A DNA stretch of 64,000 nt from NCBI GenBank assembly GCA_965262915.1, contig OZ253564.1, forward strand, positions 2,432,001-2,496,000, given 5' to 3'. Position 1 is the first letter of the stretch, and every line of letters begins with the position of its first letter. The notes under the pieces are model-generated. The model did no database searches. It was not told where the DNA came from and was given only the letters and a program-made list of their open reading frames with translations. The stretch is from Candidatus Spongiisociaceae bacterium. Its GTDB lineage: Bacteria > Actinomycetota > Acidimicrobiia > Spongiisociales > Spongiisociaceae. Positions 1 to 64,000 of the stretch are shown here, one piece after another. A program made the position numbers and the translations under genes.

Positions 1-2
1 TT

Positions 3-1292
3 GAGCGGCGCCCCGTTGGCGTGCAGCGAGAAGTCGACGGGCGTGTCGGGGAAGATCGGACTCGTGTGCACCCGGATAGTCAGGGCAGGAGTGCGGAGGA
101 CCAACGCACCGCAGACCTCATCGACCCCTTCGCCACGGACCTCGGCCGGGGTGAACGGCGCTTCCGGGTAGTCGAGGGTTATCCGGCGGGCGCGGTCGGC
201 GTCATCCAGACGGAATGCAGGGTGGTTGGTCGACAGTTCCGCATCGTCGCCTTCGGCCACGACCACCACCGAACGGACGAACGACGGGGGGATACCGTCG
301 GGCAGCTTCCCGTCCCACAGGACACCGTCCCGGGCACTTACGGTGAGCCACGGCCCGGAGAGGTTCTCGCACGCGCGGGAAGGGGGGATAGTGGTGGTGG
401 TAGGGATAGTGGTGGTGGTAGTGGTCGGGATAGTAGTGGTTGTAGAGGTCGTGGGAGGTGGCGGAGGCTCGACGAATCTGAACTCCGGATGCGTGGTCGT
501 TTCCAAAGCGATGTGATCGCCACAACCCCCCGTCTCCATCATGTTGAGAAGGTTCTTGGTGTCACCTGACGGAGGGTCTCCTACGTAGAAGAGGCGGACA
601 TCGAGCCGAGTACCGAGTTGGGCGAGACGATCCGACAGGTCACCGTAGCCCGCTGCGACTTCCTCTTCCTGCGACTCGTCGCCGCACACCGCGGGGATCA
701 GGAGATCTGCTACCGCGTTGCCGACCCGCCGACTGGTGAGCCGACGCTGAAGGCCGTCGTACGCACGGGGGCTCCGGTCGCCCCGATAGGCGTCGCCAAG
801 GTCGTGACGCCCGTCGGTCAACCAGACCACCCGGTGGCAGTCGGCCGACCACTCGAGATCCAGCAGGCCGTACAGGGCGGCCACGTAGTCCGTGTTCAGG
901 TCGTGGTCGCCGAACTGTTCGATCGTGGACAGCAGGTCCTCGTTGCCGTTGGCCTGCAGGTCCGTGAAGTCGCGCCGCAACTCGAAGTCGGTACCGAAGG
1001 CCGCCAGGGCGAGGCGTACCCGCAGGCCTGCCCGGACGGACCTCTCGAGGGACGCTACGTAACGTTTCGCGGCGGCGATTCGCTCGCCGTCGGGGTCGTT
1101 GCGGCGCAGCGACTGGGACTCGTCCATGAGGATCAACACGTCCCACGACCGCGCCTCAGGCGGGCAGAATACGTCCGCATCCACAGGATCCTGACCCCGG
1201 GCCGGAACTACGACGATGGCGACGCCGGTTAGGGCAATGAGAACGGATATGGATATGACCGATCGGCGACCGCGACCCGTGGTTCGGGTCAT
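3..1292 (-). CDS. Secreted/membrane VWA-domain protein with Pro/Thr-rich linker (3' end runs off window)
   Basis: Manually translated from ATG 1292 (ATGA overlap with upstream gene): hydrophobic N-terminus, MIDAS-like DVLILMDESQSL and VVWLTDG, PPPPTTSTTTTIPTTTTTTIP linker at ~385-470. Absent from the ORF track because it is open at the edge. Confidence 0.8.
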   Translation of the reverse strand, partial: MTRTTGRGRRSVISISVLIALTGVAIVVVPARGQDPVDADVFCPPEARSWDVLILMDESQSLRRNDPDGERIAAAKRYVASLERSVRAGLRVRLALAAFGTDFELRRDFTDLQANGNEDLLSTIEQFGDHDLNTDYVAALYGLLDLEWSADCHRVVWLTDGRHDLGDAYRGDRSPRAYDGLQRRLTSRRVGNAVADLLIPAVCGDESQEEEVAAGYGDLSDRLAQLGTRLDVRLFYVGDPPSGDTKNLLNMMETGGCGDHIALETTTHPEFRFVEPPPPPTTSTTTTIPTTTTTTIPTTTTIPPSRACENLSGPWLTVSARDGVLWDGKLPDGIPPSFVRSVVVVAEGDDAELSTNHPAFRLDDADRARRITLDYPEAPFTPAEVRGEGVDEVCGALVLRTPALTIRVHTSPIFPDTPVDFSLHANGAPL

Positions 1293-1711
1293 ACCGGCCA
1301 CTCGCGGGCGATGCGGACAGCGATCAGGTAACCGCACCAGAGAGCTGCGCCGACGGAGGCGAGCAGCGACAGCCTGGCCAGAATGGTGGGTCTCCACCAC
1401 CGCTCCCGCCAGCTCGTCCGCTCGCGGGACCTTCCCAACTGGAATAGGGCGAAGCCGGGAAGCGACAGGACCAGTACGCCCAGGATTCCGCCGACTGCCC
1501 GTTGGAATCCCGGGTCACCGATGGCCCGCACCTCGTGGGCGATCAGAGCCGCCGTCACCGCGAGAGAGGTGCCGAGCAGTGCGACGGCCAGCCACCAGGC
1601 CCATGGGATGACATGCAACCCCGGTGGTCGGCGCCGAGCAGGCCGCCGCGAAACTCTTCTTCCTCTGTCGCTCCCGGAGGATCGCGGATCTAACTCGAAC
1701 TCGTAACCCAT
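1289..1711 (-). CDS. Hypothetical membrane protein (about 3 TM helices)
   Basis: Three hydrophobic segments; translationally coupled to the VWA gene. Confidence 0.65.
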   Translation of the reverse strand: MGYEFELDPRSSGSDRGRRVSRRPARRRPPGLHVIPWAWWLAVALLGTSLAVTAALIAHEVRAIGDPGFQRAVGGILGVLVLSLPGFALFQLGRSRERTSWRERWWRPTILARLSLLASVGAALWCGYLIAVRIAREWPV

Positions 1712-1839
1712 GGAACGCCTGTCGTTACTCCGCCCGCCGCATGCCGAAACGGATCTCCTCTACATATAGGGAACGATTCGGACAATAGCAATATCGGGGC
1801 TGATCCTTGCCCTGTGATTTGTCGTCGGAGGTGGTTGGG

Positions 1840-3204
1840 CTATCCGTTTGCCCGATACGGCAGGCGTCGGATGATCCGGCTCAGGAGCTCGGCGGTGAGT
1901 CCGAGCGAACCCACGCCGATGCGCTCGTCGTTGCCGTGGAACATCCCCAAGAAGTCGCTCAACGGGACCCGGTCGTCGAAGAGGCCCACGCCGTATGCTT
2001 TGATCCCTTTGGCGCGGAAGAAGCGGGCGTCGGTGGTCGCCGGGGTCATGGCCGGTACGATCCTGCGGCTCCCGGTCATGGATTCGTAGGCGTCGCCGAT
2101 GGCTTCCCAGAGCGGTCCGTCGGCGGCGGACGAGTTGGCCGGATAGTCGATCACAGACTCGATATCGATCTCGTCGTAGAGGGGTCCCAGGACTTTGCGG
2201 AGATGGTCGTCGATCGTCTGGTCCGTCTGGCCGGGAAGGACCCGGATGTCGAGAGCCGTGTCGGCCCGGTCGGCCACCGTATTGGCTTTGGTTCCCCCGC
2301 TCACCAGGTTGGGGCTGAGGGTCAGGTGGGTGCAGGCATGCGCCCAGCGGGCCAGCAGCGGGTCTTCGGTGGCCATGAGTTCGATCTCGGCATCTACCAG
2401 GTCCGGGTCGAGGAGGGCGGCCGCACGGGCGGGTTCCCAGCCCACCCCTCCCACGAAGCTTCGCCACTCGGGGGTGATCTCGACGGGGCTTCCCGAACGG
2501 GCGATAGCGACGATGGCCTCCGCCACCTTGACCACCGCGTTGTCGGTTCCGTAGGGCTGGCTGCCGTGTGACGGTACGCCGGAGCCTCTGACGATCCTCC
2601 AAGACGGACCCTTCTCGGCCACTTTGACCGGGTAGACCGGCGGCCGGCCCGGGCTGCGGATGGCCGGGGAGGCGACCTCGGTGAGCACGTAGTCGCATTC
2701 GATCAACTCGGGCCGGTGGTCCATGAGCCATCCGGCGCCCAGACCTCCCCCCTCCTCCTCGTCGGCCACGGCGAGATAGACCAGGTCACCCGGCGGAGGG
2801 GGCGACTCCCCCGTCAGGTAGGGCTTGAAGACGACCGCCATCGCGGCGGTCAGGTTGAGCATGTCCACCGCCCCCCGGCCCCATACCATCCCGTCGATGA
2901 CCTCGGCGCCGAACGGGTCCACCGACCACCCTTCCTCGGTGACCGGCACCACGTCCAGATGGCCCATCAACAGCAGGCAGGGTGCGGCCGGGTCGCTCCC
3001 CGGAATCCGGTACACCACGCTCTGGCGGTCCGGCGCCGGTTCCACCACCTCCCCCGATGCACCGAAGTAGGCCTCGAGGGTCGTCACCGATCGGGCCTCG
3101 TGACCCGAGGCCGGCGACCCGTCGTTGACGCAGCGGTTCCGGATGAGTGCTTGGAGGAGCTCGAGCACCTCTCCCTCGGTATGGGTGACGGGTCGGTCGC
3201 TCAT
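1840..3204 (-). CDS. M20/M25/M40 family metallo-hydrolase
   Basis: GHLDVVP, WGRGAVDM, ADEEEGG and HGNDERI motifs. Confidence 0.92.
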   Translation of the reverse strand: MSDRPVTHTEGEVLELLQALIRNRCVNDGSPASGHEARSVTTLEAYFGASGEVVEPAPDRQSVVYRIPGSDPAAPCLLLMGHLDVVPVTEEGWSVDPFGAEVIDGMVWGRGAVDMLNLTAAMAVVFKPYLTGESPPPPGDLVYLAVADEEEGGGLGAGWLMDHRPELIECDYVLTEVASPAIRSPGRPPVYPVKVAEKGPSWRIVRGSGVPSHGSQPYGTDNAVVKVAEAIVAIARSGSPVEITPEWRSFVGGVGWEPARAAALLDPDLVDAEIELMATEDPLLARWAHACTHLTLSPNLVSGGTKANTVADRADTALDIRVLPGQTDQTIDDHLRKVLGPLYDEIDIESVIDYPANSSAADGPLWEAIGDAYESMTGSRRIVPAMTPATTDARFFRAKGIKAYGVGLFDDRVPLSDFLGMFHGNDERIGVGSLGLTAELLSRIIRRLPYRANG

Positions 3205-3608
3205 ATCCCCAGTTTCTCCAGCAGGTTGTACATCGTGGGAGTGAGGGGGAGGGAACGCAGCTCCTCGAGGGGCACGAAGGCGGCCGCGCTCGCGTCGTCC
3301 CCCGCTGCCAGCTCACCGCCGGTCACCCTACCGGCGTAGTCGACCAGCACCACGTGGTGTTCGGGTGGGTCGCCCTCTCCCAACGCCTCCCCTACCCAGA
3401 CCACGTTTCCGAGCGCAACCTCCAAGCCGGTCTCCTCCTGTATTTCCCGCACCGCGGCGTCGGTGAGGCGCTCGCCGTAGCGGACCTTCCCGCCCGGTAT
3501 TGCCCAGGAGCCCACGAGGGGGCCGCTCCCCCTCTCCACCAGCAGCATCCTCCCCTGGTCGATGACCACCACCCCGACTCCCACCAGCGGGCGTTCCTTG
3601 CCGGTCAC
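3201..3608 (-). CDS. NUDIX hydrolase
   Basis: Nudix box GGKVRYGERLTDAAVREIQEETGL. Confidence 0.93.
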   Translation of the reverse strand: MTGKERPLVGVGVVVIDQGRMLLVERGSGPLVGSWAIPGGKVRYGERLTDAAVREIQEETGLEVALGNVVWVGEALGEGDPPEHHVVLVDYAGRVTGGELAAGDDASAAAFVPLEELRSLPLTPTMYNLLEKLGI

Positions 3609-4123
3609 GGGCGGTAGGCCTCCCTTATGCGGCGACCCCCGTCGGGGCGGTCGCTGTGGTGCATGACGATCGTACGGGCCGAGAAGCCCCCGGCCTCGAA
3701 GAAGTTCTTGGCCAGACGGTGGCCCGGCAGTACGTGGGCATCGAAAAGGTGGTGTCCCATGGCGCGATAATCGTCCATGAGGGTATCCCTCATGATCTCA
3801 CCCACCCCCACGCCCCGGGCGGGTTCCTCCACGAACACCAGGTGGATGGCCGCTACCGGAGTGCCCTCCTCGTGGGCCAGCAGGGACTCGGTGCGCCCGT
3901 AGATGAAACCGAGTGGGTAGCCGTCCACCTCGCCGATGTACACCCGCGACCCCGCGTCGGCGATCCGGTCCCGGAACGACTCGTCGACCGGTTCGTCGAG
4001 GCCGTCGGCTCGGGGCCACATCGGATGTATCGCAACCATCTCGGCCTCCAGCTTGCGGTACAGATCGACCAGGATGCCCACATCCTCGGTTCCGGCAAGC
4101 CGGGTGGTGACCGAGATACCCAT
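3605..4123 (-). CDS. GNAT family N-acetyltransferase
   Basis: FVEEPARGVGVG acetyl-CoA motif; AKNFFEAGGF. Confidence 0.88.
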   Translation of the reverse strand: MGISVTTRLAGTEDVGILVDLYRKLEAEMVAIHPMWPRADGLDEPVDESFRDRIADAGSRVYIGEVDGYPLGFIYGRTESLLAHEEGTPVAAIHLVFVEEPARGVGVGEIMRDTLMDDYRAMGHHLFDAHVLPGHRLAKNFFEAGGFSARTIVMHHSDRPDGGRRIREAYRP

Positions 4124-4186
4124 CTTGGGGGGTGAGGGTAGCGGTATGCGCCCTGAACCCCGCTATCCGCCGATCCGCTGCGGCAA

Positions 4187-4543
4187 TCAGGCGCAATCGA
4201 AGCAGAGCGTGTTCCGGCGGTCGGCCAGCTGCACGTTCTTGAGTACCAGGAAACAGGAGCGGCACACGAACTCGTCGCCGCGGCGATCCTGTGAACCGGC
4301 ATCGAGGGCCATCTCCTGGCGGCGTATCGCCATGATCTCGGATGCCTCGTCGACCAGGATGGTGGCGGACTCGTTGGTCTCTACTGTCTGGAGTTCCTCC
4401 GCTTCGAGAGCGTCGAGGGTGCCGGTGCCGTCCTGTTCCTCGTCGTCATCGTCGTCGTCCACCAGGTCGAAGTCGTCGCGGTCGACCTCTTCGTTGTGAT
4501 TCTCGGCGTCGTCCCCGAACGGATCCTGGCTTACGGTTACCAA
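4187..4543 (-). CDS. DUF4193-like acidic protein with C-terminal Zn-binding motif
   Basis: Very acidic body; DEFVCRSCFLV...LCFDCA ending typical of actinobacterial DUF4193. Confidence 0.8.
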   Translation of the reverse strand: MVTVSQDPFGDDAENHNEEVDRDDFDLVDDDDDDEEQDGTGTLDALEAEELQTVETNESATILVDEASEIMAIRRQEMALDAGSQDRRGDEFVCRSCFLVLKNVQLADRRNTLCFDCA

Positions 4544-4622
4544 CCCACTCCCTTACGCGGCGGCGAGTATAGACGGCTCATCCGCGGGCGGGTCACCAGT
4601 TCGCCCCTGCGGCCCGGCCCCA

Positions 4623-5507
4623 TCATACTTTCAGCACCACGCGGCCGGCTTGGAGCCGGACCACGAGGGGCGTCTCGCCGATCGGGTCGCCGTCCACTTC
4701 CACCGGCCACCGCTCAGTGGCCTCGACCCGTACCTCGGGCGCCACGTACCGCCGGACCGCCGGGTCCGAGAGGTGGTTGCCTCCCCGGGCCTTGGACATC
4801 AGCCTCCCCACTTCCCGCTTGCGGGCGGTTATGACCTGGATGTCGAGCAGTTGGTCGACCATCGAGGCGCGGGGGGCTATGTTGAAGCCACCGCCGAAGA
4901 ACTGGCCGTTGGCGACTATCACCCCCAGCGACTTTCCTTCGAAGCGCCGTCCACCGGCTTCGAGCACGATGTCGGATCTGCGGAACCCGGGCAGCGAAGC
5001 GGCGACCCCTCCCACGTAGCGGAAGGTTCCCAGCCATCCGGGTAGGCGGAGGGCGGCGACCGCCGCCGCGGCCGTTGCGCCGGTGGCGGCCACGTTGAGG
5101 AAGAAGCGCCGTCCCCACTCACCGATCGCCAGGCCCACATCGACCGGGTAGGTCGTGTCCCCGGCGAGGCGGTCGGCGGCGTCGCCGATCCGGTTGCCGA
5201 TCCCGAAGGTGCGGAGCAGGTCGCAGCCGGTCCCGGCGGGCAGCACGCCGAGGACGGGGGGCGTGTCCCATGGGTGGCCCAGCACGGCGTTGAGCACCGC
5301 GTTGACGGTCCCGTCCCCGCCTACCGCCACGAACCGGTCCCTGCCGTCGGCGACGGCCCGGCTGACCGCGTCACTCAAGGCTGGGATGCCGTCCACTACG
5401 ACAACGTCGGCCGGCACCTGCCGCGAACGCAGCGCGGTTTCGGCTCGCGCCTCCGCGTGGCGGCCCCGGCCGGCATAGGGGTTGACGAGGGCCAACCACC
5501 GTGTCAT
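4623..5507 (-). CDS. Diacylglycerol/lipid kinase family protein (YegS/Rv2252-like)
   Basis: VNPYAG, GGDGTVN, PAGTGCD, FFGGG and EVDGD motifs. Confidence 0.92.
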   Translation of the reverse strand: MTRWLALVNPYAGRGRHAEARAETALRSRQVPADVVVVDGIPALSDAVSRAVADGRDRFVAVGGDGTVNAVLNAVLGHPWDTPPVLGVLPAGTGCDLLRTFGIGNRIGDAADRLAGDTTYPVDVGLAIGEWGRRFFLNVAATGATAAAAVAALRLPGWLGTFRYVGGVAASLPGFRRSDIVLEAGGRRFEGKSLGVIVANGQFFGGGFNIAPRASMVDQLLDIQVITARKREVGRLMSKARGGNHLSDPAVRRYVAPEVRVEATERWPVEVDGDPIGETPLVVRLQAGRVVLKV

Positions 5508-7546
5508 GTGACGCCACCTGCCGCGACGACCCCCCTGTCCACGGCGGCCTGGACCCTGGCGACCACCCGGCCCAGGTCCTCGATTCCCAGCGCCTCGGCC
5601 ACATCCCGGAGCTGGCGCAGCACGTCGAGCACCTGGCGGGCGGTGCGCACGAAGTCCCCCGGATCCAAGGTGGTGTCCTCCAGGAGATCCTCCAGGTCAC
5701 GGTTGCGCGCCCAGGCATAGGCGAGATAGCCGAAGCCCGTCTGGGGCGGGCGGGTGATGGGCAGCCGGTGGGCCCGCTCGCCGGTGGTGTGGTGGTCCCA
5801 CAGGTCGACCACCCGTTCCCAGCGCTGGTCGAGGGGCTCGGTGGGCCACCCCTCGTCGGTGTCAGCGTCGCGCCGTGGCTCGTACACGAAGGCAGAGACC
5901 AGGGCAGCTAGCTCCGCCGGGGCCAGGCCCGAGAAACACCCGGCCCGTACGGCCTCCACGAGGAGGAAGTCCATGTCGTTGTAGACCATGCGTAGCGCCT
6001 GGCCGGGTGCCTCCAGCGTCCATCCTGTGAGAAATCCGCGTTCTTCCAGCAGCTCCCGTGCCCGGTGGAATTGGTTCACCAGGCTGCCCCGCTCGTCCGG
6101 GGACCTCCGGCCGGACCGGCGGCGGCCGCTCGGGCCCCGCCTCCCCCCGCGCCGCTGGAACTCGGCGAAGGAGGCTTCCAGCAGGCGCTCCGCCCGGCGG
6201 CGGGGGTAGTTGGCGATCAGGTTGACGACCATGTTGTAGGTGGGCCGGAAGCTGGACCGGAGCGGGTGGCTGCCCAGGTCGGCGATCGACACCATCCGTT
6301 CGAACGGCACGTATGGCGAGTGGAGCACCACGCCGTGGCCCACCGTGTCGATACCCCTCCGGCCCGCCCGTCCCGTGAGCTGGGTGAACTCGCCGGGCAG
6401 CATCAGCTCGTGGCCCTCGCCGGTGAACTTGCTCAGCCGGTCGAGCACCACGGTGCGGGCGGGCATGTTGATGCCCAGGGCCAGCGTCTCGGTGGCGAAC
6501 ACCAGCTTGACCAGACCGTCGCAGAAGAGCTGCTCGGTCACCTCCTTGAAGGCCGGTACCAGCCCGGCGTGATGGGCGGCAACCCCCCTCTCGAGGCCCG
6601 CCAGCCACCGGTCGTAGCCGAGCGCCCGCAGGTCGGACCACTCCAGGTGGGCGGTACCCTCCTCCGCCCGGCGCCGGATCTCCTCCCGCTCCCCGTCGTC
6701 GGTGAGCCGGACGCCGGCGTCGGCCACCCGGGCCGCGGACTCGTCGCAGCCGATCCGCGAGAAGACGAAGTAGATGGCCGGCAGCATGTCCAGGAAGGCC
6801 AGGTGCTCCACCACCCTCAGCCGTCTCGGGGTGCCGAACCTCTTCCGGCGCCCGCCCCGGCGGGCCAGGATCCGGGGAATGGAGCCGTTCGGTCTGAGAC
6901 CACGGGCGGTGTCGATGAACAGGGGCAACAGGTGGACCCCGTTGTCGTGGCGGTCCCAGACCGACCACCACCTCTCCAGTCGCACCGGCCGGTGGTCCTC
7001 GATGATCAACTCGGTGGGGCCGCGCCTGGATCGGAGCCAGTCGGTGAACTCGTCGGCGTTGGCCACGGTGGCCGAGAGGCATATCAGACCGATATGGCGG
7101 GGAGCGTGGATGATCACCTCCTCCCACACCGCTCCCCGGAACCGGTCCTGGAGGTAATGGACCTCGTCGAGGACCACGGTGTCGACCATCCGCAGGTCGG
7201 TGCCGGCGTAGATCATGTTCCTGAGGACCTCGGTGGTCATCACGACGATGGGCGCCCCGCCGTTGACGGTGTTGTCCCCGGTGAGCAGTCCCACCCGGTC
7301 GGGCCCGTATACGCGGGTGAAGTCACGAAACTTCTGGTTTGAGAGGGCCTTCAACGGGGTGGTGTAGAACACTCGGCGACCCCTCTCGAGACTCAGGTGC
7401 GCCGCCGCCTCGGCCACTAGCGTCTTGCCGGCCCCGGTAGGCGCCGTCACCACCACCGACCCCCCGCGCTCCACCGCCTCGGCGGCCACGACCTGGAAGG
7501 GATCGGGCTCGAAGGGTAGGGACTCGAAGAATCCGTCGATCCTCAC
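5504..7546 (-). CDS. helY: Ski2-like DEAD/DEAH-box helicase HelY
   Basis: APTGAGKT, PLKALSNQK, DEVH, LSAT, HHAG, QLTGRAGRRG; GTG start at 7546 overlaps the tatC stop; canonical position after tatC. Confidence 0.9.
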   Translation of the reverse strand: MRIDGFFESLPFEPDPFQVVAAEAVERGGSVVVTAPTGAGKTLVAEAAAHLSLERGRRVFYTTPLKALSNQKFRDFTRVYGPDRVGLLTGDNTVNGGAPIVVMTTEVLRNMIYAGTDLRMVDTVVLDEVHYLQDRFRGAVWEEVIIHAPRHIGLICLSATVANADEFTDWLRSRRGPTELIIEDHRPVRLERWWSVWDRHDNGVHLLPLFIDTARGLRPNGSIPRILARRGGRRKRFGTPRRLRVVEHLAFLDMLPAIYFVFSRIGCDESAARVADAGVRLTDDGEREEIRRRAEEGTAHLEWSDLRALGYDRWLAGLERGVAAHHAGLVPAFKEVTEQLFCDGLVKLVFATETLALGINMPARTVVLDRLSKFTGEGHELMLPGEFTQLTGRAGRRGIDTVGHGVVLHSPYVPFERMVSIADLGSHPLRSSFRPTYNMVVNLIANYPRRRAERLLEASFAEFQRRGGRRGPSGRRRSGRRSPDERGSLVNQFHRARELLEERGFLTGWTLEAPGQALRMVYNDMDFLLVEAVRAGCFSGLAPAELAALVSAFVYEPRRDADTDEGWPTEPLDQRWERVVDLWDHHTTGERAHRLPITRPPQTGFGYLAYAWARNRDLEDLLEDTTLDPGDFVRTARQVLDVLRQLRDVAEALGIEDLGRVVARVQAAVDRGVVAAGGVT

Positions 7547-8262
7547 TTCTTGAGGGTCCACCGGATGATCCAGATGGTGGCCTCGTAGAACACGTAGAGG
7601 GGGGTGGCGAGTAATAACAGGGTGAGAGGATCGCCGGTGGGGCTCACCACCGCCCCGACGACCACGATGATGAGCACCGCCCAGCGGCGGCCGGCGGCCA
7701 GCTTGTCGGACGTCACCGCTCCCGCGGCGGCCGCTCCGAACAGGAATACCGGGAACTGGAACGAGATGCCGAACAGCAGCAGGTAGCGGATCACGAACCG
7801 GGTGAAGTACTCGACGGTCCATAGGTTCTCGAGCTGGTCGAAGATCGATCCCAGAACACCGACGACGCGGGGAAGCGTCCAGTAGGCGAACCCGACACCG
7901 AAGCAGAAGAGCACGACGAGAGCCCCCACGACGGGGAAGGCCCACTTGCGCTCCTTGGTGGTGAGGCCGGGGTTTACGAAGGACCATGCCTGGTAGCAGA
8001 TGACCGGACTGGCCAGCATCGCCCCTCCGAAGAGGGCCATGCGCATGGCGATCGAGAACTGGTCGGTCGGGCCCGTGACTACCAGGTCCCGGCCGGCCAC
8101 TTCGCTGTAGGAGCGTTGTATCAGGTCGAGCAGGAGGTTACGGAAGAAGAAGGCCACCACTGCACCCACCGCGATCGCGGACAGCGTCTTGATCAACCTC
8201 GACCGCAGCTCGGTCAGGTGACCCATCAAGGGCTGGCTCGACGAATCGGTCACATCGGTCAT
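7543..8262 (-). CDS. tatC: Twin-arginine translocase subunit TatC
   Basis: HLTELRSRL, PGLTTKER, SPTGDP; multiple TM segments. Confidence 0.96.
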   Translation of the reverse strand: MTDVTDSSSQPLMGHLTELRSRLIKTLSAIAVGAVVAFFFRNLLLDLIQRSYSEVAGRDLVVTGPTDQFSIAMRMALFGGAMLASPVICYQAWSFVNPGLTTKERKWAFPVVGALVVLFCFGVGFAYWTLPRVVGVLGSIFDQLENLWTVEYFTRFVIRYLLLFGISFQFPVFLFGAAAAGAVTSDKLAAGRRWAVLIIVVVGAVVSPTGDPLTLLLLATPLYVFYEATIWIIRWTLKK

Positions 8263-8948
8263 GAACCGTCCTGCTCCGCCACGCTGTCCTCCGGTGGGGT
8301 CTCGTCCGCTCCGTCGCTCGCCTGCCCGGCGCCCTCTCCGTCAGGCGGAGGGTCGGCGGGAGGCGGTGGATGTACGGATTCGGGCATCGGGTCCCCCATG
8401 CCTTCCCATACATCGCTCGGGGACACCCCGGTGGGCGGATCCGGAGCTATCCACCGTGCCTGGGGGGTCTTGGCGCCGGTGGCGGCCGTTTCCGTGGCGC
8501 TGGCAGCCTGCTTACTAGCGGTGGTTTGTGGTGGGGTTCCGCCGGTCGCGGCGGCCGCTCCTGTGGCGCTGGCAGCCTGCTTACTAGCGGTGGTTTGTGG
8601 TGGGGTTCCGCCGGTCGCGGCGGCCGCTCCTGTGGCGCCGGCCAGCGGACCCTTGGCCGAACGCCTGATGTCCCGCTCGGCCGACTTGGCCACATCGGCG
8701 GTCTCGGTCAATGTGCGGCGCACATCGGAGACGGGTTTGGACAGGTCCTCTTTGATCTCCTTGATGGGGTCGCGGAGGGGACCGATCTCCTGCTCGATGC
8801 CCTGTCGCAGGTCGGTCACCGCCGCCTTCAACTCGCGCAGGTGCCTCCCGATCGTGCGGGCGATGTCCGGAAGGCGGCCCGGTCCGAACACCACCAGAGC
8901 GATCACCGCGATGGTGAGGATCTCGGCACCGCTCAGGGACTCGAACAT
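8259..8948 (-). CDS. tatB: Twin-arginine translocase TatB (TatA/B family) with long low-complexity tail
   Basis: MFESLSGAEILTIAVIALVVFGPGRLPDIAR; ATG 8948 preceded by TACCAT-N6 (leaderless-type). Confidence 0.85.
   Translation of the reverse strand: MFESLSGAEILTIAVIALVVFGPGRLPDIARTIGRHLRELKAAVTDLRQGIEQEIGPLRDPIKEIKEDLSKPVSDVRRTLTETADVAKSAERDIRRSAKGPLAGATGAAAATGGTPPQTTASKQAASATGAAAATGGTPPQTTASKQAASATETAATGAKTPQARWIAPDPPTGVSPSDVWEGMGDPMPESVHPPPPADPPPDGEGAGQASDGADETPPEDSVAEQDGS
8494..8638. repeat. In-frame 69-bp perfect tandem duplication inside tatB
   Basis: 8494-8562 = 8563-8631; encodes ATGAAAATGGTPPQTTASKQAAS twice. Confidence 0.95.
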
Positions 8949-9169
8949 GGGGCAATGGTACAGCCGTCCCCGGGGCGTGATGCTACCGGCCCGGGGACCT
9001 TCCCGCGTCACCTGCCCGAGCGCTCCGGAGGGTCGGCCCGCGCCCTCACGATCCCCGGTGTGGACCCCGCCGGTGGTGTCTCCCGCCACCTCCCGAACCG
9101 ACCGGTCGACCGTGTCGGGGGATCTCGCCGGTCGCGGCGGGCGCTTCGGCAGGCACGGCCGGGTCAGGA

Positions 9170-9340
9170 CAAGAGGGTTGTACGTGTCACAGATCTGGTG
9201 CGCACTGAAGGTGCCGCAAGCACAAACATCACCGCCGGTCCGGATGCGGTGATCATCGTCGAGCACCGGTTGGGTTACGTAAGAGGATCCGCGTCGGGCC
9301 GTGTACGAATCGAGGCCGGGTATCGGGCGTTTTTCGCGGG
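9170..9340 (+). ncRNA. Diverged relative of the TGTCAC-promoter structured ncRNA family (copy D)
   Basis: CAAGAGGGTTG..TGTCAC(9185)-N10-CGCACT, AAACATCACCGCCGGTCCG, hairpin ATCACCGC/GCGGTGAT, and end motif GGGCGTTTTTCGCG shared with copies A and B. Shorter, with a weak -10 box. Confidence 0.4.
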
Positions 9341-9521
9341 TTGGGTCGGCCCCTCAGAGCACGGGGCGGCGTCTGCCTGGTGCAGGTCACCCGGATGTCG
9401 GCCGTCTCGCGCGGGATAAAGACATCGGTCGGCCCTCGCTGCCGACCGGCGGCGTCGGGACTTCGCCGTCCCGCCCACGTCGGAAGCGGATGGCGCTCTC
9501 GATCCGGTCACTACGGCCGGT

Positions 9522-10460
9522 TCAGGTCTCCCCGTACCTGGCCAGAATGGCGCTGCGGAGCCGCTTCGTCTCCCGGGCTACCTCGTCCCCTTCCAGCAAG
9601 CGGGCCTGGCTCCCGAGGCGGACCAGGAGTCGGGCCGCCACCCGGGCGTCGGACATGGCGAAGCGAACCACCAGTTCGTTGCGTCCGTCCCGGATCACAT
9701 CGACCGGGAAGTACTCGGCTACCCAGCGCGCCGTCCGACCGAGCGCCAGTATGGCGTAGATGGCGTCCGCGGACGGCGTGAACTCCACCACGGGGGGCTC
9801 GGTGTCCGGAGGCGGGGCGAAGGACTCATCGAGTTCGGTGAGCGACCTGATCCGGTCAACCCGGAAGGTGCGCCGGTCGGCGGCGAGCCGGCACCGGGCC
9901 GAGAGGTACCACCGACCCATGGCCGCGTACACCATCAGGGGCTCTACCTCACGGGTCGTGGTCCGGTTGGCCCCCACCGACAGGTAGGTGATCCGGATCG
10001 CCCGGGCGTCGCCCGCCGCCTGCCTGAGGGTCTCCAGGTGCTCCGGTTCGGGGGGCAACTCGGCGCCTATGACATCCGACGCCTCGGGGAATACGGCCGA
10101 CACGAGCTTGTCGACCGCCCGGGCCAGGGCCGGGTTGCCCTGGTTGGTGCCGGCCACCGCCATACCCGCGCTGAGCAGTCCGAGTGCCTCGGGAGGGGTG
10201 AGCCTGAGCGGTCGGGAGAAGTATTCGGCCATGTCCAGCACCACCAGATCGTCGGCGATGAAGGCCACCATCAGGTCACCCGGTCCGTAGCCGGGGACAC
10301 CGCACACGAACAGCAGGGACAGATCCTTGGCCAGGTCGTTCTCGGTCCGGTAGCCGAAACGTTCCATCACCTCGGAGACCCGCGGGTACGGGTTGGCGAG
10401 GACCCACGGGACCATGGCCAGGATCCGGATCAGGCGTCGCTGCGTCGAGGCGGCGGTCAT
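9522..10460 (-). CDS. pafC: WYL-domain transcriptional regulator PafC
   Basis: N-terminal wHTH, GVPGYGPGDL, WYL...FRVDRI; follows pafB. Confidence 0.93.
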   Translation of the reverse strand: MTAASTQRRLIRILAMVPWVLANPYPRVSEVMERFGYRTENDLAKDLSLLFVCGVPGYGPGDLMVAFIADDLVVLDMAEYFSRPLRLTPPEALGLLSAGMAVAGTNQGNPALARAVDKLVSAVFPEASDVIGAELPPEPEHLETLRQAAGDARAIRITYLSVGANRTTTREVEPLMVYAAMGRWYLSARCRLAADRRTFRVDRIRSLTELDESFAPPPDTEPPVVEFTPSADAIYAILALGRTARWVAEYFPVDVIRDGRNELVVRFAMSDARVAARLLVRLGSQARLLEGDEVARETKRLRSAILARYGET

Positions 10461-10521
10461 ACCCCACTCCTGGTGGTCGGTCTCCGAGATGGCGGCACGG
10501 CATGCGAGCAGGACACGGCGA

Positions 10522-11457
10522 TCATTTTGCAGACAGACCCCTGACCCGCCGGATCAACTCGGCCCGCAGATCGGAGGGAGCCAGGATGACCGCGGCATCG
10601 TCCAGGTCGAGGATCATGTCGATGAAGGCGCCCTCCGCCGAGTAGGGGATGTCCATCACCGTCGAGCCGTCCTCGTCCCGTTCCACCACCTCCGCTCCGG
10701 GGAAGCGGCTCTCCGCCCACCACGCCACGTCGGCATCCCAGCGCACGCGGGCCGTCGAGTCCTCGGCGCCCTTCTCCCAGGGGAGGGACGAGAGTATTTC
10801 GCGGGCCGAAAAGGCCCGGGGACGTTCGAACGCTCCGGCCGGACCGACGATCTCCAGGTCCTCGGTCCGGTCCAGCCGGTAGGTGCGGGTGCCGTTGGGA
10901 TGAGCCGGCTCCGCGCCCGCGAAGTACCAGTGTCCCCGGCGGTGGTACATCCCGTACGGGTCGAGGGTCCGCGGGCGGCCCCTGTACACGAAGCACAGCC
11001 TGCGCCGTTCGAGAACGGCTTGGAAGACCAGGCCGAGCCGGGCGCTCCCGAGATCGAGGTTGGCGCCCACCGGCGTGCCGGATTCGACCAGCCGGGCCCC
11101 TCCCAGCTTGAGCAGGGCATCGGATCCGGCCGGCCAGCCACCCGTCCGCACCATGTGCACCGCCAGCGCCAGAGCCGTTCGTTCCTCCTCGGTGAACCTA
11201 GGGTCGATTGTCCGGTAGGTCTCCTCGGGGATCACGTAACCCCACTCGACCTCCCACACGTCGGTGGCTTGCAGTTCCAGCACGATGCCCAGCTGCCGTA
11301 GGCTGTCCTTGTCCCGCTCGAACATCCGATGGAAGGCCTGGTCGGACGATTGGCCGTATCCGGCGACGGTCTCCCGGATCTCCCGCGCGGTCACCGGTTG
11401 GTCGCGGTCGAGGAGGAAGGCCAGCAGGTTGATCAGACGTTCGACGACCACGCTCAT
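10522..11457 (-). CDS. pafB: WYL-domain transcriptional regulator PafB
   Basis: ERLINLL, RMFERDKDSLR, WYF...YRLDR; downstream of pafA. Confidence 0.93.
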   Translation of the reverse strand: MSVVVERLINLLAFLLDRDQPVTAREIRETVAGYGQSSDQAFHRMFERDKDSLRQLGIVLELQATDVWEVEWGYVIPEETYRTIDPRFTEEERTALALAVHMVRTGGWPAGSDALLKLGGARLVESGTPVGANLDLGSARLGLVFQAVLERRRLCFVYRGRPRTLDPYGMYHRRGHWYFAGAEPAHPNGTRTYRLDRTEDLEIVGPAGAFERPRAFSAREILSSLPWEKGAEDSTARVRWDADVAWWAESRFPGAEVVERDEDGSTVMDIPYSAEGAFIDMILDLDDAAVILAPSDLRAELIRRVRGLSAK

Positions 11458-11588
11458 GCACTACCGGATTCTAAAAGAGCAGCGAGCGTGGGTAGTGGTG
11501 CGGTCGGATTCACCGGCCGGCGCCGAGAGCCCTCTCCACCTGTTCGTATGACACCTCGCCGATTCCCCACCCGACCACGGACTACCGA

Positions 11589-12944
11589 TCACAAACCCGC
11601 GATGAGGCGCTCGACCCGCTCGTCGGCCGACTTGAAGGGGTCCTTGCACAGCACGGTCCGCTGTGCCTGGTCGTTCAGCTTGAGGTGTACCCAGTCCACG
11701 GTGAAGTCCCGCTTGTGAGCCTTGGCGGCCGATATGAACCGGCCTCGCAGGCGGGCTCTGGTGGTCTGGGGCGGCTTGTTGACCGCCGAGGCGATGGCCG
11801 CGTCCGTCACCAGGCGGTCGATCAACCCCCTCTGGGCCAGCAGGTAGTAGAGGCCCCGTTCTTCGGTGACGTCGTGGTAGCTGAGGTCCAGGAGCATGAC
11901 GCGGGCGTCCGAGAGGGAAAGGCCGAACTTGAGCCGGTATCGCTCGATCAGTTGGTATTTGGTGACCCAGTCGACCTGGCGGTGGAGCGACAGGGGATCC
12001 TTCTCCAGTTCGGTGAGCAGGTGTTCCCACATGTCGACCGCCTTCTGGACCGGCGGCGAGAAACCCGGGCTCCGCGCGTACCTCATGATCCGCTCGAGGT
12101 ATTCCCACTGGATGTCCAGAGCTGAGAGTTCCCGCCCGTTGGCGAGGCGCACGGTCCGGCGGCAGGTCGGGTCCTGGCTGATCTCCCGGATGGCGCGGAT
12201 CGGATTGGCGAGGGTCATGTCCCGGAACACGACCTTGGCCTCGATCATCTCGAGGAGCGCGGTGGTGGCCCCGACCTTGACGTAGGTGGCGTACTCGCTC
12301 ATGTTCGAATCCCCGGCGATCACATGGAGCCGCCGGTAACGTTCGGCGTCGGCATGGGGCTCGTCCCTCGTGTTGATGATCGGGCGGGACCTCGTGGTGG
12401 CCGACGATACGCCCTCCCAGATGTGGTCGGCCCGCTGGGAGATCGAGAACACCGGTCCCCGGGCCGTCTGGAGCAGCTTCCCGGCGCCGGCGTAGATCTG
12501 GCGTGTCACCAGGAAAGGGATGAGGATGTCCAGCATCTTCTGGAAATCCTCCTTCCGCCCCACCAGGTAGTTCTCGTGGCATCCGTAGGAGTTACCGGCC
12601 GAGTCGGTGTTGTTCTTGTAGAGGAATATGTCGCCGCGGATCCCCTCCTCCCGCAGCCGCTGCTCCGCGGCGCGCTGGAGGTTCTCCAGGACCCGCTCCC
12701 CCGCCTTGTCATGGGCGACCAGGTCGTGGAGGTTGTCGCATTCGGGGGTGGCGTATTCGGGGTGGCTGCCGACATCGAGGTAGAGGCGGGCGCCGTTCTC
12801 GAGGAACACGTTGGAGGACCGGCCCCATGAGACGACGCTGCGGAACAGGTAACGGGCCACCTCGTCGGGACTGAGGCGGCGCTGACCGCGCAAGGTGCAT
12901 GTGATGCCGAACTCGTTCTCGAGCCCGAATATCCGCCGTTTCAT
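11589..12944 (-). CDS. pafA: Pup-protein ligase
   Basis: [43 protein letters not shown]. Confidence 0.98.
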
Positions 12945-13083
12945 AGCCGTAGGCTAGTGGTGGTTAGTCAGTGGTCCGTGACGTGCCAGTCCTCGATAAT
13001 GGGTTCTGTGGCCACCGACGGGACGGACAGGTCACCAACCTAGCTCAAAGACACCGAGGATCCTTCAGTCCCGCCAGTCACCG

Positions 13084-13147
13084 CTGGCACCTGGCACCCG
13101 GCACCTGGCTGGCACCCGGCACCTGGCTGGCACCTGACACCTGACAC
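13084..13147. repeat. Short degenerate heptamer tandem repeat (CTGGCAC/CCGGCAC/CTGACAC) directly after the prcA stop
   Basis: About eight imperfect units visible. Confidence 0.85.
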
Positions 13148-13816
13148 CTAGACCTCGGCCAGCTCCTCCTTGGTCAGGCGACGGAACCGGCGTTTGCTGC
13201 GGCTCCGATCGAGCAGGGCCCCCTCCCAGCCGTGGATCTGCCGCTCCTCGACGTGGCGGAAGGCCTCGGCGGCCTGGCGGAGGGCTTCCGCGACGGTGGG
13301 GGTCCCGTCGTAGTTCTCTCCCAGCCGGTCCGACAGGGCATCCGACTGGCCACCGATGGCGGTGTAGCCGAGCTTGTCGTAAAGGGTGCCGTCGTAGGTG
13401 ACCTTGAAGAGACGGTCCTCGGAGGACGACCGGCCCACCTCGGCGATCAGTACCTCGACCTCGAAAGGCTTGGGTCCCTGGACGAAGATGTTGCCCAGAG
13501 TCTGGGAGAAGGCCGACGCCAGGCTCTTGGCCGTCACGTCCTCCCTCCCGTACTGGTAGCCCTTCACATCGGCGTAGCGGATCCCCGCCACCCGTAACGA
13601 CTCGAACTCGTTGTACTTGCCCACCCCGGCGAACGCGATACGGTCGTAGATCTCCGAGACCTTGGTGAGGGTGCGGCTGGGGTTCTCGGCCAGGATCACC
13701 ACCCCCTCCTCCGCCTCGAGCGCCACGATCGACCGCCCCCTGGCGATTCCCTTCCGGGCATACTCGGCCCGGTCCTTGACCAGCTGCTCCGGGGGGACGT
13801 AGAAAGGCAGCGTCAA
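13148..13816 (-). CDS. prcA: 20S proteasome alpha subunit
   Basis: PFYVPPEQLVKDRAEYARKGIARGRS, SEIYDRI. Confidence 0.98.
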   Translation of the reverse strand: MTLPFYVPPEQLVKDRAEYARKGIARGRSIVALEAEEGVVILAENPSRTLTKVSEIYDRIAFAGVGKYNEFESLRVAGIRYADVKGYQYGREDVTAKSLASAFSQTLGNIFVQGPKPFEVEVLIAEVGRSSSEDRLFKVTYDGTLYDKLGYTAIGGQSDALSDRLGENYDGTPTVAEALRQAAEAFRHVEERQIHGWEGALLDRSRSKRRFRRLTKEELAEV

Positions 13817-14604
13817 CGCACCACCTCGATGGCTCGTCGGGCGGCCGCCTCCACCGTGGCCTCGTCCACGTGTGCCAAGCCGTCGCCGGTGACCGTCACC
13901 ACGTTCGGGTAGATACCCCTCCTGAGGTCGGGACCGCCCGTGGCCAGATCCTGGGCGGCCGCCGCCACCAGGGCCTCCATGGCATGGTCGATCGCCCTCG
14001 CCCGGTCGGAATCCTGCCGGTAGACGGTGCGAAGATACGCTCTCGCCTCCCGGCTCCCCGACCCGGCCGCCCCGAAGTCACTCTCCTCGTAGCGGCCCCC
14101 CACCGCATCGAACGTGAACACGTGTCCGGTTCCGGTAAGGGGCTCGACCCCGCAGAAGATCGGCACGACCACAAAGCCCTGCAGCGCCAGCGGTAGCTGC
14201 ATGCGCACCATGCGGGCCAGGTAGGTGGCCTTTCCGTCGAGGCTGAGGCGCACCCCTTCCAGCTTCTCGTAGTGCTCGAGCTCGGTCTGGAACAGCCTGA
14301 CCATCTCGATGGCCAGCCCCGCGGTGCCGGAGATGGCCACCGCCGAGTACGAGTCGGCGGCGAAGACCTTCTGGATCCGCTGATGCGCCACGTCGTAGCC
14401 GGCCGTCGCTTGGCGGTCTCCCACCATCGCCACTCCCCCCTCGTACCGGAGGGCCAGCACCGTGGTGGCGTCGGGAGCGGGGATGGCGGACGGGTTGATC
14501 TCCGAGGGCACCGCCCAGTTCGGGGCGAGATCCAGGGAGCGGACGAGTTCGGTGAAGCTGGCGCCCGGGAGCGGCGCGCTGAGCGGGAGCAGCGTCTCGC
14601 TCAC
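13813..14604 (-). CDS. prcB: 20S proteasome beta subunit
   Basis: Propeptide followed by [33 protein letters not shown]. Confidence 0.97.
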
Positions 14605-14789
14605 TCGCCGCCCTTCTGGACGTAGTTCTTCACGAACTCCTCCGCGTTCTCCTCGAGAACCGAGTCGATCTCGTCCAGCAGATCATCTATCTTGCTCACC
14701 CCCGCGGTCTCGGGACCGCGGGGCATCGAAGTACCCTGGGCCGGCTTCTCGCGCTGGCCGCGTTCTCTCTGCCGACGTTCCTGAGCCAT
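14601..14789 (-). CDS. pup: Prokaryotic ubiquitin-like protein Pup (Glu-terminated)
   Basis: [28 protein letters not shown]; AGGAGG RBS upstream. Confidence 0.99.
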
Positions 14790-14873
14790 TATCTCCTCCT
14801 AGCACAGACCCGTGCCCGATAGTTGGTTCATCGTAGGGAGGTTCCACGTCCCTATGCCAAACCCTCCACCATC

Positions 14874-16352
14874 TCAACCGCCTCCCAGAGCCCCGAGGAG
14901 GTCGGAGGCTTCCGATGAGGCATCCAGCAACTTCCCCACCAACGCCTTGTTCCCCCGCAGGGGCTCCATCATGGGTACCCGCTTGAGCGGTTCCTCACCC
15001 GTGTCGAACACCAGCGAGTCCCAGTTGGCGGCTACCAGGGACTCCGAGAACTGCTCCACGCACCGTCCGCGGAAGTACGCGCGGGTCTCGACGGGCGGGT
15101 CGTTGGTGGCTTGCTCCAGCTCCGCATCGGTGAACAGGCGGCGGAGCACCCCGCGTTCCTGCAGGCGGTAGGCCAGGCCCTTGAGCGGGTCGGTGTCGTG
15201 GTACTGGAGGGCCGCCATGGCCAGTTTGGGGTTGCGCCAGTCCAGGTCGTCCCGCCGGCGGAACCCGTTCAGCATGCGGAGCTTGGCGACCCAGTCGAGG
15301 CGGTCGGCGGTGCATGCGAAGTCGGTCTCCAGGTCGTGGAGGACCGCGCCCCACTCCCGGATCACATCGGACCAGACCGGTTGGGGGAACGCCCGGTCGG
15401 CGTAGCGCGACAGCCACTCGAAATACCGGAACTGCAGCTCGAGGGCGGTGGCGGACGAACCGTCGGCTAGGAGCAGGGGCCGCTTGAGGGAAAGGTCGTG
15501 GCTGGTCCGCCACGTAGCCTCCACCGGGTCGGCCAGAGTCAGCGCGTCGGGAATGGCCCGGTCCTCGACGGCGGACAGGAGCAGGGCGGTGGCGCCGAGC
15601 TTGATGAAGGTCTGTACATCGGACATGTTGGCGTCGCCGATGATGACGTGGAAGCGGCGGTACTTGCTGGGTTCCCCGTGAGGCTCGTCCCGGGTGTTGA
15701 TGATGGGCCGCTTGAGCGTCGTCTCGAGCCCGACCTCCTCCTCGAAGAAGTCGGCTCTCTGGGTGATCTGGTACCCGACACCGGGGCGGCCGTTCTCGGA
15801 GCCGAGCTTTCCGGAGCCCGTGTAGATCTGGCGGGTCACCAACCACGTGGTGGCGTAGTGGATCAGGTCGGCGAAAGGGACCATCCGCGACACCAGGTAG
15901 TTCTCGTGGTAACCATAGGAGTTGCCCTTGCCGTCGCTGTTGTTCTTGTGCACGTACAGGTTCTCACCGGGGCGGAGCAGGCGCCGTACCGACGCCACCG
16001 CGGCCGACAGTACCTTCTCCCCGGCCTTGTCGTAGAGGGTCGCCTGCAGGGGATCCGCGCACTCGGGGCTCGAGTACTCGGGGTGGGCATGGTCGACGTA
16101 GAACCGGGCGCCGTTGGACAGCACCACGTTGACGAGGCCGCTGTCCGCCTCGGCGAGCCCGTAGGCCTCATGGCCGAGGCCGCGGGCATCCCGCCCCGGG
16201 GATTCCTCGTCGAACGACCACTGGACCCGCGCCCGGCCCCCCTGGTACGAGTTCACCACCAGGGACGAGGCGATGGTCGGGTTGAAGTCCGGTTGGTTGC
16301 GGACGGTGATGCCGTATTCCGTTTCCGTCCCTATGACGCTGGGAATCGCCAT
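14874..16352 (-). CDS. dop: Depupylase/deamidase Dop
   Basis: True start MAIPSVIGTETEYGI at 16352; YVDHAHPEYSSPEC, HKNNSDGKGNSYG, AANWDS, EPLRG. Confidence 0.96.
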   Translation of the reverse strand: MAIPSVIGTETEYGITVRNQPDFNPTIASSLVVNSYQGGRARVQWSFDEESPGRDARGLGHEAYGLAEADSGLVNVVLSNGARFYVDHAHPEYSSPECADPLQATLYDKAGEKVLSAAVASVRRLLRPGENLYVHKNNSDGKGNSYGYHENYLVSRMVPFADLIHYATTWLVTRQIYTGSGKLGSENGRPGVGYQITQRADFFEEEVGLETTLKRPIINTRDEPHGEPSKYRRFHVIIGDANMSDVQTFIKLGATALLLSAVEDRAIPDALTLADPVEATWRTSHDLSLKRPLLLADGSSATALELQFRYFEWLSRYADRAFPQPVWSDVIREWGAVLHDLETDFACTADRLDWVAKLRMLNGFRRRDDLDWRNPKLAMAALQYHDTDPLKGLAYRLQERGVLRRLFTDAELEQATNDPPVETRAYFRGRCVEQFSESLVAANWDSLVFDTGEEPLKRVPMMEPLRGNKALVGKLLDASSEASDLLGALGGG

Positions 16353-16357
16353 ACCTA

Positions 16358-16684
16358 GTGGTCTGTCTTTGAAATGGCTGCGTGGTATGCGCCGGCAGCG
16401 GCATTCCTCGCAAGGCCCGCTGACGAGGGCATACCCGCAGCGTACGTCGAGGAGGCGGAACGCAGTAAGGGGCGTCGCTGGCTGCCAGAGCACGACAAGT
16501 TGTTTTGCAGAGGGGACCACAGTGGTCTGTTTGTGGAATGGCTGCGTGGTATGCGCCGGCAGCGGCGTTCCTCGCAAGGCCCGCTGACGAAGGCATACCC
16601 GCAGTGGTACGTTGAGGAGGCGGAACGCAGTGAGGGGCGTCGCTGGCAAGTAGAGCACGACAAGTTGTTTTGCAGACAGACCAC
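16358..16684. mobile_element. Two head-to-tail copies (16358-16520, 16522-16684) of a ~163-bp palindromic MITE
   Basis: TIRs GTGGTCTGTC/GACAGACCAC, flanked by TA at 16356-57 and 16685-86; homologous to 49548-49708. Confidence 0.88.
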
Positions 16685-18423
16685 TACAGGTACTGGCCTG
16701 TTCCAACCGCCTCTATGGTCCTCGACTCGTCCTGTCCTTTGATCAGGGTGCGCACGTAGACGATGCGTTCCCCCTTCTTGCCCGAGATCTTCGCCCAGTC
16801 ATCCGGATTGGTGGTGTTGGGAAGGTCCTCGTGTTCCCGGAACTCCTGCTTGATGGCCACCAGGAGGTCGTTCAGCTTGATGCCGCCCGACTCGCCGGCT
16901 ATCCGGCGCTTGATGGCGGTTTTCTTGGCCCTGCGCACGATGTTCTCGATCATCGCCCCGGAGGCGAAGTCCCGGAAGTACAGGACTTCCCGGTCGCCGT
17001 TCTGGTAGGTGACCTCGAGGAAACGGTTCTCGTCCCTCCCGGCGTACATCATCTCGACCACGCGCCCGACCATCTTCCGGACGAGGGTCACCCGGTCGCC
17101 GTCCGCCCTGTCGAGGGCCTCCTGGTCGTAGGGCAGATCCGGATCCAGGTATATCTCGAAGATCTGCCGGGCGGCTACGGCGTCCGGACGGGCGATCTTG
17201 ATCTTGACGTCGAGGCGCCCCGGACGGAGGATGGCCGGGTCGATGAGGTCCTCCCGGTTGGAGGCGCCGATGACTATGACGTTCTTGAGCAGTTCCACCC
17301 CGTCCAGTTCGGAGAGGAGCTGGGGAACGATGGTCGACTCGACATCGGACGAGATGCCGCTGCCCCGGGTACGGAACAGCGAGTCCATCTCGTCGAAGAA
17401 GACGATGACCGGCACCCCTTCGTCGGCCTTCTCCTTGGCTCGCTGGAAGATCAGCCTGATCTGGCGTTCGGTCTCGCCCACGTACTTGTTGAGCAGTTCC
17501 GGGCCTTTGATGTTGAGGAAGTAGGAGCGGGCGTCCTCCTGCTCCGTGCGGTCGGCCACCGCCTCGGCCAGGCTGTTGGCCACCGCCTTGGCTATGAGGG
17601 TTTTGCCACAACCGGGTGGACCGTAGAGAAGGACCCCCTTGGGGGCGACCAGTCCGTACTCCTCGAACAGGTCCCGGTACACGTAGGGAAGCTCTACCGC
17701 ATCCCGGATAGCCTCGATCTGGTCCCGGAGCCCCCCCACCTGCTCGTAGGTGACATCCGGTACCTCCTCGAGCACCAGTTCCTCGACCTCGGGGCGGATG
17801 AGCTTCTCGTAGGCCAGACCCGTGCGGGAGTCGATGCGCACGTGGTCTCCGGCCCGGAGGTGGACCCCCAGGAGGGGTCCGGCCAGCCCCACCACCCGTT
17901 CCTCGTCGGCATGGGCCAGCACCAGGAGGCGGTCGTCGGCCAGCAGCTCCTTGATGGACACCACTTGGCCCAAGCGGTCGAAGTCCCGGACCTCGACGAT
18001 GTTCATGGAGTCGTTGACCAGAACCTGCTGGCCCCGCTGGAGCTGCTTGATCTCGATGGAGGGCTGGGCGTTGACCCGCATCTTGCGTCCCCCGCTCATC
18101 ACGTCCACCGTGCTGTCGCTGTTGATGCCCAGCACGGTGGCGAACGGGTTGGGGGCCGTGGTGAGCTTCTCGACCTCCTCGCGCAGCATGCTGAGCTGCT
18201 CGCGGGCTTCTTCGAGCACCGCGCTGAGCTTCTCGTTCTTCTGGGCGGCCTGCAGCAGTCGACTCTTGGTCTCGGCGAGGCGCGCCTCCAGCATCCGCAC
18301 CCGGCGGGGTGCGTCCTGGAGACGGCGGCGCAGCACCAGTACCTCTTCCTCCAAGGCGTGGACGGTGCCCCGCAGAGCGCCCAACTGGCGTTCGTATTCG
18401 TATCGTTCCCGGTTATCCGGCAT
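16684..18423 (-). CDS. arc: Proteasome-associated ATPase ARC/Mpa
   Basis: N-terminal coiled coil, [21 protein letters not shown]-terminal GQYL. Confidence 0.98.
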
Positions 18424-18525
18424 GTGACCACCCGGCTCGCACCCAGTCCAGTATACGGGGGTAGGGCGGCTTGGAAGCGGCGTTTGGGCGCAGCGTTTCG
18501 TCCGGTCCCGGGGGCTTCCGATCGG

Positions 18526-19317
18526 TCAGGAGGGTTGGATGCACCGGGCTGTGGTCACGAAGCCCGTATGACCCACCATGCCGTGATTCGGACGGACCGA
18601 GCGCCCGCTCACGTTCCAGGTCCGTATCAGCACCTCGAACGTCTCCACGTCCACGAACGTCCCGGCGGCTTCGAGCGCCTTGTGGAGCTGTTCCAGCTGG
18701 GGAACGGTGGGCAGGTAGCTGCAGACGATGCCCCCGGTCCGCAAGCGCTCGATCGCGGCGGGGATCACCTGCCAAGGCTCGGGGAGGTCCAGCAGCAGGC
18801 GGTCGTGTTCCAGTTCCGCAACGGTGTCTATGACATCACCCACGCGGAGTTCGAGCCACCCCGGCACGTCCCCGAAGTGGCGAACGATCGTGGCCCGGCC
18901 GCGGGCGGCGTGATCCTCCCTCAACTCGCAGGACACGACCCGACCCGTGGGTCCCACCGTTCGGGTGAGGGCCATGGTTAGCGCGCCCGAACCGGTGCCG
19001 GCCTCGATGACGCAGAGGCCGGGGTGGATGTCGGCATACATGAGGATGGCGCCCAGGTCCTTGGGATACACCACCTGTGGTCCCCGGCGCATCTTGAGGA
19101 TGTAATCCCCGAGCCGGGGGCGGAGGGCGATGAGCGGAGCGCCTTTGGAGGAGAGGAACCTGGAGCCGTCCGGACTGCCGATCAGGTCCGCATGGGCCAG
19201 GATGCCCCTGTGGTACTGGAAGACGCTCGCAGCCCGGAGATGGAGCAGGTACTTGCGGCCCTTGTCGTCGAGCAGCAGCGCCGGTTCACCCTCGGCGAAG
19301 GGGCGCCCCCCTACCAC
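18526..19317 (-). CDS. trmI: tRNA (adenine58-N1)-methyltransferase
   Basis: QVVYPKD, EAGTGSGALT, LDLPEPW, GHTGF. Confidence 0.95.
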   Translation of the reverse strand: MVGGRPFAEGEPALLLDDKGRKYLLHLRAASVFQYHRGILAHADLIGSPDGSRFLSSKGAPLIALRPRLGDYILKMRRGPQVVYPKDLGAILMYADIHPGLCVIEAGTGSGALTMALTRTVGPTGRVVSCELREDHAARGRATIVRHFGDVPGWLELRVGDVIDTVAELEHDRLLLDLPEPWQVIPAAIERLRTGGIVCSYLPTVPQLEQLHKALEAAGTFVDVETFEVLIRTWNVSGRSVRPNHGMVGHTGFVTTARCIQPS

Positions 19318-19321
19318 GGCC

Positions 19322-19423
19322 TCAGGTCAACCCGATCGACAGCACGCCTGCCAGCAACGTGAGGATCATGCCGGCAACGGTCAGCCAGACGACCACCTGT
19401 ACCCATTTCCGTTTCCGCCTCAT
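19322..19423 (-). CDS. 33-aa single-pass membrane microprotein
   Basis: MRRKRKWVQVVVWLTVAGMILTLLAGVLSIGLT; TAGAGT -10-like box 8 nt upstream; ends 4 nt before trmI. Below the ORF-track cutoff. Confidence 0.65.
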   Translation of the reverse strand: MRRKRKWVQVVVWLTVAGMILTLLAGVLSIGLT

Positions 19424-19538
19424 ATGGCCTTACTCTAGGAGAGTACTGAGAAGCCCCCGTTGGCCCTCGTGACCGCACCTCGGACAGCGGTATTGCCTCC
19501 GAGCCGGCGGTCCAGGCTCGCCGGTCTAGGCTGAGTGG

Positions 19539-19769
19539 ATGGGATACGGGTTCAGAGGCGGCCGCTACGTGCTGCGCGGGCTGCGCGAAGGCAGGATGTC
19601 GCTGGTGGCCTTCGGGATTCTGATGGTCGTGGGTCGCATGGCGCTGCGGTGGAGGCGCCGAGATAGGAAGGTCGCCGGGGTGCGCCTGGAACCGGGAAGC
19701 AGCGTGGCGTTGCGGGTCAGCCGGCCCGGGGAGGATCCGGTCACCTTCCGCGTCGATGCGGACCGCTGA
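19539..19769 (+). CDS. Small hypothetical membrane protein
   Basis: TAGGCT-N6-ATG leaderless start; one TM segment followed by a basic patch. Confidence 0.65.
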   Translation: MGYGFRGGRYVLRGLREGRMSLVAFGILMVVGRMALRWRRRDRKVAGVRLEPGSSVALRVSRPGEDPVTFRVDADR

Positions 19770-19961
19770 TCAGAGGCGGTGGATCTCGATCCGTGCGCCC
19801 TTGCGCCTACCTCTTCTCCGGCCGGCCAGGAAGGAGAACACGACCGCCCCCACCATGCCGGCCGCGCTCATCATGGCCTTCGAGCGGATGGTTCCTCCGG
19901 CCTCGTTGAGAGCCTCCTCCAGCTCGCGAGCCTTCGCTTCGATAGCGTCGCGCTCGATCAT
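19770..19961 (-). CDS. Small membrane-anchored hypothetical protein
   Basis: MIERDAIEAKARELEEAL...TM...GRRRGRRK; ATGA coupling to upstream gene. Confidence 0.7.
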   Translation of the reverse strand: MIERDAIEAKARELEEALNEAGGTIRSKAMMSAAGMVGAVVFSFLAGRRRGRRKGARIEIHRL

Positions 19962-20287
19962 GGCGCAACCTTGGAGCGGACGGCGGCCCACACGATGGTC
20001 GCGGCCAGCCCCAGTGCGAGGAGCGCGCCGATCAGGTAGGCCAGGACACTCCACAGCGGCGTGTCCGGCAGGAGGTCCAGGGCCAGCCGCAGGCCTGCGA
20101 TCACCAGTAGCAGCCAACCCAGCGCGAACAGGACACCGCCGAGCAGGCTGAAACCGGCATACCGGGCGGTTCGCCGGAGGGGCGCGACCGCCTCCTGCTC
20201 GAGGTAGCCCTTCGACAACTCGAACAGTTCGGAGACCAGGCGGGGTATCTCGGCTTTATTCAATAGATCACCATGGGTGGCCAACAA
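19958..20287 (-). CDS. Holin-like (YqjE/phage_holin_3_6-type) membrane protein
   Basis: Amphipathic N-terminus (GYLEQEAVAPLRR) plus two TM helices; start uncertain. Confidence 0.65.
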   Translation of the reverse strand: MLATHGDLLNKAEIPRLVSELFELSKGYLEQEAVAPLRRTARYAGFSLLGGVLFALGWLLLVIAGLRLALDLLPDTPLWSVLAYLIGALLALGLAATIVWAAVRSKVAP

Positions 20288-20423
20288 GCGCGTTCCCGAT
20301 TCTAGGAGAATGCCGGAAAACGGTTAAAACGGCTGCCCCGTCGTCCGCTGACGTGGCATTTCGTCATCGACCGGCGGGCCAACGGGGGGTTTCCCAGCAG
20401 TCTCCGAGCGGCTGGGGCCCGCG

Positions 20424-21731
20424 TCAGAGGGCGGGGACATCGAAGATGACGCCCCCGAAGAGCAGCGAGGAGATCAGAGGCGTCCAGACGATGTTGGCGC
20501 CCTGGCCCAACAGGAAGGCGATGGCGGGACGGCCCTGCTCCATCGATACCAGGTTGCGGAAACGGGTCTCGAGGCCGATGGATACGAAGGCCAGAGCGAA
20601 CCACCAGGATCGCAGGCCTCTCATCAGGTCCCGGGTCGAGTCGACGAACTCGCTGCTCAGCACGAATGAGAACAGCAGGGAGGCGACGACGAAACCTAGG
20701 ACGAACTTGGGAAACCGCTCCCAGATCACCGAGACGGTGGGGCGCTCCCCGTTCCGGGAGTCGTTGCGGAAGGCCCACCACAGGGATATGGCGAAGGCCA
20801 CCAAGCCCAGCAGGGCGTTCTGGGAGAACTTGACGATCACCGCCGCGTTCAGTGCCGACTCGCCGAGGATCTCGCCGGCGGCCACCACCGCGCCGGAGGT
20901 GTCGATGGGTGATGGTACCGCCCAGCCACGCTCCCCCCACGATGGTGGACATGCCCGCACGTTCTACCACCCAGGGCATGAGGATGGTCATCGGGACGGC
21001 GACGACTAGAACAAGCGAGGTGACGTAGGAGAGTTCCCTGCGGTCTCCCGAGATGGCGCCGCATGCGGCGATCGCCGCGGAGACCCCGCAGATCGAGACC
21101 GCCGAGGCCAGCATGACCGAGAACTCGTCGTCCACCCGCAGCCGCCTCGATATCCGGAAGCAGAGGTACCAGACGACCAGGACGACCGCCAGGGCCTGGA
21201 CCACACCCAGCAGGCCCGCCCGGAGGATCTCCCCGAAGAGGACGTTGGTCCCGAGGATGACGAGCCCGGTCTTGATGTAGTACTCGGTCCGGATCGCCTC
21301 GCGCATCCGGGCGGGCACGCCCAACGCGTTGGAGATGAGGAGCCCGACGAGCAGCGCCACGATGACGTAGGTGATCGCCATTGCTTGAGGACCGCGTTGC
21401 CTGCGACGAACCGGCTCGTCCAGGCGAGCAGGAACACCGCCGGAAAACCGGCCGCGTAAGCCCCGACGCTGCGTCCCATCAGACGCACCCCACCAGCCGA
21501 GCCGACCATCAACAGGATCCCCACCAGCAGCACCGCCGCCACGCTCCCCGTGAACACGTCTCCGGGGCCTGCGGGGCCCCAGGAGAACGCCGGCATCACC
21601 GGCCGGACCCCGATCAGGACCAGGACTACGAGGGCGGCGCCCAGCCACACCGCCAACCAATCTTCGGAAGCACGCTTCCCGAGGCCGTTCGGGAGGCTGG
21701 TCAACGAGTCATCCCTCTCTCTCGCGTCCAT
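20424..21731 (-). pseudogene. YeiH/UPF0324 putative sulfate exporter, two frameshifts
   Basis: EDWLAVWLG, EYYIKTGLVILG, SICGVSAAIA, DTSGAVVAAG, WERFPKFVLGF lie in three different frames; shifts near 21380 and 20910. Confidence 0.85.
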
Positions 21732-21780
21732 GCACTCGTCGCTCGCCGCGTCCGGTGCGGAGGCTACCCTCGTCCTCTCG

Positions 21781-22704
21781 ATGTCGTACTCTCCCGGCCG
21801 GCCGGGCCGGCCACCCATCTTCTCCACGGCTGTGGGAACCCAGAGGGGACCGTTCGGGTGGCTGGAGTGGGTGCTGCTGACCGGAGTAGCCCTCATATGG
21901 GGTTCTTCGTACCTCCTCATCGACATCGGGCTCGACGCTCTGGCGCCTCCGGTCATCACGTGGATGCGGGTGACGCTCGGATTCGCGGTCCTGGTGGGTT
22001 TCCCGGCCGCCCGCCGCCCGGTGGACCGGTCGGACCGGCGACGGATCGTGGCCCTCGGGGTTGTCTGGACCACCGTCCCGTTCCTGCTCGGTCCCATCTC
22101 CCAGCAACACATCGACTCGGCTCTGGCGGGAATGCTCAACGGTCTCGTACCTATCTTCAGCGCCGCCATCGCCATGCTGCTGTTGCGGGCGCTGCCGGGA
22201 GTACGGCAGGTAGCGGGAATCCTCATCGGACTCGTCGGCGCGGTCAGCCTCGGGTTCCCCGTCGGAAGGGAGTCCCAGGCGGCCGCATGGGGGATCCTCC
22301 TGGCCGTGGTGGCTGCGATCCTCTACGGATTGGCGCTCAACATGGCCGTACCGTTGCAGCAGCGTTACGGGGCGCCGGCGGTGATGATGAGGGTCTTGGG
22401 GGTGGCGGCGGTGACCACCGCACCCTTCGGGATCGCCGGTCTGGGCCACTCGGCGTGGGAAGTCGCTCCCGTGGTGGCGGTGACGGTGCTGGGGATCCTC
22501 AACACGGGCGCCGCGTTCGTGATCATGACAGTCTTCGTCGGGCGCGTGGGCCCCACCCGTGGGGGCGTGGCCATCTACTTCCTGCCGATCGTCGCCATGG
22601 TGCTGGGCGTGGTGTTCCGGTCCGAGGTCGTGCTGCCGCTGCAATGGGCCGGGACCGGCCTGGTGCTCGTCGGAGCCTTCCTGACGAGCAGGCGCGAAAC
22701 CTGA
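21781..22704 (+). CDS. EamA/DMT family transporter, copy 1
   Basis: IWGSSY, AQQHIDSALAG-like motif, about 10 TM segments; 307 aa. Confidence 0.92.
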   Translation: MSYSPGRPGRPPIFSTAVGTQRGPFGWLEWVLLTGVALIWGSSYLLIDIGLDALAPPVITWMRVTLGFAVLVGFPAARRPVDRSDRRRIVALGVVWTTVPFLLGPISQQHIDSALAGMLNGLVPIFSAAIAMLLLRALPGVRQVAGILIGLVGAVSLGFPVGRESQAAAWGILLAVVAAILYGLALNMAVPLQQRYGAPAVMMRVLGVAAVTTAPFGIAGLGHSAWEVAPVVAVTVLGILNTGAAFVIMTVFVGRVGPTRGGVAIYFLPIVAMVLGVVFRSEVVLPLQWAGTGLVLVGAFLTSRRET

Positions 22705-22817
22705 CCGGGGCGACCGTGATGGGCAGTCCGGTTCTGCTACTGCCACCACCGGGACATGTTCAGCCTTGTTCTGAACCGTGTCGGGCGCCTACGGCCCCGG
22801 CTACTCTCGTCCCTCTG

Positions 22818-23742
22818 ATGTCCCAGGCTTCCCGCCGCTCCGGCCGCAGACCCATATTCTCCACTGCTCCCGGAACGCACCTCGGACCTTTCGGGTTGGT
22901 CGAATGGGCTCTGTTCTCCCGGCGTGGCGCTCATCTGGGGTTCCTCCTACCTGCTTATCGACATCAGCCTGGAAGCCCTTGCCCCATGGGCTATTACCTG
23001 GGTGAGGGTGATGTTCGGCCTCGTGGTCCTGGCGGCGTTTCCGATTGCCCGCCGCCCGGTGGACCGGGCCGACTGGTGGCGGATCGGGGTGCTGGCGATG
23101 ACCTGGAACGCCGTTCCGTTCATCCTTTTCCCTATCGCCCAGCAGCACATCGACTCGGCGCTCGCCGGTATGTTGAACGCACCGATACCGATCTACAGCG
23201 CAGCCATCGCGGTCGTGCTGCTGCGCAGGCTCCCACGGTTGCGCCAGACGGTAGGTATCGCTCTCGGACTGCTGGGAGCGATCGGTATCGGCCTTCCCGC
23301 TGTCCGGGACTCGGCCGCCGGCTCTTTCGGCGTGCTGCTCGTAGTTACTGCGACCCTGCTGTACGGTCTGTCGATCAACCTGGCGGTTCCGCTCCAGCAG
23401 CGCTACGGAGCTCCGGCGGTGATCATGCGGGCCCTGGCCGTGACGGCGGTTGTCACCATGCCGCTCGGGATGATCGGCCTGGCCGGATCGGAATGGAAGA
23501 CCGGCTCGATCGTGGCTGTGACCCTGCTCGGCATCGTCAATACCGGCATGGCGTACGTGATCATGGCCTCGTTGGTGGGACGGGTGGGCTCCACCCGAGG
23601 GAGCGTGGCGGTGTACTTCCTTCCGATCGTCGCCATGGTCCTCGGGGTTGTGTTCCGAGACGAGATCATCCTGCCCTTGCAGATAGCCGGAACCGGTCTG
23701 GTCTTCCTGGGTGCCTGGCTGACCAGCCGGCGCGAGGAGTAA
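22818..23742 (+). pseudogene. EamA/DMT transporter copy 2, +1 frameshift
   Basis: 925 bp versus 924 in intact copies; extra C in TTCTCCCGGC near 22920. Confidence 0.85.
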
Positions 23743-23933
23743 CTGATCTTCAGCGCGGCCATGGCGATGGTGCTCTTGCGCGACCTGGCGGGCTTTTCTT
23801 CTTCATCCGGCCGGAGTCCTGACCGGCGTCGGTCGGGGTGGGCGGTCCGGTCGGCTACTGCTTCCCCTGGGGTGTGCTTCAGCTGTTCGGGACCGGCGTA
23901 GGGAGACGAACCGCGGCTACTCTCGTCCTTCCG

Positions 23934-24857
23934 ATGTCTCACACCTCCCCTCGCTCCGCCCGCAGACCTTTGTTCTCCACGGCCCAGGGATCGCAGCTCG
24001 GGCCGTTCAGGCTGGTCGAATGGGCACTGCTCTCCGGCGTGGGGCTCATCTGGGGGTCTTCGTTCCTGCTCATCGAGATCGGCCTGGCGTCGCTGGCACC
24101 CCCCACCATTACCTGGGTGAGGGTCACGCTGGGTTTCCTGGTCCTGACGGCCTTTCCGGCAGCCCGCAGGTCGGTGGAACGGGCCGACTACCGGCGTATC
24201 GCACTGCTGGGAATCACCTGGGTCTTCGTGCCGTTCCTCATGTTCCCCATAGCCCAGCAACACATCGACTCGGCCCTGGCCGGGATGCTGAACGCCATGG
24301 TTCCGATCTTCAGCACGTCGATCGCGATAGTGCTGATGCGCTCCCTACCCCGGCTCCGCCCAGCCGTCGGCATAGTGCTCGGCTTCGCCGGGGCGATCAG
24401 CATCGGTCTCCCGGCCGCCCGCGATTCGCCCGCTGCTGCATGGGGGGTGTTGCTCTTGGTTCTGGCAACCCTCTTCTACGGCCTTTCCCTCAACCTGGCG
24501 GTCCCCCTCCAGCAGCGGTACGGGGCTCCCGTCGTGATGATGAGGGCGATCGGGGTGGCCGCTGTCGCCACCGCTCCCTTCGGCCTCGCCGGCCTGGCCG
24601 ATTCCCAATGGAGCCTCGGTCCGGTCCTGGCGGTGATCGTGCTGGGAGTCATCAACACCGGCGCCGCGTTCGTGATCATGACGGCTTTCCTAGGCAGAGT
24701 CGGCCCCACTCGTGGAGGTGCGGCCGTGTACTTAATCCCCATCGTTGCGATGGTGCTGGGGGTGGCGTTCCGTTCGGAGGTCATTCTGCCCCTGCAGTGG
24801 GCCGGAACCGGAGTCGTCCTTTTCGGAGCCTGGCTCACAAGCCGCCGCGACTCTTGA
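23934..24857 (+). CDS. EamA/DMT family transporter, copy 3
   Basis: 307 aa, collinear with the other copies. Confidence 0.92.
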   Translation: MSHTSPRSARRPLFSTAQGSQLGPFRLVEWALLSGVGLIWGSSFLLIEIGLASLAPPTITWVRVTLGFLVLTAFPAARRSVERADYRRIALLGITWVFVPFLMFPIAQQHIDSALAGMLNAMVPIFSTSIAIVLMRSLPRLRPAVGIVLGFAGAISIGLPAARDSPAAAWGVLLLVLATLFYGLSLNLAVPLQQRYGAPVVMMRAIGVAAVATAPFGLAGLADSQWSLGPVLAVIVLGVINTGAAFVIMTAFLGRVGPTRGGAAVYLIPIVAMVLGVAFRSEVILPLQWAGTGVVLFGAWLTSRRDS

Positions 24858-25160
24858 TGGGTGTGTTGAGAGATGTGACGCGTCGGCAAATCCACAACAC
24901 CACCAGCCGATCCCCTTTGGACCGCTCCGGCCCCACATTTCGGCCGGGGCAAACGGGAACGGACCACCACGCAAGCAGATACCCGTCCCCGGGGTTGCCG
25001 GATCCCGACAGTTCAGCATCGCTCAGATCCACCAGCGGCTCGCAGAGCCGACCTCTCCCCACCTTTTTGGGCGACGGCTCAACTATCGTGGTGTGACAAC
25101 CGGAGGGGCCCAGGCAGGCGGACGGCGTAACCGGATGTCGGCCGGGAAGCTAGGTGCAAG

Positions 25161-26537
25161 ATGCTCATTGCCTTATACGTAAAGAACTTCAAGAGTATCA
25201 AGGAGGCCCGCGTTCGGTTTGGACCGTTCACTTGCTTTATCGGTCACAATGGGGTCGGCAAGAGTAATATGTTTGATGCGGTTTACTTTCTCAGTGAGCT
25301 TGCCGAGCGAGATATATCTGAGGCGGCGGTCAGAGTCAGGCGTACAAGTGGTGGTGGGCACTCTCCTCTGGATCTCGTCTTCGGACGAGAGCCTAATCAT
25401 ATGATTGAGCTTTGTGCCGATATGATAGTTCCATCCGAGGTAACTGACGACTTCGACGAACCGTCCAAGCCTAGTACTACCCTTCTCAAATATACGGTGA
25501 AGCTACGCTATGCGCCGGACTCTGATCGTCTTCTTGTTGAATACGAAAGCCTGACACATGTGAAACTAGGGGATTACAAGAACTTTGTCGCATTTCCATC
25601 GTCGCCAAGCTTCAAGGGTTCGGTTGCTTTAGGGTCTAGAAGGGGTGGACCATTGATCTCTACCAAGAGTGATCGCATCATGCTCCACGGTGACGGCGGA
25701 AGCCGCGGACGCCCGGCACCGGTGGGTAGATCGCCTCTCACGGTTGTAGGAGGCACCAATACATCCGACTACCCGACCGTGCTCGCTGCTAAGCGGGAGA
25801 TGTCGTCGTGGCGCGTGCTACACCTCGAGCCGAGTGCGATGAGAAGTCCTGACACACGGTGGGCACGACCTCAACACGTATCCGCCTCAGGCGGTCGCAT
25901 CCCCGCCACACTTCATGCTCTCATAAAGCGGGACCCTGATTCGAGCTCAGAAATCGTCTACCGACTGAGACAACTCAACTCGGACATAGAGGAACTGGGA
26001 GTCTACATCGACGAAGCAGGAGATCAGATCGCGCTCCGGGCGCGAATCATGGGGGTCGACAATTGGCTCTATGCTCGTTCCCTGTCCGATGGTACTCTTC
26101 GCTACATAGCGCTGGCTTTGATGTTGGTCGATGTTCGGGATCGAGCTGTCTTGTGCATTGAAGAACCTGAGAACGGTATCCATCCGTCACGAATACCAAA
26201 CCTCGTTGAGTTACTTCGCGACTACGCGGTTGATACCCAAGGGATGGTTGCTTCCGACAATCCCCTCCGCCAGATCATAGTTAATTCTCATTCTCCAGAA
26301 GTGGCTAGACAACTCTCATTCAGCGACATCGTGTTCGTCGAGCGGGCACTCACGAGCATGGGTGGCCCGATCAGTGTCTTCCGGCCGGTCATGGACACTT
26401 GGCGTGTAGGCCTACCAAACGGGAAGGAGACAACGGCACTACCGATCAGTAGGAAGGCTGTTGCAGACTTCATCGGTGGATCACCCGTCGGCCACGAGAT
26501 AGGCCAGTTGAGGCTAGCGTTCGGTACCGCCAGGTGA
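25161..26537 (+). CDS. ABC-type (AAA_21/AAA_15-like) ATPase
   Basis: Walker A GHNGVGKS, signature LSDGTLR, Walker B IEEPENGIHP, H-loop NSHSP; lower GC than flanks. Confidence 0.9.
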   Translation: MLIALYVKNFKSIKEARVRFGPFTCFIGHNGVGKSNMFDAVYFLSELAERDISEAAVRVRRTSGGGHSPLDLVFGREPNHMIELCADMIVPSEVTDDFDEPSKPSTTLLKYTVKLRYAPDSDRLLVEYESLTHVKLGDYKNFVAFPSSPSFKGSVALGSRRGGPLISTKSDRIMLHGDGGSRGRPAPVGRSPLTVVGGTNTSDYPTVLAAKREMSSWRVLHLEPSAMRSPDTRWARPQHVSASGGRIPATLHALIKRDPDSSSEIVYRLRQLNSDIEELGVYIDEAGDQIALRARIMGVDNWLYARSLSDGTLRYIALALMLVDVRDRAVLCIEEPENGIHPSRIPNLVELLRDYAVDTQGMVASDNPLRQIIVNSHSPEVARQLSFSDIVFVERALTSMGGPISVFRPVMDTWRVGLPNGKETTALPISRKAVADFIGGSPVGHEIGQLRLAFGTAR

Positions 26538-27150
26538 GTCGCCAGTTAACATTTCCGTTGTAGCTGACGGTGGTATCGATCGGTTTCTCGTACCAATAAT
26601 CCAATGGGCGATTCATCGGCTTGATCCTCAAGTTGAGATCCTCGAGCCGGAGTTCTTGAAACGATCCGGAAGTGTCAAGGAGTTCTTGAATAGCTACGAC
26701 CCAGATGTGATGCTCATATTCGTTCACCGAGATTCAGAGAACCTCACGCTCGAGGAATGTATGACGGAGTTCGAATCGGTCAATAGGTCCAACCGTGTTC
26801 CTGTAATCTCCGTTCGTATGTCTGAAGCTTGGATACTATTCAGTGGAATCACGATCGCCCGGGCTGCCGGTTCATCCGCTTCATCCGCGTACGCAGTATC
26901 CACACCCAGAATCTCCGATATCGAGACTATTTCGAATCCGAAGAGGCGCTTGGATACGCTTCTCCTTGAGGCGGCAGGATCTCCATCAGGTCGCCGTGGG
27001 AGAAACTTCAAACGGTCCATCATTGAGCGCCGTGTAAGCGTTGGCTCATTCATATTCGATTACAGTCCTCTAGAAAACTTAGAGGCATTTCTTTCTTTTC
27101 AAGATCACCTCCAACGCTACTATCCCTACAAGCATGTGATCGGCCCGTAA
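26534..27150 (+). pseudogene. DUF4276/TOPRIM-like partner of the ATPase, -1 frameshift near the 5' end
   Basis: GTG overlaps the ATPase stop; MSRQLTF continues as SVVADGGIDRFL...FVHRDSE...RMSEAWIL only after a 1-nt shift at ~26552. Confidence 0.7.
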
Positions 27151-27441
27151 CCACCGGGGCGTCGCCTTGGAATCTTGCGGACGGCTCACGCGCTCAACTG
27201 AAACGCCCGAGACGCTGTACGAAGCACGACTTCATGGTGCAGGGCCGTCGAGAGGTCCGTATCCTCTACCCGCTCAAGCGTGGGGGTGTCGGGAACCTGA
27301 TCATGTAACTCTCTACAGATGCTCATGTGCGGCATCGACGCCTCCTGTGCTACCGGTCTGAAGGTCACGCTCGCTTGGCCACATCACCGACGAGAGGGAA
27401 CCCGGCCGTCCTGGGTGTGCTAGCGGGAGCCACCTTGATAG

Positions 27442-28152
27442 TTAGGGGCGTCGGCTCCGAGCGTGGGCGCGCTTCCGGGTTGGTTTCCAAGGAACTACGA
27501 ACTCTTTCCCGTCGTCAGTGTCCGCGACTGTGAGTGCGGGCATGTTCGGATGTCGCCATTTGGAGACTTCGGGTGGGTTGCCTTTGCGTCTGTTGCAGTA
27601 GGTGTGGGCGGCTTGTAGGTTGTCAAGTTTGTGGAGGCGGCTCTTGTAGCGGGTTCCCTCTACGGCCTTGCCTCCCTTGCGGATGTCGAACACGGCGAAG
27701 ACCTTGGGGACTATGTGCTCGATGTGGGCGCCTTTGAGCTTCATCTCCCCCGCGCAGAGCCCGCATCGGCGGCCATCCCGCTTGAATACGTAGTGGAGCA
27801 CTTTGTCGCGATGCTCCGGGTTCCAACGTCCGGTCACGTCGGGTTCATCCGACTCCAGCTGCCAGCGTTGAACCTTGTCGACGGTCTCGACCACCGTGCC
27901 GACCGCTGTGAGAACCCTGTCCCGCCATCCACGGGACTCGCCTCCATTAACGGAAGGTTCGTCGTCCGGCAGGATCGGGGCAGGGCGCTCCCCAACGTCG
28001 CTTTCGGGATGGTCGGGTGGCGGGTCGGACACGATGCCGCGGCATTTCGGGAAGTTCGGACAGCCCCAGAACTCGCTTCCCTGGTGTTGGCCTCGGCGGG
28101 CGGTCCGCCGGACCATCGGGCTGTCACAGCGCGGGCACGAAGGCGGAGACAT
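27442..28152 (-). CDS. Topoisomerase-type C4 zinc finger + HNH endonuclease
   Basis: CPRCDSPMVRR...FWGCPNFPKC; RDGRRCGLC...HIEHIVP...NLQAAHTYCNRRKG. Confidence 0.85.
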   Translation of the reverse strand: MSPPSCPRCDSPMVRRTARRGQHQGSEFWGCPNFPKCRGIVSDPPPDHPESDVGERPAPILPDDEPSVNGGESRGWRDRVLTAVGTVVETVDKVQRWQLESDEPDVTGRWNPEHRDKVLHYVFKRDGRRCGLCAGEMKLKGAHIEHIVPKVFAVFDIRKGGKAVEGTRYKSRLHKLDNLQAAHTYCNRRKGNPPEVSKWRHPNMPALTVADTDDGKEFVVPWKPTRKRAHARSRRP

Positions 28153-28309
28153 AGGCGTATTGATGACAAATCCTTGCGAGACACTCGGAGTCCTACAAGA
28201 GCAACTCTCGGCACTGTTTGTCAAGACGAAAGCCTCGGTACCCATCGACCACCTTCGGCCGCGTGGGGCCGTAACGGGGGTTCGATCCCCGGCTACTGTC
28301 GTCCCTCTG

Positions 28310-28435
28310 ATATCCCAGGCTGGCCGATCCGGCCGCAGAACCATATTCTCCACTGCTCCCGGAACGCAGCTCGGGCCGTTCGGGTTGATCGAATGGGCTT
28401 TGTTCGCCGGCGTGGCACTCATATGGGGTTCTTCT
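28310..28435 (+). pseudogene. 5' fragment of an EamA copy (copy 4), ATG mutated to ATA
   Basis: ISQAGRSGRRTIFSTAPGTQLGPFGLIEWALFAGVALIWGSS, closest to copy 2; promoter motif retained. Confidence 0.85.
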
Positions 28436-28519
28436 CGGACGCTGACCCCCATTGGGACGGGTCCACCTGTCCTAGGTCGGCATTGGGTGTAGACCGGCAC
28501 GGCTACTCTCGTTTCTCTT

Positions 28520-29443
28520 ATGTCCCAGGGTTCCCGCCTCTCCGGCCGCCGTCGAGTACTTTCCACCGCCCAGGGATCTAAGCTCGGGCCCTTCGGGCTG
28601 GTTGAGTGGGCGTTGCTCTCCGGTGTCGCGCTCCTCTGGGGTTCGGCGTTTCTCCTCATCGAGATAGGCCTGGAGTCGCTGGCCCCCCCGACGATCACCT
28701 GGATCAGGGTTACGCTGGGATTCCTGGTCCTGACGGCTTTTCCGGCAGCTCGTAAGAAGGTCGACCGGAGCGACTATCCCCGCGTGGCGTTGCTTGGGAT
28801 CACCTGGGTCGGCGTGCCGTTCCTGTTGTTCCCGATAGCGCAGCAGCACATCGATTCGGCGCTGGCCGGGATGTTGAACGGCATGGTCCCGATCTTCAGC
28901 GCTTCGATAGCGATGGTTCTGATGCGCTCGCTCCCCAGGATCCCCCAAGCGGTCGGCATCACGCTCGGAGTCGCCGGGGCGATCAGCATCAGCCTCCCGG
29001 TCGTCCGTGAGTCGGCCGCCGGCGCGTGGGGAGTGCTCCTCATAGTCATAGCAAACCTCCTCTACGGCGTCTCCCACAACCTGGTGGTCCCGCTCCAGCA
29101 ACGCTATGGAGCCCCCGCGGTGATGATGAGAGCGATCGGGGTGGCGGTTGTCGCCACCGCTCCCTTCGGCCTGGCCGGCCTAGCCGACTCGCAATGGAGC
29201 ATCGGTCCGGTCATGGCGGTAGTCATGATGGGAGTCATCCAAACCGGCGCCGCCTTCGTGTTCATGACAGCGCTCGTCGGAAGGGTCGGCGCGACGCGAG
29301 GCGGTGTGGCCATCTACTTCATTCCCATCGTCGCCATGGTCCTCGGCGTCGTGTTCCGTTCCGAGACCGTGCTCGCCGTCCAGTGGGCCGGAACCGCAGT
29401 AGTGCTGGTCGGCGCATGGCTGACCAGCCGCCGCGAGGCCTGA
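28520..29443 (+). CDS. EamA/DMT family transporter, copy 5
   Basis: 307 aa, intact. Confidence 0.92.
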   Translation: MSQGSRLSGRRRVLSTAQGSKLGPFGLVEWALLSGVALLWGSAFLLIEIGLESLAPPTITWIRVTLGFLVLTAFPAARKKVDRSDYPRVALLGITWVGVPFLLFPIAQQHIDSALAGMLNGMVPIFSASIAMVLMRSLPRIPQAVGITLGVAGAISISLPVVRESAAGAWGVLLIVIANLLYGVSHNLVVPLQQRYGAPAVMMRAIGVAVVATAPFGLAGLADSQWSIGPVMAVVMMGVIQTGAAFVFMTALVGRVGATRGGVAIYFIPIVAMVLGVVFRSETVLAVQWAGTAVVLVGAWLTSRREA

Positions 29444-29553
29444 GCGGTTGCAACCGAGAGCAGTCAAGTTGCTCTAGAGCCATCCCCCGGTCGCGTTCCG
29501 CTTGTCGGGGCCGGCAAATGACGTCGGTTAGCCCGGCTACCGTGCGCTCTCCC

Positions 29554-30478
29554 ATGCCCCCCCAACGCTCGTCGAGCACCGGCCGACGACCCCTGCCTAC
29601 CGCCGCCCAGGGATCGAAACTCGGACCGTTCGGCCTGCCCGAATGGGCCTTGCTCACCGGCGTCGCCCTTATCTGGGGGTCCTCCTTCCTCCTTATCGAG
29701 ATCGGCCTCGAGTCACTGGAACCCCCTGTGATCACCTGGGTCAGGGTCACTCTCGGTTTCCTGGTGCTCGCGGCCTTTCCGGCAGCCCGCAGGCCGGTAG
29801 ACCGGGCCGACTACCCGCGCATCGTGTTCCTGGGCGTCACCTGGGTGGTAGTGCCGTTCATCGCATTCCCCGTCGCCCAACAGCACATCGACTCGGCGCT
29901 GGCGGGGATGCTGAACGCCCTGGTCCCCATCTACAGCACCGCGATCACCATGGTGCTGGCCCGCACTCCCCCGCGTTCGCCAAGCCGCAGGAATCCTGGT
30001 CGGATTCGCCGGAGCGATCAGCATCAGCCTCCCGGCCGTCCGGGACTCGGCCGCCAGCGCCTGGGGCGTGTTTCTGGTGGTACTCGCGACCTTCATGTAC
30101 GGGGTTTCCATCAACGTTGCCGGTCCGCTCCAGCAACGCTATGGAGCCCCCGCCGTGATGATGAGAGCGATCGGTGTGGCGACCGTGCTCACCGCCCCGT
30201 TCGGCTTGGCCGCTCTACCCGGCTCCGAATGGAGCGCCGGCCCTGCCCTGGCCGTGGTACTGCTGGGTGTCATCAACACCGGCGCCGCCTTCGTGATCTT
30301 GGCAGCTTTCGTGGGCAGGGTGGGCCCGACCCGCGGGAGCGTGGCCGTCTATTTCATTCCTATCGTTGCCATGGTCCTCGGCGTGGCGTTCCGTTCCGAG
30401 GTCGTGCTCCCCGTCCAGTGGGCCGGAACCGTAGTGGTGCTGTTCGGCGCGTGGCTCACCAGCCGCCGCGAGTCCTGA
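29554..30478 (+). pseudogene. EamA/DMT transporter copy 6, frameshift near 29977
   Basis: N-terminal half in ORF 29026-30498, C-terminal half in ORF 30068-30478; apparent 2-nt deletion. Confidence 0.85.
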
Positions 30479-30585
30479 GCAGCAAGATCGAACGGTGAGT
30501 TCCGCTACGGCTAACGCTCGGTCAGTTTCGACCTGTCCCGGACCGGCGTTGGACGTCGGTCAGCCCGGCTACGCTCCTTCGCCTG

Positions 30586-31509
30586 ATGTCCCATCCCTCC
30601 GCTACCCCAGGCCGTCGACCCGTGCTGTCCACGGCCAAGGGATCGCGGCTCGGGACCTTCGGGCCGGTCGAGTGGGCGTTGCTCGTTGCTTCGGCGCTCA
30701 CCTGGGGCTCGTCGTTTCTTCTCATCGAGATCAGCCTGGAGTCGCTGGCGCCGCCGACGATCACCTGGGTGAGGATCACGCTCGGTTTCCTGGTCTTGAC
30801 CCTCGTCCCGGCAGCCCGAAGGCCGGTGGACCGGGCCGACTACCTGCGCGTGGGGCTGCTGGGGTTCACCTGGCTGGTAGTGCCGTTCCTCATCTTTCCC
30901 ATAGCCCAGCAACACATCGACTCGGCGCTGGCGGGGATGCTGATCGCCACCGTGCCGATCTTCAGCACTTCCATCGCCATAGTGCTCATGCGGTCACTCC
31001 CCCGGCTCCGCCAAGCGGTCGGCATAGCGCTGGGCTTCGCCGGTGCGGTCAGCATCGGCCTCCCGGCCGCTCGTGGTTCGTCCGCCGCTGCTTGGGGCGT
31101 GATGTTGGTGGTACTGGCGACCTTCTTCCACGGCATCTCTCTCAACCTGGCGGTCCCCCTCCAGCAGCGCTACGGGGCTCCCGCCGTGATGGTGCGGGCG
31201 ATCGGCGTAGCGGCCCTCGCCACCGCGCCCTTCGGCCTGGTTGGACTGGCCGGCTCGCAGTGGGGCACCGGACCGGTCCTTGCGATGATCGTGCTGGGAG
31301 TGAGCAATACCGGTGCCGCTTTCGTGCTCATGACTGCCTTCCTGGGCAGGGTGGGTTCTACCCGTGGCGGTGTCGCCGTGTATCTCGTTCCTATCATCGC
31401 CATGGTGCTGGGGGTGGTGTTCCGTTCGGAGGTCATCCTGCCCTTGCAGTGGGCCGGAACTGCAGTCGTGCTGTTGGGGGCATGGCTCACCAGCCGCCGC
31501 GAGGCCTGA
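30586..31509 (+). CDS. EamA/DMT family transporter, copy 7
   Basis: 307 aa, intact. Confidence 0.92.
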   Translation: MSHPSATPGRRPVLSTAKGSRLGTFGPVEWALLVASALTWGSSFLLIEISLESLAPPTITWVRITLGFLVLTLVPAARRPVDRADYLRVGLLGFTWLVVPFLIFPIAQQHIDSALAGMLIATVPIFSTSIAIVLMRSLPRLRQAVGIALGFAGAVSIGLPAARGSSAAAWGVMLVVLATFFHGISLNLAVPLQQRYGAPAVMVRAIGVAALATAPFGLVGLAGSQWGTGPVLAMIVLGVSNTGAAFVLMTAFLGRVGSTRGGVAVYLVPIIAMVLGVVFRSEVILPLQWAGTAVVLLGAWLTSRREA

Positions 31510-31672
31510 CGGGGTCTTCAGAGAAGGGACCACCCCGAATGGTCACCGCCTCCACGGCTAGCTCGCGGACCTGCCGGTTGCCGGACGACTTGCCGGCTCG
31601 CCTTGTCCGCAGCATCAGTGTCGGGATTCATAGTGAACTCTGTAATGGTCGGCACTGTTTAGAGATTGTATG

Positions 31673-31694
31673 TGTCACAAGGCCGTGATACAAC
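31673..31694 (+). promoter_or_regulatory. PafBC-type promoter candidate TGTCAC-N10-TACAAC, 6 nt before the DUF222-HNH ATG
   Basis: Same geometry as the mycobacterial TGTCGG-N10-TANNNT motif and as the ncRNA-family promoters. Confidence 0.55.
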
Positions 31695-31700
31695 TACACC

Positions 31701-32984
31701 ATGAGAACCGAAGAGATGTTCGTGCACCTCGGTCATGCGGATATGGAGATGTCTGAAGGGTCTGGGTGCCCCTTACCTTCGGACAATGCAGTAGATGACC
31801 GGATCGCGGCTCTGCTGAGTGAGCTGGACCGTATCGAGATAAGCCCGATGTCCCGACCTCGAGCGGACCGCACGCTCGATCTCCTGGGTCGCATGAAGAC
31901 TCGGGTGGCATCGTTGATGTGTGATGTCAGCCGGACAGTGGCGGCGACGGACACCGACTCAGATCCGGCGGAGATCCTGCGTACGAAAGCCCGTCTCCCC
32001 CGGCGCGAGTCCAAGCGGATGGCCAAGGTAGCCCGACAATTGTCCGACATGCCCAAGGTGAGGGAGCGCTTCGCCGAGGGTCACATCACTTTGGACCAGG
32101 CGACCGCTCTGGCCAACGCCGCGGAAAAGGTGGGGCCCGACGCGGTGGAGTCCGATCCCGACCTGTTGGAACTCGCCGACCGGCTCCTGCCGGACACCTT
32201 CGGGCAGCATGCGAAGAAGTGGGCGGACCGCAAGCTGATCGAACAAGGTGTGAGCCCACTCGATCGGCAACGGCGCGCCCGGGAGGCGAAACTCTGGGTG
32301 GAGGACCGGACCGGTCTCGGGGTGCTGATGGCCAAGCTACCGGCACCCCAGTTCACCCACCTGCGCCAGGCCATCGACCATCACTACCTGGAGCTTCTCC
32401 GCCGTGACGGAGCCGAGGGCCTCGATCCAGACGGCGTCCGCAGCCCGAGACAACGCCTGGCAGATGCCGTTCTCGAACTCGTCACGCATCGGGACGCGCT
32501 CACCGGAGAGTTCATCGCTGGGATGCCCGGTGTGAAGGCCAAGGCCTCCACCCAGGTGATCCTCGTTGCGCCGGTGGGCGTGGTGGACGGCACCGACCCC
32601 GGCGGTCATGTCGAGATGATCGGCGCGGGTCCCGTACCCCGCCAGATACTCGAGACCCTCACACCGGATACGGAACTGGCCGGGATGGTCTTCGACCGGG
32701 CCGGCCGTCCTCTCTGGCTGGGCCGCCGCCAACGCCTCGCCAACGCCGCCCAACGGCTCGCGGTGGCCGTACGCGACGGGGGATGCTTCGAATGCGGCGC
32801 CCCCATGCACCGCTGCGAACTCCACCACATCAAAGAGTGGCACCGTGACGGTGGCCGGACCGACATCAACAACCTGGTCGCGGTCTGCCGCAGACACCAC
32901 AAGTGGCTCGAAACCGAGAACCTCGTAGTCATACACACCGCCCACGGATATGAGGCCCGCCCGCGCGACGGGCCGGCGCCATGA
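31701..32984 (+). CDS. DUF222 + HNH endonuclease (13E12-repeat-like)
   Basis: RQRLADA, PLWLGRRQRLA, RDGGCFECG...CELHHIKEW...GGRTDINNLVAVCRRHH. Confidence 0.9.
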   Translation: MRTEEMFVHLGHADMEMSEGSGCPLPSDNAVDDRIAALLSELDRIEISPMSRPRADRTLDLLGRMKTRVASLMCDVSRTVAATDTDSDPAEILRTKARLPRRESKRMAKVARQLSDMPKVRERFAEGHITLDQATALANAAEKVGPDAVESDPDLLELADRLLPDTFGQHAKKWADRKLIEQGVSPLDRQRRAREAKLWVEDRTGLGVLMAKLPAPQFTHLRQAIDHHYLELLRRDGAEGLDPDGVRSPRQRLADAVLELVTHRDALTGEFIAGMPGVKAKASTQVILVAPVGVVDGTDPGGHVEMIGAGPVPRQILETLTPDTELAGMVFDRAGRPLWLGRRQRLANAAQRLAVAVRDGGCFECGAPMHRCELHHIKEWHRDGGRTDINNLVAVCRRHHKWLETENLVVIHTAHGYEARPRDGPAP

Positions 32985-33027
32985 CTCGACGTGAGGGAGA
33001 ATCGGCTGCTCGTTCTGCAGTCAGGGT

Positions 33028-34122
33028 CTAGTGTCCTGATTCGGGGATTCGTTGTAGATAGTTGGTGAGGTTGTCGAAGATTTGGTCGGCGGTTTTGTGC
33101 CAGATGAAGGGTTTGGGGTTTTGGTTCCAGTGTTGGGTCCATTGGTTGATGGCGTCGGTGAGTTCGGCTACGGATCGGTGGGTGCCTCGGCGTATCTGTT
33201 TGGTGGTGAGTTCGGAGAACCATCGCTCGACGAGGTTCATCCACGACGCGTAGGTGGGTGTGAAATGGAACGTGAACCGTGGATGGCGTTGCAGCCAGCG
33301 CCCTATGGGTTCGGTTTTGTGGGGCGACGCGTTGTCCAACACGACATGGACGTCGAGTTCTGGTGGGACTTCGCGGTTGATGAGGTTTAGGAACGTCTGG
33401 AATTTGTGGGTGCGGTTGCGTCGTGTCATGGAGGTGATGACCCGGCCGGTGGCCGTGTCGAGCGCGGCCCCGAGGTTGGTGGTGCCGTACCGGCGGTAGT
33501 CGTGGGTGCGCCGCTGGGGGGTTCCGGGCAACAGGGGCAGGATCGGCGCGGTGCGGTCGAGGGCCTGTATCTGGGATTTGTGGTCCACACACAGCACCAC
33601 CGCCGCGTCGGGCGGGTTCAGGTACAAACCCGCCAGGTCGCGGACCTTTTCCACGAACTGGGGGTCGGGAGATATCTTGAAATGCTCGGTCCGGTGCGGC
33701 TTGAGACCGAACGCCCGCCATATTCTTAGGATCGACGACTGGGACAGGCCCACGGCCCTCGCCATGGACCGGGTCGACCAGTGCGTCGCGTCTCTCGGTG
33801 TTTCCTCCAGCGTCTTGACCACCACTTCTTCTACCTTGGCGTCGTCGATGCGGCGGGGCGGCCCGGGGCGGGGATTGTCGTAGAGGCCGTCGAGACGGCG
33901 CCGGGCGAAACGGTTCCGCCACTTCGAGACCGTAACCCCGCTGCAGCCCACCTCCGCTGCGATGTCCACATTGGTGCGGCCTTCGGCCGCTCCCAGCACG
34001 ATACGAGACCGCATCGCTAACCCTTGTGCGGTGCTACGCCGCCGTATCCACCGCTCCAGCGTCTGGCGTTCCTCTTCATCCAGCTCGATAACCACTGCTT
34101 TACGACTCCGCTGCTTCTCCAT
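33028..34122 (-). CDS. IS630 family transposase
   Basis: HTH, THWSTRSMA, CVDHKSQIQAL, VLDNASPHK, WMNLVERWF; the stop codon uses the target TA. Confidence 0.96.
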   Translation of the reverse strand: MEKQRSRKAVVIELDEEERQTLERWIRRRSTAQGLAMRSRIVLGAAEGRTNVDIAAEVGCSGVTVSKWRNRFARRRLDGLYDNPRPGPPRRIDDAKVEEVVVKTLEETPRDATHWSTRSMARAVGLSQSSILRIWRAFGLKPHRTEHFKISPDPQFVEKVRDLAGLYLNPPDAAVVLCVDHKSQIQALDRTAPILPLLPGTPQRRTHDYRRYGTTNLGAALDTATGRVITSMTRRNRTHKFQTFLNLINREVPPELDVHVVLDNASPHKTEPIGRWLQRHPRFTFHFTPTYASWMNLVERWFSELTTKQIRRGTHRSVAELTDAINQWTQHWNQNPKPFIWHKTADQIFDNLTNYLQRIPESGH

Positions 34123-34200
34123 ACGCTGCTCCCACTACTGACTGACACTGACCTGCATATTCTAGCAGCATATGGCAAAGAAACTAAGGAATCAGGACAC
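33031..34200 (-). mobile_element. Complete IS630-family insertion sequence (1170 bp)
   Basis: TIRs GTGTCCTGATTC/GAATCAGGACAC, TA at 33029-30 and 34201-02. Confidence 0.95.
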
Positions 34201-34271
34201 TAGGACCGGGCGGGGGTACCTGTCCCCCGGACTGGAGTACGCGCATGTGAATACTCTGATATGCTGACTGT

Positions 34272-34550
34272 ATGCGTAAACGGCGTGTCACGATCACAGT
34301 GGACGAGGATCTTCTCGACGAGGTTAACGCTGCGGTAGCCGATGGTCACGCCCGATCGGTAAGCGAGTGGGTCGCCGGAGCCATGGCACAACGGCGGGCC
34401 AGGGATCGACGCCTCGCGGTGCTCAGCGAGTTGATCCGCGACTACGAGGCTGCACACGGGGTTATCACCGGCGACGAGATAGCCGAACAGGCGCAGCGGG
34501 ACAGGGACGCCGCCGCGGTTGCACGGATGGCAGCCCGCCGAGCTGGATGA
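34272..34550 (+). CDS. Ribbon-helix-helix antitoxin
   Basis: RVTITVDEDLL...SVSEWV; TATGCT-N6-ATG; coupled to the PIN gene. Confidence 0.82.
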   Translation: MRKRRVTITVDEDLLDEVNAAVADGHARSVSEWVAGAMAQRRARDRRLAVLSELIRDYEAAHGVITGDEIAEQAQRDRDAAAVARMAARRAG

Positions 34551-34927
34551 GCGTCATTTTGGACGCGGGCGCGTTCGTGGCGCTCGAGCGTGACGATCGG
34601 GCGATGTGGCGCCGTCTCAAAGCAGCCCTGAAGTCAGGGAGTCCACCGATGACCCACGGTGGTGTGATCGCTCAGGTATGGCGCGGCGGAAACGGCCGCC
34701 AAGCCGGACTCGCCCGAGCGCTGCACGCTGTCGAGACCGTCCCCCTCGACGACGAGTTGGGCCGCCGGGCCGGTGTGCTGCTCGCCCGTTCCGGGCTGAG
34801 CGACGCAGTCGACGCAGCACTAGCGGCCATGGCCGCTCACAGTGATCAGATCATCACTTCCGACCCCGACGACCTCGCCGTCCTTGTCGCCGCCACCGAC
34901 CGCCGGGTTGACGTCGTCCCGATCTGA
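34547..34927 (+). CDS. PIN-domain (VapC-like) toxin
   Basis: ILDAGAF, DAVDA, ITSDPDDL; ATGA overlap. Confidence 0.87.
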   Translation: MSVILDAGAFVALERDDRAMWRRLKAALKSGSPPMTHGGVIAQVWRGGNGRQAGLARALHAVETVPLDDELGRRAGVLLARSGLSDAVDAALAAMAAHSDQIITSDPDDLAVLVAATDRRVDVVPI

Positions 34928-34989
34928 ACTGAACTACCTTCGTTGAGGCTTTGGGCGCTCATCTACCGGCGGTAGGTTTTCTTGTGTCC

Positions 34990-35985
34990 TCAGGGATGTT
35001 GAATCGGTCCTCTGTATGCTGCAATATGGGCGAACGCTCTGTTGCGATGATTCTGTGTAGTAAAGGTCGAACGCTCGAACCCGGCCTCTGAGAATAGTTT
35101 GTATAGTGTCGATGTATCCAGGAAGCTGTTTCTCTCCTGGTTCGCCATGAAAACTGAGATACGGTGGATCAATTCATCATGTCGTAAATCGGATACCTCG
35201 GGCCACCAAGACCGAGCATCGGTGGCCACTTGGTGCCAGCGGTTGATTCTCTGTGCGGTCTGAGCCCCTGAGTTGGAGCCTACCTGATGGAGGCGAACAG
35301 TCGTGAGAACCGCCCCTTTCGGCGACAGCGATTCATACCAGACAGCCAGCAGTTTCTTAAGGTCATTGGTAGGAAACCGAGGGAGAAATGAGTCACTTAC
35401 GATAATGTCATAGAAGGCCGGCCTTTCGTGCTCGATCGCGTTGGCGACCAACAACTCCGGGACAGGTACACCAATATGTCTCGCATACCATGATATCCCC
35501 ATCAGTGGTGTGGCACATAGATCAAGCGCGGTAACCATTCCGGAGTCGGATAGCTGGCTATGTACCAACGCATACATGGAGTAGTCGGCGCAGCCACTGA
35601 TAAGGATCCGCAGTTCGGTTCGATCGGCGCTTTGTTCGGCCATCGCCTTGCGAAAGAACGAAGCATGCCAAGAAGGAGTAGATACAAGATCTAGCAACCG
35701 AAGATACTGCCAGGTGCCATGATACCAATCGCATGATGACTGTCCGCTCTGAGCGCAAGTCCAGTTGGCCACAGTATCCAACCATGTCGCGCTCTGTGCC
35801 AGGGGCTCGGAGATCTCCCCAGCGAGATGTTTCAGGGAATCGGGGTGTCGGAACGCCAAAGTATCAAAGATCATAGAGTCGTTCGATCCGAGTTTTTTGG
35901 GAAACCGAGATTCGGAGTGGGTGGGGCCTCGAGTAGCGAGGTCGCGACCTTCATGCAGTTCCCCCTGCCTGGAACCCTTTGCCAC
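34990..35985 (-). CDS. Class I SAM-dependent methyltransferase-like protein (start may be 35874)
   Basis: ILISGCADY, VTALDLC, YDIIVSD, LSPKG; lower GC than flanks. Confidence 0.7.
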   Translation of the reverse strand: MAKGSRQGELHEGRDLATRGPTHSESRFPKKLGSNDSMIFDTLAFRHPDSLKHLAGEISEPLAQSATWLDTVANWTCAQSGQSSCDWYHGTWQYLRLLDLVSTPSWHASFFRKAMAEQSADRTELRILISGCADYSMYALVHSQLSDSGMVTALDLCATPLMGISWYARHIGVPVPELLVANAIEHERPAFYDIIVSDSFLPRFPTNDLKKLLAVWYESLSPKGAVLTTVRLHQVGSNSGAQTAQRINRWHQVATDARSWWPEVSDLRHDELIHRISVFMANQERNSFLDTSTLYKLFSEAGFERSTFTTQNHRNRAFAHIAAYRGPIQHP

Positions 35986-36344
35986 CCCAGCAGACGATCA
36001 GGCCGTCGACTCGCAGTCCGAATCAATGGCAACGGTCGGCGGACACCGCCGCGAGATCCTCCGAGGCTGATCGATGCTCCCCTCGACCGCCGACGCGTGC
36101 CCGCGGTTCCACCCCGGTTGAATGGGAGATCTGTTGCGGTTTTCTCCGGACCCATTTCGAGTTGGACGATCTCCGTGAAGCAGACGTCCCAGCGTCGTGG
36201 ATGTAGGTTCCTGGGTGCGAGCGCACAATCGGTCGACAGCGGAATCGATGCGCGTCTCCAGGTGGATCGGTCTGGTATTTATAAGGTTATTATACACTCT
36301 GCTAGTTTATACTCACTGAGTGGACCATACTATAGTGAACCCGC

Positions 36345-37124
36345 GTGACGCAGACAGAATCCGGCAACATCCCCCCTCCAGGCGGCAAGACAGCCGAGAT
36401 GACCATCGACCAGCTTGCCCACGAGGCCGGGATCCCCACCTCGACCGTGCGCCTCTACCAGAACAGAGGGCTGCTCCCTCCCCCACGGCGCCAAGGCCGG
36501 CTGGGCTACTACAACGCCGAGCACCGGGACCGCCTGCGACTGATCGCTCACTTGCAGGAACGGGGGTTCTCGCTGGCTGCGATCAAAGAGACCCTGGACC
36601 ATTGGACCGAGGGCCGCTCCCTCGCCCATCTTTTGGGCGTTAGCCGGATAGCTCCCAGCCTCGAGCGCAAGCCGGTGCGTCTGTCACCCCAGGAGTTCGT
36701 CGAACGATTCGCGGGGATGGACATCACCCAGGAGGACATCCAGCGGGCCGTGCGGATCGGCTTGGTCGAACTCGAAGGCGCGGAGTTGTCGATACCCAAC
36801 GAAGCCTTCATCGATCTCGGCGCCGCCGTAGCGCGAATGGGGATTCCCGTTTCGGAGGTCCTCGACGAGCACGAGGCCCTCATGATCTCCGTCAACGGCA
36901 TCGCCGAGCGATTCCGCGAGGTGTTCCAGCGCCACTTCTGGGAACCGTTCGTCAGCAGGGGCATGCCCGCCGAGGAGATGTCCTCCCTGAGCGCGGCCGT
37001 CAACCAACTCACCGAACTGGCCACCAGCGTCGTGACCGCCGAACTGCACGAGCGTTTCGCAGTCTTCGCTGAGCAGTACCTCGCCCGGGCCGCAGAGTCG
37101 GTCGCCGAAGGACGCGACAACTGA
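36345..37124 (+). CDS. MerR family transcriptional regulator (intact copy)
   Basis: TIDQLAHEAGIPTSTVRLYQNRGLLPPP, GFSLAAIK. Confidence 0.92.
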   Translation: MTQTESGNIPPPGGKTAEMTIDQLAHEAGIPTSTVRLYQNRGLLPPPRRQGRLGYYNAEHRDRLRLIAHLQERGFSLAAIKETLDHWTEGRSLAHLLGVSRIAPSLERKPVRLSPQEFVERFAGMDITQEDIQRAVRIGLVELEGAELSIPNEAFIDLGAAVARMGIPVSEVLDEHEALMISVNGIAERFREVFQRHFWEPFVSRGMPAEEMSSLSAAVNQLTELATSVVTAELHERFAVFAEQYLARAAESVAEGRDN

Positions 37125-37160
37125 CCAGCATGGCCAAACCGACATCGGGATCTTCGTGGT

Positions 37161-37300
37161 CTACTCGAAGGAGGTGCTCGCCGGTGCCCAGGTGTCGGGT
37201 CGGATGAATACACCGTTTATGAAGGCTGCTGCTTCGGCTCGGGTGGCGTTGCGGTGGGGGCAGAACAGTTCAGGTCCGCATCCCGGGGCGATCCCGACGA
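37161..37300 (-). pseudogene. S-layer homology (SLH) domain fragment
   Basis: GIAPGCGPELFCPHRNATRAEAAAFI resembles the SLH G..F.P....TRAE motif; no full gene present. Confidence 0.5.
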
Positions 37301-37836
37301 CGGCTCTCCTCACCCCAGTACCGACCGGTAGTTGCTCTGCCATCGCGAAGCTCACTCCCCCGTGCGGGATGGGTGGCTCATCGGATCCGGGTGGGGAGTA
37401 CCCGCAGCTGATCCGGGTGGCCCGATGGCCGATGGTACGACCGAGCCGCTGACCCTCCCCGGGTCAGGATCGGTCGTGGAGGTCTATGGCAAGACGCTGC
37501 GGGCATCCGGCGCCGAGTCGGGGGTCGTCGATCCGGTAGAGACCTCGAACGGTGTCCTCTGCGTGCCAGGCCATGCGAACTTATCGGCCCTTCGCGTCCT
37601 GTGGGATGGTGGAGTAGCTGTTGCCGGTGCGCTGTCATGTTAGGAGGAGCCCGCGGGCGGCGTAGATGTGTACCTCGGTATCGGCAGCACATCGAACTGG
37701 CGGGTCTGGTCTCCCAGGTGGAGGTTTGCGTCGAACACCACAGGTGATGGCACAGTTCTGCCTTGGATTCTGTGCAATACTCATGGGGCAATACTCATGG
37801 GTAGGAGAAATAGCAGTTCTTCTCGGGGGTATCTCG

Positions 37837-38073
37837 ATGACACCACTGACCGAAGCCCGGAACCGTTTGAGTGAGATCGTGGACGAGGTGGTCTCCACCG
37901 GCTCCGACCTCGTCATCACGAAACACGGACGGCCTGCAGCCGTGCTCATCGGTTACGAAGAGTACGAAGCTCTTCTCGAGACGCTCAACATCCTCTCCGA
38001 CCCCGAAGCCATGGCAGCCCTGACCGAAGCCGAGCGAGATCTCGCCGCAGGAGACCTGGTGGATCTCACCTGA
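37837..38073 (+). CDS. Phd/YefM antitoxin
   Basis: PLTEARNRLSEIVD...ITKHGRPAAVL...ETLNIL. Confidence 0.92.
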   Translation: MTPLTEARNRLSEIVDEVVSTGSDLVITKHGRPAAVLIGYEEYEALLETLNILSDPEAMAALTEAERDLAAGDLVDLT

Positions 38074-38080
38074 TCTGGCT

Positions 38081-38323
38081 ATGCCCCGGCTAACCCGCCG
38101 CGCTAGGAAGGATCTCGACAGGCTGCCCTCAGCCCTCGCGACCAAGGCATACGAGATCGTCAGACGCCTGGACGACGAGCCTGATCTAGGGAAGAAGCTG
38201 TTGGGGCCGTTGAAAGGCAAGCGTTCGACACGTCTGGGACGGTCTCATCGCATCATCTATACGATTACCGAGGACGGAGTCGTGGTTCTGACAATCGTCG
38301 CAAGGAAGGACGCCTACCGCTGA
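38081..38323 (+). CDS. RelE/ParE family toxin
   Basis: RRARKDLDRL, GKKLLGPLKG, HRIIY, RKDAYR. Confidence 0.9.
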   Translation: MPRLTRRARKDLDRLPSALATKAYEIVRRLDDEPDLGKKLLGPLKGKRSTRLGRSHRIIYTITEDGVVVLTIVARKDAYR

Positions 38324-38393
38324 CGGTCTAGCGCCCTCCCGTCGATCACGGAACAAGGATGTGTGGAAGTTTGTAGTCCATCCGCTTGCCCGA

Positions 38394-39372
38394 TCAGTCT
38401 TCGTTGGGGCGCCGCTCTCGGAGTGCCGCCTCTAGAGCACCCGCCGTGATCCTCTTCTCCCCCGCCAACACGATCCGTTTGGCTGCAGCCTCGGCAGCAC
38501 GAACGAGGTCCGCGTGGCTCAGGCCCGCGGTGCAACCGGGCAAGGGCATCCCAATCAACGCCCTTCGTGTCGAGCATCGCAAGCCGATTCCTCATCACGA
38601 CCACCGCTGCATCAGGATCGGGCAGCCGATACTCGACCACCTGGTCGAATCTGCGATAGAGCGCCTTGTCCAACAACCCGGGATGATTCGTCGCCGCCAC
38701 AACCACACTTATCGGGGACGCATGTTCCAGGAATTGAAGGAAGGAGTTGAGCATCCGCCTGGCTTCGCCCACATCGTTGGGCACACCGCGTTCGGCTCCG
38801 AGAGCGTCAAACTCGTCGAACAGGTAGACGGCTCTGGTCGACGCTACCGCATCGAAGACAAGGCGCAGCTGAGCTGCGGTTTCCCCCATGTACTTGCTGA
38901 TCAACACATGGAGCTGGATGGTGAAGAGCGGCAGCTTCAGACCGTGCGCAAGCGCGGCCGCTGACATGCTCTTGCCCGTACCCGGCGGGCCTAGGAGGAG
39001 AACGCGGTGGATGGGGTCAAGACCGTGGGTAGCCAGGAGGTCCGAACGACGCTGTTCCGTCAGAATGCGCTCGAGCTTCGCCCGCAACTCAAGGTCCAAC
39101 GTCATCATGTCCAGGGAGACATCTGGGTAGCTGACCGTCATCAGGCCGGCGAGTTCCCCCCGCGGCTGCACCATTGGCACGGGACGCAATGCTGTGGCCG
39201 CACGTGCCCCCTTCGCAGAATCGATCAGCTCCCGAAGGTCCTGGGCAAACCGATTCTTCCCTTCTCTGGCGGCTCTCGCGGCAACCTGAAGCGCGACGGA
39301 GTAGAAGCCGTCGTCGTCACCTTCCATATGCCGACGGACCAGCGCCTTGAAATGATCAGCGGTGAGTGCCAT
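38394..39372 (-). pseudogene. AAA+ ATPase of IetA type, frameshift near 38540
   Basis: GPPGTGKS, LISKYMGETA, LFDEFDA, AATNH, LDKALYRRFD; C-terminal GLSHADLVRAAE lies in another frame. Confidence 0.82.
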
Positions 39373-39571
39373 GCGCTCCGTTCCCTTCCGGTGCCCCCCG
39401 GCCGCGCCCCACGCATCACGAGCCACTCCGGTCGCACCGACACAGACCGTGGGTTGCACTCGGTTCTCACCATCCTACGCCCACTCGGGCCGCCCGGACC
39501 TCCTATGCTGACGGCCACCCAGTTCAGACATTCCACGACTGGGCTAACGGGACTCGGAGAGCAGGGTTCGC

Positions 39572-39780
39572 GTGGACGTTTCCTCTCCGGTCAGAAGGAG
39601 CGCCGAGATGACCATCGACCAGCTTGCTCATGAGGCGGGGATTCCCACTTCGACGGTGCGGCTCTACCAGAACAGAGGGCTGCTCCTTCCCTCGCTGCGG
39701 CAGGGCCGGATGGGTTTCTACAACGCCGAGCATCGCGACTGGCTCCGGTTGATCGCTCACCTGCAGGAACGGGGCTTCCA
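39572..39780 (+). pseudogene. Truncated MerR copy (HTH only)
   Basis: Near-identical to the 36345 gene up to LQERGF, then homology is lost. Confidence 0.85.
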
Positions 39781-39990
39781 GGAGGGTGGTCAAAATCGCC
39801 TCCACTGCCCGTCGGCCGATGACATAATCCCTGGTCAGCGGGCGACGGGCACCAGCACCCGATCATTTGCACCACCCTCCTAATGTCCCGAATCTCAAGT
39901 TCGTTGTGGTGAATACAGCTTCATCGGACTGCCGCGGCCCCGACCGGACCCCGGTCCTCCCTCTCCAGGTAACCGGCTGCCACACAAGGG

Positions 39991-40197
39991 TTGATCCTGT
40001 CACACCCACGTTGTATAATGTTTGATAGCCGTATACACCACCGGTTCGCTTCCGACGTCAAGCGGACCGGGGCAGGGATCACAATGCTTCGCGCCGACCC
40101 TCCCCGGGGATGGGGGGAGCGCGCTCGGGGACCGATGGAGGTGGCGGCGGGGGCGGGCCCACGGGAGTGGTCCGTTCGGGCGTTTTTCGCGTTCTCG
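39991..40197 (+). ncRNA. Candidate structured ncRNA gene with own promoter and terminator (copy A)
   Basis: TTGATC-17-TATAAT including TGTCAC-N10-TATAAT; hairpin CCGGTTCGCTT/AAGCGGACCGG; GGGA-loop hairpin plus TTTTT; homologous to copies B and C. Confidence 0.65.
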
Positions 40198-40286
40198 TTG
40201 TTGGGGATCGGGTGGGTGGGTTGCTCAGCCTTGCTTCCGGGTATCTGTAGCGATTTCCTGATTCAGGACACCGGACAACTATAGCG

Positions 40287-40550
40287 TCACCGATCCGAGC
40301 GGCGCCGGTGTTGCTGGTACATGGTCTGTAGGTTGAGCCACAGCTCTGCGCTGGTGCCGAGCGCTTCGGACAAGGACGATGCCGTGTCGGCGGTGATCGG
40401 CTTCTTGGCGTCGAGGATCTCCGATACCACCAGTACGGGCTGGCCAATGATCTCGGCCAACTCGGTGACGGTCCACCCGCGCTCTTCGAGTTCATCGCGC
40501 AGGTACTCACCGGGAGGGAATGCCTCTGCAGTTGTATGGGTCACGGTCAT
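40287..40550 (-). CDS. HigA-family antitoxin (orphan)
   Basis: FPPGEYLRDEL...ELAEIIG...LWLNLQ. Confidence 0.87.
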   Translation of the reverse strand: MTVTHTTAEAFPPGEYLRDELEERGWTVTELAEIIGQPVLVVSEILDAKKPITADTASSLSEALGTSAELWLNLQTMYQQHRRRSDR

Positions 40551-40637
40551 GGTGTTTACCAGACCCCGCGTTTCCGCGCAGCCTCACTCATTTGACGCGA
40601 GGGTTCACGAACCACGGACCACCCTAGATACAGGTAG

Positions 40638-41891
40638 CTATGGGCCGAGGGCGGTGATCGGTGCCACTTGGACGTTGTCGGGGCGGCGGTAGGCGGGGCC
40701 GGTGGAGGTCACGACCATCAGGGCAGCCAGGTCTTCGACCCGGTGTCTAGCCATCTTGTCCCGTAGCCGGAGCAGGGATCTGGCCGCTTCGTCCACAGTG
40801 TCGGGCGCAGGACTCAGCTTGATCTCGACGGCCAGCCACGCGCCATCGTCCCGTTCGATGATGGCGTCAACTTCGAGGCCGGTGTCGTCGCGGTAGTGGA
40901 ACACGCTCCCCCGATCGGGCTGGCTGTGGATGCGGAGGTCGCGTACGACCAGTGACTCGAACAGGCACGCGAAGGTCTTGGGATCGGCCAGCAGTCGCTC
41001 GGGCGAAGCACGCAGCATCGAGGCGGCAAGTGATGGATCGACGAAGTGGCGCTTGGGAGCCTTGTGCAGGGTAGCCCTGGACCGGAGGCTGGCCGACCAC
41101 GCGGGTTGGTTCTCCACGACGAAGATGCGCTCGAGTGCATCCAAGTAGGCGCCGACAGTGGAACGGCTGAGCCGGGTGTTTCCGCCCGCGTCGGCTACGA
41201 GTGTCGTTGTCTTCGCCTCGGTGGCTACATGGCGGGCCATCGATCGCGTCAGGCGTCTCACCGCGAGCGGATCGTGCCTGACGCCGCTTGCAGAGGGCAC
41301 GTCCACCCGGATGATCTCGTTCACGTAGTCACCGACCGCTAGGCGGGCGTCGAGTTCGTCCAGCTTCAGGCTCCCGGGCCATCCCCCCACACATAGGAAC
41401 GACGCCACATCCCTCAGGCCGATCTCGGGCGGCGGGGCCGACACGGGGCGACCCCCGAACAGGCTCTGCAACGAGACCGCACCCGTAGAGGCACCCATCT
41501 CGTACAGTGACATCGGCCGCATCAATACGCGGCCAATCCGACCCACGCCGGTGTGACGAGTCGTGTCATCCTGCGGAGTTGCTGAGCCCGTGAGGATGAA
41601 GTGCCCGAACCCGACACGATCATCGCACTCCCGGCGCACTCGGTTCCATAGCTGGGGAGCGTTCTGCCACTCGTCGAGCAACCGCGGCGTGTCACCCCGC
41701 AGCACGGCGGCCGGGTCTGCCGCAGCCAGCAGCAGCGTTGCTTCATCATCGAGGCGAGCCTCACTCCGGGCCACGTTGCGCGCTGCCCACGTCTTGCCAC
41801 CTGCCCGGCAACCCTCGATCAAGACCGCTCCACGTCGCCGGAGGGCGCCATCGATCTCACGGTCGGCGACACGCGGGAGATATCCGGGCAT
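40638..41891 (-). CDS. AAA_14 + DUF4143 ATP-binding protein
   Basis: EGCRAGGKT, LLDEWQ, LTGSA, KRHFVD, FESLV, EVDAII...EIK. Confidence 0.9.
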   Translation of the reverse strand: MPGYLPRVADREIDGALRRRGAVLIEGCRAGGKTWAARNVARSEARLDDEATLLLAAADPAAVLRGDTPRLLDEWQNAPQLWNRVRRECDDRVGFGHFILTGSATPQDDTTRHTGVGRIGRVLMRPMSLYEMGASTGAVSLQSLFGGRPVSAPPPEIGLRDVASFLCVGGWPGSLKLDELDARLAVGDYVNEIIRVDVPSASGVRHDPLAVRRLTRSMARHVATEAKTTTLVADAGGNTRLSRSTVGAYLDALERIFVVENQPAWSASLRSRATLHKAPKRHFVDPSLAASMLRASPERLLADPKTFACLFESLVVRDLRIHSQPDRGSVFHYRDDTGLEVDAIIERDDGAWLAVEIKLSPAPDTVDEAARSLLRLRDKMARHRVEDLAALMVVTSTGPAYRRPDNVQVAPITALGP

Positions 41892-42125
41892 CCTGAGCGT
41901 GCGAAGTGCGCTGCCGGCGGGTCTCATGGGACTCGGAACTCCTCCCATCTGGACACTACGTTGGGGAATGCCCCCCATGTCTGGGCGCCCGCCATGACCG
42001 TAGTACATTGCGGGAATTATCCGTAATACATATTGGGAATCCCCTACAACGCGTTACAGGAATGCACTGACGTTCCGGGAATTGGCCGGCGATGTGTTAC
42101 ATGGACTTACACATGCCGGAGAGCT

Positions 42126-42461
42126 TCAGGAGGCCTTCCTCCCCACACGGATCGGGATGCGGTACTCCTCCCCCTCGTTCTCGAACACGGCCAGTATCTG
42201 AAGCCGCGCACCGAGAGGTTCTAGGTATTTGCGGAGTCGTGATACGGTCAGGTCCTGCGCGTTCTCCAACTGCGACACGGCGGCCTGGCTGATTCCGAGT
42301 TCGGCCGCTAGTCCCGACTGGGACCAGTCGAGATGCCTGCGCATCTCGTAGAGCCCTATCTCAGCCAGGGTCTGTTGACCCAGCGCGGCGAGGCGTTCCA
42401 CAGCTCCGGGCCGCGCTATGACTTGTCTGCGCAGTTCCTTGTAGTTCCTGGTGCTCGGCAT
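42126..42461 (-). CDS. XRE-family HTH antitoxin
   Basis: LYEMRR...SQSGLAAELGISQAAVSQLE...YLEPLGARL. Confidence 0.88.
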   Translation of the reverse strand: MPSTRNYKELRRQVIARPGAVERLAALGQQTLAEIGLYEMRRHLDWSQSGLAAELGISQAAVSQLENAQDLTVSRLRKYLEPLGARLQILAVFENEGEEYRIPIRVGRKAS

Positions 42462-42464
42462 GTT

Positions 42465-42731
42465 CTATTCATTCCCACTCTGTCTAAGGAGGATGACCTG
42501 CCGTCCTGGGTCAAACGCGAACAGCATCCGCAACGAACCGCCCCCTGCCGATGCACGTAGTTCCCTCATGTTCTGATGACGGGATCCCCTGATAGCGCCA
42601 ACGACGGGACGTCTCAACGCGGGTCCTTGTTCCGCCAGCACCTGGACCCGATCGTCAAGGGCTTCCTGCTGGCCCACGGTGAGCGTGTGTCACCACTCCC
42701 CGAACTCGTTCGTGTACTCAACCTCCCACAA
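42465..42731 (-). pseudogene. RelE/HigB (Gp49-like) toxin with internal stop
   Basis: WEVEYTNEFGEW*HTL...GPALRRP...SRHQNMRELR...FAFDP; TGA at 42690; degraded C-terminus. Confidence 0.85.
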
Positions 42732-42890
42732 AGGGCCGGCCCAGTATAATGGATAGCTTATATCGAATCTTAGGCGAGCTCTGCTCGCAGCGGGCCTGGA
42801 GCCGTCTACCCAGCCACTACTCGACTCCACCGGGAACCACAGCCCGCAAGACTTGTCGAGGAAACGAACCCGTTCGGCAGGGCAGCGGAA

Positions 42891-43615
42891 GTGACCTTCG
42901 ACCAACTCGCATACGAGGCGGGGATTTCCTACTTCGATGGTGCGGCTCTACCAGAACAGAGGACTGCTCCCTCCCCCGCGGCGTGAGGGCCGGATGGGTT
43001 ACTACAACACCGGGCACCGTGACCGTCTGCGGCTGATCGCCCACCTTCAGGAACGGGGATTCTCCCTGGCCGCCATCAAAGAGACCCTGGACCACTGGAC
43101 CGAGGGCCGCTCCCTCGCCCATCTGCTGGGTGTCAGCCAGGTCGCTCCCATCCTCGAGCGCAAGCCCGTGCGTCTGTCACTCGAAGAGTTCGCCGCACGT
43201 TTCGTCGTGGTCGATCACCCAGGAAGACATTCAGCGGGCCGTTCAGATCGGCTTGGTCCAACTCGAAGGTGCGGAGCGGTCGGTATCCAACGAAGCCTTT
43301 ATCGATCTCGGCGCCGCCGTAGCGCGCAGGGGGATCCATGCCTCGGAGATCCTCGACGAACGCGAGGCCCTCAAGATCTCCGTCAACGGTATCGCCGACC
43401 GATTCCGCGAGGTCTTCCAACGCCACTTCTGGGACCCGTTTGTCAGCAAGGGTATGCCCGCCGAAGAGATGCCCTCCCTGACAATGGCCCTCAGCCAACT
43501 CACCGAACTGGCCACCAGCGTCGTGACCGCCGAACTGCACGTACGTTTCGCAGCCTTCGCCGAGCAGTACCTCGCCCGGGCCGCAGAATCGGTCGCCAAG
43601 GGATGCGACAACTGA
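42891..43615 (+). pseudogene. Third MerR copy with two frameshifts
   Basis: Collinear with 36345-37124; shifts near 42925 and 43210. Confidence 0.88.
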
Positions 43616-43709
43616 CAGCCCCGACTTGCCTGAGACCCCCAGGAACCGCGACTCCCTCACCAACCGCGACGCCACCATCGGGGAGGGCACCTACGGATTG
43701 CCACCGTGG

Positions 43710-43889
43710 GGGCCTTGCCGAATGAAGATCCGACAGGTCGCCTCGCAGCGGTTTGCCAACCCGGGGTGGGTTGTCGAGAAGAGGCCCGAGCATGTAGTCC
43801 ACGACTGCAACGGCGACCTTCGCGGGGAGGCGATCGATGGCTCGCCGTGCGGGTCGGGCAACTACCAGACCCGAAGACGCATCGGTCAC
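43710..43889 (-). pseudogene. 3'-truncated RelE-family toxin
   Basis: ARRAIDRLP...PLLDNPPRVGKPLRGDLSDLHSAR, then the expected YRxxY half is missing. Confidence 0.8.
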
Positions 43890-44173
43890 GCCCTGCTGCG
43901 GCGAAGTTGGTCGCGGAGCGCTTCTATCTCTTCCCGGGTGGCAACATCACCATCGGCGATGGCAGCACGGCCCATTTCAATAGCTTGTACGGCAGCGGGA
44001 TCGGACAGGATGGCGACGGTCTCTTCGATGGCTTCGAGATCGGCTGTGCTGAGCATCACAGCTACCGGACGACCGTTCCGCGTAACTGTGACTCTCTCAT
44101 GCGTCGTGACGACTTGATCGACGACCTCCGACAGCTTGGCCTTGACTTCTGATAGGGAAAGCACCCTTGACAT
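43886..44173 (-). CDS. Phd/YefM antitoxin
   Basis: LSEVKAKLSEVVD...TRNGRPVAV; TATAAT-N7-ATG leaderless start. Confidence 0.92.
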   Translation of the reverse strand: MSRVLSLSEVKAKLSEVVDQVVTTHERVTVTRNGRPVAVMLSTADLEAIEETVAILSDPAAVQAIEMGRAAIADGDVATREEIEALRDQLRRSRA

Positions 44174-44211
44174 GACCAGAATTATAGTCTGAGTGCTGTA
44201 CCGAAGGGGGG

Positions 44212-44414
44212 TTGATCCTGTCACACCGATGTCGCACAATGGTAAATAGCCGTAAACACCACCGGTCCGTTGCTGGTACCGATCGGACCGGGGCAGGGAT
44301 CAATCTGTCCGAGCACACCCTCACAGGGGAGGAGAGTTCGCGCTCGGAGCCTCGGAGGTGGCGGTTGGGGAAGGCCCGCGGCAGGGCTACGGCGGGGCGT
44401 TTTTCGCGTTCTCG
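44212..44414 (+). ncRNA. Candidate structured ncRNA gene (copy B)
   Basis: TTGATC-17-CACAAT, TGTCAC-N10; CCGGTCCG/CGGACCGG and TCCGAGC/GCTCGGA stems; ends CGTTTTTCGCGTTCTCG. Confidence 0.65.
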
Positions 44415-44590
44415 TCGCCCAGCCCGCCATGAGGTAACGGCATTTACCTTCAGGAACCGGCTTGAACAGCAATGCGAGTTTTGGTTGAAGGGCCCTAACG
44501 CCCTGGCCTTGTGAACGCATTCGGTTAGGCGAGAGTCGCGATGTGTGGGTTCGATCAGGACGGCGACCGACCGGATCCCGCCCTCTGATC

Positions 44591-44911
44591 CTATTCCTTC
44601 CGGTCTCGCCCGTCTCTCTTCAACACGACCGTGTAGTCCGAATCGATCTTCTTCTGGAAGCTCTGGGACGTGGTGTGCCAGTCGAGTACGTCGACCGTGA
44701 TGGGGAGATCGGACTCCTCGAAGGCATCCTGGAGCCTGCCGAGAACTCGCCAATCCAGGGGTTCGTCACCAACGATGGCAAGGTCGAGATCGGAATACTC
44801 ACGGGCGGTCCACTTCGCTCTCGAGCCGAAGACGCGCACCTCGCAGTCCGGTACGTGCTCAGCCAGTATCTGCTGCACTTCTTCGAGGTGATGCGGCTTC
44901 AGGTCAATCAT
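44591..44911 (-). CDS. Minimal nucleotidyltransferase (MNT)
   Basis: VFGSRAK...YSDLDLAI...VDVLD. Confidence 0.92.
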   Translation of the reverse strand: MIDLKPHHLEEVQQILAEHVPDCEVRVFGSRAKWTAREYSDLDLAIVGDEPLDWRVLGRLQDAFEESDLPITVDVLDWHTTSQSFQKKIDSDYTVVLKRDGRDRKE

Positions 44912-45326
44912 TGGAGTCTTCGAGAGTTGCCAGTAGCCGCCGGGACGCTTGGAGGAAGGCCGGTACCTCACCGTAGACTCTATCGGCTATCTCCTTCTTG
45001 TACGTGTGAGATGTGAGGTTCCTCGCGTACGTGTACTCCATCCATCCCTCCGGATCGTGGATCAGCCCCTCCCGTGCAGCGATCCGGAAGACGTGGCGTC
45101 GGGTCGTGCCCACGGTTATGGATGGATCACGATTCTCCTGAAGCCACCGCTTGATGGAGTTCCAACTCAGTTCGTAGGTGAACTCGAAGTACTGGATTAC
45201 CCCGGCTCGAAGGCCGTTCCGTTCGACCTCGGTGAATTGCTCCATGCGCCGGCGGTCTTCACCTACCGTCAAGAGATCACCGAGCGCCCCGATAGCCTTC
45301 CTAAGGCTTTCCAGTTCCAATGACAT
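44904..45326 (-). CDS. HEPN-domain nucleotidyltransferase substrate-binding protein (HI0074-like)
   Basis: IQYFEFTYELSW; RX4H motif RNLTSH. Confidence 0.92.
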   Translation of the reverse strand: MSLELESLRKAIGALGDLLTVGEDRRRMEQFTEVERNGLRAGVIQYFEFTYELSWNSIKRWLQENRDPSITVGTTRRHVFRIAAREGLIHDPEGWMEYTYARNLTSHTYKKEIADRVYGEVPAFLQASRRLLATLEDSND

Positions 45327-45624
45327 GGTTCTCCAACCTTACCGTTGCGCTAGTCACGGCCGACCTTCCCGATCATGGCAAGACGACGGCGGTATGGACG
45401 GACGCAGGAGACACATGGTCGGTAGACGTTCCTATGGCGTCGTGGGTTCATTTCGCGGTTCAGGGCGAATCTCCACGAGGGAGCAGGTCGCAATCGGGTC
45501 AAGCGTGAGCAGGGTGCTTGGTCGATCGGTTCCTCCATGTGGACGCCTACCTGGATCGCGCCATTCGGTGGGATGGCCGGGCTGCTGCCGAGCATCCGGA
45601 TTGTATGTTGGGCGGTGTTAGCGT

Positions 45625-45915
45625 ATGAAGGTGAACATGACTCCATCGCATCCGGGCGACTTCGTCCGCACGGAGATCATCGAGGAACTGGGCCTGGACC
45701 TGGTGCAGGCGGCCGAGATTCTGGGAGTACGCCGGACAGCACTTTCCGAGCTTCTGAACGCCGACGCCGCCCTCTCACCGGAGATGGCCCTCCGCATCGA
45801 GAAAGCCTTCGACATCAGCATGGACATGCTGTTGCGGATGCAAGCCTGGTACGACACGGCGCGAATGCGGGCCCGGGCAGACGAAGTCGACGTCGATCGC
45901 TACCAACCCGTCTGA
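45625..45915 (+). CDS. HigA-family antitoxin (orphan)
   Basis: HPGDFVRTE...LSPEMALRIEKAF...MQAWYD. Confidence 0.9.
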   Translation: MKVNMTPSHPGDFVRTEIIEELGLDLVQAAEILGVRRTALSELLNADAALSPEMALRIEKAFDISMDMLLRMQAWYDTARMRARADEVDVDRYQPV

Positions 45916-46052
45916 GGTCTGCTTCATCTACCTTGTCGGGGGGCGCGTAGCAGACCGCGGCCACCGACCTCGTCCCTACGTGTCGAGCCGCATCGAGTAT
46001 GGCGATGGTTGAGCCCGAATCGACCGATGGGTCCAGGCAGTGGACCTTGGAA

Positions 46053-47792
46053 CTAACCAGCTCGAGGGCGGTATTCCAGGAGTGCAGACCGACCGGCGAT
46101 GTCCACGACACGAACCATCATCTCGCGTCCGGTGGCGTCGGTGAGGCGCAGTTCCTCTCCGAGAACGAAATGAACCGGCTGCGGGCGTCCCTGGTTGATG
46201 GCGATGTTGGAGGCGTACAGGTACGTTCTGTCGAGGTTGTCCCGGATGGGATTGAGCCGCCCTGTCACACCTGGGATATATCCGGTTGCCTCCGGGAAGA
46301 TGACCGCGCCCCCTGCGGACAGGTCATGGAGCTCCACTGTTAAGGCGCGCCGACTCGGAAGCCACTCCCGTTCCACATGTGCGAGGTGTCCGGTTGCCGC
46401 TACGAACACGCGCATCGCCAGTTGTGTCGTGTATAGATCGACGACGGTTTCTCCGTACTCGTCGGTCACTGCCCGCTTCCAGGTGTTGTTCGGAAACAGG
46501 GCCAGGACGTCCGCGCCGGTGAGGGGACTGCCTCCGGAGCGGACCGAGACAACCGCACGGGCGGGAGCTATGTCGAGGGACGCCGCCGGGATTGCCAGCA
46601 CCAGGTTGGACTCGTCGATCAACCGGTACACCGGATCCCGTCCTGCGGTCTCCCTCGTCCCCCGGAGAATGGCTGCTACCCCGTCACCGCGACGTTCCAT
46701 CAGGAACTGGCGGTTCTCCGATCCGGGAATGTCACCTACCGACAGGCGTCCGAACACCGACACGATGACGTCGTTCCTCGTGGACTGGTTGACCTCCATG
46801 TTCTCGATGGTCATACCGTTGGGGAGGGCGCCGGGCGAGTCGATCTCCAACCGATCCTCGAACATCGATAACCTGATCCGTTGGCCTCGAACCGAGTAGT
46901 CCCGGTGTGCAACCGCGTTGACCACAGCTTCGAACACCGCCTCGATGCTGTATTGGGGCATTTCGACCCGACCGGGCACCTTGCGGGCTGCGACACGCAT
47001 GTTGCGCACCACGAACCGTACCGCTCCGGCTATCTGGTGATGCAGCGGACCGGTGATCTCCTGCGCGTCGAACTGTCCCGAGGCGCGGTCGCGACCCCGA
47101 TAACGCGTCGCCATGATGGCCGCATGCGGGAACCAATCTTGCGGCTCATCGGCACAGAGCAGGATCCCACCCACTGTGGCCCGCACTACATCACCGTCGT
47201 CTCTGACCAGAAGGCGAAGATTCTTAAGGGCGGTGGCAGGGTTCGCAGCGCGGGCTGTACTGATAAGCGGCTTCCACAACCTCTCGTTCATGGTTGCAAT
47301 ACCCGTGCCGGCCACGGGTTGTCTATCGAACCATACGAACCGAGCTTGTCCTCGTTGCTGCGCGAGACGGAGGCGCTCGTCGCTGGTCATCCTGCGCTTC
47401 GAACTGCCGGCCCGGCGGTAGCACCCACCCGGACTGTCGTGCTGCGCGTAGCCCGGCGGCACTTCGACGACGACCAAGGGCATGCCTTCAATCTCCATAC
47501 GCGAGATGTGGGCGTCGATAGGAGGTTTGACCGAGGAAGCGCACGCCTCGACCAGGACGCGATCCAGAGCGTCCATCTGTGCTCTGGACATTCCCTGTAC
47601 CCGGCCATCGTCGGTGACGCCGCAGAGAAGGAATCCGCCGCGTCCGTTCGCGAACGCGGCCAACTCGTCCGCAAGATCCTGTTGACGCGGCGCCTTGAGC
47701 ACCGAGTCGACGAACTCCACCTGCTTGAACTCCCAAAGGCTGTCTTCACCAAGGCGCAGACGGCGCTCGACTCTTTCGCTAATCGAGTTCAT
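46053..47792 (-). CDS. AlbA_2/Schlafen + RecG-C/HATPase_c_4 protein with extra C-terminal beta domains
   Basis: GEDSLWEFK, AAFANGRGG..GVTDDG, EAVVNAVAHRDY, DSPGAL, MERRGDG. Confidence 0.85.
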   Translation of the reverse strand: MNSISERVERRLRLGEDSLWEFKQVEFVDSVLKAPRQQDLADELAAFANGRGGFLLCGVTDDGRVQGMSRAQMDALDRVLVEACASSVKPPIDAHISRMEIEGMPLVVVEVPPGYAQHDSPGGCYRRAGSSKRRMTSDERLRLAQQRGQARFVWFDRQPVAGTGIATMNERLWKPLISTARAANPATALKNLRLLVRDDGDVVRATVGGILLCADEPQDWFPHAAIMATRYRGRDRASGQFDAQEITGPLHHQIAGAVRFVVRNMRVAARKVPGRVEMPQYSIEAVFEAVVNAVAHRDYSVRGQRIRLSMFEDRLEIDSPGALPNGMTIENMEVNQSTRNDVIVSVFGRLSVGDIPGSENRQFLMERRGDGVAAILRGTRETAGRDPVYRLIDESNLVLAIPAASLDIAPARAVVSVRSGGSPLTGADVLALFPNNTWKRAVTDEYGETVVDLYTTQLAMRVFVAATGHLAHVEREWLPSRRALTVELHDLSAGGAVIFPEATGYIPGVTGRLNPIRDNLDRTYLYASNIAINQGRPQPVHFVLGEELRLTDATGREMMVRVVDIAGRSALLEYRPRAG

Positions 47793-48091
47793 CACTGATC
47801 CCAGAAACCCAGGCTCTTGAGATTGGCTTCGATGGCGGCGTGCAGTCCACGGAACCCGGGCCTGTCGCTCACGCCACCGCGTCGGGAGGCAGAATATCCT
47901 CAACTCTCGGTAGACGCGGTAGCACGTTACCATCCTCTCACCCTTCCGACTTGATCCCCCCACGACAAGAGTTCCGAACCACCTCGCCGCATGTGTTTCC
48001 TGAGGATAGGCCCTGCGCACGGAGACCCATGGCCGGTTGACGCAGGTCGCCATCCACACCGTCCGCTAGCGTACGGACCTCCGGGATTCCG

Positions 48092-49567
48092 ATGAGTTCC
48101 GCCGCGGGCGGGATGAAGAAGAAGGTGGTTGAGATGGTCGTTCTCGAAGAAAAACGAAGCGCGGATAGCCAGACCAAGGAGGCTCCCGCCGCCACCTTGG
48201 CCGAGCAGGCCGGCGCCTGGGTAGCCGGATTGTCGTACGAGGACATACCTTCGCCGGTGATCGAGCGGGGCAAGGCGCTGGCGCTGGACTGCTTCGGGCT
48301 GGCACTGGTGGCGGCAAATACGCCGGTGGCGGCTACCGGGCGGCGGGCATTGGAAGCCATGGGTGGTGTCGCCGGGGGTCCCAGCACGGTTCTGGCGACC
48401 GGTGAGCGGCTTACGGCTAGGGACGCGGCTTTCCTGAACGGCTTGGCGGTGGGCGGTCTGGACTGGGACGACACGCACCTCGAGGGTGCGTTCCATGTCA
48501 GTGCTGGTGCGTTTCCTGCCGTGTTGGCGGTGGCGGAGGCGCAGGGGTGCAGCGGGCGCGAGTTCCTATTGGGTTATATCGCCGCTCTCGAAGTGTCTTG
48601 CCGGGCGGCGGCCGCGCCGAGGGATGGGATCCATCAGGCGGGGTTTGCTCCTACCGGGGTGGCGCCGCCGTTCGGATGCGCGGCTGCCACGGCGCTGCTG
48701 CTGGGTGGTGGGGCCTCCGAGATTGCCCACGCCCAAGGCATCGCCGGCAGCACGGCGGCCGGCTTGCTGGAGTTCCTGGCGGACGGGGCCTGGACCAAGA
48801 ACATCCACGGGGCGTGGTCGGCCCATGGCGGTGTGTCGGCCGGGTACCTGGCCATGGCCGGGTTCAGCGGTCCGCTGACCGTCTATGAGGGCGAGTTCGG
48901 CCTCTACCAGACGCATCTGCGTGACCCGGAGGGTGAGCTGGACCCGGGGTACTTCGCCACCCTCGGTTCTAAGTGGGAGACATTGGAGACGGCGGCCAAG
49001 CAGTACCCGGTGTGCCACTTCAGCCAGGCGTTCCTCAAGGGCTGGTTCAAGCTGTCGGAACGGCACGGGATCGAGCTCGGGAACATCCGGTCGATCGTTT
49101 GCCGGGCGCCGGACGGTGTCATCCCCACCATCTGTGAACCGCGGGGACGCCGGGACGCGCCGCTCAACGCCCACGACGCTCAGGAGAGCCTCCCCTACGT
49201 CCTCGCCGCTGCCATCCTGAGCGGGGAGATCACCGAGCGGCAGTTGACCGACGAGATGGTGCGGGACCCCGAGGTCCTGTCGTTGGCCCGTTCGATCCGC
49301 TACGAGCGCTACCCCGAGAGCCTGTTCCCCGATTCCTATGACGGGGAGATCGTCATCGAGACCACAGACGGGCGGGTGTTCCGGAGCACGGACGAGGCCG
49401 GGCGGCTGGAAGTGGACGAGATCGAGGCCAAGTTCCTGGCCAACGCCGAGCGGGCGGTGGGCCGGCGCCGGGGCAGCGCCATACACGAGGCGGTGATGAG
49501 CCTGGATGAGGCCGATTCGCTGGACGGGCTGATCGAGATGGTGTCTAGTGGTCCGTCTGCGAAATAA
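48092..49567 (+). CDS. MmgE/PrpD family protein (start uncertain)
   Basis: LDWDDTH, KNIHG, KQYPVCHF, SLPY, KFLANA; stop supplied by the MITE. Confidence 0.9.
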   Translation: MSSAAGGMKKKVVEMVVLEEKRSADSQTKEAPAATLAEQAGAWVAGLSYEDIPSPVIERGKALALDCFGLALVAANTPVAATGRRALEAMGGVAGGPSTVLATGERLTARDAAFLNGLAVGGLDWDDTHLEGAFHVSAGAFPAVLAVAEAQGCSGREFLLGYIAALEVSCRAAAAPRDGIHQAGFAPTGVAPPFGCAAATALLLGGGASEIAHAQGIAGSTAAGLLEFLADGAWTKNIHGAWSAHGGVSAGYLAMAGFSGPLTVYEGEFGLYQTHLRDPEGELDPGYFATLGSKWETLETAAKQYPVCHFSQAFLKGWFKLSERHGIELGNIRSIVCRAPDGVIPTICEPRGRRDAPLNAHDAQESLPYVLAAAILSGEITERQLTDEMVRDPEVLSLARSIRYERYPESLFPDSYDGEIVIETTDGRVFRSTDEAGRLEVDEIEAKFLANAERAVGRRRGSAIHEAVMSLDEADSLDGLIEMVSSGPSAK

Positions 49568-49708
49568 CTTGGCGTGCCCTGCTTGCCAGCGACGCCCCTC
49601 GCTGCGTTCCGCCTCCTCAACGTACGCTCCGGTGCGCCTTCGTCGGCGGGCCTTGCCAGGAACGCCGCTGCCGGCGCATCCCACGCCGCCATTTCACAGA
49701 CGGACCAC
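49548..49708. mobile_element. Third copy of the palindromic MITE, opposite orientation
   Basis: TA-GTGGTCCGTC...GACGGACCAC; its reverse complement aligns end-to-end with 16358-16520. Confidence 0.88.
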
Positions 49709-49717
49709 GAACACCGA

Positions 49718-51421
49718 ATGAGCAGCATCGAAATCGATCCGATCACCCTGGCGGTGCTCGAAGGAAGTCTCCAGTCGGCGATCCGCGAGATGCGCCACGT
49801 GCTGGTGCGATCGGGACGGTCGCCGATCATCGCCATCTCCACCGACTTCTCCAACTCGATCCTCGACGCGGCCGGGGAGCAGGTCGTCCAGGGCGACGAC
49901 CAGCCCGTGCATCTGGGATCCATGCAGGTGGCGCTCAAGCAGACCATCCGCTTCTTCGGGGACGACCTCGCCGAGGGGGACGTCATCTACGTGAACGACC
50001 CCACCTACGGCGGCGGTCACCAGGCCGACATGACCATGTTCAAGCCGGTGTTCATCGACGGCGAACTGTTCGCCTGGGTGGGCAACCGGGCCCACGTCTC
50101 CGACTCGGGCGGTCCGGTGGCCGGGGGCTACAACCCGTTGGCCAGGGAGATCTACGCGGAGGGCATCCGTATGTCCCCCATCAAGATCTACGAACGAGGA
50201 AAGGTCCGGCGGGACGTGGTGACCATGCTGCTGCTGAACCTGCGGACCCCCGATGCCCACCGGGGGGACATGGGAGCGCAGATGGGGGCGCTCGGGGTAG
50301 CGGAACGCCGCATCCGCGAGCTGCACAGGTCTCTCGGCCCCGAACGCCTCCAGGCGGGATTCGCCGCGCTGCTCGACCGGGGAGAGGAGCTGGCGAGACG
50401 CGCTATCTCGGAGATTGCCGACGGTACGTATCGGGGGCATTCGGCCATGGAGGATCCCCGGGGTGGACCCCCGCTGGACATCCATTGCGCCATCGGAGTC
50501 GACGGCGACCAGATCCTCGTGAAGTTGGGGGGATCGCCGCAGATCAACCGCTACTTCAACAGCTACTTCGGGAACTCCATATCGGCCATATACGCCGGGA
50601 TGCTGACCGTCTTCCCCACCAACATCCCCCACAACGGAGGGGTCTACCGCTGCATCGACATCGACCTCGGGGAGAAGGGAACGATCGTCAACGCGGTCGA
50701 GCCCTCCCCCTCGTCGATGGCCACCTCCACTCCCTTCGACAACATCATGGAGGCGGTGGAGGCTGCTCTGGCCGAAGCGGTTCCGGAGCGGGCCGTGGCC
50801 GGCTGGTCCCACTTCTGCGGATCCACCTTCGGCGGGCTGGACACCCGCACCGGCGAGCGCTTCTCTCATCTGTCGACCATGTCCGGCATCGGCGGGGCGG
50901 GGGCGATGTGGGAGACCGACGGCTGGTCGTGCTGCAGTCCCCAGTGCACGTTCGGGGGGATGCGCACCGGCAACGTGGAGGAGATCGAGTTCCGCATCCC
51001 GATGCGGATCAACCGCTTCGAACTGGCCCCCGACACCGAAGGACCCGGGCAGTGGCGCGGGGGCTTCGGGATGGCGCTGGAGATGGAGCCGCTGGAGCCG
51101 GGCACGGTGGTGAGCTTCATCGGTGAAGGCTTGGAGATCCCCCCGCCGGGGCGGTTCGTACCCGACGGCTACCAAGACGACAGGGCGGTGTTCTCCCGCT
51201 CGATCAGAGGCCAGGACGGGGTGGTGAGACCGATCGTCCCGCACAGCGTGGTGGACCTGGACCCGGGGAGCGCGCTGGTCAGCACCAGCCCGGGTGGGGG
51301 CGGGATCGGTGATCCCCGGCTGAGGGACCGGGCCGCCATGGCCCGCGATGTCGACAACCAGCTGATCAGCCCCGAACGGGCCGCCCGCGTCTACGGCTAC
51401 GAGGGCGGCCAGGATGGCTGA
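49718..51421 (+). CDS. Hydantoinase B/oxoprolinase family protein
   Basis: IDPITL, PVHLGSM, NDPTYGGGHQAD, GQWRGG, PGGGGIGDP; true start after the MITE. Confidence 0.93.
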   Translation: MSSIEIDPITLAVLEGSLQSAIREMRHVLVRSGRSPIIAISTDFSNSILDAAGEQVVQGDDQPVHLGSMQVALKQTIRFFGDDLAEGDVIYVNDPTYGGGHQADMTMFKPVFIDGELFAWVGNRAHVSDSGGPVAGGYNPLAREIYAEGIRMSPIKIYERGKVRRDVVTMLLLNLRTPDAHRGDMGAQMGALGVAERRIRELHRSLGPERLQAGFAALLDRGEELARRAISEIADGTYRGHSAMEDPRGGPPLDIHCAIGVDGDQILVKLGGSPQINRYFNSYFGNSISAIYAGMLTVFPTNIPHNGGVYRCIDIDLGEKGTIVNAVEPSPSSMATSTPFDNIMEAVEAALAEAVPERAVAGWSHFCGSTFGGLDTRTGERFSHLSTMSGIGGAGAMWETDGWSCCSPQCTFGGMRTGNVEEIEFRIPMRINRFELAPDTEGPGQWRGGFGMALEMEPLEPGTVVSFIGEGLEIPPPGRFVPDGYQDDRAVFSRSIRGQDGVVRPIVPHSVVDLDPGSALVSTSPGGGGIGDPRLRDRAAMARDVDNQLISPERAARVYGYEGGQDG

Positions 51422-53510
51422 GCGCTTCGTCCTCGGCATCGATGTTGGAGGGACCTTCACCGACGTGGCGGGCCTGGACCGAGGGGGGCGGCCCCTCATG
51501 TTCAAGGTGCCTTCGAGGCCCGACGATCCTTCCTCGGCGGTGATGCAAGGCGTCGAATCCTTCGCCGGCGGCATCGGGGTTCCGGTCGAATCGATACTGC
51601 GGGACGCGCACCTGGTGCACGGAACAACGATGGGGATCAACACGCTCCTGACCCGGACGGGGGCCCGGACGGCTCTGCTGACCACCTCCGGCTTCCGGGA
51701 CATGCTCGAGATCAGGGTCGGATACAAGGAAGAACGGTACGAGTTGGATCTCGAACCGCCCGTCCCGCTCGTACCCCGCCGTCTCAGACTTCCGATCACC
51801 GAGCGGCTCGGTTCCGACGGGGCCGTGGTAACGCCGCTGGATGAGGAGGAGGTCCTGGCCGCCTGCGACTTCATGGTCCGCGAAGGAGTAGAGGCGGTCG
51901 CCATCTGCTTCCTGTGGTCGTTCCTCGACCCGTCCCACGAGATCCGGGCGGCAGAGCTCTGCCGACAGGGTCTCCCCGATGCTTTCGTCACCACATCGTG
52001 GGATGTCCTCCCCGAGATCCGCGAGTACAACCGGGTCAGCACCACGGTGCTCAACGCCTACGTCGGACCCAGGGTGGTGCAGTACGTCGGGGAGCTCGCC
52101 GCACGCCTGGAGGACAACGGTTTCGCCGGCACGCTCCACTTCCTCCAGAGCCACGGAGGTGTTGCCCACGCCGACGAGGTGATGCGCGTCCCGGTTCGAA
52201 CCCTCATGTCGGGTCCCGCAGCAGGACCTGCGGTGGCAGGGTTCTTCGCAGGCCAGGCCGGCATCGAGAACGCCATCTGCATAGACATGGGCGGGACCAG
52301 CTTCGACGCCAGCGTCGTCACCGCAGGATCGGTGCGCCAGTCGCGCCCGGTGGACATCGACGGGGTGCGGATCGGGCTGCCGATGGTCGACGTCCATTCC
52401 GTGGGAGGGGGCGGCGGCTCGATCGCCTGGGTCGACACCGGCATACTCCGGGTCGGGCCGTCGAGCGCCGGATCGGTTCCCGGCCCGGCCTCCTACTCCC
52501 TGGGGGGGACGTCCCCCACCGTTACCGACGCCAACATGGTCCTCGGCGTGTACAGCCCCGGTCCCATCGCCGGTGGTCTCTCTCTGGACGGCGGCCCGGC
52601 CGAGGCGGTGATCGACGGTCTGGCGGGCGAGATCGGGGTGGGCCGGATCGAAGCCGCCGACGGGGTGTGGCGGGTGCTGACCATCGACCTGGCCCAGGCG
52701 ATCCGCGACATCACCGTGGACGAGGGGCGGGATCCCCGCGACTACGTGCTGGTGGTGGGCGGAGGCTCCGGCCCGGTCCACTGCTGCGCCATCGCCGACG
52801 AGTTGGGTATCGACCGCATCATGATTCCGAAGGCGGCCTCCACCCTGTGCGCGCTCGGAGCGATCGTGATGGACGTCGTGTACGAGTTGCGGCGCTCCTA
52901 CCCGATGCAGCTGTCAGGTTCGTTCGATGTCGAGGCGATCGACACCGCGTTCGGGCAGATGGAGCGTGACCTGATCGGGATGCTGCAGGGAGAGGGACTG
53001 GCGAGCGACGGCACCAGGATCGACCGCCGGGTCGGGCTCCGCTACCGCGAGGACGAGATCCACGTCGACCGGGGCCTGGAACTCCGCTACCGGGAGCAGC
53101 TGTGGGAGATCATGGTCCCGATGGCTACCGCCTTCATCGACTTGGACACTATCGAAGGGGTGGTGGATGCCTTCCACGAGCGCCACCACGAGATCTACAC
53201 CTACTCCGAACCCGACAACGTCTGCGAGCTGGTCAGCCTGGCGGTCCGGGCCACCGTCCCGAGGCAGCTGCCCGAGATCGACTGGGATCTTGGGACTCAT
53301 GACAGCTGGGTGCGGCTCGGTGAGCGGAGCGTCCGCCACCGTGATCGCTTCCTGATCACCCCCGTGTTCGACGGCCGCAAAGCCCCCGTATCCGCACCGG
53401 TGGAAGGACCGGCACTGATCCGCGAGGAACTATGCACCGTCTTCGTGGAACCAGGCTGGACATGCACCCTCGAACCGCACGGCGCGTATTCGTTGATTCG
53501 TAGCCGGTAA
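51414..53510 (+). CDS. Hydantoinase A/oxoprolinase family protein
   Basis: GIDVGGTFTD, HGTT, SGPAAG, DMGGTSFD, PTVTDA. Confidence 0.94.
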   Translation: MAERFVLGIDVGGTFTDVAGLDRGGRPLMFKVPSRPDDPSSAVMQGVESFAGGIGVPVESILRDAHLVHGTTMGINTLLTRTGARTALLTTSGFRDMLEIRVGYKEERYELDLEPPVPLVPRRLRLPITERLGSDGAVVTPLDEEEVLAACDFMVREGVEAVAICFLWSFLDPSHEIRAAELCRQGLPDAFVTTSWDVLPEIREYNRVSTTVLNAYVGPRVVQYVGELAARLEDNGFAGTLHFLQSHGGVAHADEVMRVPVRTLMSGPAAGPAVAGFFAGQAGIENAICIDMGGTSFDASVVTAGSVRQSRPVDIDGVRIGLPMVDVHSVGGGGGSIAWVDTGILRVGPSSAGSVPGPASYSLGGTSPTVTDANMVLGVYSPGPIAGGLSLDGGPAEAVIDGLAGEIGVGRIEAADGVWRVLTIDLAQAIRDITVDEGRDPRDYVLVVGGGSGPVHCCAIADELGIDRIMIPKAASTLCALGAIVMDVVYELRRSYPMQLSGSFDVEAIDTAFGQMERDLIGMLQGEGLASDGTRIDRRVGLRYREDEIHVDRGLELRYREQLWEIMVPMATAFIDLDTIEGVVDAFHERHHEIYTYSEPDNVCELVSLAVRATVPRQLPEIDWDLGTHDSWVRLGERSVRHRDRFLITPVFDGRKAPVSAPVEGPALIREELCTVFVEPGWTCTLEPHGAYSLIRSR

Positions 53511-53533
53511 CCGGTCGCTGGGGAGAGATGGAT

Positions 53534-53836
53534 TCAAGAGACGCGGGACAGCAGCAGTGAGCCGATTTCCTCGGCTAGCTCGCCAGGCAACCTGGGGAGA
53601 ATGTCGGCACGTTCCTGATCGGACAGCGGGGCTAGGTGACGTGCTGATACATAGGCCGGAAGGGAGAGGGTGACCTCGATCCGCTCTTCCAGAGAGCACT
53701 GGAGGAAGACGGCAGCGGCAAGCTCACCGAGTTCGCCAAGTTCTTCGGCGGTCGGGGGTCGACCGCCGACATCCTCGAACGTCATATTGGGATCTTCCGA
53801 CAACGCGATTATCTCTTGGTAGTTCAGTTGTGTCAC
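53534..53836 (-). CDS. Small acidic helical hypothetical protein
   Basis: TAGTCT-N7-GTG start; C-terminus loosely resembles MgtE-N helical repeats. Confidence 0.55.
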   Translation of the reverse strand: MTQLNYQEIIALSEDPNMTFEDVGGRPPTAEELGELGELAAAVFLQCSLEERIEVTLSLPAYVSARHLAPLSDQERADILPRLPGELAEEIGSLLLSRVS

Positions 53837-53881
53837 CGATCACAGACTACTACAACGACTACCTAACATACCTCCCGGTGA

Positions 53882-54730
53882 TCATTGTCCACTACCCAAC
53901 TCCCTAGGAGGAGGCGGGGTGGTCTTCGGAGACCCCACCGGGGTTCCTGACGGCCGGACAATCTTGGTTGGGCAGACGCGCTGCTGCGGAGCGGCTGCCC
54001 AGAGCCGGTCAATGGGTAGTGCATAGATCCGGTCTTGGGGGTACGTGGCCCACTCGCCGGTATGGAAAGCGACGCCGGCCTTGAATCGGGTTCCGAGTTC
54101 GTCGCGCAGGGTCTGCAGACCGCGTCCGCTCCGGGCCTGCCATCCTCCTGCTGCCTTGATTTCGAACGCTACGACGGCACCGTCGGGTAGTTCCACCACC
54201 AGGTCGACTTCGAGCCCGCCCCTGGTGCGCCAGTGCCCGACGGTGGGTGTGTGGTCCATCCAGGAGGCCTGTTTGAGTATCTCGCCGACGGCGAAGGTCT
54301 CGAGAAGATGACCGAACTGTTGCAGCGCCGTGGGGTCGCGTCCGGCCAGCCGGTCCGATGAGAGGCCGAGGAGTCGTGCCGCGACTCCGGAGTCGACGAC
54401 GTGCAGCTTGGGTAGCCGGGTCGCTCGGGCGCGCAGCGTCGTTCCCCAGGCCGGTATGCGTTGGATGAGGAACGAGGATTCCAGGAGGCCGGTGTAGTTG
54501 TGTGCCGTTTTCTGTTTGAGTTCGGCTGCGGCCCCGGCGGATGTCATGTTCAGTACCTGGCCGGTCTGGGAAGCCAGCCGATGGAACAGCCGGCGCAGTC
54601 CCGCCATGTCCCGGATGTTGGAGATGTCGTCGGATATACGCTCGAGGCACAGTTCGATGTAGTTGTCGAACCATCGTTGCCGGGCAACCGCGCTCATCGT
54701 CCGGGTGGGTGGGAAACCTCCATCAACCAC
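53882..54730 (-). pseudogene. 5'-truncated DUF4143 protein, close paralog of 61109-62383
   Basis: Begins at GGFPP with the ATPase half absent; near-identical motifs to the intact copy. Confidence 0.85.
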
Positions 54731-54921
54731 CCGTTGGATGTATTGCTCACGGATCGTACCGGACCGGTAGCATCATCGTTCCCACGGCACACCACTCCGG
54801 CGAACATGACACTGTCGCCGGTATAATCGATGCTTTCCGCGAGGTCTGAACCTATTCCGAACCCAGAAAGGCACAGGTACTATCGGCCTGTGCCAGCATC
54901 CGCATTGACGAGAAACAACAT

Positions 54922-55992
54922 ATGACATCGACGGGGGTCTCTTCCGGAGAACCGCAGCTAACCGTCATGACGGTGACGGGTCCGGTCGCCGCCGACGATA
55001 TCGGAATAGCGCTCGTTCACGAGCATATTTTCCTCGACATGCGACAGTCATATACGGAGCACCATCCAGACGCGCAATACGGCCCGCCGCAGATTCACAT
55101 GCTGGGAGAATGGCGCCGTGACTACTCCAAGTTCCCGGACTTCATGGTCCTTGATGACGTAGATCTAGCCATCTCCGAGATTTCCAGATTCGCCGAATAC
55201 GGCGGGAAGACCATTGTGGATGCGACTCCGATCGGCGCTCGCCCTCAGTCCCGCCAGCTTTACCCGGCTGGGCTAAGGACAGTTTCTGTAGAGGCTGGTG
55301 TCAATGTGATCGCAGGGTGCGGGTTCTACATCCAAGCATCCCATCCGGAGTACGTGAGGACGTCAAGCTCCCGATTCCTGGCTGAGAGGATCGTCTCCGA
55401 GATAGAGCACGGCCTCGAGGGGACTGACATCAGACCTGGTGTGATCGGCGAGATCGGGCTCAGCCAGCCGGTCGAAGAGGACGAATGGAAGGTCCTCGGA
55501 GCCGCATGCGAGGCGCAGAAACAAACGGGACTCCCGCTCTACATACATCCCTATTTCGGGGCTAGGAGCAGGATTGCTCCTGAGGTCGCCAAGTTCATGC
55601 TACGCAAGGGCGTAGATCCGCAGAAGATCAACATGTGCCACATGGACGGCTACATGAACCTCGACTATCAGAGACGTGTAGCAGACCTGGGCGTATTCAT
55701 CTCATTCGACAACTTCGGCCTGGAGAACTACTACGACTCTATCGACTTCAGCTATAACAGCCATGACTCGCAACGTCACGAACACCTACTCAAGCTGCTG
55801 GCACTCGGTTACCGCGACCAGATTCTGGTGTCCCAGGATACCTGCTACAAGACCCAGCTCACACGGTACGGAGGTTACGGCTACGCACATATCCTACGGA
55901 ATATTGTGCCGGCCTTGCGCTACGCGGGGGTTGACGACGCCACATTGGAGCGTATTCTCGTCAAGAACCCGTATCGACTGCTCAGCCGCTAG
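54922..55992 (+). CDS. Phosphotriesterase-family amidohydrolase
   Basis: TVTGPV, HEH, DATP, GEIG, YIH, CHMD, SQD, GGYGY. Confidence 0.92.
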   Translation: MTSTGVSSGEPQLTVMTVTGPVAADDIGIALVHEHIFLDMRQSYTEHHPDAQYGPPQIHMLGEWRRDYSKFPDFMVLDDVDLAISEISRFAEYGGKTIVDATPIGARPQSRQLYPAGLRTVSVEAGVNVIAGCGFYIQASHPEYVRTSSSRFLAERIVSEIEHGLEGTDIRPGVIGEIGLSQPVEEDEWKVLGAACEAQKQTGLPLYIHPYFGARSRIAPEVAKFMLRKGVDPQKINMCHMDGYMNLDYQRRVADLGVFISFDNFGLENYYDSIDFSYNSHDSQRHEHLLKLLALGYRDQILVSQDTCYKTQLTRYGGYGYAHILRNIVPALRYAGVDDATLERILVKNPYRLLSR

Positions 55993-56124
55993 CTAACAGG
56001 TTCGACGGGAGATACAACGCCGGGACCCGGAACGGCGGCCCCAACATTAGAACCGGACACCTTCACGTCGACAGGAGACGGGCAGGCCCCGTGCGGCACG
56101 GTCTGCCCGTCGGTGGCCGCAGGT

Positions 56125-56328
56125 TCAGCCGGCCCAGAACCCCTTGCGATGGGAGATGCCCAGCGCTTTGCGACAGGCGGGACAAGCGTAGATGTACCGC
56201 TTGCCGAACCGGAACTGCGCAGTCCCCCTTCCCGTCGTTCGGACAGTGCGCGCCTCTACCTCGTTGAGCGGCGACTCGCAGTGGGGACACAGGGGCACAA
56301 GGTCAAAGGACTCCTTGACGACCGTCAT
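56125..56328 (-). CDS. Small zinc-ribbon protein (67 aa)
   Basis: CPHC...CPAC; AAGGAG RBS; ends GISHRKGFWAG. Confidence 0.72.
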   Translation of the reverse strand: MTVVKESFDLVPLCPHCESPLNEVEARTVRTTGRGTAQFRFGKRYIYACPACRKALGISHRKGFWAG

Positions 56329-56435
56329 GGCAAGCTCCTTTCGGCGGACCGCGGCAGGGTACGGCGTTGGGTACTGTCCACAAAAGCGCGGCAACCGGCC
56401 ATTGGGTCCGCTCATCCAACCACGGGAGGCACGAT

Positions 56436-57638
56436 GTGAACTGCACCCCCCTGTATCTGCATCCGGGCCGGATCGGTTCGCTCATGCTGCCCAACCGTCT
56501 GGTGCGGGCCGCCACCTCCGAGACGATGGCCACGCCGAAGGGCGTCGTGGTGGATTCCTATGTGGAGCTGTACCGCCGGCTCGCCGAAGGAGGAGCGGGT
56601 CTGATCCTCACCGGGCACATGTACGTGGATCCTCGCGGGCAGGCCAGCGCCAAGCAGACCGGCATCCACCACGACGGGCTGATTCCGGCTCTGCGGCGGG
56701 CCACCGACGCGGTACACGACGCCGGCGGGCGGATCTTCGCCCAGATCGGGCACTGCGGCAGCCAGACCAAGGTGTCGGGCGTCACGCCGGTGGCACCGTC
56801 GCCGGTACCCAATGCCATGTACGGCATCCGCCCGGAGGTGTTGACCTCGGCGGATATAGAAGCGCTCGTGCGCGCCTTCGGCGAGGCGGCACGGCGGGCG
56901 GTCGCCGCCGGGTTCGACGGCATCCACATCCACGGTGGAAACGGCTATCTGATCTCGGAGTTCTGCTCGCCGCACGCGAATACCCGCACCGACGGCTGGG
57001 GTGGCGACGCCGAGCGGCGGAGCCGCTTCATGTTCGAGGTGTACGGCGCGGTGCGGGCAGCGGTCGGGGACGGCTTTCCCGTGACCGCTCGCCTCGCCGT
57101 CGAGGACTCGGTGCCCGGCGGGTTGCAGCGGGAGGAGTCGTTGCAGCGGGCCCGGATCCTGGCGGAGCGCGGCATCGACGGCTTCGAGACGACCTACGGC
57201 GTGATGCGCAGCTACCTGGAGAACATCCGTCCGTACGTGGCGGTGCAGCGGGCGCAGGCGTGGCGCAATCTGGTGGTGCAGCGGGCCTGGAAACCCGCCG
57301 GTGCGGAGGCCTACTACCGGCCCTTCGCTCGTGCAGTGAAGCAGGCCACGGGCCTGCCCGTGATCCTCGTGGGCGGCGTCCGCACCACAGACTCGATGAT
57401 CGATATCCTCACCAGCGGCGATGCGGACTTCCTGGCGATGGCCCGCCCGTTCATCCGCGAACCCGATCTGGTACGCAAGCTGGCGGCCGGCCGCACGGGA
57501 GCCATGGCGTGCGTCTCGTGCAACATGTGCCTGGCACACGACGGCTTCGATCCGCTGCGCTGCTGGCGCACCAGCCCTCGCAGCGTCGCCGTGCACATCC
57601 GCAAGCATTACTGGACCAACCGGCGTCGAGGACAATGA
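56436..57638 (+). CDS. NADH:flavin oxidoreductase (Old Yellow Enzyme family)
   Basis: PNRLVRAAT, QIGHCG, GFDGIHIHGGNGYL, ARPFIREPD, CVSCNMC. Confidence 0.93.
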   Translation: MNCTPLYLHPGRIGSLMLPNRLVRAATSETMATPKGVVVDSYVELYRRLAEGGAGLILTGHMYVDPRGQASAKQTGIHHDGLIPALRRATDAVHDAGGRIFAQIGHCGSQTKVSGVTPVAPSPVPNAMYGIRPEVLTSADIEALVRAFGEAARRAVAAGFDGIHIHGGNGYLISEFCSPHANTRTDGWGGDAERRSRFMFEVYGAVRAAVGDGFPVTARLAVEDSVPGGLQREESLQRARILAERGIDGFETTYGVMRSYLENIRPYVAVQRAQAWRNLVVQRAWKPAGAEAYYRPFARAVKQATGLPVILVGGVRTTDSMIDILTSGDADFLAMARPFIREPDLVRKLAAGRTGAMACVSCNMCLAHDGFDPLRCWRTSPRSVAVHIRKHYWTNRRRGQ

Positions 57639-57730
57639 GCCCTTCAGCACCCTCCCAGTGTCCTGATTCCGGGATCAGTCATGGATACTCGGGACGTGCC
57701 GGCGTTGGCACCGGGCAGGCCTTGGGGGAC

Positions 57731-57936
57731 CGAGAACGCGAAAAACGTGGGACCGGATCCCTCCGACGGGCCCACCCCCGACCGCCACCTCCTCGGTTCC
57801 CGAACGCGTCCCGCCATCCCCTGCGAGGGGTCGGCTCCGACAACATGATCCCTGCCCCGGTCCGGTCGGTACCGCAAGACGGACCGGTGGTGTTTACGGC
57901 TACTTACCATTATGCAACGGGACTGTGACACGTCAA
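57731..57936 (-). ncRNA. Candidate structured ncRNA gene (copy C)
   Basis: TTGACG-16-CATAAT, TGTCAC-N10; CCGGTCCG stem; GTGGG..GGGA-loop..CCCAC hairpin plus TTTTT. Confidence 0.65.
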
Positions 57937-58000
57937 TCCTCTTGTGGCGGCGAGGCCGGTTCCTGCGGGGGTGCTGTGAGTGGGTTGGCATGCCGGTCCG

Positions 58001-58567
58001 TCAGGCCAGGTGCTCGATCAGCCGGTCCAACACGGTCGGTAGGTTCCGGAGAAAGAAGTCGTCTGCCTGGGCAGTTCTGCATCTCGATTCAACAAGTGAC
58101 CAGTCGATACGATCCTGCGCTGCGATTGCTAGGGCCACTGCTTCGTCCCAGGTCACAGGCGTTCCATCGGTTGCCTGCACGAGACGATCCACCATCAGGT
58201 CGTTGACCGAGATGACCCGGACCACCACACCTCCGACCTCGATTTGCTTGGGTGGGTCCTCCCCGAACAGCGTCTCGGCCGGCACCTCTATAGCGATCTC
58301 CTCATCGCCGGTGCCGCAGACCCAATGCCGCCCGTCGCGGACAAACCCCAGCCGAGCCAGCACTGCCTTGTCTCGGGAGTCGACAGGGCCGACCATGTCG
58401 ATGTCCGTCATTCGCTGACGGCCGGTGTGGATCATCTGAGCCGCGCCACCGACCAGCACGAGCGGCGCCCGTACAGCAGTGTCGAAAGCAGCAACTGCTA
58501 GGAGGACCCGCTCAGCACTGTCCGGCGACGCCCGCAGTGCCAAGGCGATCAGTTCGGAAGCTCTCAA
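58001..58567 (-). CDS. Nucleotidyltransferase-fold protein (AbiEii/DUF6036-like)
   Basis: VLVGGAA...TDIDMV; TTGA coupling to the upstream HTH gene. Confidence 0.7.
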   Translation of the reverse strand: MRASELIALALRASPDSAERVLLAVAAFDTAVRAPLVLVGGAAQMIHTGRQRMTDIDMVGPVDSRDKAVLARLGFVRDGRHWVCGTGDEEIAIEVPAETLFGEDPPKQIEVGGVVVRVISVNDLMVDRLVQATDGTPVTWDEAVALAIAAQDRIDWSLVESRCRTAQADDFFLRNLPTVLDRLIEHLA

Positions 58568-58902
58568 CCCAGAAGCCGCCGCTCGACCGTAGTATCGATG
58601 CCGCGGGCCTGTTTCCACACCATCCGCTGCTCGACATCACGCGCCGGAATGCCGCGTTCGGCCAACCGTCGGGCACCCTCGGCCATCCGAGCCTTTACGT
58701 CGGCCAGTGTGAGAGGAGCAGGAGCCGAGAGCACCAACTCCACCCCCAACGCACATGCTATCCGAGCCAGCGTGGAGTACCTGGCATCCACCTTCCCTGC
58801 TTCGATACGGGACAGGTTCGGTTGAGCGATGCCCGTCATGGCCGACAACTGGGAAAGCGTTATCCCCTTGTCTAACCGGATCTCTCGCAACTGCCGATAC
58901 AT
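58564..58902 (-). CDS. XRE-family HTH regulator/antitoxin
   Basis: LREIRLDKGITLSQLS...QPNLSRIEAG. Confidence 0.87.
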   Translation of the reverse strand: MYRQLREIRLDKGITLSQLSAMTGIAQPNLSRIEAGKVDARYSTLARIACALGVELVLSAPAPLTLADVKARMAEGARRLAERGIPARDVEQRMVWKQARGIDTTVERRLLG

Positions 58903-59230
58903 GCTCACCTCAATATAGTTAATGTGATATGCGAGCGGGAAAATCGCGGGCACGCAGCTAACGCCCGGCCCGTAGCCTATGACCGCGTCCGGCCTGCCTC
59001 CGGAGTGCCCCGATCGGTGATCGATACGGGGCCTACTGGCTGGGACGATGGTCGGTAACGCCACTCTGTATGCTCCGCTGTTGCCATCGTTGGGGGCGAA
59101 GTGAGGGTGCCGGGTTCGAAGTGCGTATTCGCTCGAGTCGCGAAGACCCACCAGGGTCCGGAGATCCTATCCCTCTGCGTGGCTCCGACTACGGCTGTAT
59201 TGTCTGGCCGAGAGTCAAGGAGGGTGACTG

Positions 59231-60928
59231 ATGGCGGAGACGGCTTTTCTTCCTGCCGGTATCGACGTTCGCAACAACGTGAGGGTGCCGATGCGTGACG
59301 GGGTCGAGCTCTCCATCGACATCTACTTCCCGGCCAAGGGCGGAGGACCGTTCCCGGTGATCCTGGCGCGGACACCGTACGACAACATGTCGGAGGGCTT
59401 GGTCGATTCCGCCATCTTCTTCGCCCAGAACGGCTATGCCTTCGCCGCCCAGGACTGCCGCGGGCGCAACGACTCGGACGGCCGCTTCAACCCGTGGGTC
59501 CAGGAGTTCGAGGACGGGCACGACACGGTCGAGTGGCTCGGCTCGCAGGTCTGGTGCGACGGGAACATCGGCATGCACGGCGACTCGTACGTGGGCGGTG
59601 TGCAGTGGATGGCGGCCGTCATGGGCAGCCCGTATCTGAAGGCGATCGTTCCCCGGGTCATCGGTGACGACCTCCACAATTCGCCGCACTACCAGAGTGG
59701 GGCGTTCACGTTGCACCTCAACGCCACTTGGAGCTACCGCATGGGGGGACGCACCTGGCAGCTGATCGACCGGTTCAACTGGAAGCGCATTTTCCCGGTG
59801 CTGCCGCTGCGGGCCATACCGGCGTTCGGCGGCAAGGACGTTCACTTCTTTCAGGACTGGTTGGACCATCCCGACTACGACGACTACTGGAAGCCCCTGG
59901 CGATCAAGGAACAGTACGAGAAGGTGAGGATTCCGGTGCTGCAGATCGGCGGCTGGTACGACATCTTCGCCGGTGGGACGATGAACAACTTCGTCGGGAT
60001 GCAGCAGCGGGGCGGCTCCGAGCTAGCTCGCAACCACCAGCGGGTCGTCATGGGGCCGTGGCACCACCACACCAACACCGAGACCCACGCGGGGGAGATC
60101 GACTTCGGCAAGGCCTCGGTGCTGGATGTCAACGAGATCCAACTGCGGTGGTACGACCACTGGCTGAAGGGCGAGGACAACGGGGTCGATGCGGATCCGC
60201 CATTGCGTATCTACACGATGGGCACCGACGAGTGGCGCGACGAGCACGAGTGGCCGCTAGCTCGGACCGAGTTCACTCCCTGGTACTTCCACAGCGACGG
60301 GTCGGCCAACTCCCTCCTGGGCGACGGAGCCCTGTCCACCGAGTCGTGCACCGACGAGCCGGCCGACGGATACGTCTACAACCCCGGGTACCCGACCCCC
60401 ACCATGGGCGGGACCACCTGCTGCAATCCCGAGATCGTCGACTGGGGCTCCTTCGACCAACGACCGGTCGAGTACCGCAACGATGTCCTCGTGTACACGT
60501 CGCAGCCGCTCGAAGAGGATCTCGAGGTCACCGGGCCGGTGGTTGTCAAGCTGTTCGCCGGCACCGACGGGAAGGATACGGACTTCACCGCGAAGCTCGT
60601 CGATGTCCATCCGGACGGGTTCGCCAGGAACCTCTGCGACGGCATCATCCGCGGCCGGTACCGGGAGGGCGCCGAGCGCCAGGTGTTGCTGGAGCCGGAT
60701 GAGGTCTACGAGTTCACGATCGATCTTTGGGTCACCAGCAACGTGTTCAGGAGGGGACACAGCATCAGGGTGGAGATCGCGAGCAGCAACTTCCCCCGCT
60801 TCGACCGCAACCTCAACACGGGCAACCCGATTGCCGACGACGACCAGATCCGGGTTGCCCGCCAGACCGTCCACCACGACACGACCCGGCCCTCCCACAT
60901 AGTGCTGCCGGTGATACCTCCTGGTTGA
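59231..60928 (+). CDS. CocE/NonD family hydrolase
   Basis: VPMRDGVEL, RTPY, GDSYVG nucleophile elbow, GGWYD, GPWHH, SSNFPRFDRN. Confidence 0.95.
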   Translation: MAETAFLPAGIDVRNNVRVPMRDGVELSIDIYFPAKGGGPFPVILARTPYDNMSEGLVDSAIFFAQNGYAFAAQDCRGRNDSDGRFNPWVQEFEDGHDTVEWLGSQVWCDGNIGMHGDSYVGGVQWMAAVMGSPYLKAIVPRVIGDDLHNSPHYQSGAFTLHLNATWSYRMGGRTWQLIDRFNWKRIFPVLPLRAIPAFGGKDVHFFQDWLDHPDYDDYWKPLAIKEQYEKVRIPVLQIGGWYDIFAGGTMNNFVGMQQRGGSELARNHQRVVMGPWHHHTNTETHAGEIDFGKASVLDVNEIQLRWYDHWLKGEDNGVDADPPLRIYTMGTDEWRDEHEWPLARTEFTPWYFHSDGSANSLLGDGALSTESCTDEPADGYVYNPGYPTPTMGGTTCCNPEIVDWGSFDQRPVEYRNDVLVYTSQPLEEDLEVTGPVVVKLFAGTDGKDTDFTAKLVDVHPDGFARNLCDGIIRGRYREGAERQVLLEPDEVYEFTIDLWVTSNVFRRGHSIRVEIASSNFPRFDRNLNTGNPIADDDQIRVARQTVHHDTTRPSHIVLPVIPPG

Positions 60929-61108
60929 GGCCGAGCTCTTCGCTCAAGAACCGTTATCAGTTGCCGGTAGTCAGTGGTGCGACCGGGCAACAGGACCAGG
61001 TCTTGAGGGTCCTTTGCGCTGGTCGGTGGCCAACCAAGGCCACCGTGCACCCAGACCGTGGCTGAGGGTCTCTACCGTTGGGCCCACTACGCGGCCAGTG
61101 TCTTGTGG

Positions 61109-62383
61109 TCAGTTGCCCTGATCGAGGACCGTTGTCCAGAGCCGGTCGATGGGCATCGCATGGATGCGGTCCTCAGGATGGCTGTTCCATTCTCCGGTGT
61201 GGAACGCTACGCCGGCTTTGAAGCGGTCTCCGAGTTCGTCGCGCAGGGTTCGCAGGCCGCGCCCGCTTCGAGGCTGCCAGCCTCCTGCTGCTTTGATCTC
61301 GAACGCCAATACGGAACCGTCGGACTGTTCCACGACCAGGTCGACTTCAAGGCCTCCTCTGGTTCGCCAGTGCCCGACTGTGGGTGTGTGGTCCATCCAC
61401 GACACTTGCTTGAGAATCTCACCTACGGTGAACGTCTCGAGCAGATGACCGAACTGCTGCAGGGCCGTCCCGTCCCGTCTCGCTAGCCGATCCTCTGAGA
61501 GGCCGAGGAGTCGTGCCGCTAGTCCGGAGTCGACGATGTGAAGCTTGGGGTGTTTGGTCGCTCGGGCGCGCAGAGTGGTTCGCCAGGCCGGTAGACGGCT
61601 GATAAGGAAGGAGGACTCGAGGAGGCCCGTGTAGGTGTGGGCTGTCTTTTGTTTGAGTCCCGCGGCGTCTCCTGCAGACGTAACATTCAGTACTTGGCCG
61701 GTCTGGGAAGCGAGCCGGTGGAACATCCGGCGCAGTCCAGCCGGGTCGCGTACATTGGACAGTTCGTCGCGTATTTGTTCGAGGCATAATTCGACATAGT
61801 TGTCGTACCATCGTTGCCGGCCGGCTGTGCTCATCGGCCGCGTTGGAGGGAAACCGCCTTGAACCACCCGCTGTACGTACTGTTCGCGGGCCGTAGCGGA
61901 TCGGTATCCGTCGTGCAGGGATTCGGGGTCGGTGAAGAGCCTGTCGACCAGGTTCTCGCGGACGGATGCAGCTTCTCCTTGAGAAAACGGGTAGAGGGGC
62001 AGCCGGTAGAGCCTGCCTGTGAGGAACCGTGACAGATCGGGCCGTACGGTGTCGCTTACCGTCGACCCCGTGAGGACGAACTGGCCGGGCGATCCGTCCT
62101 GGTTGAGTTGGTTCTTGATGGCGGCTAGCAGTCCGGGAACGTGCTGGTACTCGTCGATTAGCACGGGACGGGGTCCTGTGACGAGGATTCGGGGGTCCAG
62201 TCGGGCGAAGGTGCGTGTGGCAGGATCGTCGAGGTCGATCATCTCCACCGAAAACGACGCGGCAAGGGAGCGGAGGAGCGTGGTCTTCCCAACGGACCGG
62301 GGTCCTTGAACCAACACCACCGGGATCTCTTCCATCCGGAGACGGACTATCCCCTCGAGTTGTCGAGCAACCGTTGCCGTCAC
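61109..62383 (-). CDS. AAA_14 + DUF4143 ATP-binding protein
   Basis: GPRSVGKT, IDEYQ, LTGS, GGFP, EVDLVVE...FEIK. Confidence 0.92.
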   Translation of the reverse strand: MTATVARQLEGIVRLRMEEIPVVLVQGPRSVGKTTLLRSLAASFSVEMIDLDDPATRTFARLDPRILVTGPRPVLIDEYQHVPGLLAAIKNQLNQDGSPGQFVLTGSTVSDTVRPDLSRFLTGRLYRLPLYPFSQGEAASVRENLVDRLFTDPESLHDGYRSATAREQYVQRVVQGGFPPTRPMSTAGRQRWYDNYVELCLEQIRDELSNVRDPAGLRRMFHRLASQTGQVLNVTSAGDAAGLKQKTAHTYTGLLESSFLISRLPAWRTTLRARATKHPKLHIVDSGLAARLLGLSEDRLARRDGTALQQFGHLLETFTVGEILKQVSWMDHTPTVGHWRTRGGLEVDLVVEQSDGSVLAFEIKAAGGWQPRSGRGLRTLRDELGDRFKAGVAFHTGEWNSHPEDRIHAMPIDRLWTTVLDQGN

Positions 62384-62671
62384 CTCGGGGTCCTTGCCTC
62401 TCGTCAGCTACCGGGTGTCTAAGTTACACGATTGGCCAACTGTTTATTACAGCATTGGCCTATTGGTTGTTACTAGATCGACATGCCTGATCTGCCGAAT
62501 TGGCCTGAACTGCCCACCCGCGGCAAGCCGTGGTCGTAGCTGGGTTGGGGGCGCAGGAATCCGGATGCCCCGCACAATTCGAGGACCGCTGCGGGCATTG
62601 TCGCTAGCCTGAGCTACGGCCTCGATCGGAACCGATCCACTGGCGGCCACATAATCTATTGGGAGGTTCAC

Positions 62672-64000
62672 ATGCGTCCGACTGTTGCCGACCTTCCTTG
62701 GAGTCAGTTGCCGGAACCTCTGACGAGGAGACTGGCCGACTGGGCATACGACCTTTCTTACGCGGATCTAGGCCAAGAAGAGCGCGAGGCGGTGGTGCGC
62801 CTGTGCCGGGACTTCGTGGTGATATCGCTGGCTGCCTCGACCGGTCGGGGCGTGGGCGAGTCGTCGGGCCCCGGCCTGGAGCCCTTGGTGAAGCTGGCCG
62901 CTCTCTATCCCGGTTCGTGCACCATCCTCGGACGGGATGTGACCACCACGCCCCAGCATGCGGCCATAGTGAACGGCGCCTTTGCCCACACCCTCAACCT
63001 GATGGACGTGCATCGGTGGAGCGCTCCAACCCATATCTGTCCCGGGGTCTTTCCGGCGGTCTTTGCCCTGGCGGAGACCAGGGAGGTTGCCTTCCCCGAG
63101 TTCGCGGTGGCGGTGGTGGTGGGCGTGGAGGGGATAGCCAAGCTGGGTATGGCGCTCAACGTCGGCCAGGGGGTGATCGACACCACCGACGCCAACGCTC
63201 CCGGAGCGGCGCTGGCGGGCGCCAAGTTGCTCGGCCTGGACCGGGACGGGCATGCCGATGCGTTGGGGATCGGTGCCTACCTGGCGGTGGGCGGCACCAT
63301 CTCGCTCGAGTTGACCTCTCCCGGGTACTGGACCAGGCCGCTGCTCAGCGGTTGGCAACCCGGTACCGGCGTGATCTCCGCCATGCTGGCCCGGGAGGGG
63401 CTGCGGGGGTCCCCTCGGGTGCTGGAGGCCGCCACGGGCTTCCTGAACGCGCGGAGCCTGGTTCCCGACCCCGCTCCCCTGTCGGCGCTCGGCGACCCGT
63501 TCGAGGTCACGCGGGTGGGTCTGAAGCCTTACCCGACCACCAGGTACATCCACTCGGAGATCGAGGCCCTGCTGCGCATCGTCGTGGAGGAGGATCTGGC
63601 CCCTGACGACGTGGAGAGGGTCGTGATCGAGAAACCGCGGTCCATGCACCTGGTCACTGGAACGGATGACCGCCTCGATCCGTCCGCCCCAGAGGTGGCC
63701 CGCCTCAGCTCGTTCTTCTTCGCCGCCAAGGTCATCAAGGATCGCCGGGCCTGGCTGGATGCCCTCGAACCCGCCTCGCTTCATGACGCCGAGACGAAGC
63801 AACTCATGGACCGGGTCGAGTGTCGACCGGCTGCGGATCTGGATGCCTTCTTCCCGGAGGGATTGCCGGCGAGGGTGACGGTGGAGAAACGGGACGGGAC
63901 TTCGGTTACCAGGACGATCCACCACCCGCGGGGTGAGCCGGAGCGGCCGCTGTCCGAGGCCGAGCTCATGGCCAAGTACAACGCCTTGTACGACTACTGC
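62672..64000 (+). CDS. Second MmgE/PrpD family protein (runs off window)
   Basis: Manually translated from ATG 62672 after GGGAGG: NGAFAHTLNLMDVH, LKPYPTTRYIH, HPRGEPERPLS. Confidence 0.85.
   Translation, partial: MRPTVADLPWSQLPEPLTRRLADWAYDLSYADLGQEEREAVVRLCRDFVVISLAASTGRGVGESSGPGLEPLVKLAALYPGSCTILGRDVTTTPQHAAIVNGAFAHTLNLMDVHRWSAPTHICPGVFPAVFALAETREVAFPEFAVAVVVGVEGIAKLGMALNVGQGVIDTTDANAPGAALAGAKLLGLDRDGHADALGIGAYLAVGGTISLELTSPGYWTRPLLSGWQPGTGVISAMLAREGLRGSPRVLEAATGFLNARSLVPDPAPLSALGDPFEVTRVGLKPYPTTRYIHSEIEALLRIVVEEDLAPDDVERVVIEKPRSMHLVTGTDDRLDPSAPEVARLSSFFFAAKVIKDRRAWLDALEPASLHDAETKQLMDRVECRPAADLDAFFPEGLPARVTVEKRDGTSVTRTIHHPRGEPERPLSEAELMAKYNALYDYC

Follow-up and report, generated by a model that had tools for sequence, protein, structure and literature searches.

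Small RNAs arising from MITEs have been described in Coxiella burnetii, where Cbsr3 and Cbsr13 come from QMITE1 and Cbsr16 from QMITE2, and MITEs carrying promoters are also on record, the Correia element being one example (according to the available part of PMC10969869). As both MITE promoters and MITE-derived small RNAs are on record, the kind of element described here is already known: a MITE holds a sigma-70-type promoter giving a small RNA, which matches the accessible part of that account (PMC10969869), with the transcript being a predicted one in our case. The difference lies in the RNA block, which here is the conserved core and not a by-product of the repeat, and in the covariation across three genera, the two deep subtypes and a copy number that reaches at least 45 per genome. 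With IS630-derived MITEs the present element shares a length of about 390 bp, the lack of a transposase gene, the ends of a resident IS, a position at TA inside CTAG and the presence of many copies. IS630 elements duplicate TA in CTAG. Unlike in such MITEs, however, the interior is a conserved block of promoter, RNA and terminator that is unrelated to the IS, and the block also occurs free of these ends (in copy B and in the type II units described below) and in genomes where the transposase was not found.

Other described systems resemble the locus in single respects. Mobile insertion cassettes are elements with inverted ends that carry passenger genes and have no transposase, and when set beside them by description, our element likewise has a passenger gene between ends that would be mobilised in trans, but its passenger is an RNA gene, and in size it is a MITE. 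The bridge RNA of IS110 and the omega RNA of TnpB/IscB are structured RNAs of about 150-200 nt with a link to mobile DNA and a promoter of their own, as is the case here, whereas the units here adjoin no such enzyme gene. The DIS hairpin of HIV-1 is a kissing-loop dimerisation site. The likeness to it is a six-base self-complementary loop sequence, of which the letters vary here while the self-complementarity is kept; in contrast to the DIS, dimerisation is here a prediction, and the palindrome could be a double-stranded DNA site for a dimeric protein. The present family is new in how deeply it is conserved, in its covariation and copy number, and in not depending on any single pair of ends.

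The window studied here is a stretch of 64,000 nucleotides (bases 2432001-2496000 of a single 5.06-Mb contig). The original prediction described three copies of a structured RNA gene in it, and on inspection of the sequences the segments A, B and C are present where it placed them and with the layout it gave (Table 1).

Table 1. RNA units, promoter-like sites and mobile elements in the 64-kb window (positions counted from the first base of the window)
Feature	Position	Strand	Remarks
IS630-family insertion sequence, 1170 bp	33031..34200	-	ends GTGTCCTGATTC / GAATCAGGACAC; TA inside CTAG on flanks
Transposase ORF, 364 aa	33028-34122	-	of the IS630-family element in the window
MITE copy A, 389 bp	39883..40271	+	both ends match those of the 1170-bp IS630-family element
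MITE copy A, inverted ends	left 39883-39894; right 40260-40271	+	left ATGTCCCGAATC; right GATTCAGGACAC
Promoter-like site, copy A	39991..40019	+	TTGATC, 17 nt, TATAAT; 10/12 matches
RNA unit A, type I	40025..40197	+	model R1, 150.7 bits
Promoter-like site, copy B	44212..44240	+	TTGATC, 17 nt, CACAAT; 8/12, below scan threshold
RNA unit B, type I divergent	44246..44414	+	model R1, 155.1 bits
MITE remnant around copy C	57658..57990 (57990 approximate)	-	right inverted end GGAATCAGGACAC at 57670-57658
RNA unit C, type I, GGTACC tip on P2	57731..57903	-	model R1, 188.6 bits
Promoter-like site, copy C	57909..57936	-	TTGACG, 16 nt, CATAAT; 10/12 matches

The three copies have a mean column identity of 81%, and TAGCCGTAWACACCACCGG, GGCAGGGATCA, GGAGGTGGCGG and GTTTTTCGCGTTCTCG are invariant across them (both in the MAFFT alignment A1); the resemblance among the copies is far beyond chance. 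Unit A consists of a closing stem (P1), a hairpin with a GACGTC tip (P2), a central domain, a 3' hairpin and the tail GTTTTTCGCGTTCTCG. Copies A and C each form the inside of an IS630-type MITE, and the earlier description of the segments as intergenic hides that these two sit inside a transposable element. The MITE of copy A adjoins TA at its left side only, and the remnant around copy C has partly kept the left arm and lost the left inverted end. No IS630-type inverted ends were found around copy B, the flanks of which fail to align with the other copies.

When the copies were aligned with 220-nt flanks, the homology of the type I units continued past the RNA to inverted ends (left GTGTCCYGArTC, right GAaTCAGGACAC, core GTGTCCYGA / TCRGGACAC) adjoining TA inside CTAG, and these ends match those of the IS listed in Table 1. 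The MITE is 383-392 bp long in the 11 copies with both ends, the RNA starting about 144 nt from its left end and ending about 74 nt from its right end. Of the 24 type I units, read by eye at the expected distance with at most two mismatches, 11 have both ends, eight have one and five have none. TA stands on both sides in 5/17 MITE copies and on one side in most of the others, and it stands on both sides in 12/12 copies of the autonomous partner IS, which occurs 12 times in the genome and once in the window. The transposase of the IS belongs to the IS630 family (NCBIfam NF033545, 265.9 bits versus a cut-off of 100) and has the Pfam domain DDE_3 plus an HTH. Its gene fills the IS, the interior of the MITE has no counterpart there, and a common reading frame across the MITE copies is broken by one- and two-base indels. 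With A and C lying inside such a MITE, the multi-copy state is largely explained by transposition. In the flanks of the type II units no IS630-type ends were found at the expected distance.

Conservation within the MITE is uneven. Across 15 copies, identity between pairs averages 0.61-0.64 in the arms and 0.70-0.74 in the inverted ends, and it rises to 0.80 in the promoter and RNA and to 0.94 in the tail. In the 53 full-length units of other genomes that have enough flank, a left IS630-type end is found in nine, a right one in nine and both in two (at most one mismatch). One unit in another genome has different inverted ends, TTAGAGGGATAGCG / CGCTATCCCACTAA, with 314 bp overall and again beside TA; these ends were not seen in two sister copies of that unit. 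The joined palindromic form CCTCCTAGGAGG occurs three times in the genome and longer forms do not occur. Its rarity rules out a common palindromic target or a frequent empty site, and it follows that the shared flanks are the arms of another, nearly always interrupted repeat.

The family is much larger than the window suggests. Copy A as a BLASTN query gave 31 matches in the genome, and a profile built from 24 copies found 47 units, namely 24 of type I, 21 of type II and two that are decayed or truncated; the three dispersed copies of the original prediction all exist, but their number was greatly understated. Type I units score above 120 with the profile and type II units 21-52, yet the latter span nearly the whole profile. 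The order of the parts in type II is that of type I with other letters: a promoter GGGGGTTGAnCCTGTCACA..CACTATGG, a 5' part GTACCAAACACC, a hairpin GCGGTGTCGAA-CCGGACGTCA-TTCGACCGC, the central motifs GAGGGATCA, ACGCG and AGGTGGTGGTGGGGGAGGGCCC, and a 3' hairpin followed by GTTTTTCGCGATCTG. Although only type I sequences went into the covariance model R1, it also detects type II units, at 44-75 bits. The two subtypes are deep and old.

No Rfam 15 family reached its gathering threshold in the 64-kb window, and in a permissive scan of copy A the best sub-threshold match had 17.7 bits versus a gathering score of 61, in line with the original prediction, where the RNA was not recognised as tRNA, 6S/Ms1, SRP, tmRNA, a riboswitch or a CRISPR repeat. 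In the literature on MITEs, IS630, bacterial small RNAs and Spongiisociaceae (supplementary files aside) no description of this RNA was found, and terms for transposases or non-coding RNA were absent from the available text of PMC11525543 in a term search. The unit of about 170 nt is a new, probably functional RNA family that has been spread partly by MITEs. The interpretation given in the original prediction is thus partly supported; it missed the MITE and its IS630 partner, the size of the family and the two deep subtypes.

The anatomy of the unit is that of a sigma-70-type promoter followed by P1, the long hairpin P2, a G-rich central domain in which CCCC and GGGG form a small hairpin, a 3' hairpin that is GC-rich and variable, a U run and the tail. 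In the closing stem P1, 5' GCCGU..CACC is paired with 3' GGUG.GCGGY. Covariation was scored over 21 pairs (P1b, P1a, P2, P2 tip and P4) on A4, for which 28 type I sequences of three genera were aligned with MAFFT and not fitted to the structure. In it 93.8% of the cells pair versus 89.4% in shuffles, a value reached by 0/500 shuffles, and 9/21 pairs have changed on both sides versus a shuffled mean of 3.4; in slid controls the pairing was 26-50%. Columns 8 and 146, for example, pair as GC in 16, AU in six and UA in two sequences. RNAalifold found P1b and P2 on A4, and on 19 type II sequences alone it predicted the same P1 and P2. The two other sets were aligned to the model, and such fitted alignments lean towards it: in A6 (71 distinct sequences) pairing was 92.0% versus 83.1% with 19/21 pairs changed on both sides, and in A7 (70 sequences from other genomes) 91.3% versus 84.3% with 15/21. 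Since the copies are related by transposition, the counts of compensatory cells overstate the independent events. The pairing of 5' GCCG..CACC with 3' GGTGGCGG put forward at the outset is borne out by the covariation in A4, and pairing kept despite sequence drift holds for P1 and P2 in the unfitted alignment and in both fitted sets. A conserved secondary structure is thus supported by covariation for P1b and P2. The stem P1a (CACC/GGUG) is almost invariant and therefore uninformative either way, and it is broken (A-C) in copies carrying GGCGG.

The 3' hairpin was said to vary in sequence and still pair, and this is seen by eye and in single-sequence folds, but the hairpin could not be placed on common alignment columns. 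In the central domain no single register of P3/P4 fits all subfamilies, and two alternative 3' partners fit different ones. The folding energy of copy C (MFE -72.7 kcal/mol) was not better than that of dinucleotide shuffles (mean -79.8, z = +1.39), 186/200 shuffles folding at least as well, and the antisense strand gave no signal either (z = +1.27). At paired positions of the promoter strand, G-U exceeds A-C by 97:25 and 114:30 (about 4:1). Such an excess is expected of an RNA, or of a single folded strand, but not of a double-stranded palindrome.

The tip of P2 carries a hexamer that is self-complementary by Watson-Crick pairs in 56/68 loops of A6 and 60/67 of A7 versus 18% of shuffled loops. 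At least nine different Watson-Crick hexamers are found, among them GGUACC, GACGUC, GGCGCC, GCGCGC, GAGCUC, GUCGAC and CGGCCG, and further loops are self-complementary only with G-U (GGCGUC, GAUGUC; 10 in A6 and six in A7, 16/135 in all). As the hexamer is unable to fold on itself, the conservation of its inner four bases suggests either that two molecules pair with each other or that a protein binds the DNA as a dimer, and the loop is a feature for which a plain sRNA gene does not account. The G-U variants favour RNA over a DNA-bound dimeric protein, and it is probable, judging from the loop sequences, that two copies of the RNA join by their palindromic P2 loops as a kissing dimer.

A promoter-like site upstream, as originally described, is seen in many units. 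In a consensus scan of a 19.5-kb stretch, the sites of copies C and A were two of three tied at the top score of 10/12, and a match of at least 9/12 lies in the 60 nt upstream of 35/100 units versus 2% of shuffles, with the -10 box mostly ending 4-6 nt before the start of the model. The putative terminator consists of a GC-rich hairpin and a T run in the sequences, and the scan called it for copy C. Five candidate RNA runs were available, one labelled as RNA (X5) and four guessed to be so ('RNA?', X1-X4), each with 8-14% of the sampled words. Assembled RNA-library contigs from four runs cover 39753-40149 in pieces that stop at repeat borders, and metatranscriptome contigs of X5 (Logan) cover 39884-40149 and cross the putative start; contigs of this kind cannot show the ends or the level of an RNA.

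The original prediction proposed a search of the whole genome and its relatives, which gave the 47 units here and the unit in 21/28 genomes of the same family. With model R1 the unit was found in 7/7 genomes of genus g1, 3/3 of g4 and 11/12 of g7, and in 0/32 genomes of 11 other families of the order; the tallies are samples, absence meaning that the unit was not found in the genomes searched. A DNA search gave the same genome distribution as R1. Positive genomes have from 7 to at least 45 matches, six of them being at 45 or more, and the seven family genomes without the unit are 72-96% complete. An exact-pattern scan with one genome per species found at least 116 stretches, of which 80 were taken as loci, and among the matches listed, the record titles are almost all Acidimicrobiia MAGs, several being Candidatus Spongiisociaceae or Spongiisocius. 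R1 confirms the unit in 65/80 of these loci, and the 15 unconfirmed ones, comprising one from Acidimicrobiia and all 14 from other taxa (Streptomyces, Polyangiaceae and others), we take to be chance matches of the pattern. Two pattern matches in viral contigs were both weak partial R1 matches (16.4 bits).

Far fewer genomes have an IS630 transposase of this type than have the RNA. At E <= 1e-20 it was found in 5/28 family genomes (g1 4/7, g6 1/2, g7 0/12, g4 0/3), counts to be read with the knowledge that draft assemblies often drop IS copies, although g7 includes genomes of one or two contigs. The set of relatives includes an unpublished genome (G032), which gave one transposase match outside the family and otherwise only rows with no match. 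The best-supported account is that the RNA block is older and wider than the IS630-type vehicle and has been kept by selection.

Comparison with related species indicates how the units come and go. The sites matching the type II units at genome positions 4357047 and 4885506 are empty in the relatives G002 and G007, where the gaps are 113-118 and 86-190 bp versus 377 and 532-588 bp here, which shows that units are gained or lost as blocks. The intergenic DNA of these two relatives is too diverged to define the ends or target duplications of type II, so that only presence versus absence can be read. At the locus of copy B, the flanks are 200 bp apart in G002 versus 1000 bp here, from which it follows that copy B and a neighbouring segment are missing there. 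A 415-aa plus-strand ORF between two inverted type II units (genome 2496934-2498181) had no Pfam match and was dropped as a transposase lead. The 349-aa open frame opposite to it looks by eye like an ordinary enzyme.

The tail TTTTCGCG(T/A)TCTCG (tail motif TTTTCGCGTTCTCG) follows the U run, is nearly invariant and is the best conserved piece of the unit. All 22 genome matches of TTTTTCGCG[AT]TCT are unit tails. An inverted copy of the tail, TCGCGAAAA (at most one mismatch, 35-110 nt upstream of the RNA start, scored per unit), was found in 0/24 type I units, in 11/23 of the lower-scoring units (21 type II and two decayed type I) and in 13/53 units of other genomes, with shuffles at about 0.5%. 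Judged by their arrangement, the tail and its inverted copy look like paired DNA sites bracketing the unit, and the conservation of the tail together with the inverted copy is a feature at the DNA level that a plain RNA gene leaves unexplained. Some units have the tail motif twice, at a spacing of about 20 nt, or have one in the same orientation immediately before the promoter.

There are other ways to read these observations. The units could be plain DNA repeats, i.e. MITE interiors and their decayed remains, in which the promoter- and terminator-like parts are by-products or influence the genes beside them, as Correia elements do, and no functional RNA is made. Such repeats would fit the IS630-type inverted ends and TA that bound the type I copies, the presence or absence of units between species, the folding energy that is no better than in shuffles and the existence of MITEs with sigma-70 promoters (in the available part of PMC10969869), and as the RNA-library contigs cross the putative start, they establish no transcript. 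We nevertheless find it unlikely that nothing more than a DNA repeat is involved, because the pairing of P1 and P2 is kept through two-sided changes, the unfitted alignment included, and because G-U outnumbers A-C on one strand. In addition, conservation is higher in the interior than in the arms and exceeds even that of the inverted ends, the two IS630-type ends occur together in only 2/53 units of other genomes, and genera that gave no match to the transposase still have the RNA block. The order of promoter, structured RNA and terminator-like hairpin is also that of an attenuator, and the unit might accordingly be a cis-acting leader or riboswitch that controls a downstream gene through its terminator. 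This idea is close to refuted: for 12/21 type II units the downstream gene is on the opposite strand, the proteins flanking them are mostly unrelated, units sit inside MITEs and there is no match to an Rfam riboswitch. The units are therefore not leaders of any conserved downstream gene.

Integron attC sites and the ends of IS200/IS605 are cases in which one folded DNA strand is read by an enzyme. By analogy, the unit might be a folded single-stranded DNA site for a recombinase or transposase, the tail and its inverted copy being the true ends of the element. The tail features favour this, namely the strongest conservation of the unit, the exclusive occurrence of the motif at unit tails, the inverted copies far above the level of shuffles and the doubled motifs in some units, and a G-T strand bias fits a folded DNA strand equally well. 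However, a correctly placed and oriented promoter is conserved, the hairpin followed by a U run is laid out like a terminator, none of the genes beside the units encodes such an enzyme and the exact ends and target duplications of type II could not be defined, and we judge a folded DNA site to be very unlikely. A transposon enzyme might also use the RNA as its guide or bridge, with non-autonomous elements encoding it and supplying it in trans. The length of about 170 nt, the presence of a promoter, the many copies and the association with mobile DNA would agree with this, and the genome has 51 matches to the IS110 DEDD transposase domain and two to TnpB-type domains. We hold this to be highly improbable, as the nearest IS110 domain is at least 4.4 kb from each of the 47 units, the TnpB-type domains (764698-764895 and 2593427-2593624) are separated from all units by more than 10 kb, a search of four IS110 loci with R1 and with filters off gave no match (best 9.5 bits, E 0.055), and the alignments contain no terminal segment, 5' or 3', with the variability of a guide. 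IS630 transposases belong to the DDE enzymes and are not known to use an RNA cofactor.

The reading we favour, and hold to be fairly probable, is that of a large family of promoter-driven, structured RNA genes of about 170 nt which are in part MITE cargo, act in trans and are kept by selection. About half of the units in this genome (type I, including A and C) are cargo of a MITE of about 390 bp. The RNA block would have been picked up in this genus by an IS630-type MITE, and the IS630 transposase would move the type I MITEs in trans. The RNA would be made from its own promoter and end at the hairpin and U run, and it would probably dimerise through the palindromic P2 loop. With low certainty, we suggest that it acts in trans as a structured RNA or as a scaffold of RNA and protein and not by simple antisense pairing. 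Pairing with the leader of the IS630 transposase was tried and rejected (duplex -84.0 versus -80.9 +/- 5.6 in shuffles, a crude measure for long sequences). Selection on the RNA, beyond transposition, would then keep the block of promoter, RNA and tail intact.

In a bolder form, which we think has only a small chance of being right, the block of promoter, RNA and tail is itself a self-propagating, selected gene for a dimer-forming RNA that has repeatedly recruited varied backbones of DNA transposons and also spreads without them. The backbones cited for this form are the GTGTCC-type IS630 ends and the TTAGAGGGATAGCG / CGCTATCCCACTAA ends in another genome. If true, it would be a bacterial counterpart of the SINEs that are based on RNA genes, and the RNA would be needed by the element to spread or survive, or by the bacteria to live in their sponge host.

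The usual view of bacterial MITEs is that they are inert, or that promoters and small RNAs arise from them by accident, whereas here the RNA part is the best conserved. Under the favoured reading, that of trans-acting RNA genes partly carried by MITEs, the RNA unit would outlive the transposase that presumably moves it. Should the RNA be made, it adds a new family to Rfam and is probably one of the non-ribosomal RNAs with the most gene copies in these bacteria. The self-complementary P2 loop gives a concrete idea of its action, namely dimerisation between two RNAs, and the tail motif with its inverted upstream copy points to a second function at the level of DNA. As the matching records are almost all MAGs of Acidimicrobiia, several of them Candidatus Spongiisociaceae or Spongiisocius, the RNA may bear on the biology of this group of symbionts.

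The 1170-bp insertion sequence of the IS630 family, proposed as the autonomous partner of the MITE that carries the RNA unit (the putative structured RNA gene of ~170 nt), is present in 12 copies in the genome, and 11 of these share at least 98% identity. The same proportion (11/12) holds for an intact transposase frame of 364 aa, and in the twelfth copy, at genome position 961457, this frame is broken across two frames. Every one of the 12 copies was found at a CTAG site with TA flanking on both sides. The search with the transposase also showed fragments of related copies.

Many of the MITE and IS copies interrupt the centre of a second repeat with long inverted arms, arranged around the insertions as GTCATCGGTCGACGGGCCG...CACCACCCTCC TA / TA GGAGGGTGGTG...CGGCCCGTCGACCGATGAC. 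An intact copy of this centre, CCTCCTAGGAGG, turns up at only three places genome-wide. The arm repeat is either a favoured target that is almost always occupied or else the outer layer of a nested element.

Coordinates of the RNA units, repeats and mobile-element features discussed here.
Feature	Position	Strand	Remark
IS630-family insertion sequence, 1170 bp	window 33031-34200	minus	one of 12 genome copies
Arm repeat, left flank of copy A (type I RNA unit inside a MITE)	window 39838-39882		
MITE/IS copies flanked by the arm repeat, examples	genome 2577161-2577547, 2577653-2578822, 2974613		
Paired type II units (locus L235)	genome 2496768-2498389		starts ~770 bp beyond window end
First type II unit	L235 268-444	minus	
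Second type II unit	L235 1713-1889	plus	
Enclosed gene, 349 aa	L235 540-1589	minus	
TnpB-type (PF07282) domains, two	genome 764698-764895 and 2593427-2593624		
RF02464 (Actinobacteria sRNA Ms_AS-4)	L233:1727-1810, genome ~1875026-1875109	minus	Rfam
RNA unit between non-IS630-type inverted ends	L118:1051-1364		Acidimicrobiia MAG record

The genome, 5 Mb in size, carries an unusually heavy load of IS110: the DEDD transposase domain of this family is matched 51 times, in several near-identical groups. Genome-wide, none of the 51 was near an RNA unit. The locus with the match to RF02464 (68.9 bits against an Rfam threshold of 50) holds an IS110 element. The second of the two TnpB-type domains contains an internal TGA.

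Two units of the divergent type II lie in inverted orientation at L235, each reading outward, and enclose one gene, an arrangement that resembles a composite element. Judged by eye, the enclosed gene looks like an ordinary enzyme, and a plus-strand ORF of 415 aa that overlaps it had no Pfam match.

Several RNA units (L036, L041, L121, L137, L148, L156, L129, L193, L120 and L164) carry the tail motif TTTTCGCG twice, at a distance of 13-50 nt, and in L137 the inverted motif upstream is doubled as well, with a period of 21 nt. A tail-like motif in the same orientation immediately precedes the promoter in L049, L051 and L177. In some units short tandem repeats adjoin the promoter, as in L033 (GCCACAA, ~8 times, upstream of the promoter) and L121 (GGACAAC, ~4 times, upstream).

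In L118, from another genome, an RNA unit is placed between inverted ends of a different type, TTAGAGGGATAGCG / CGCTATCCCACTAA (14 nt, 93% complementary). The same scan did not detect this inverted repeat in the sister copies L160 and L183. The L118 element measures 314 bp overall and is adjoined by TA as is the IS630-type MITE, and its ends would represent a second MITE backbone carrying the same RNA cargo.
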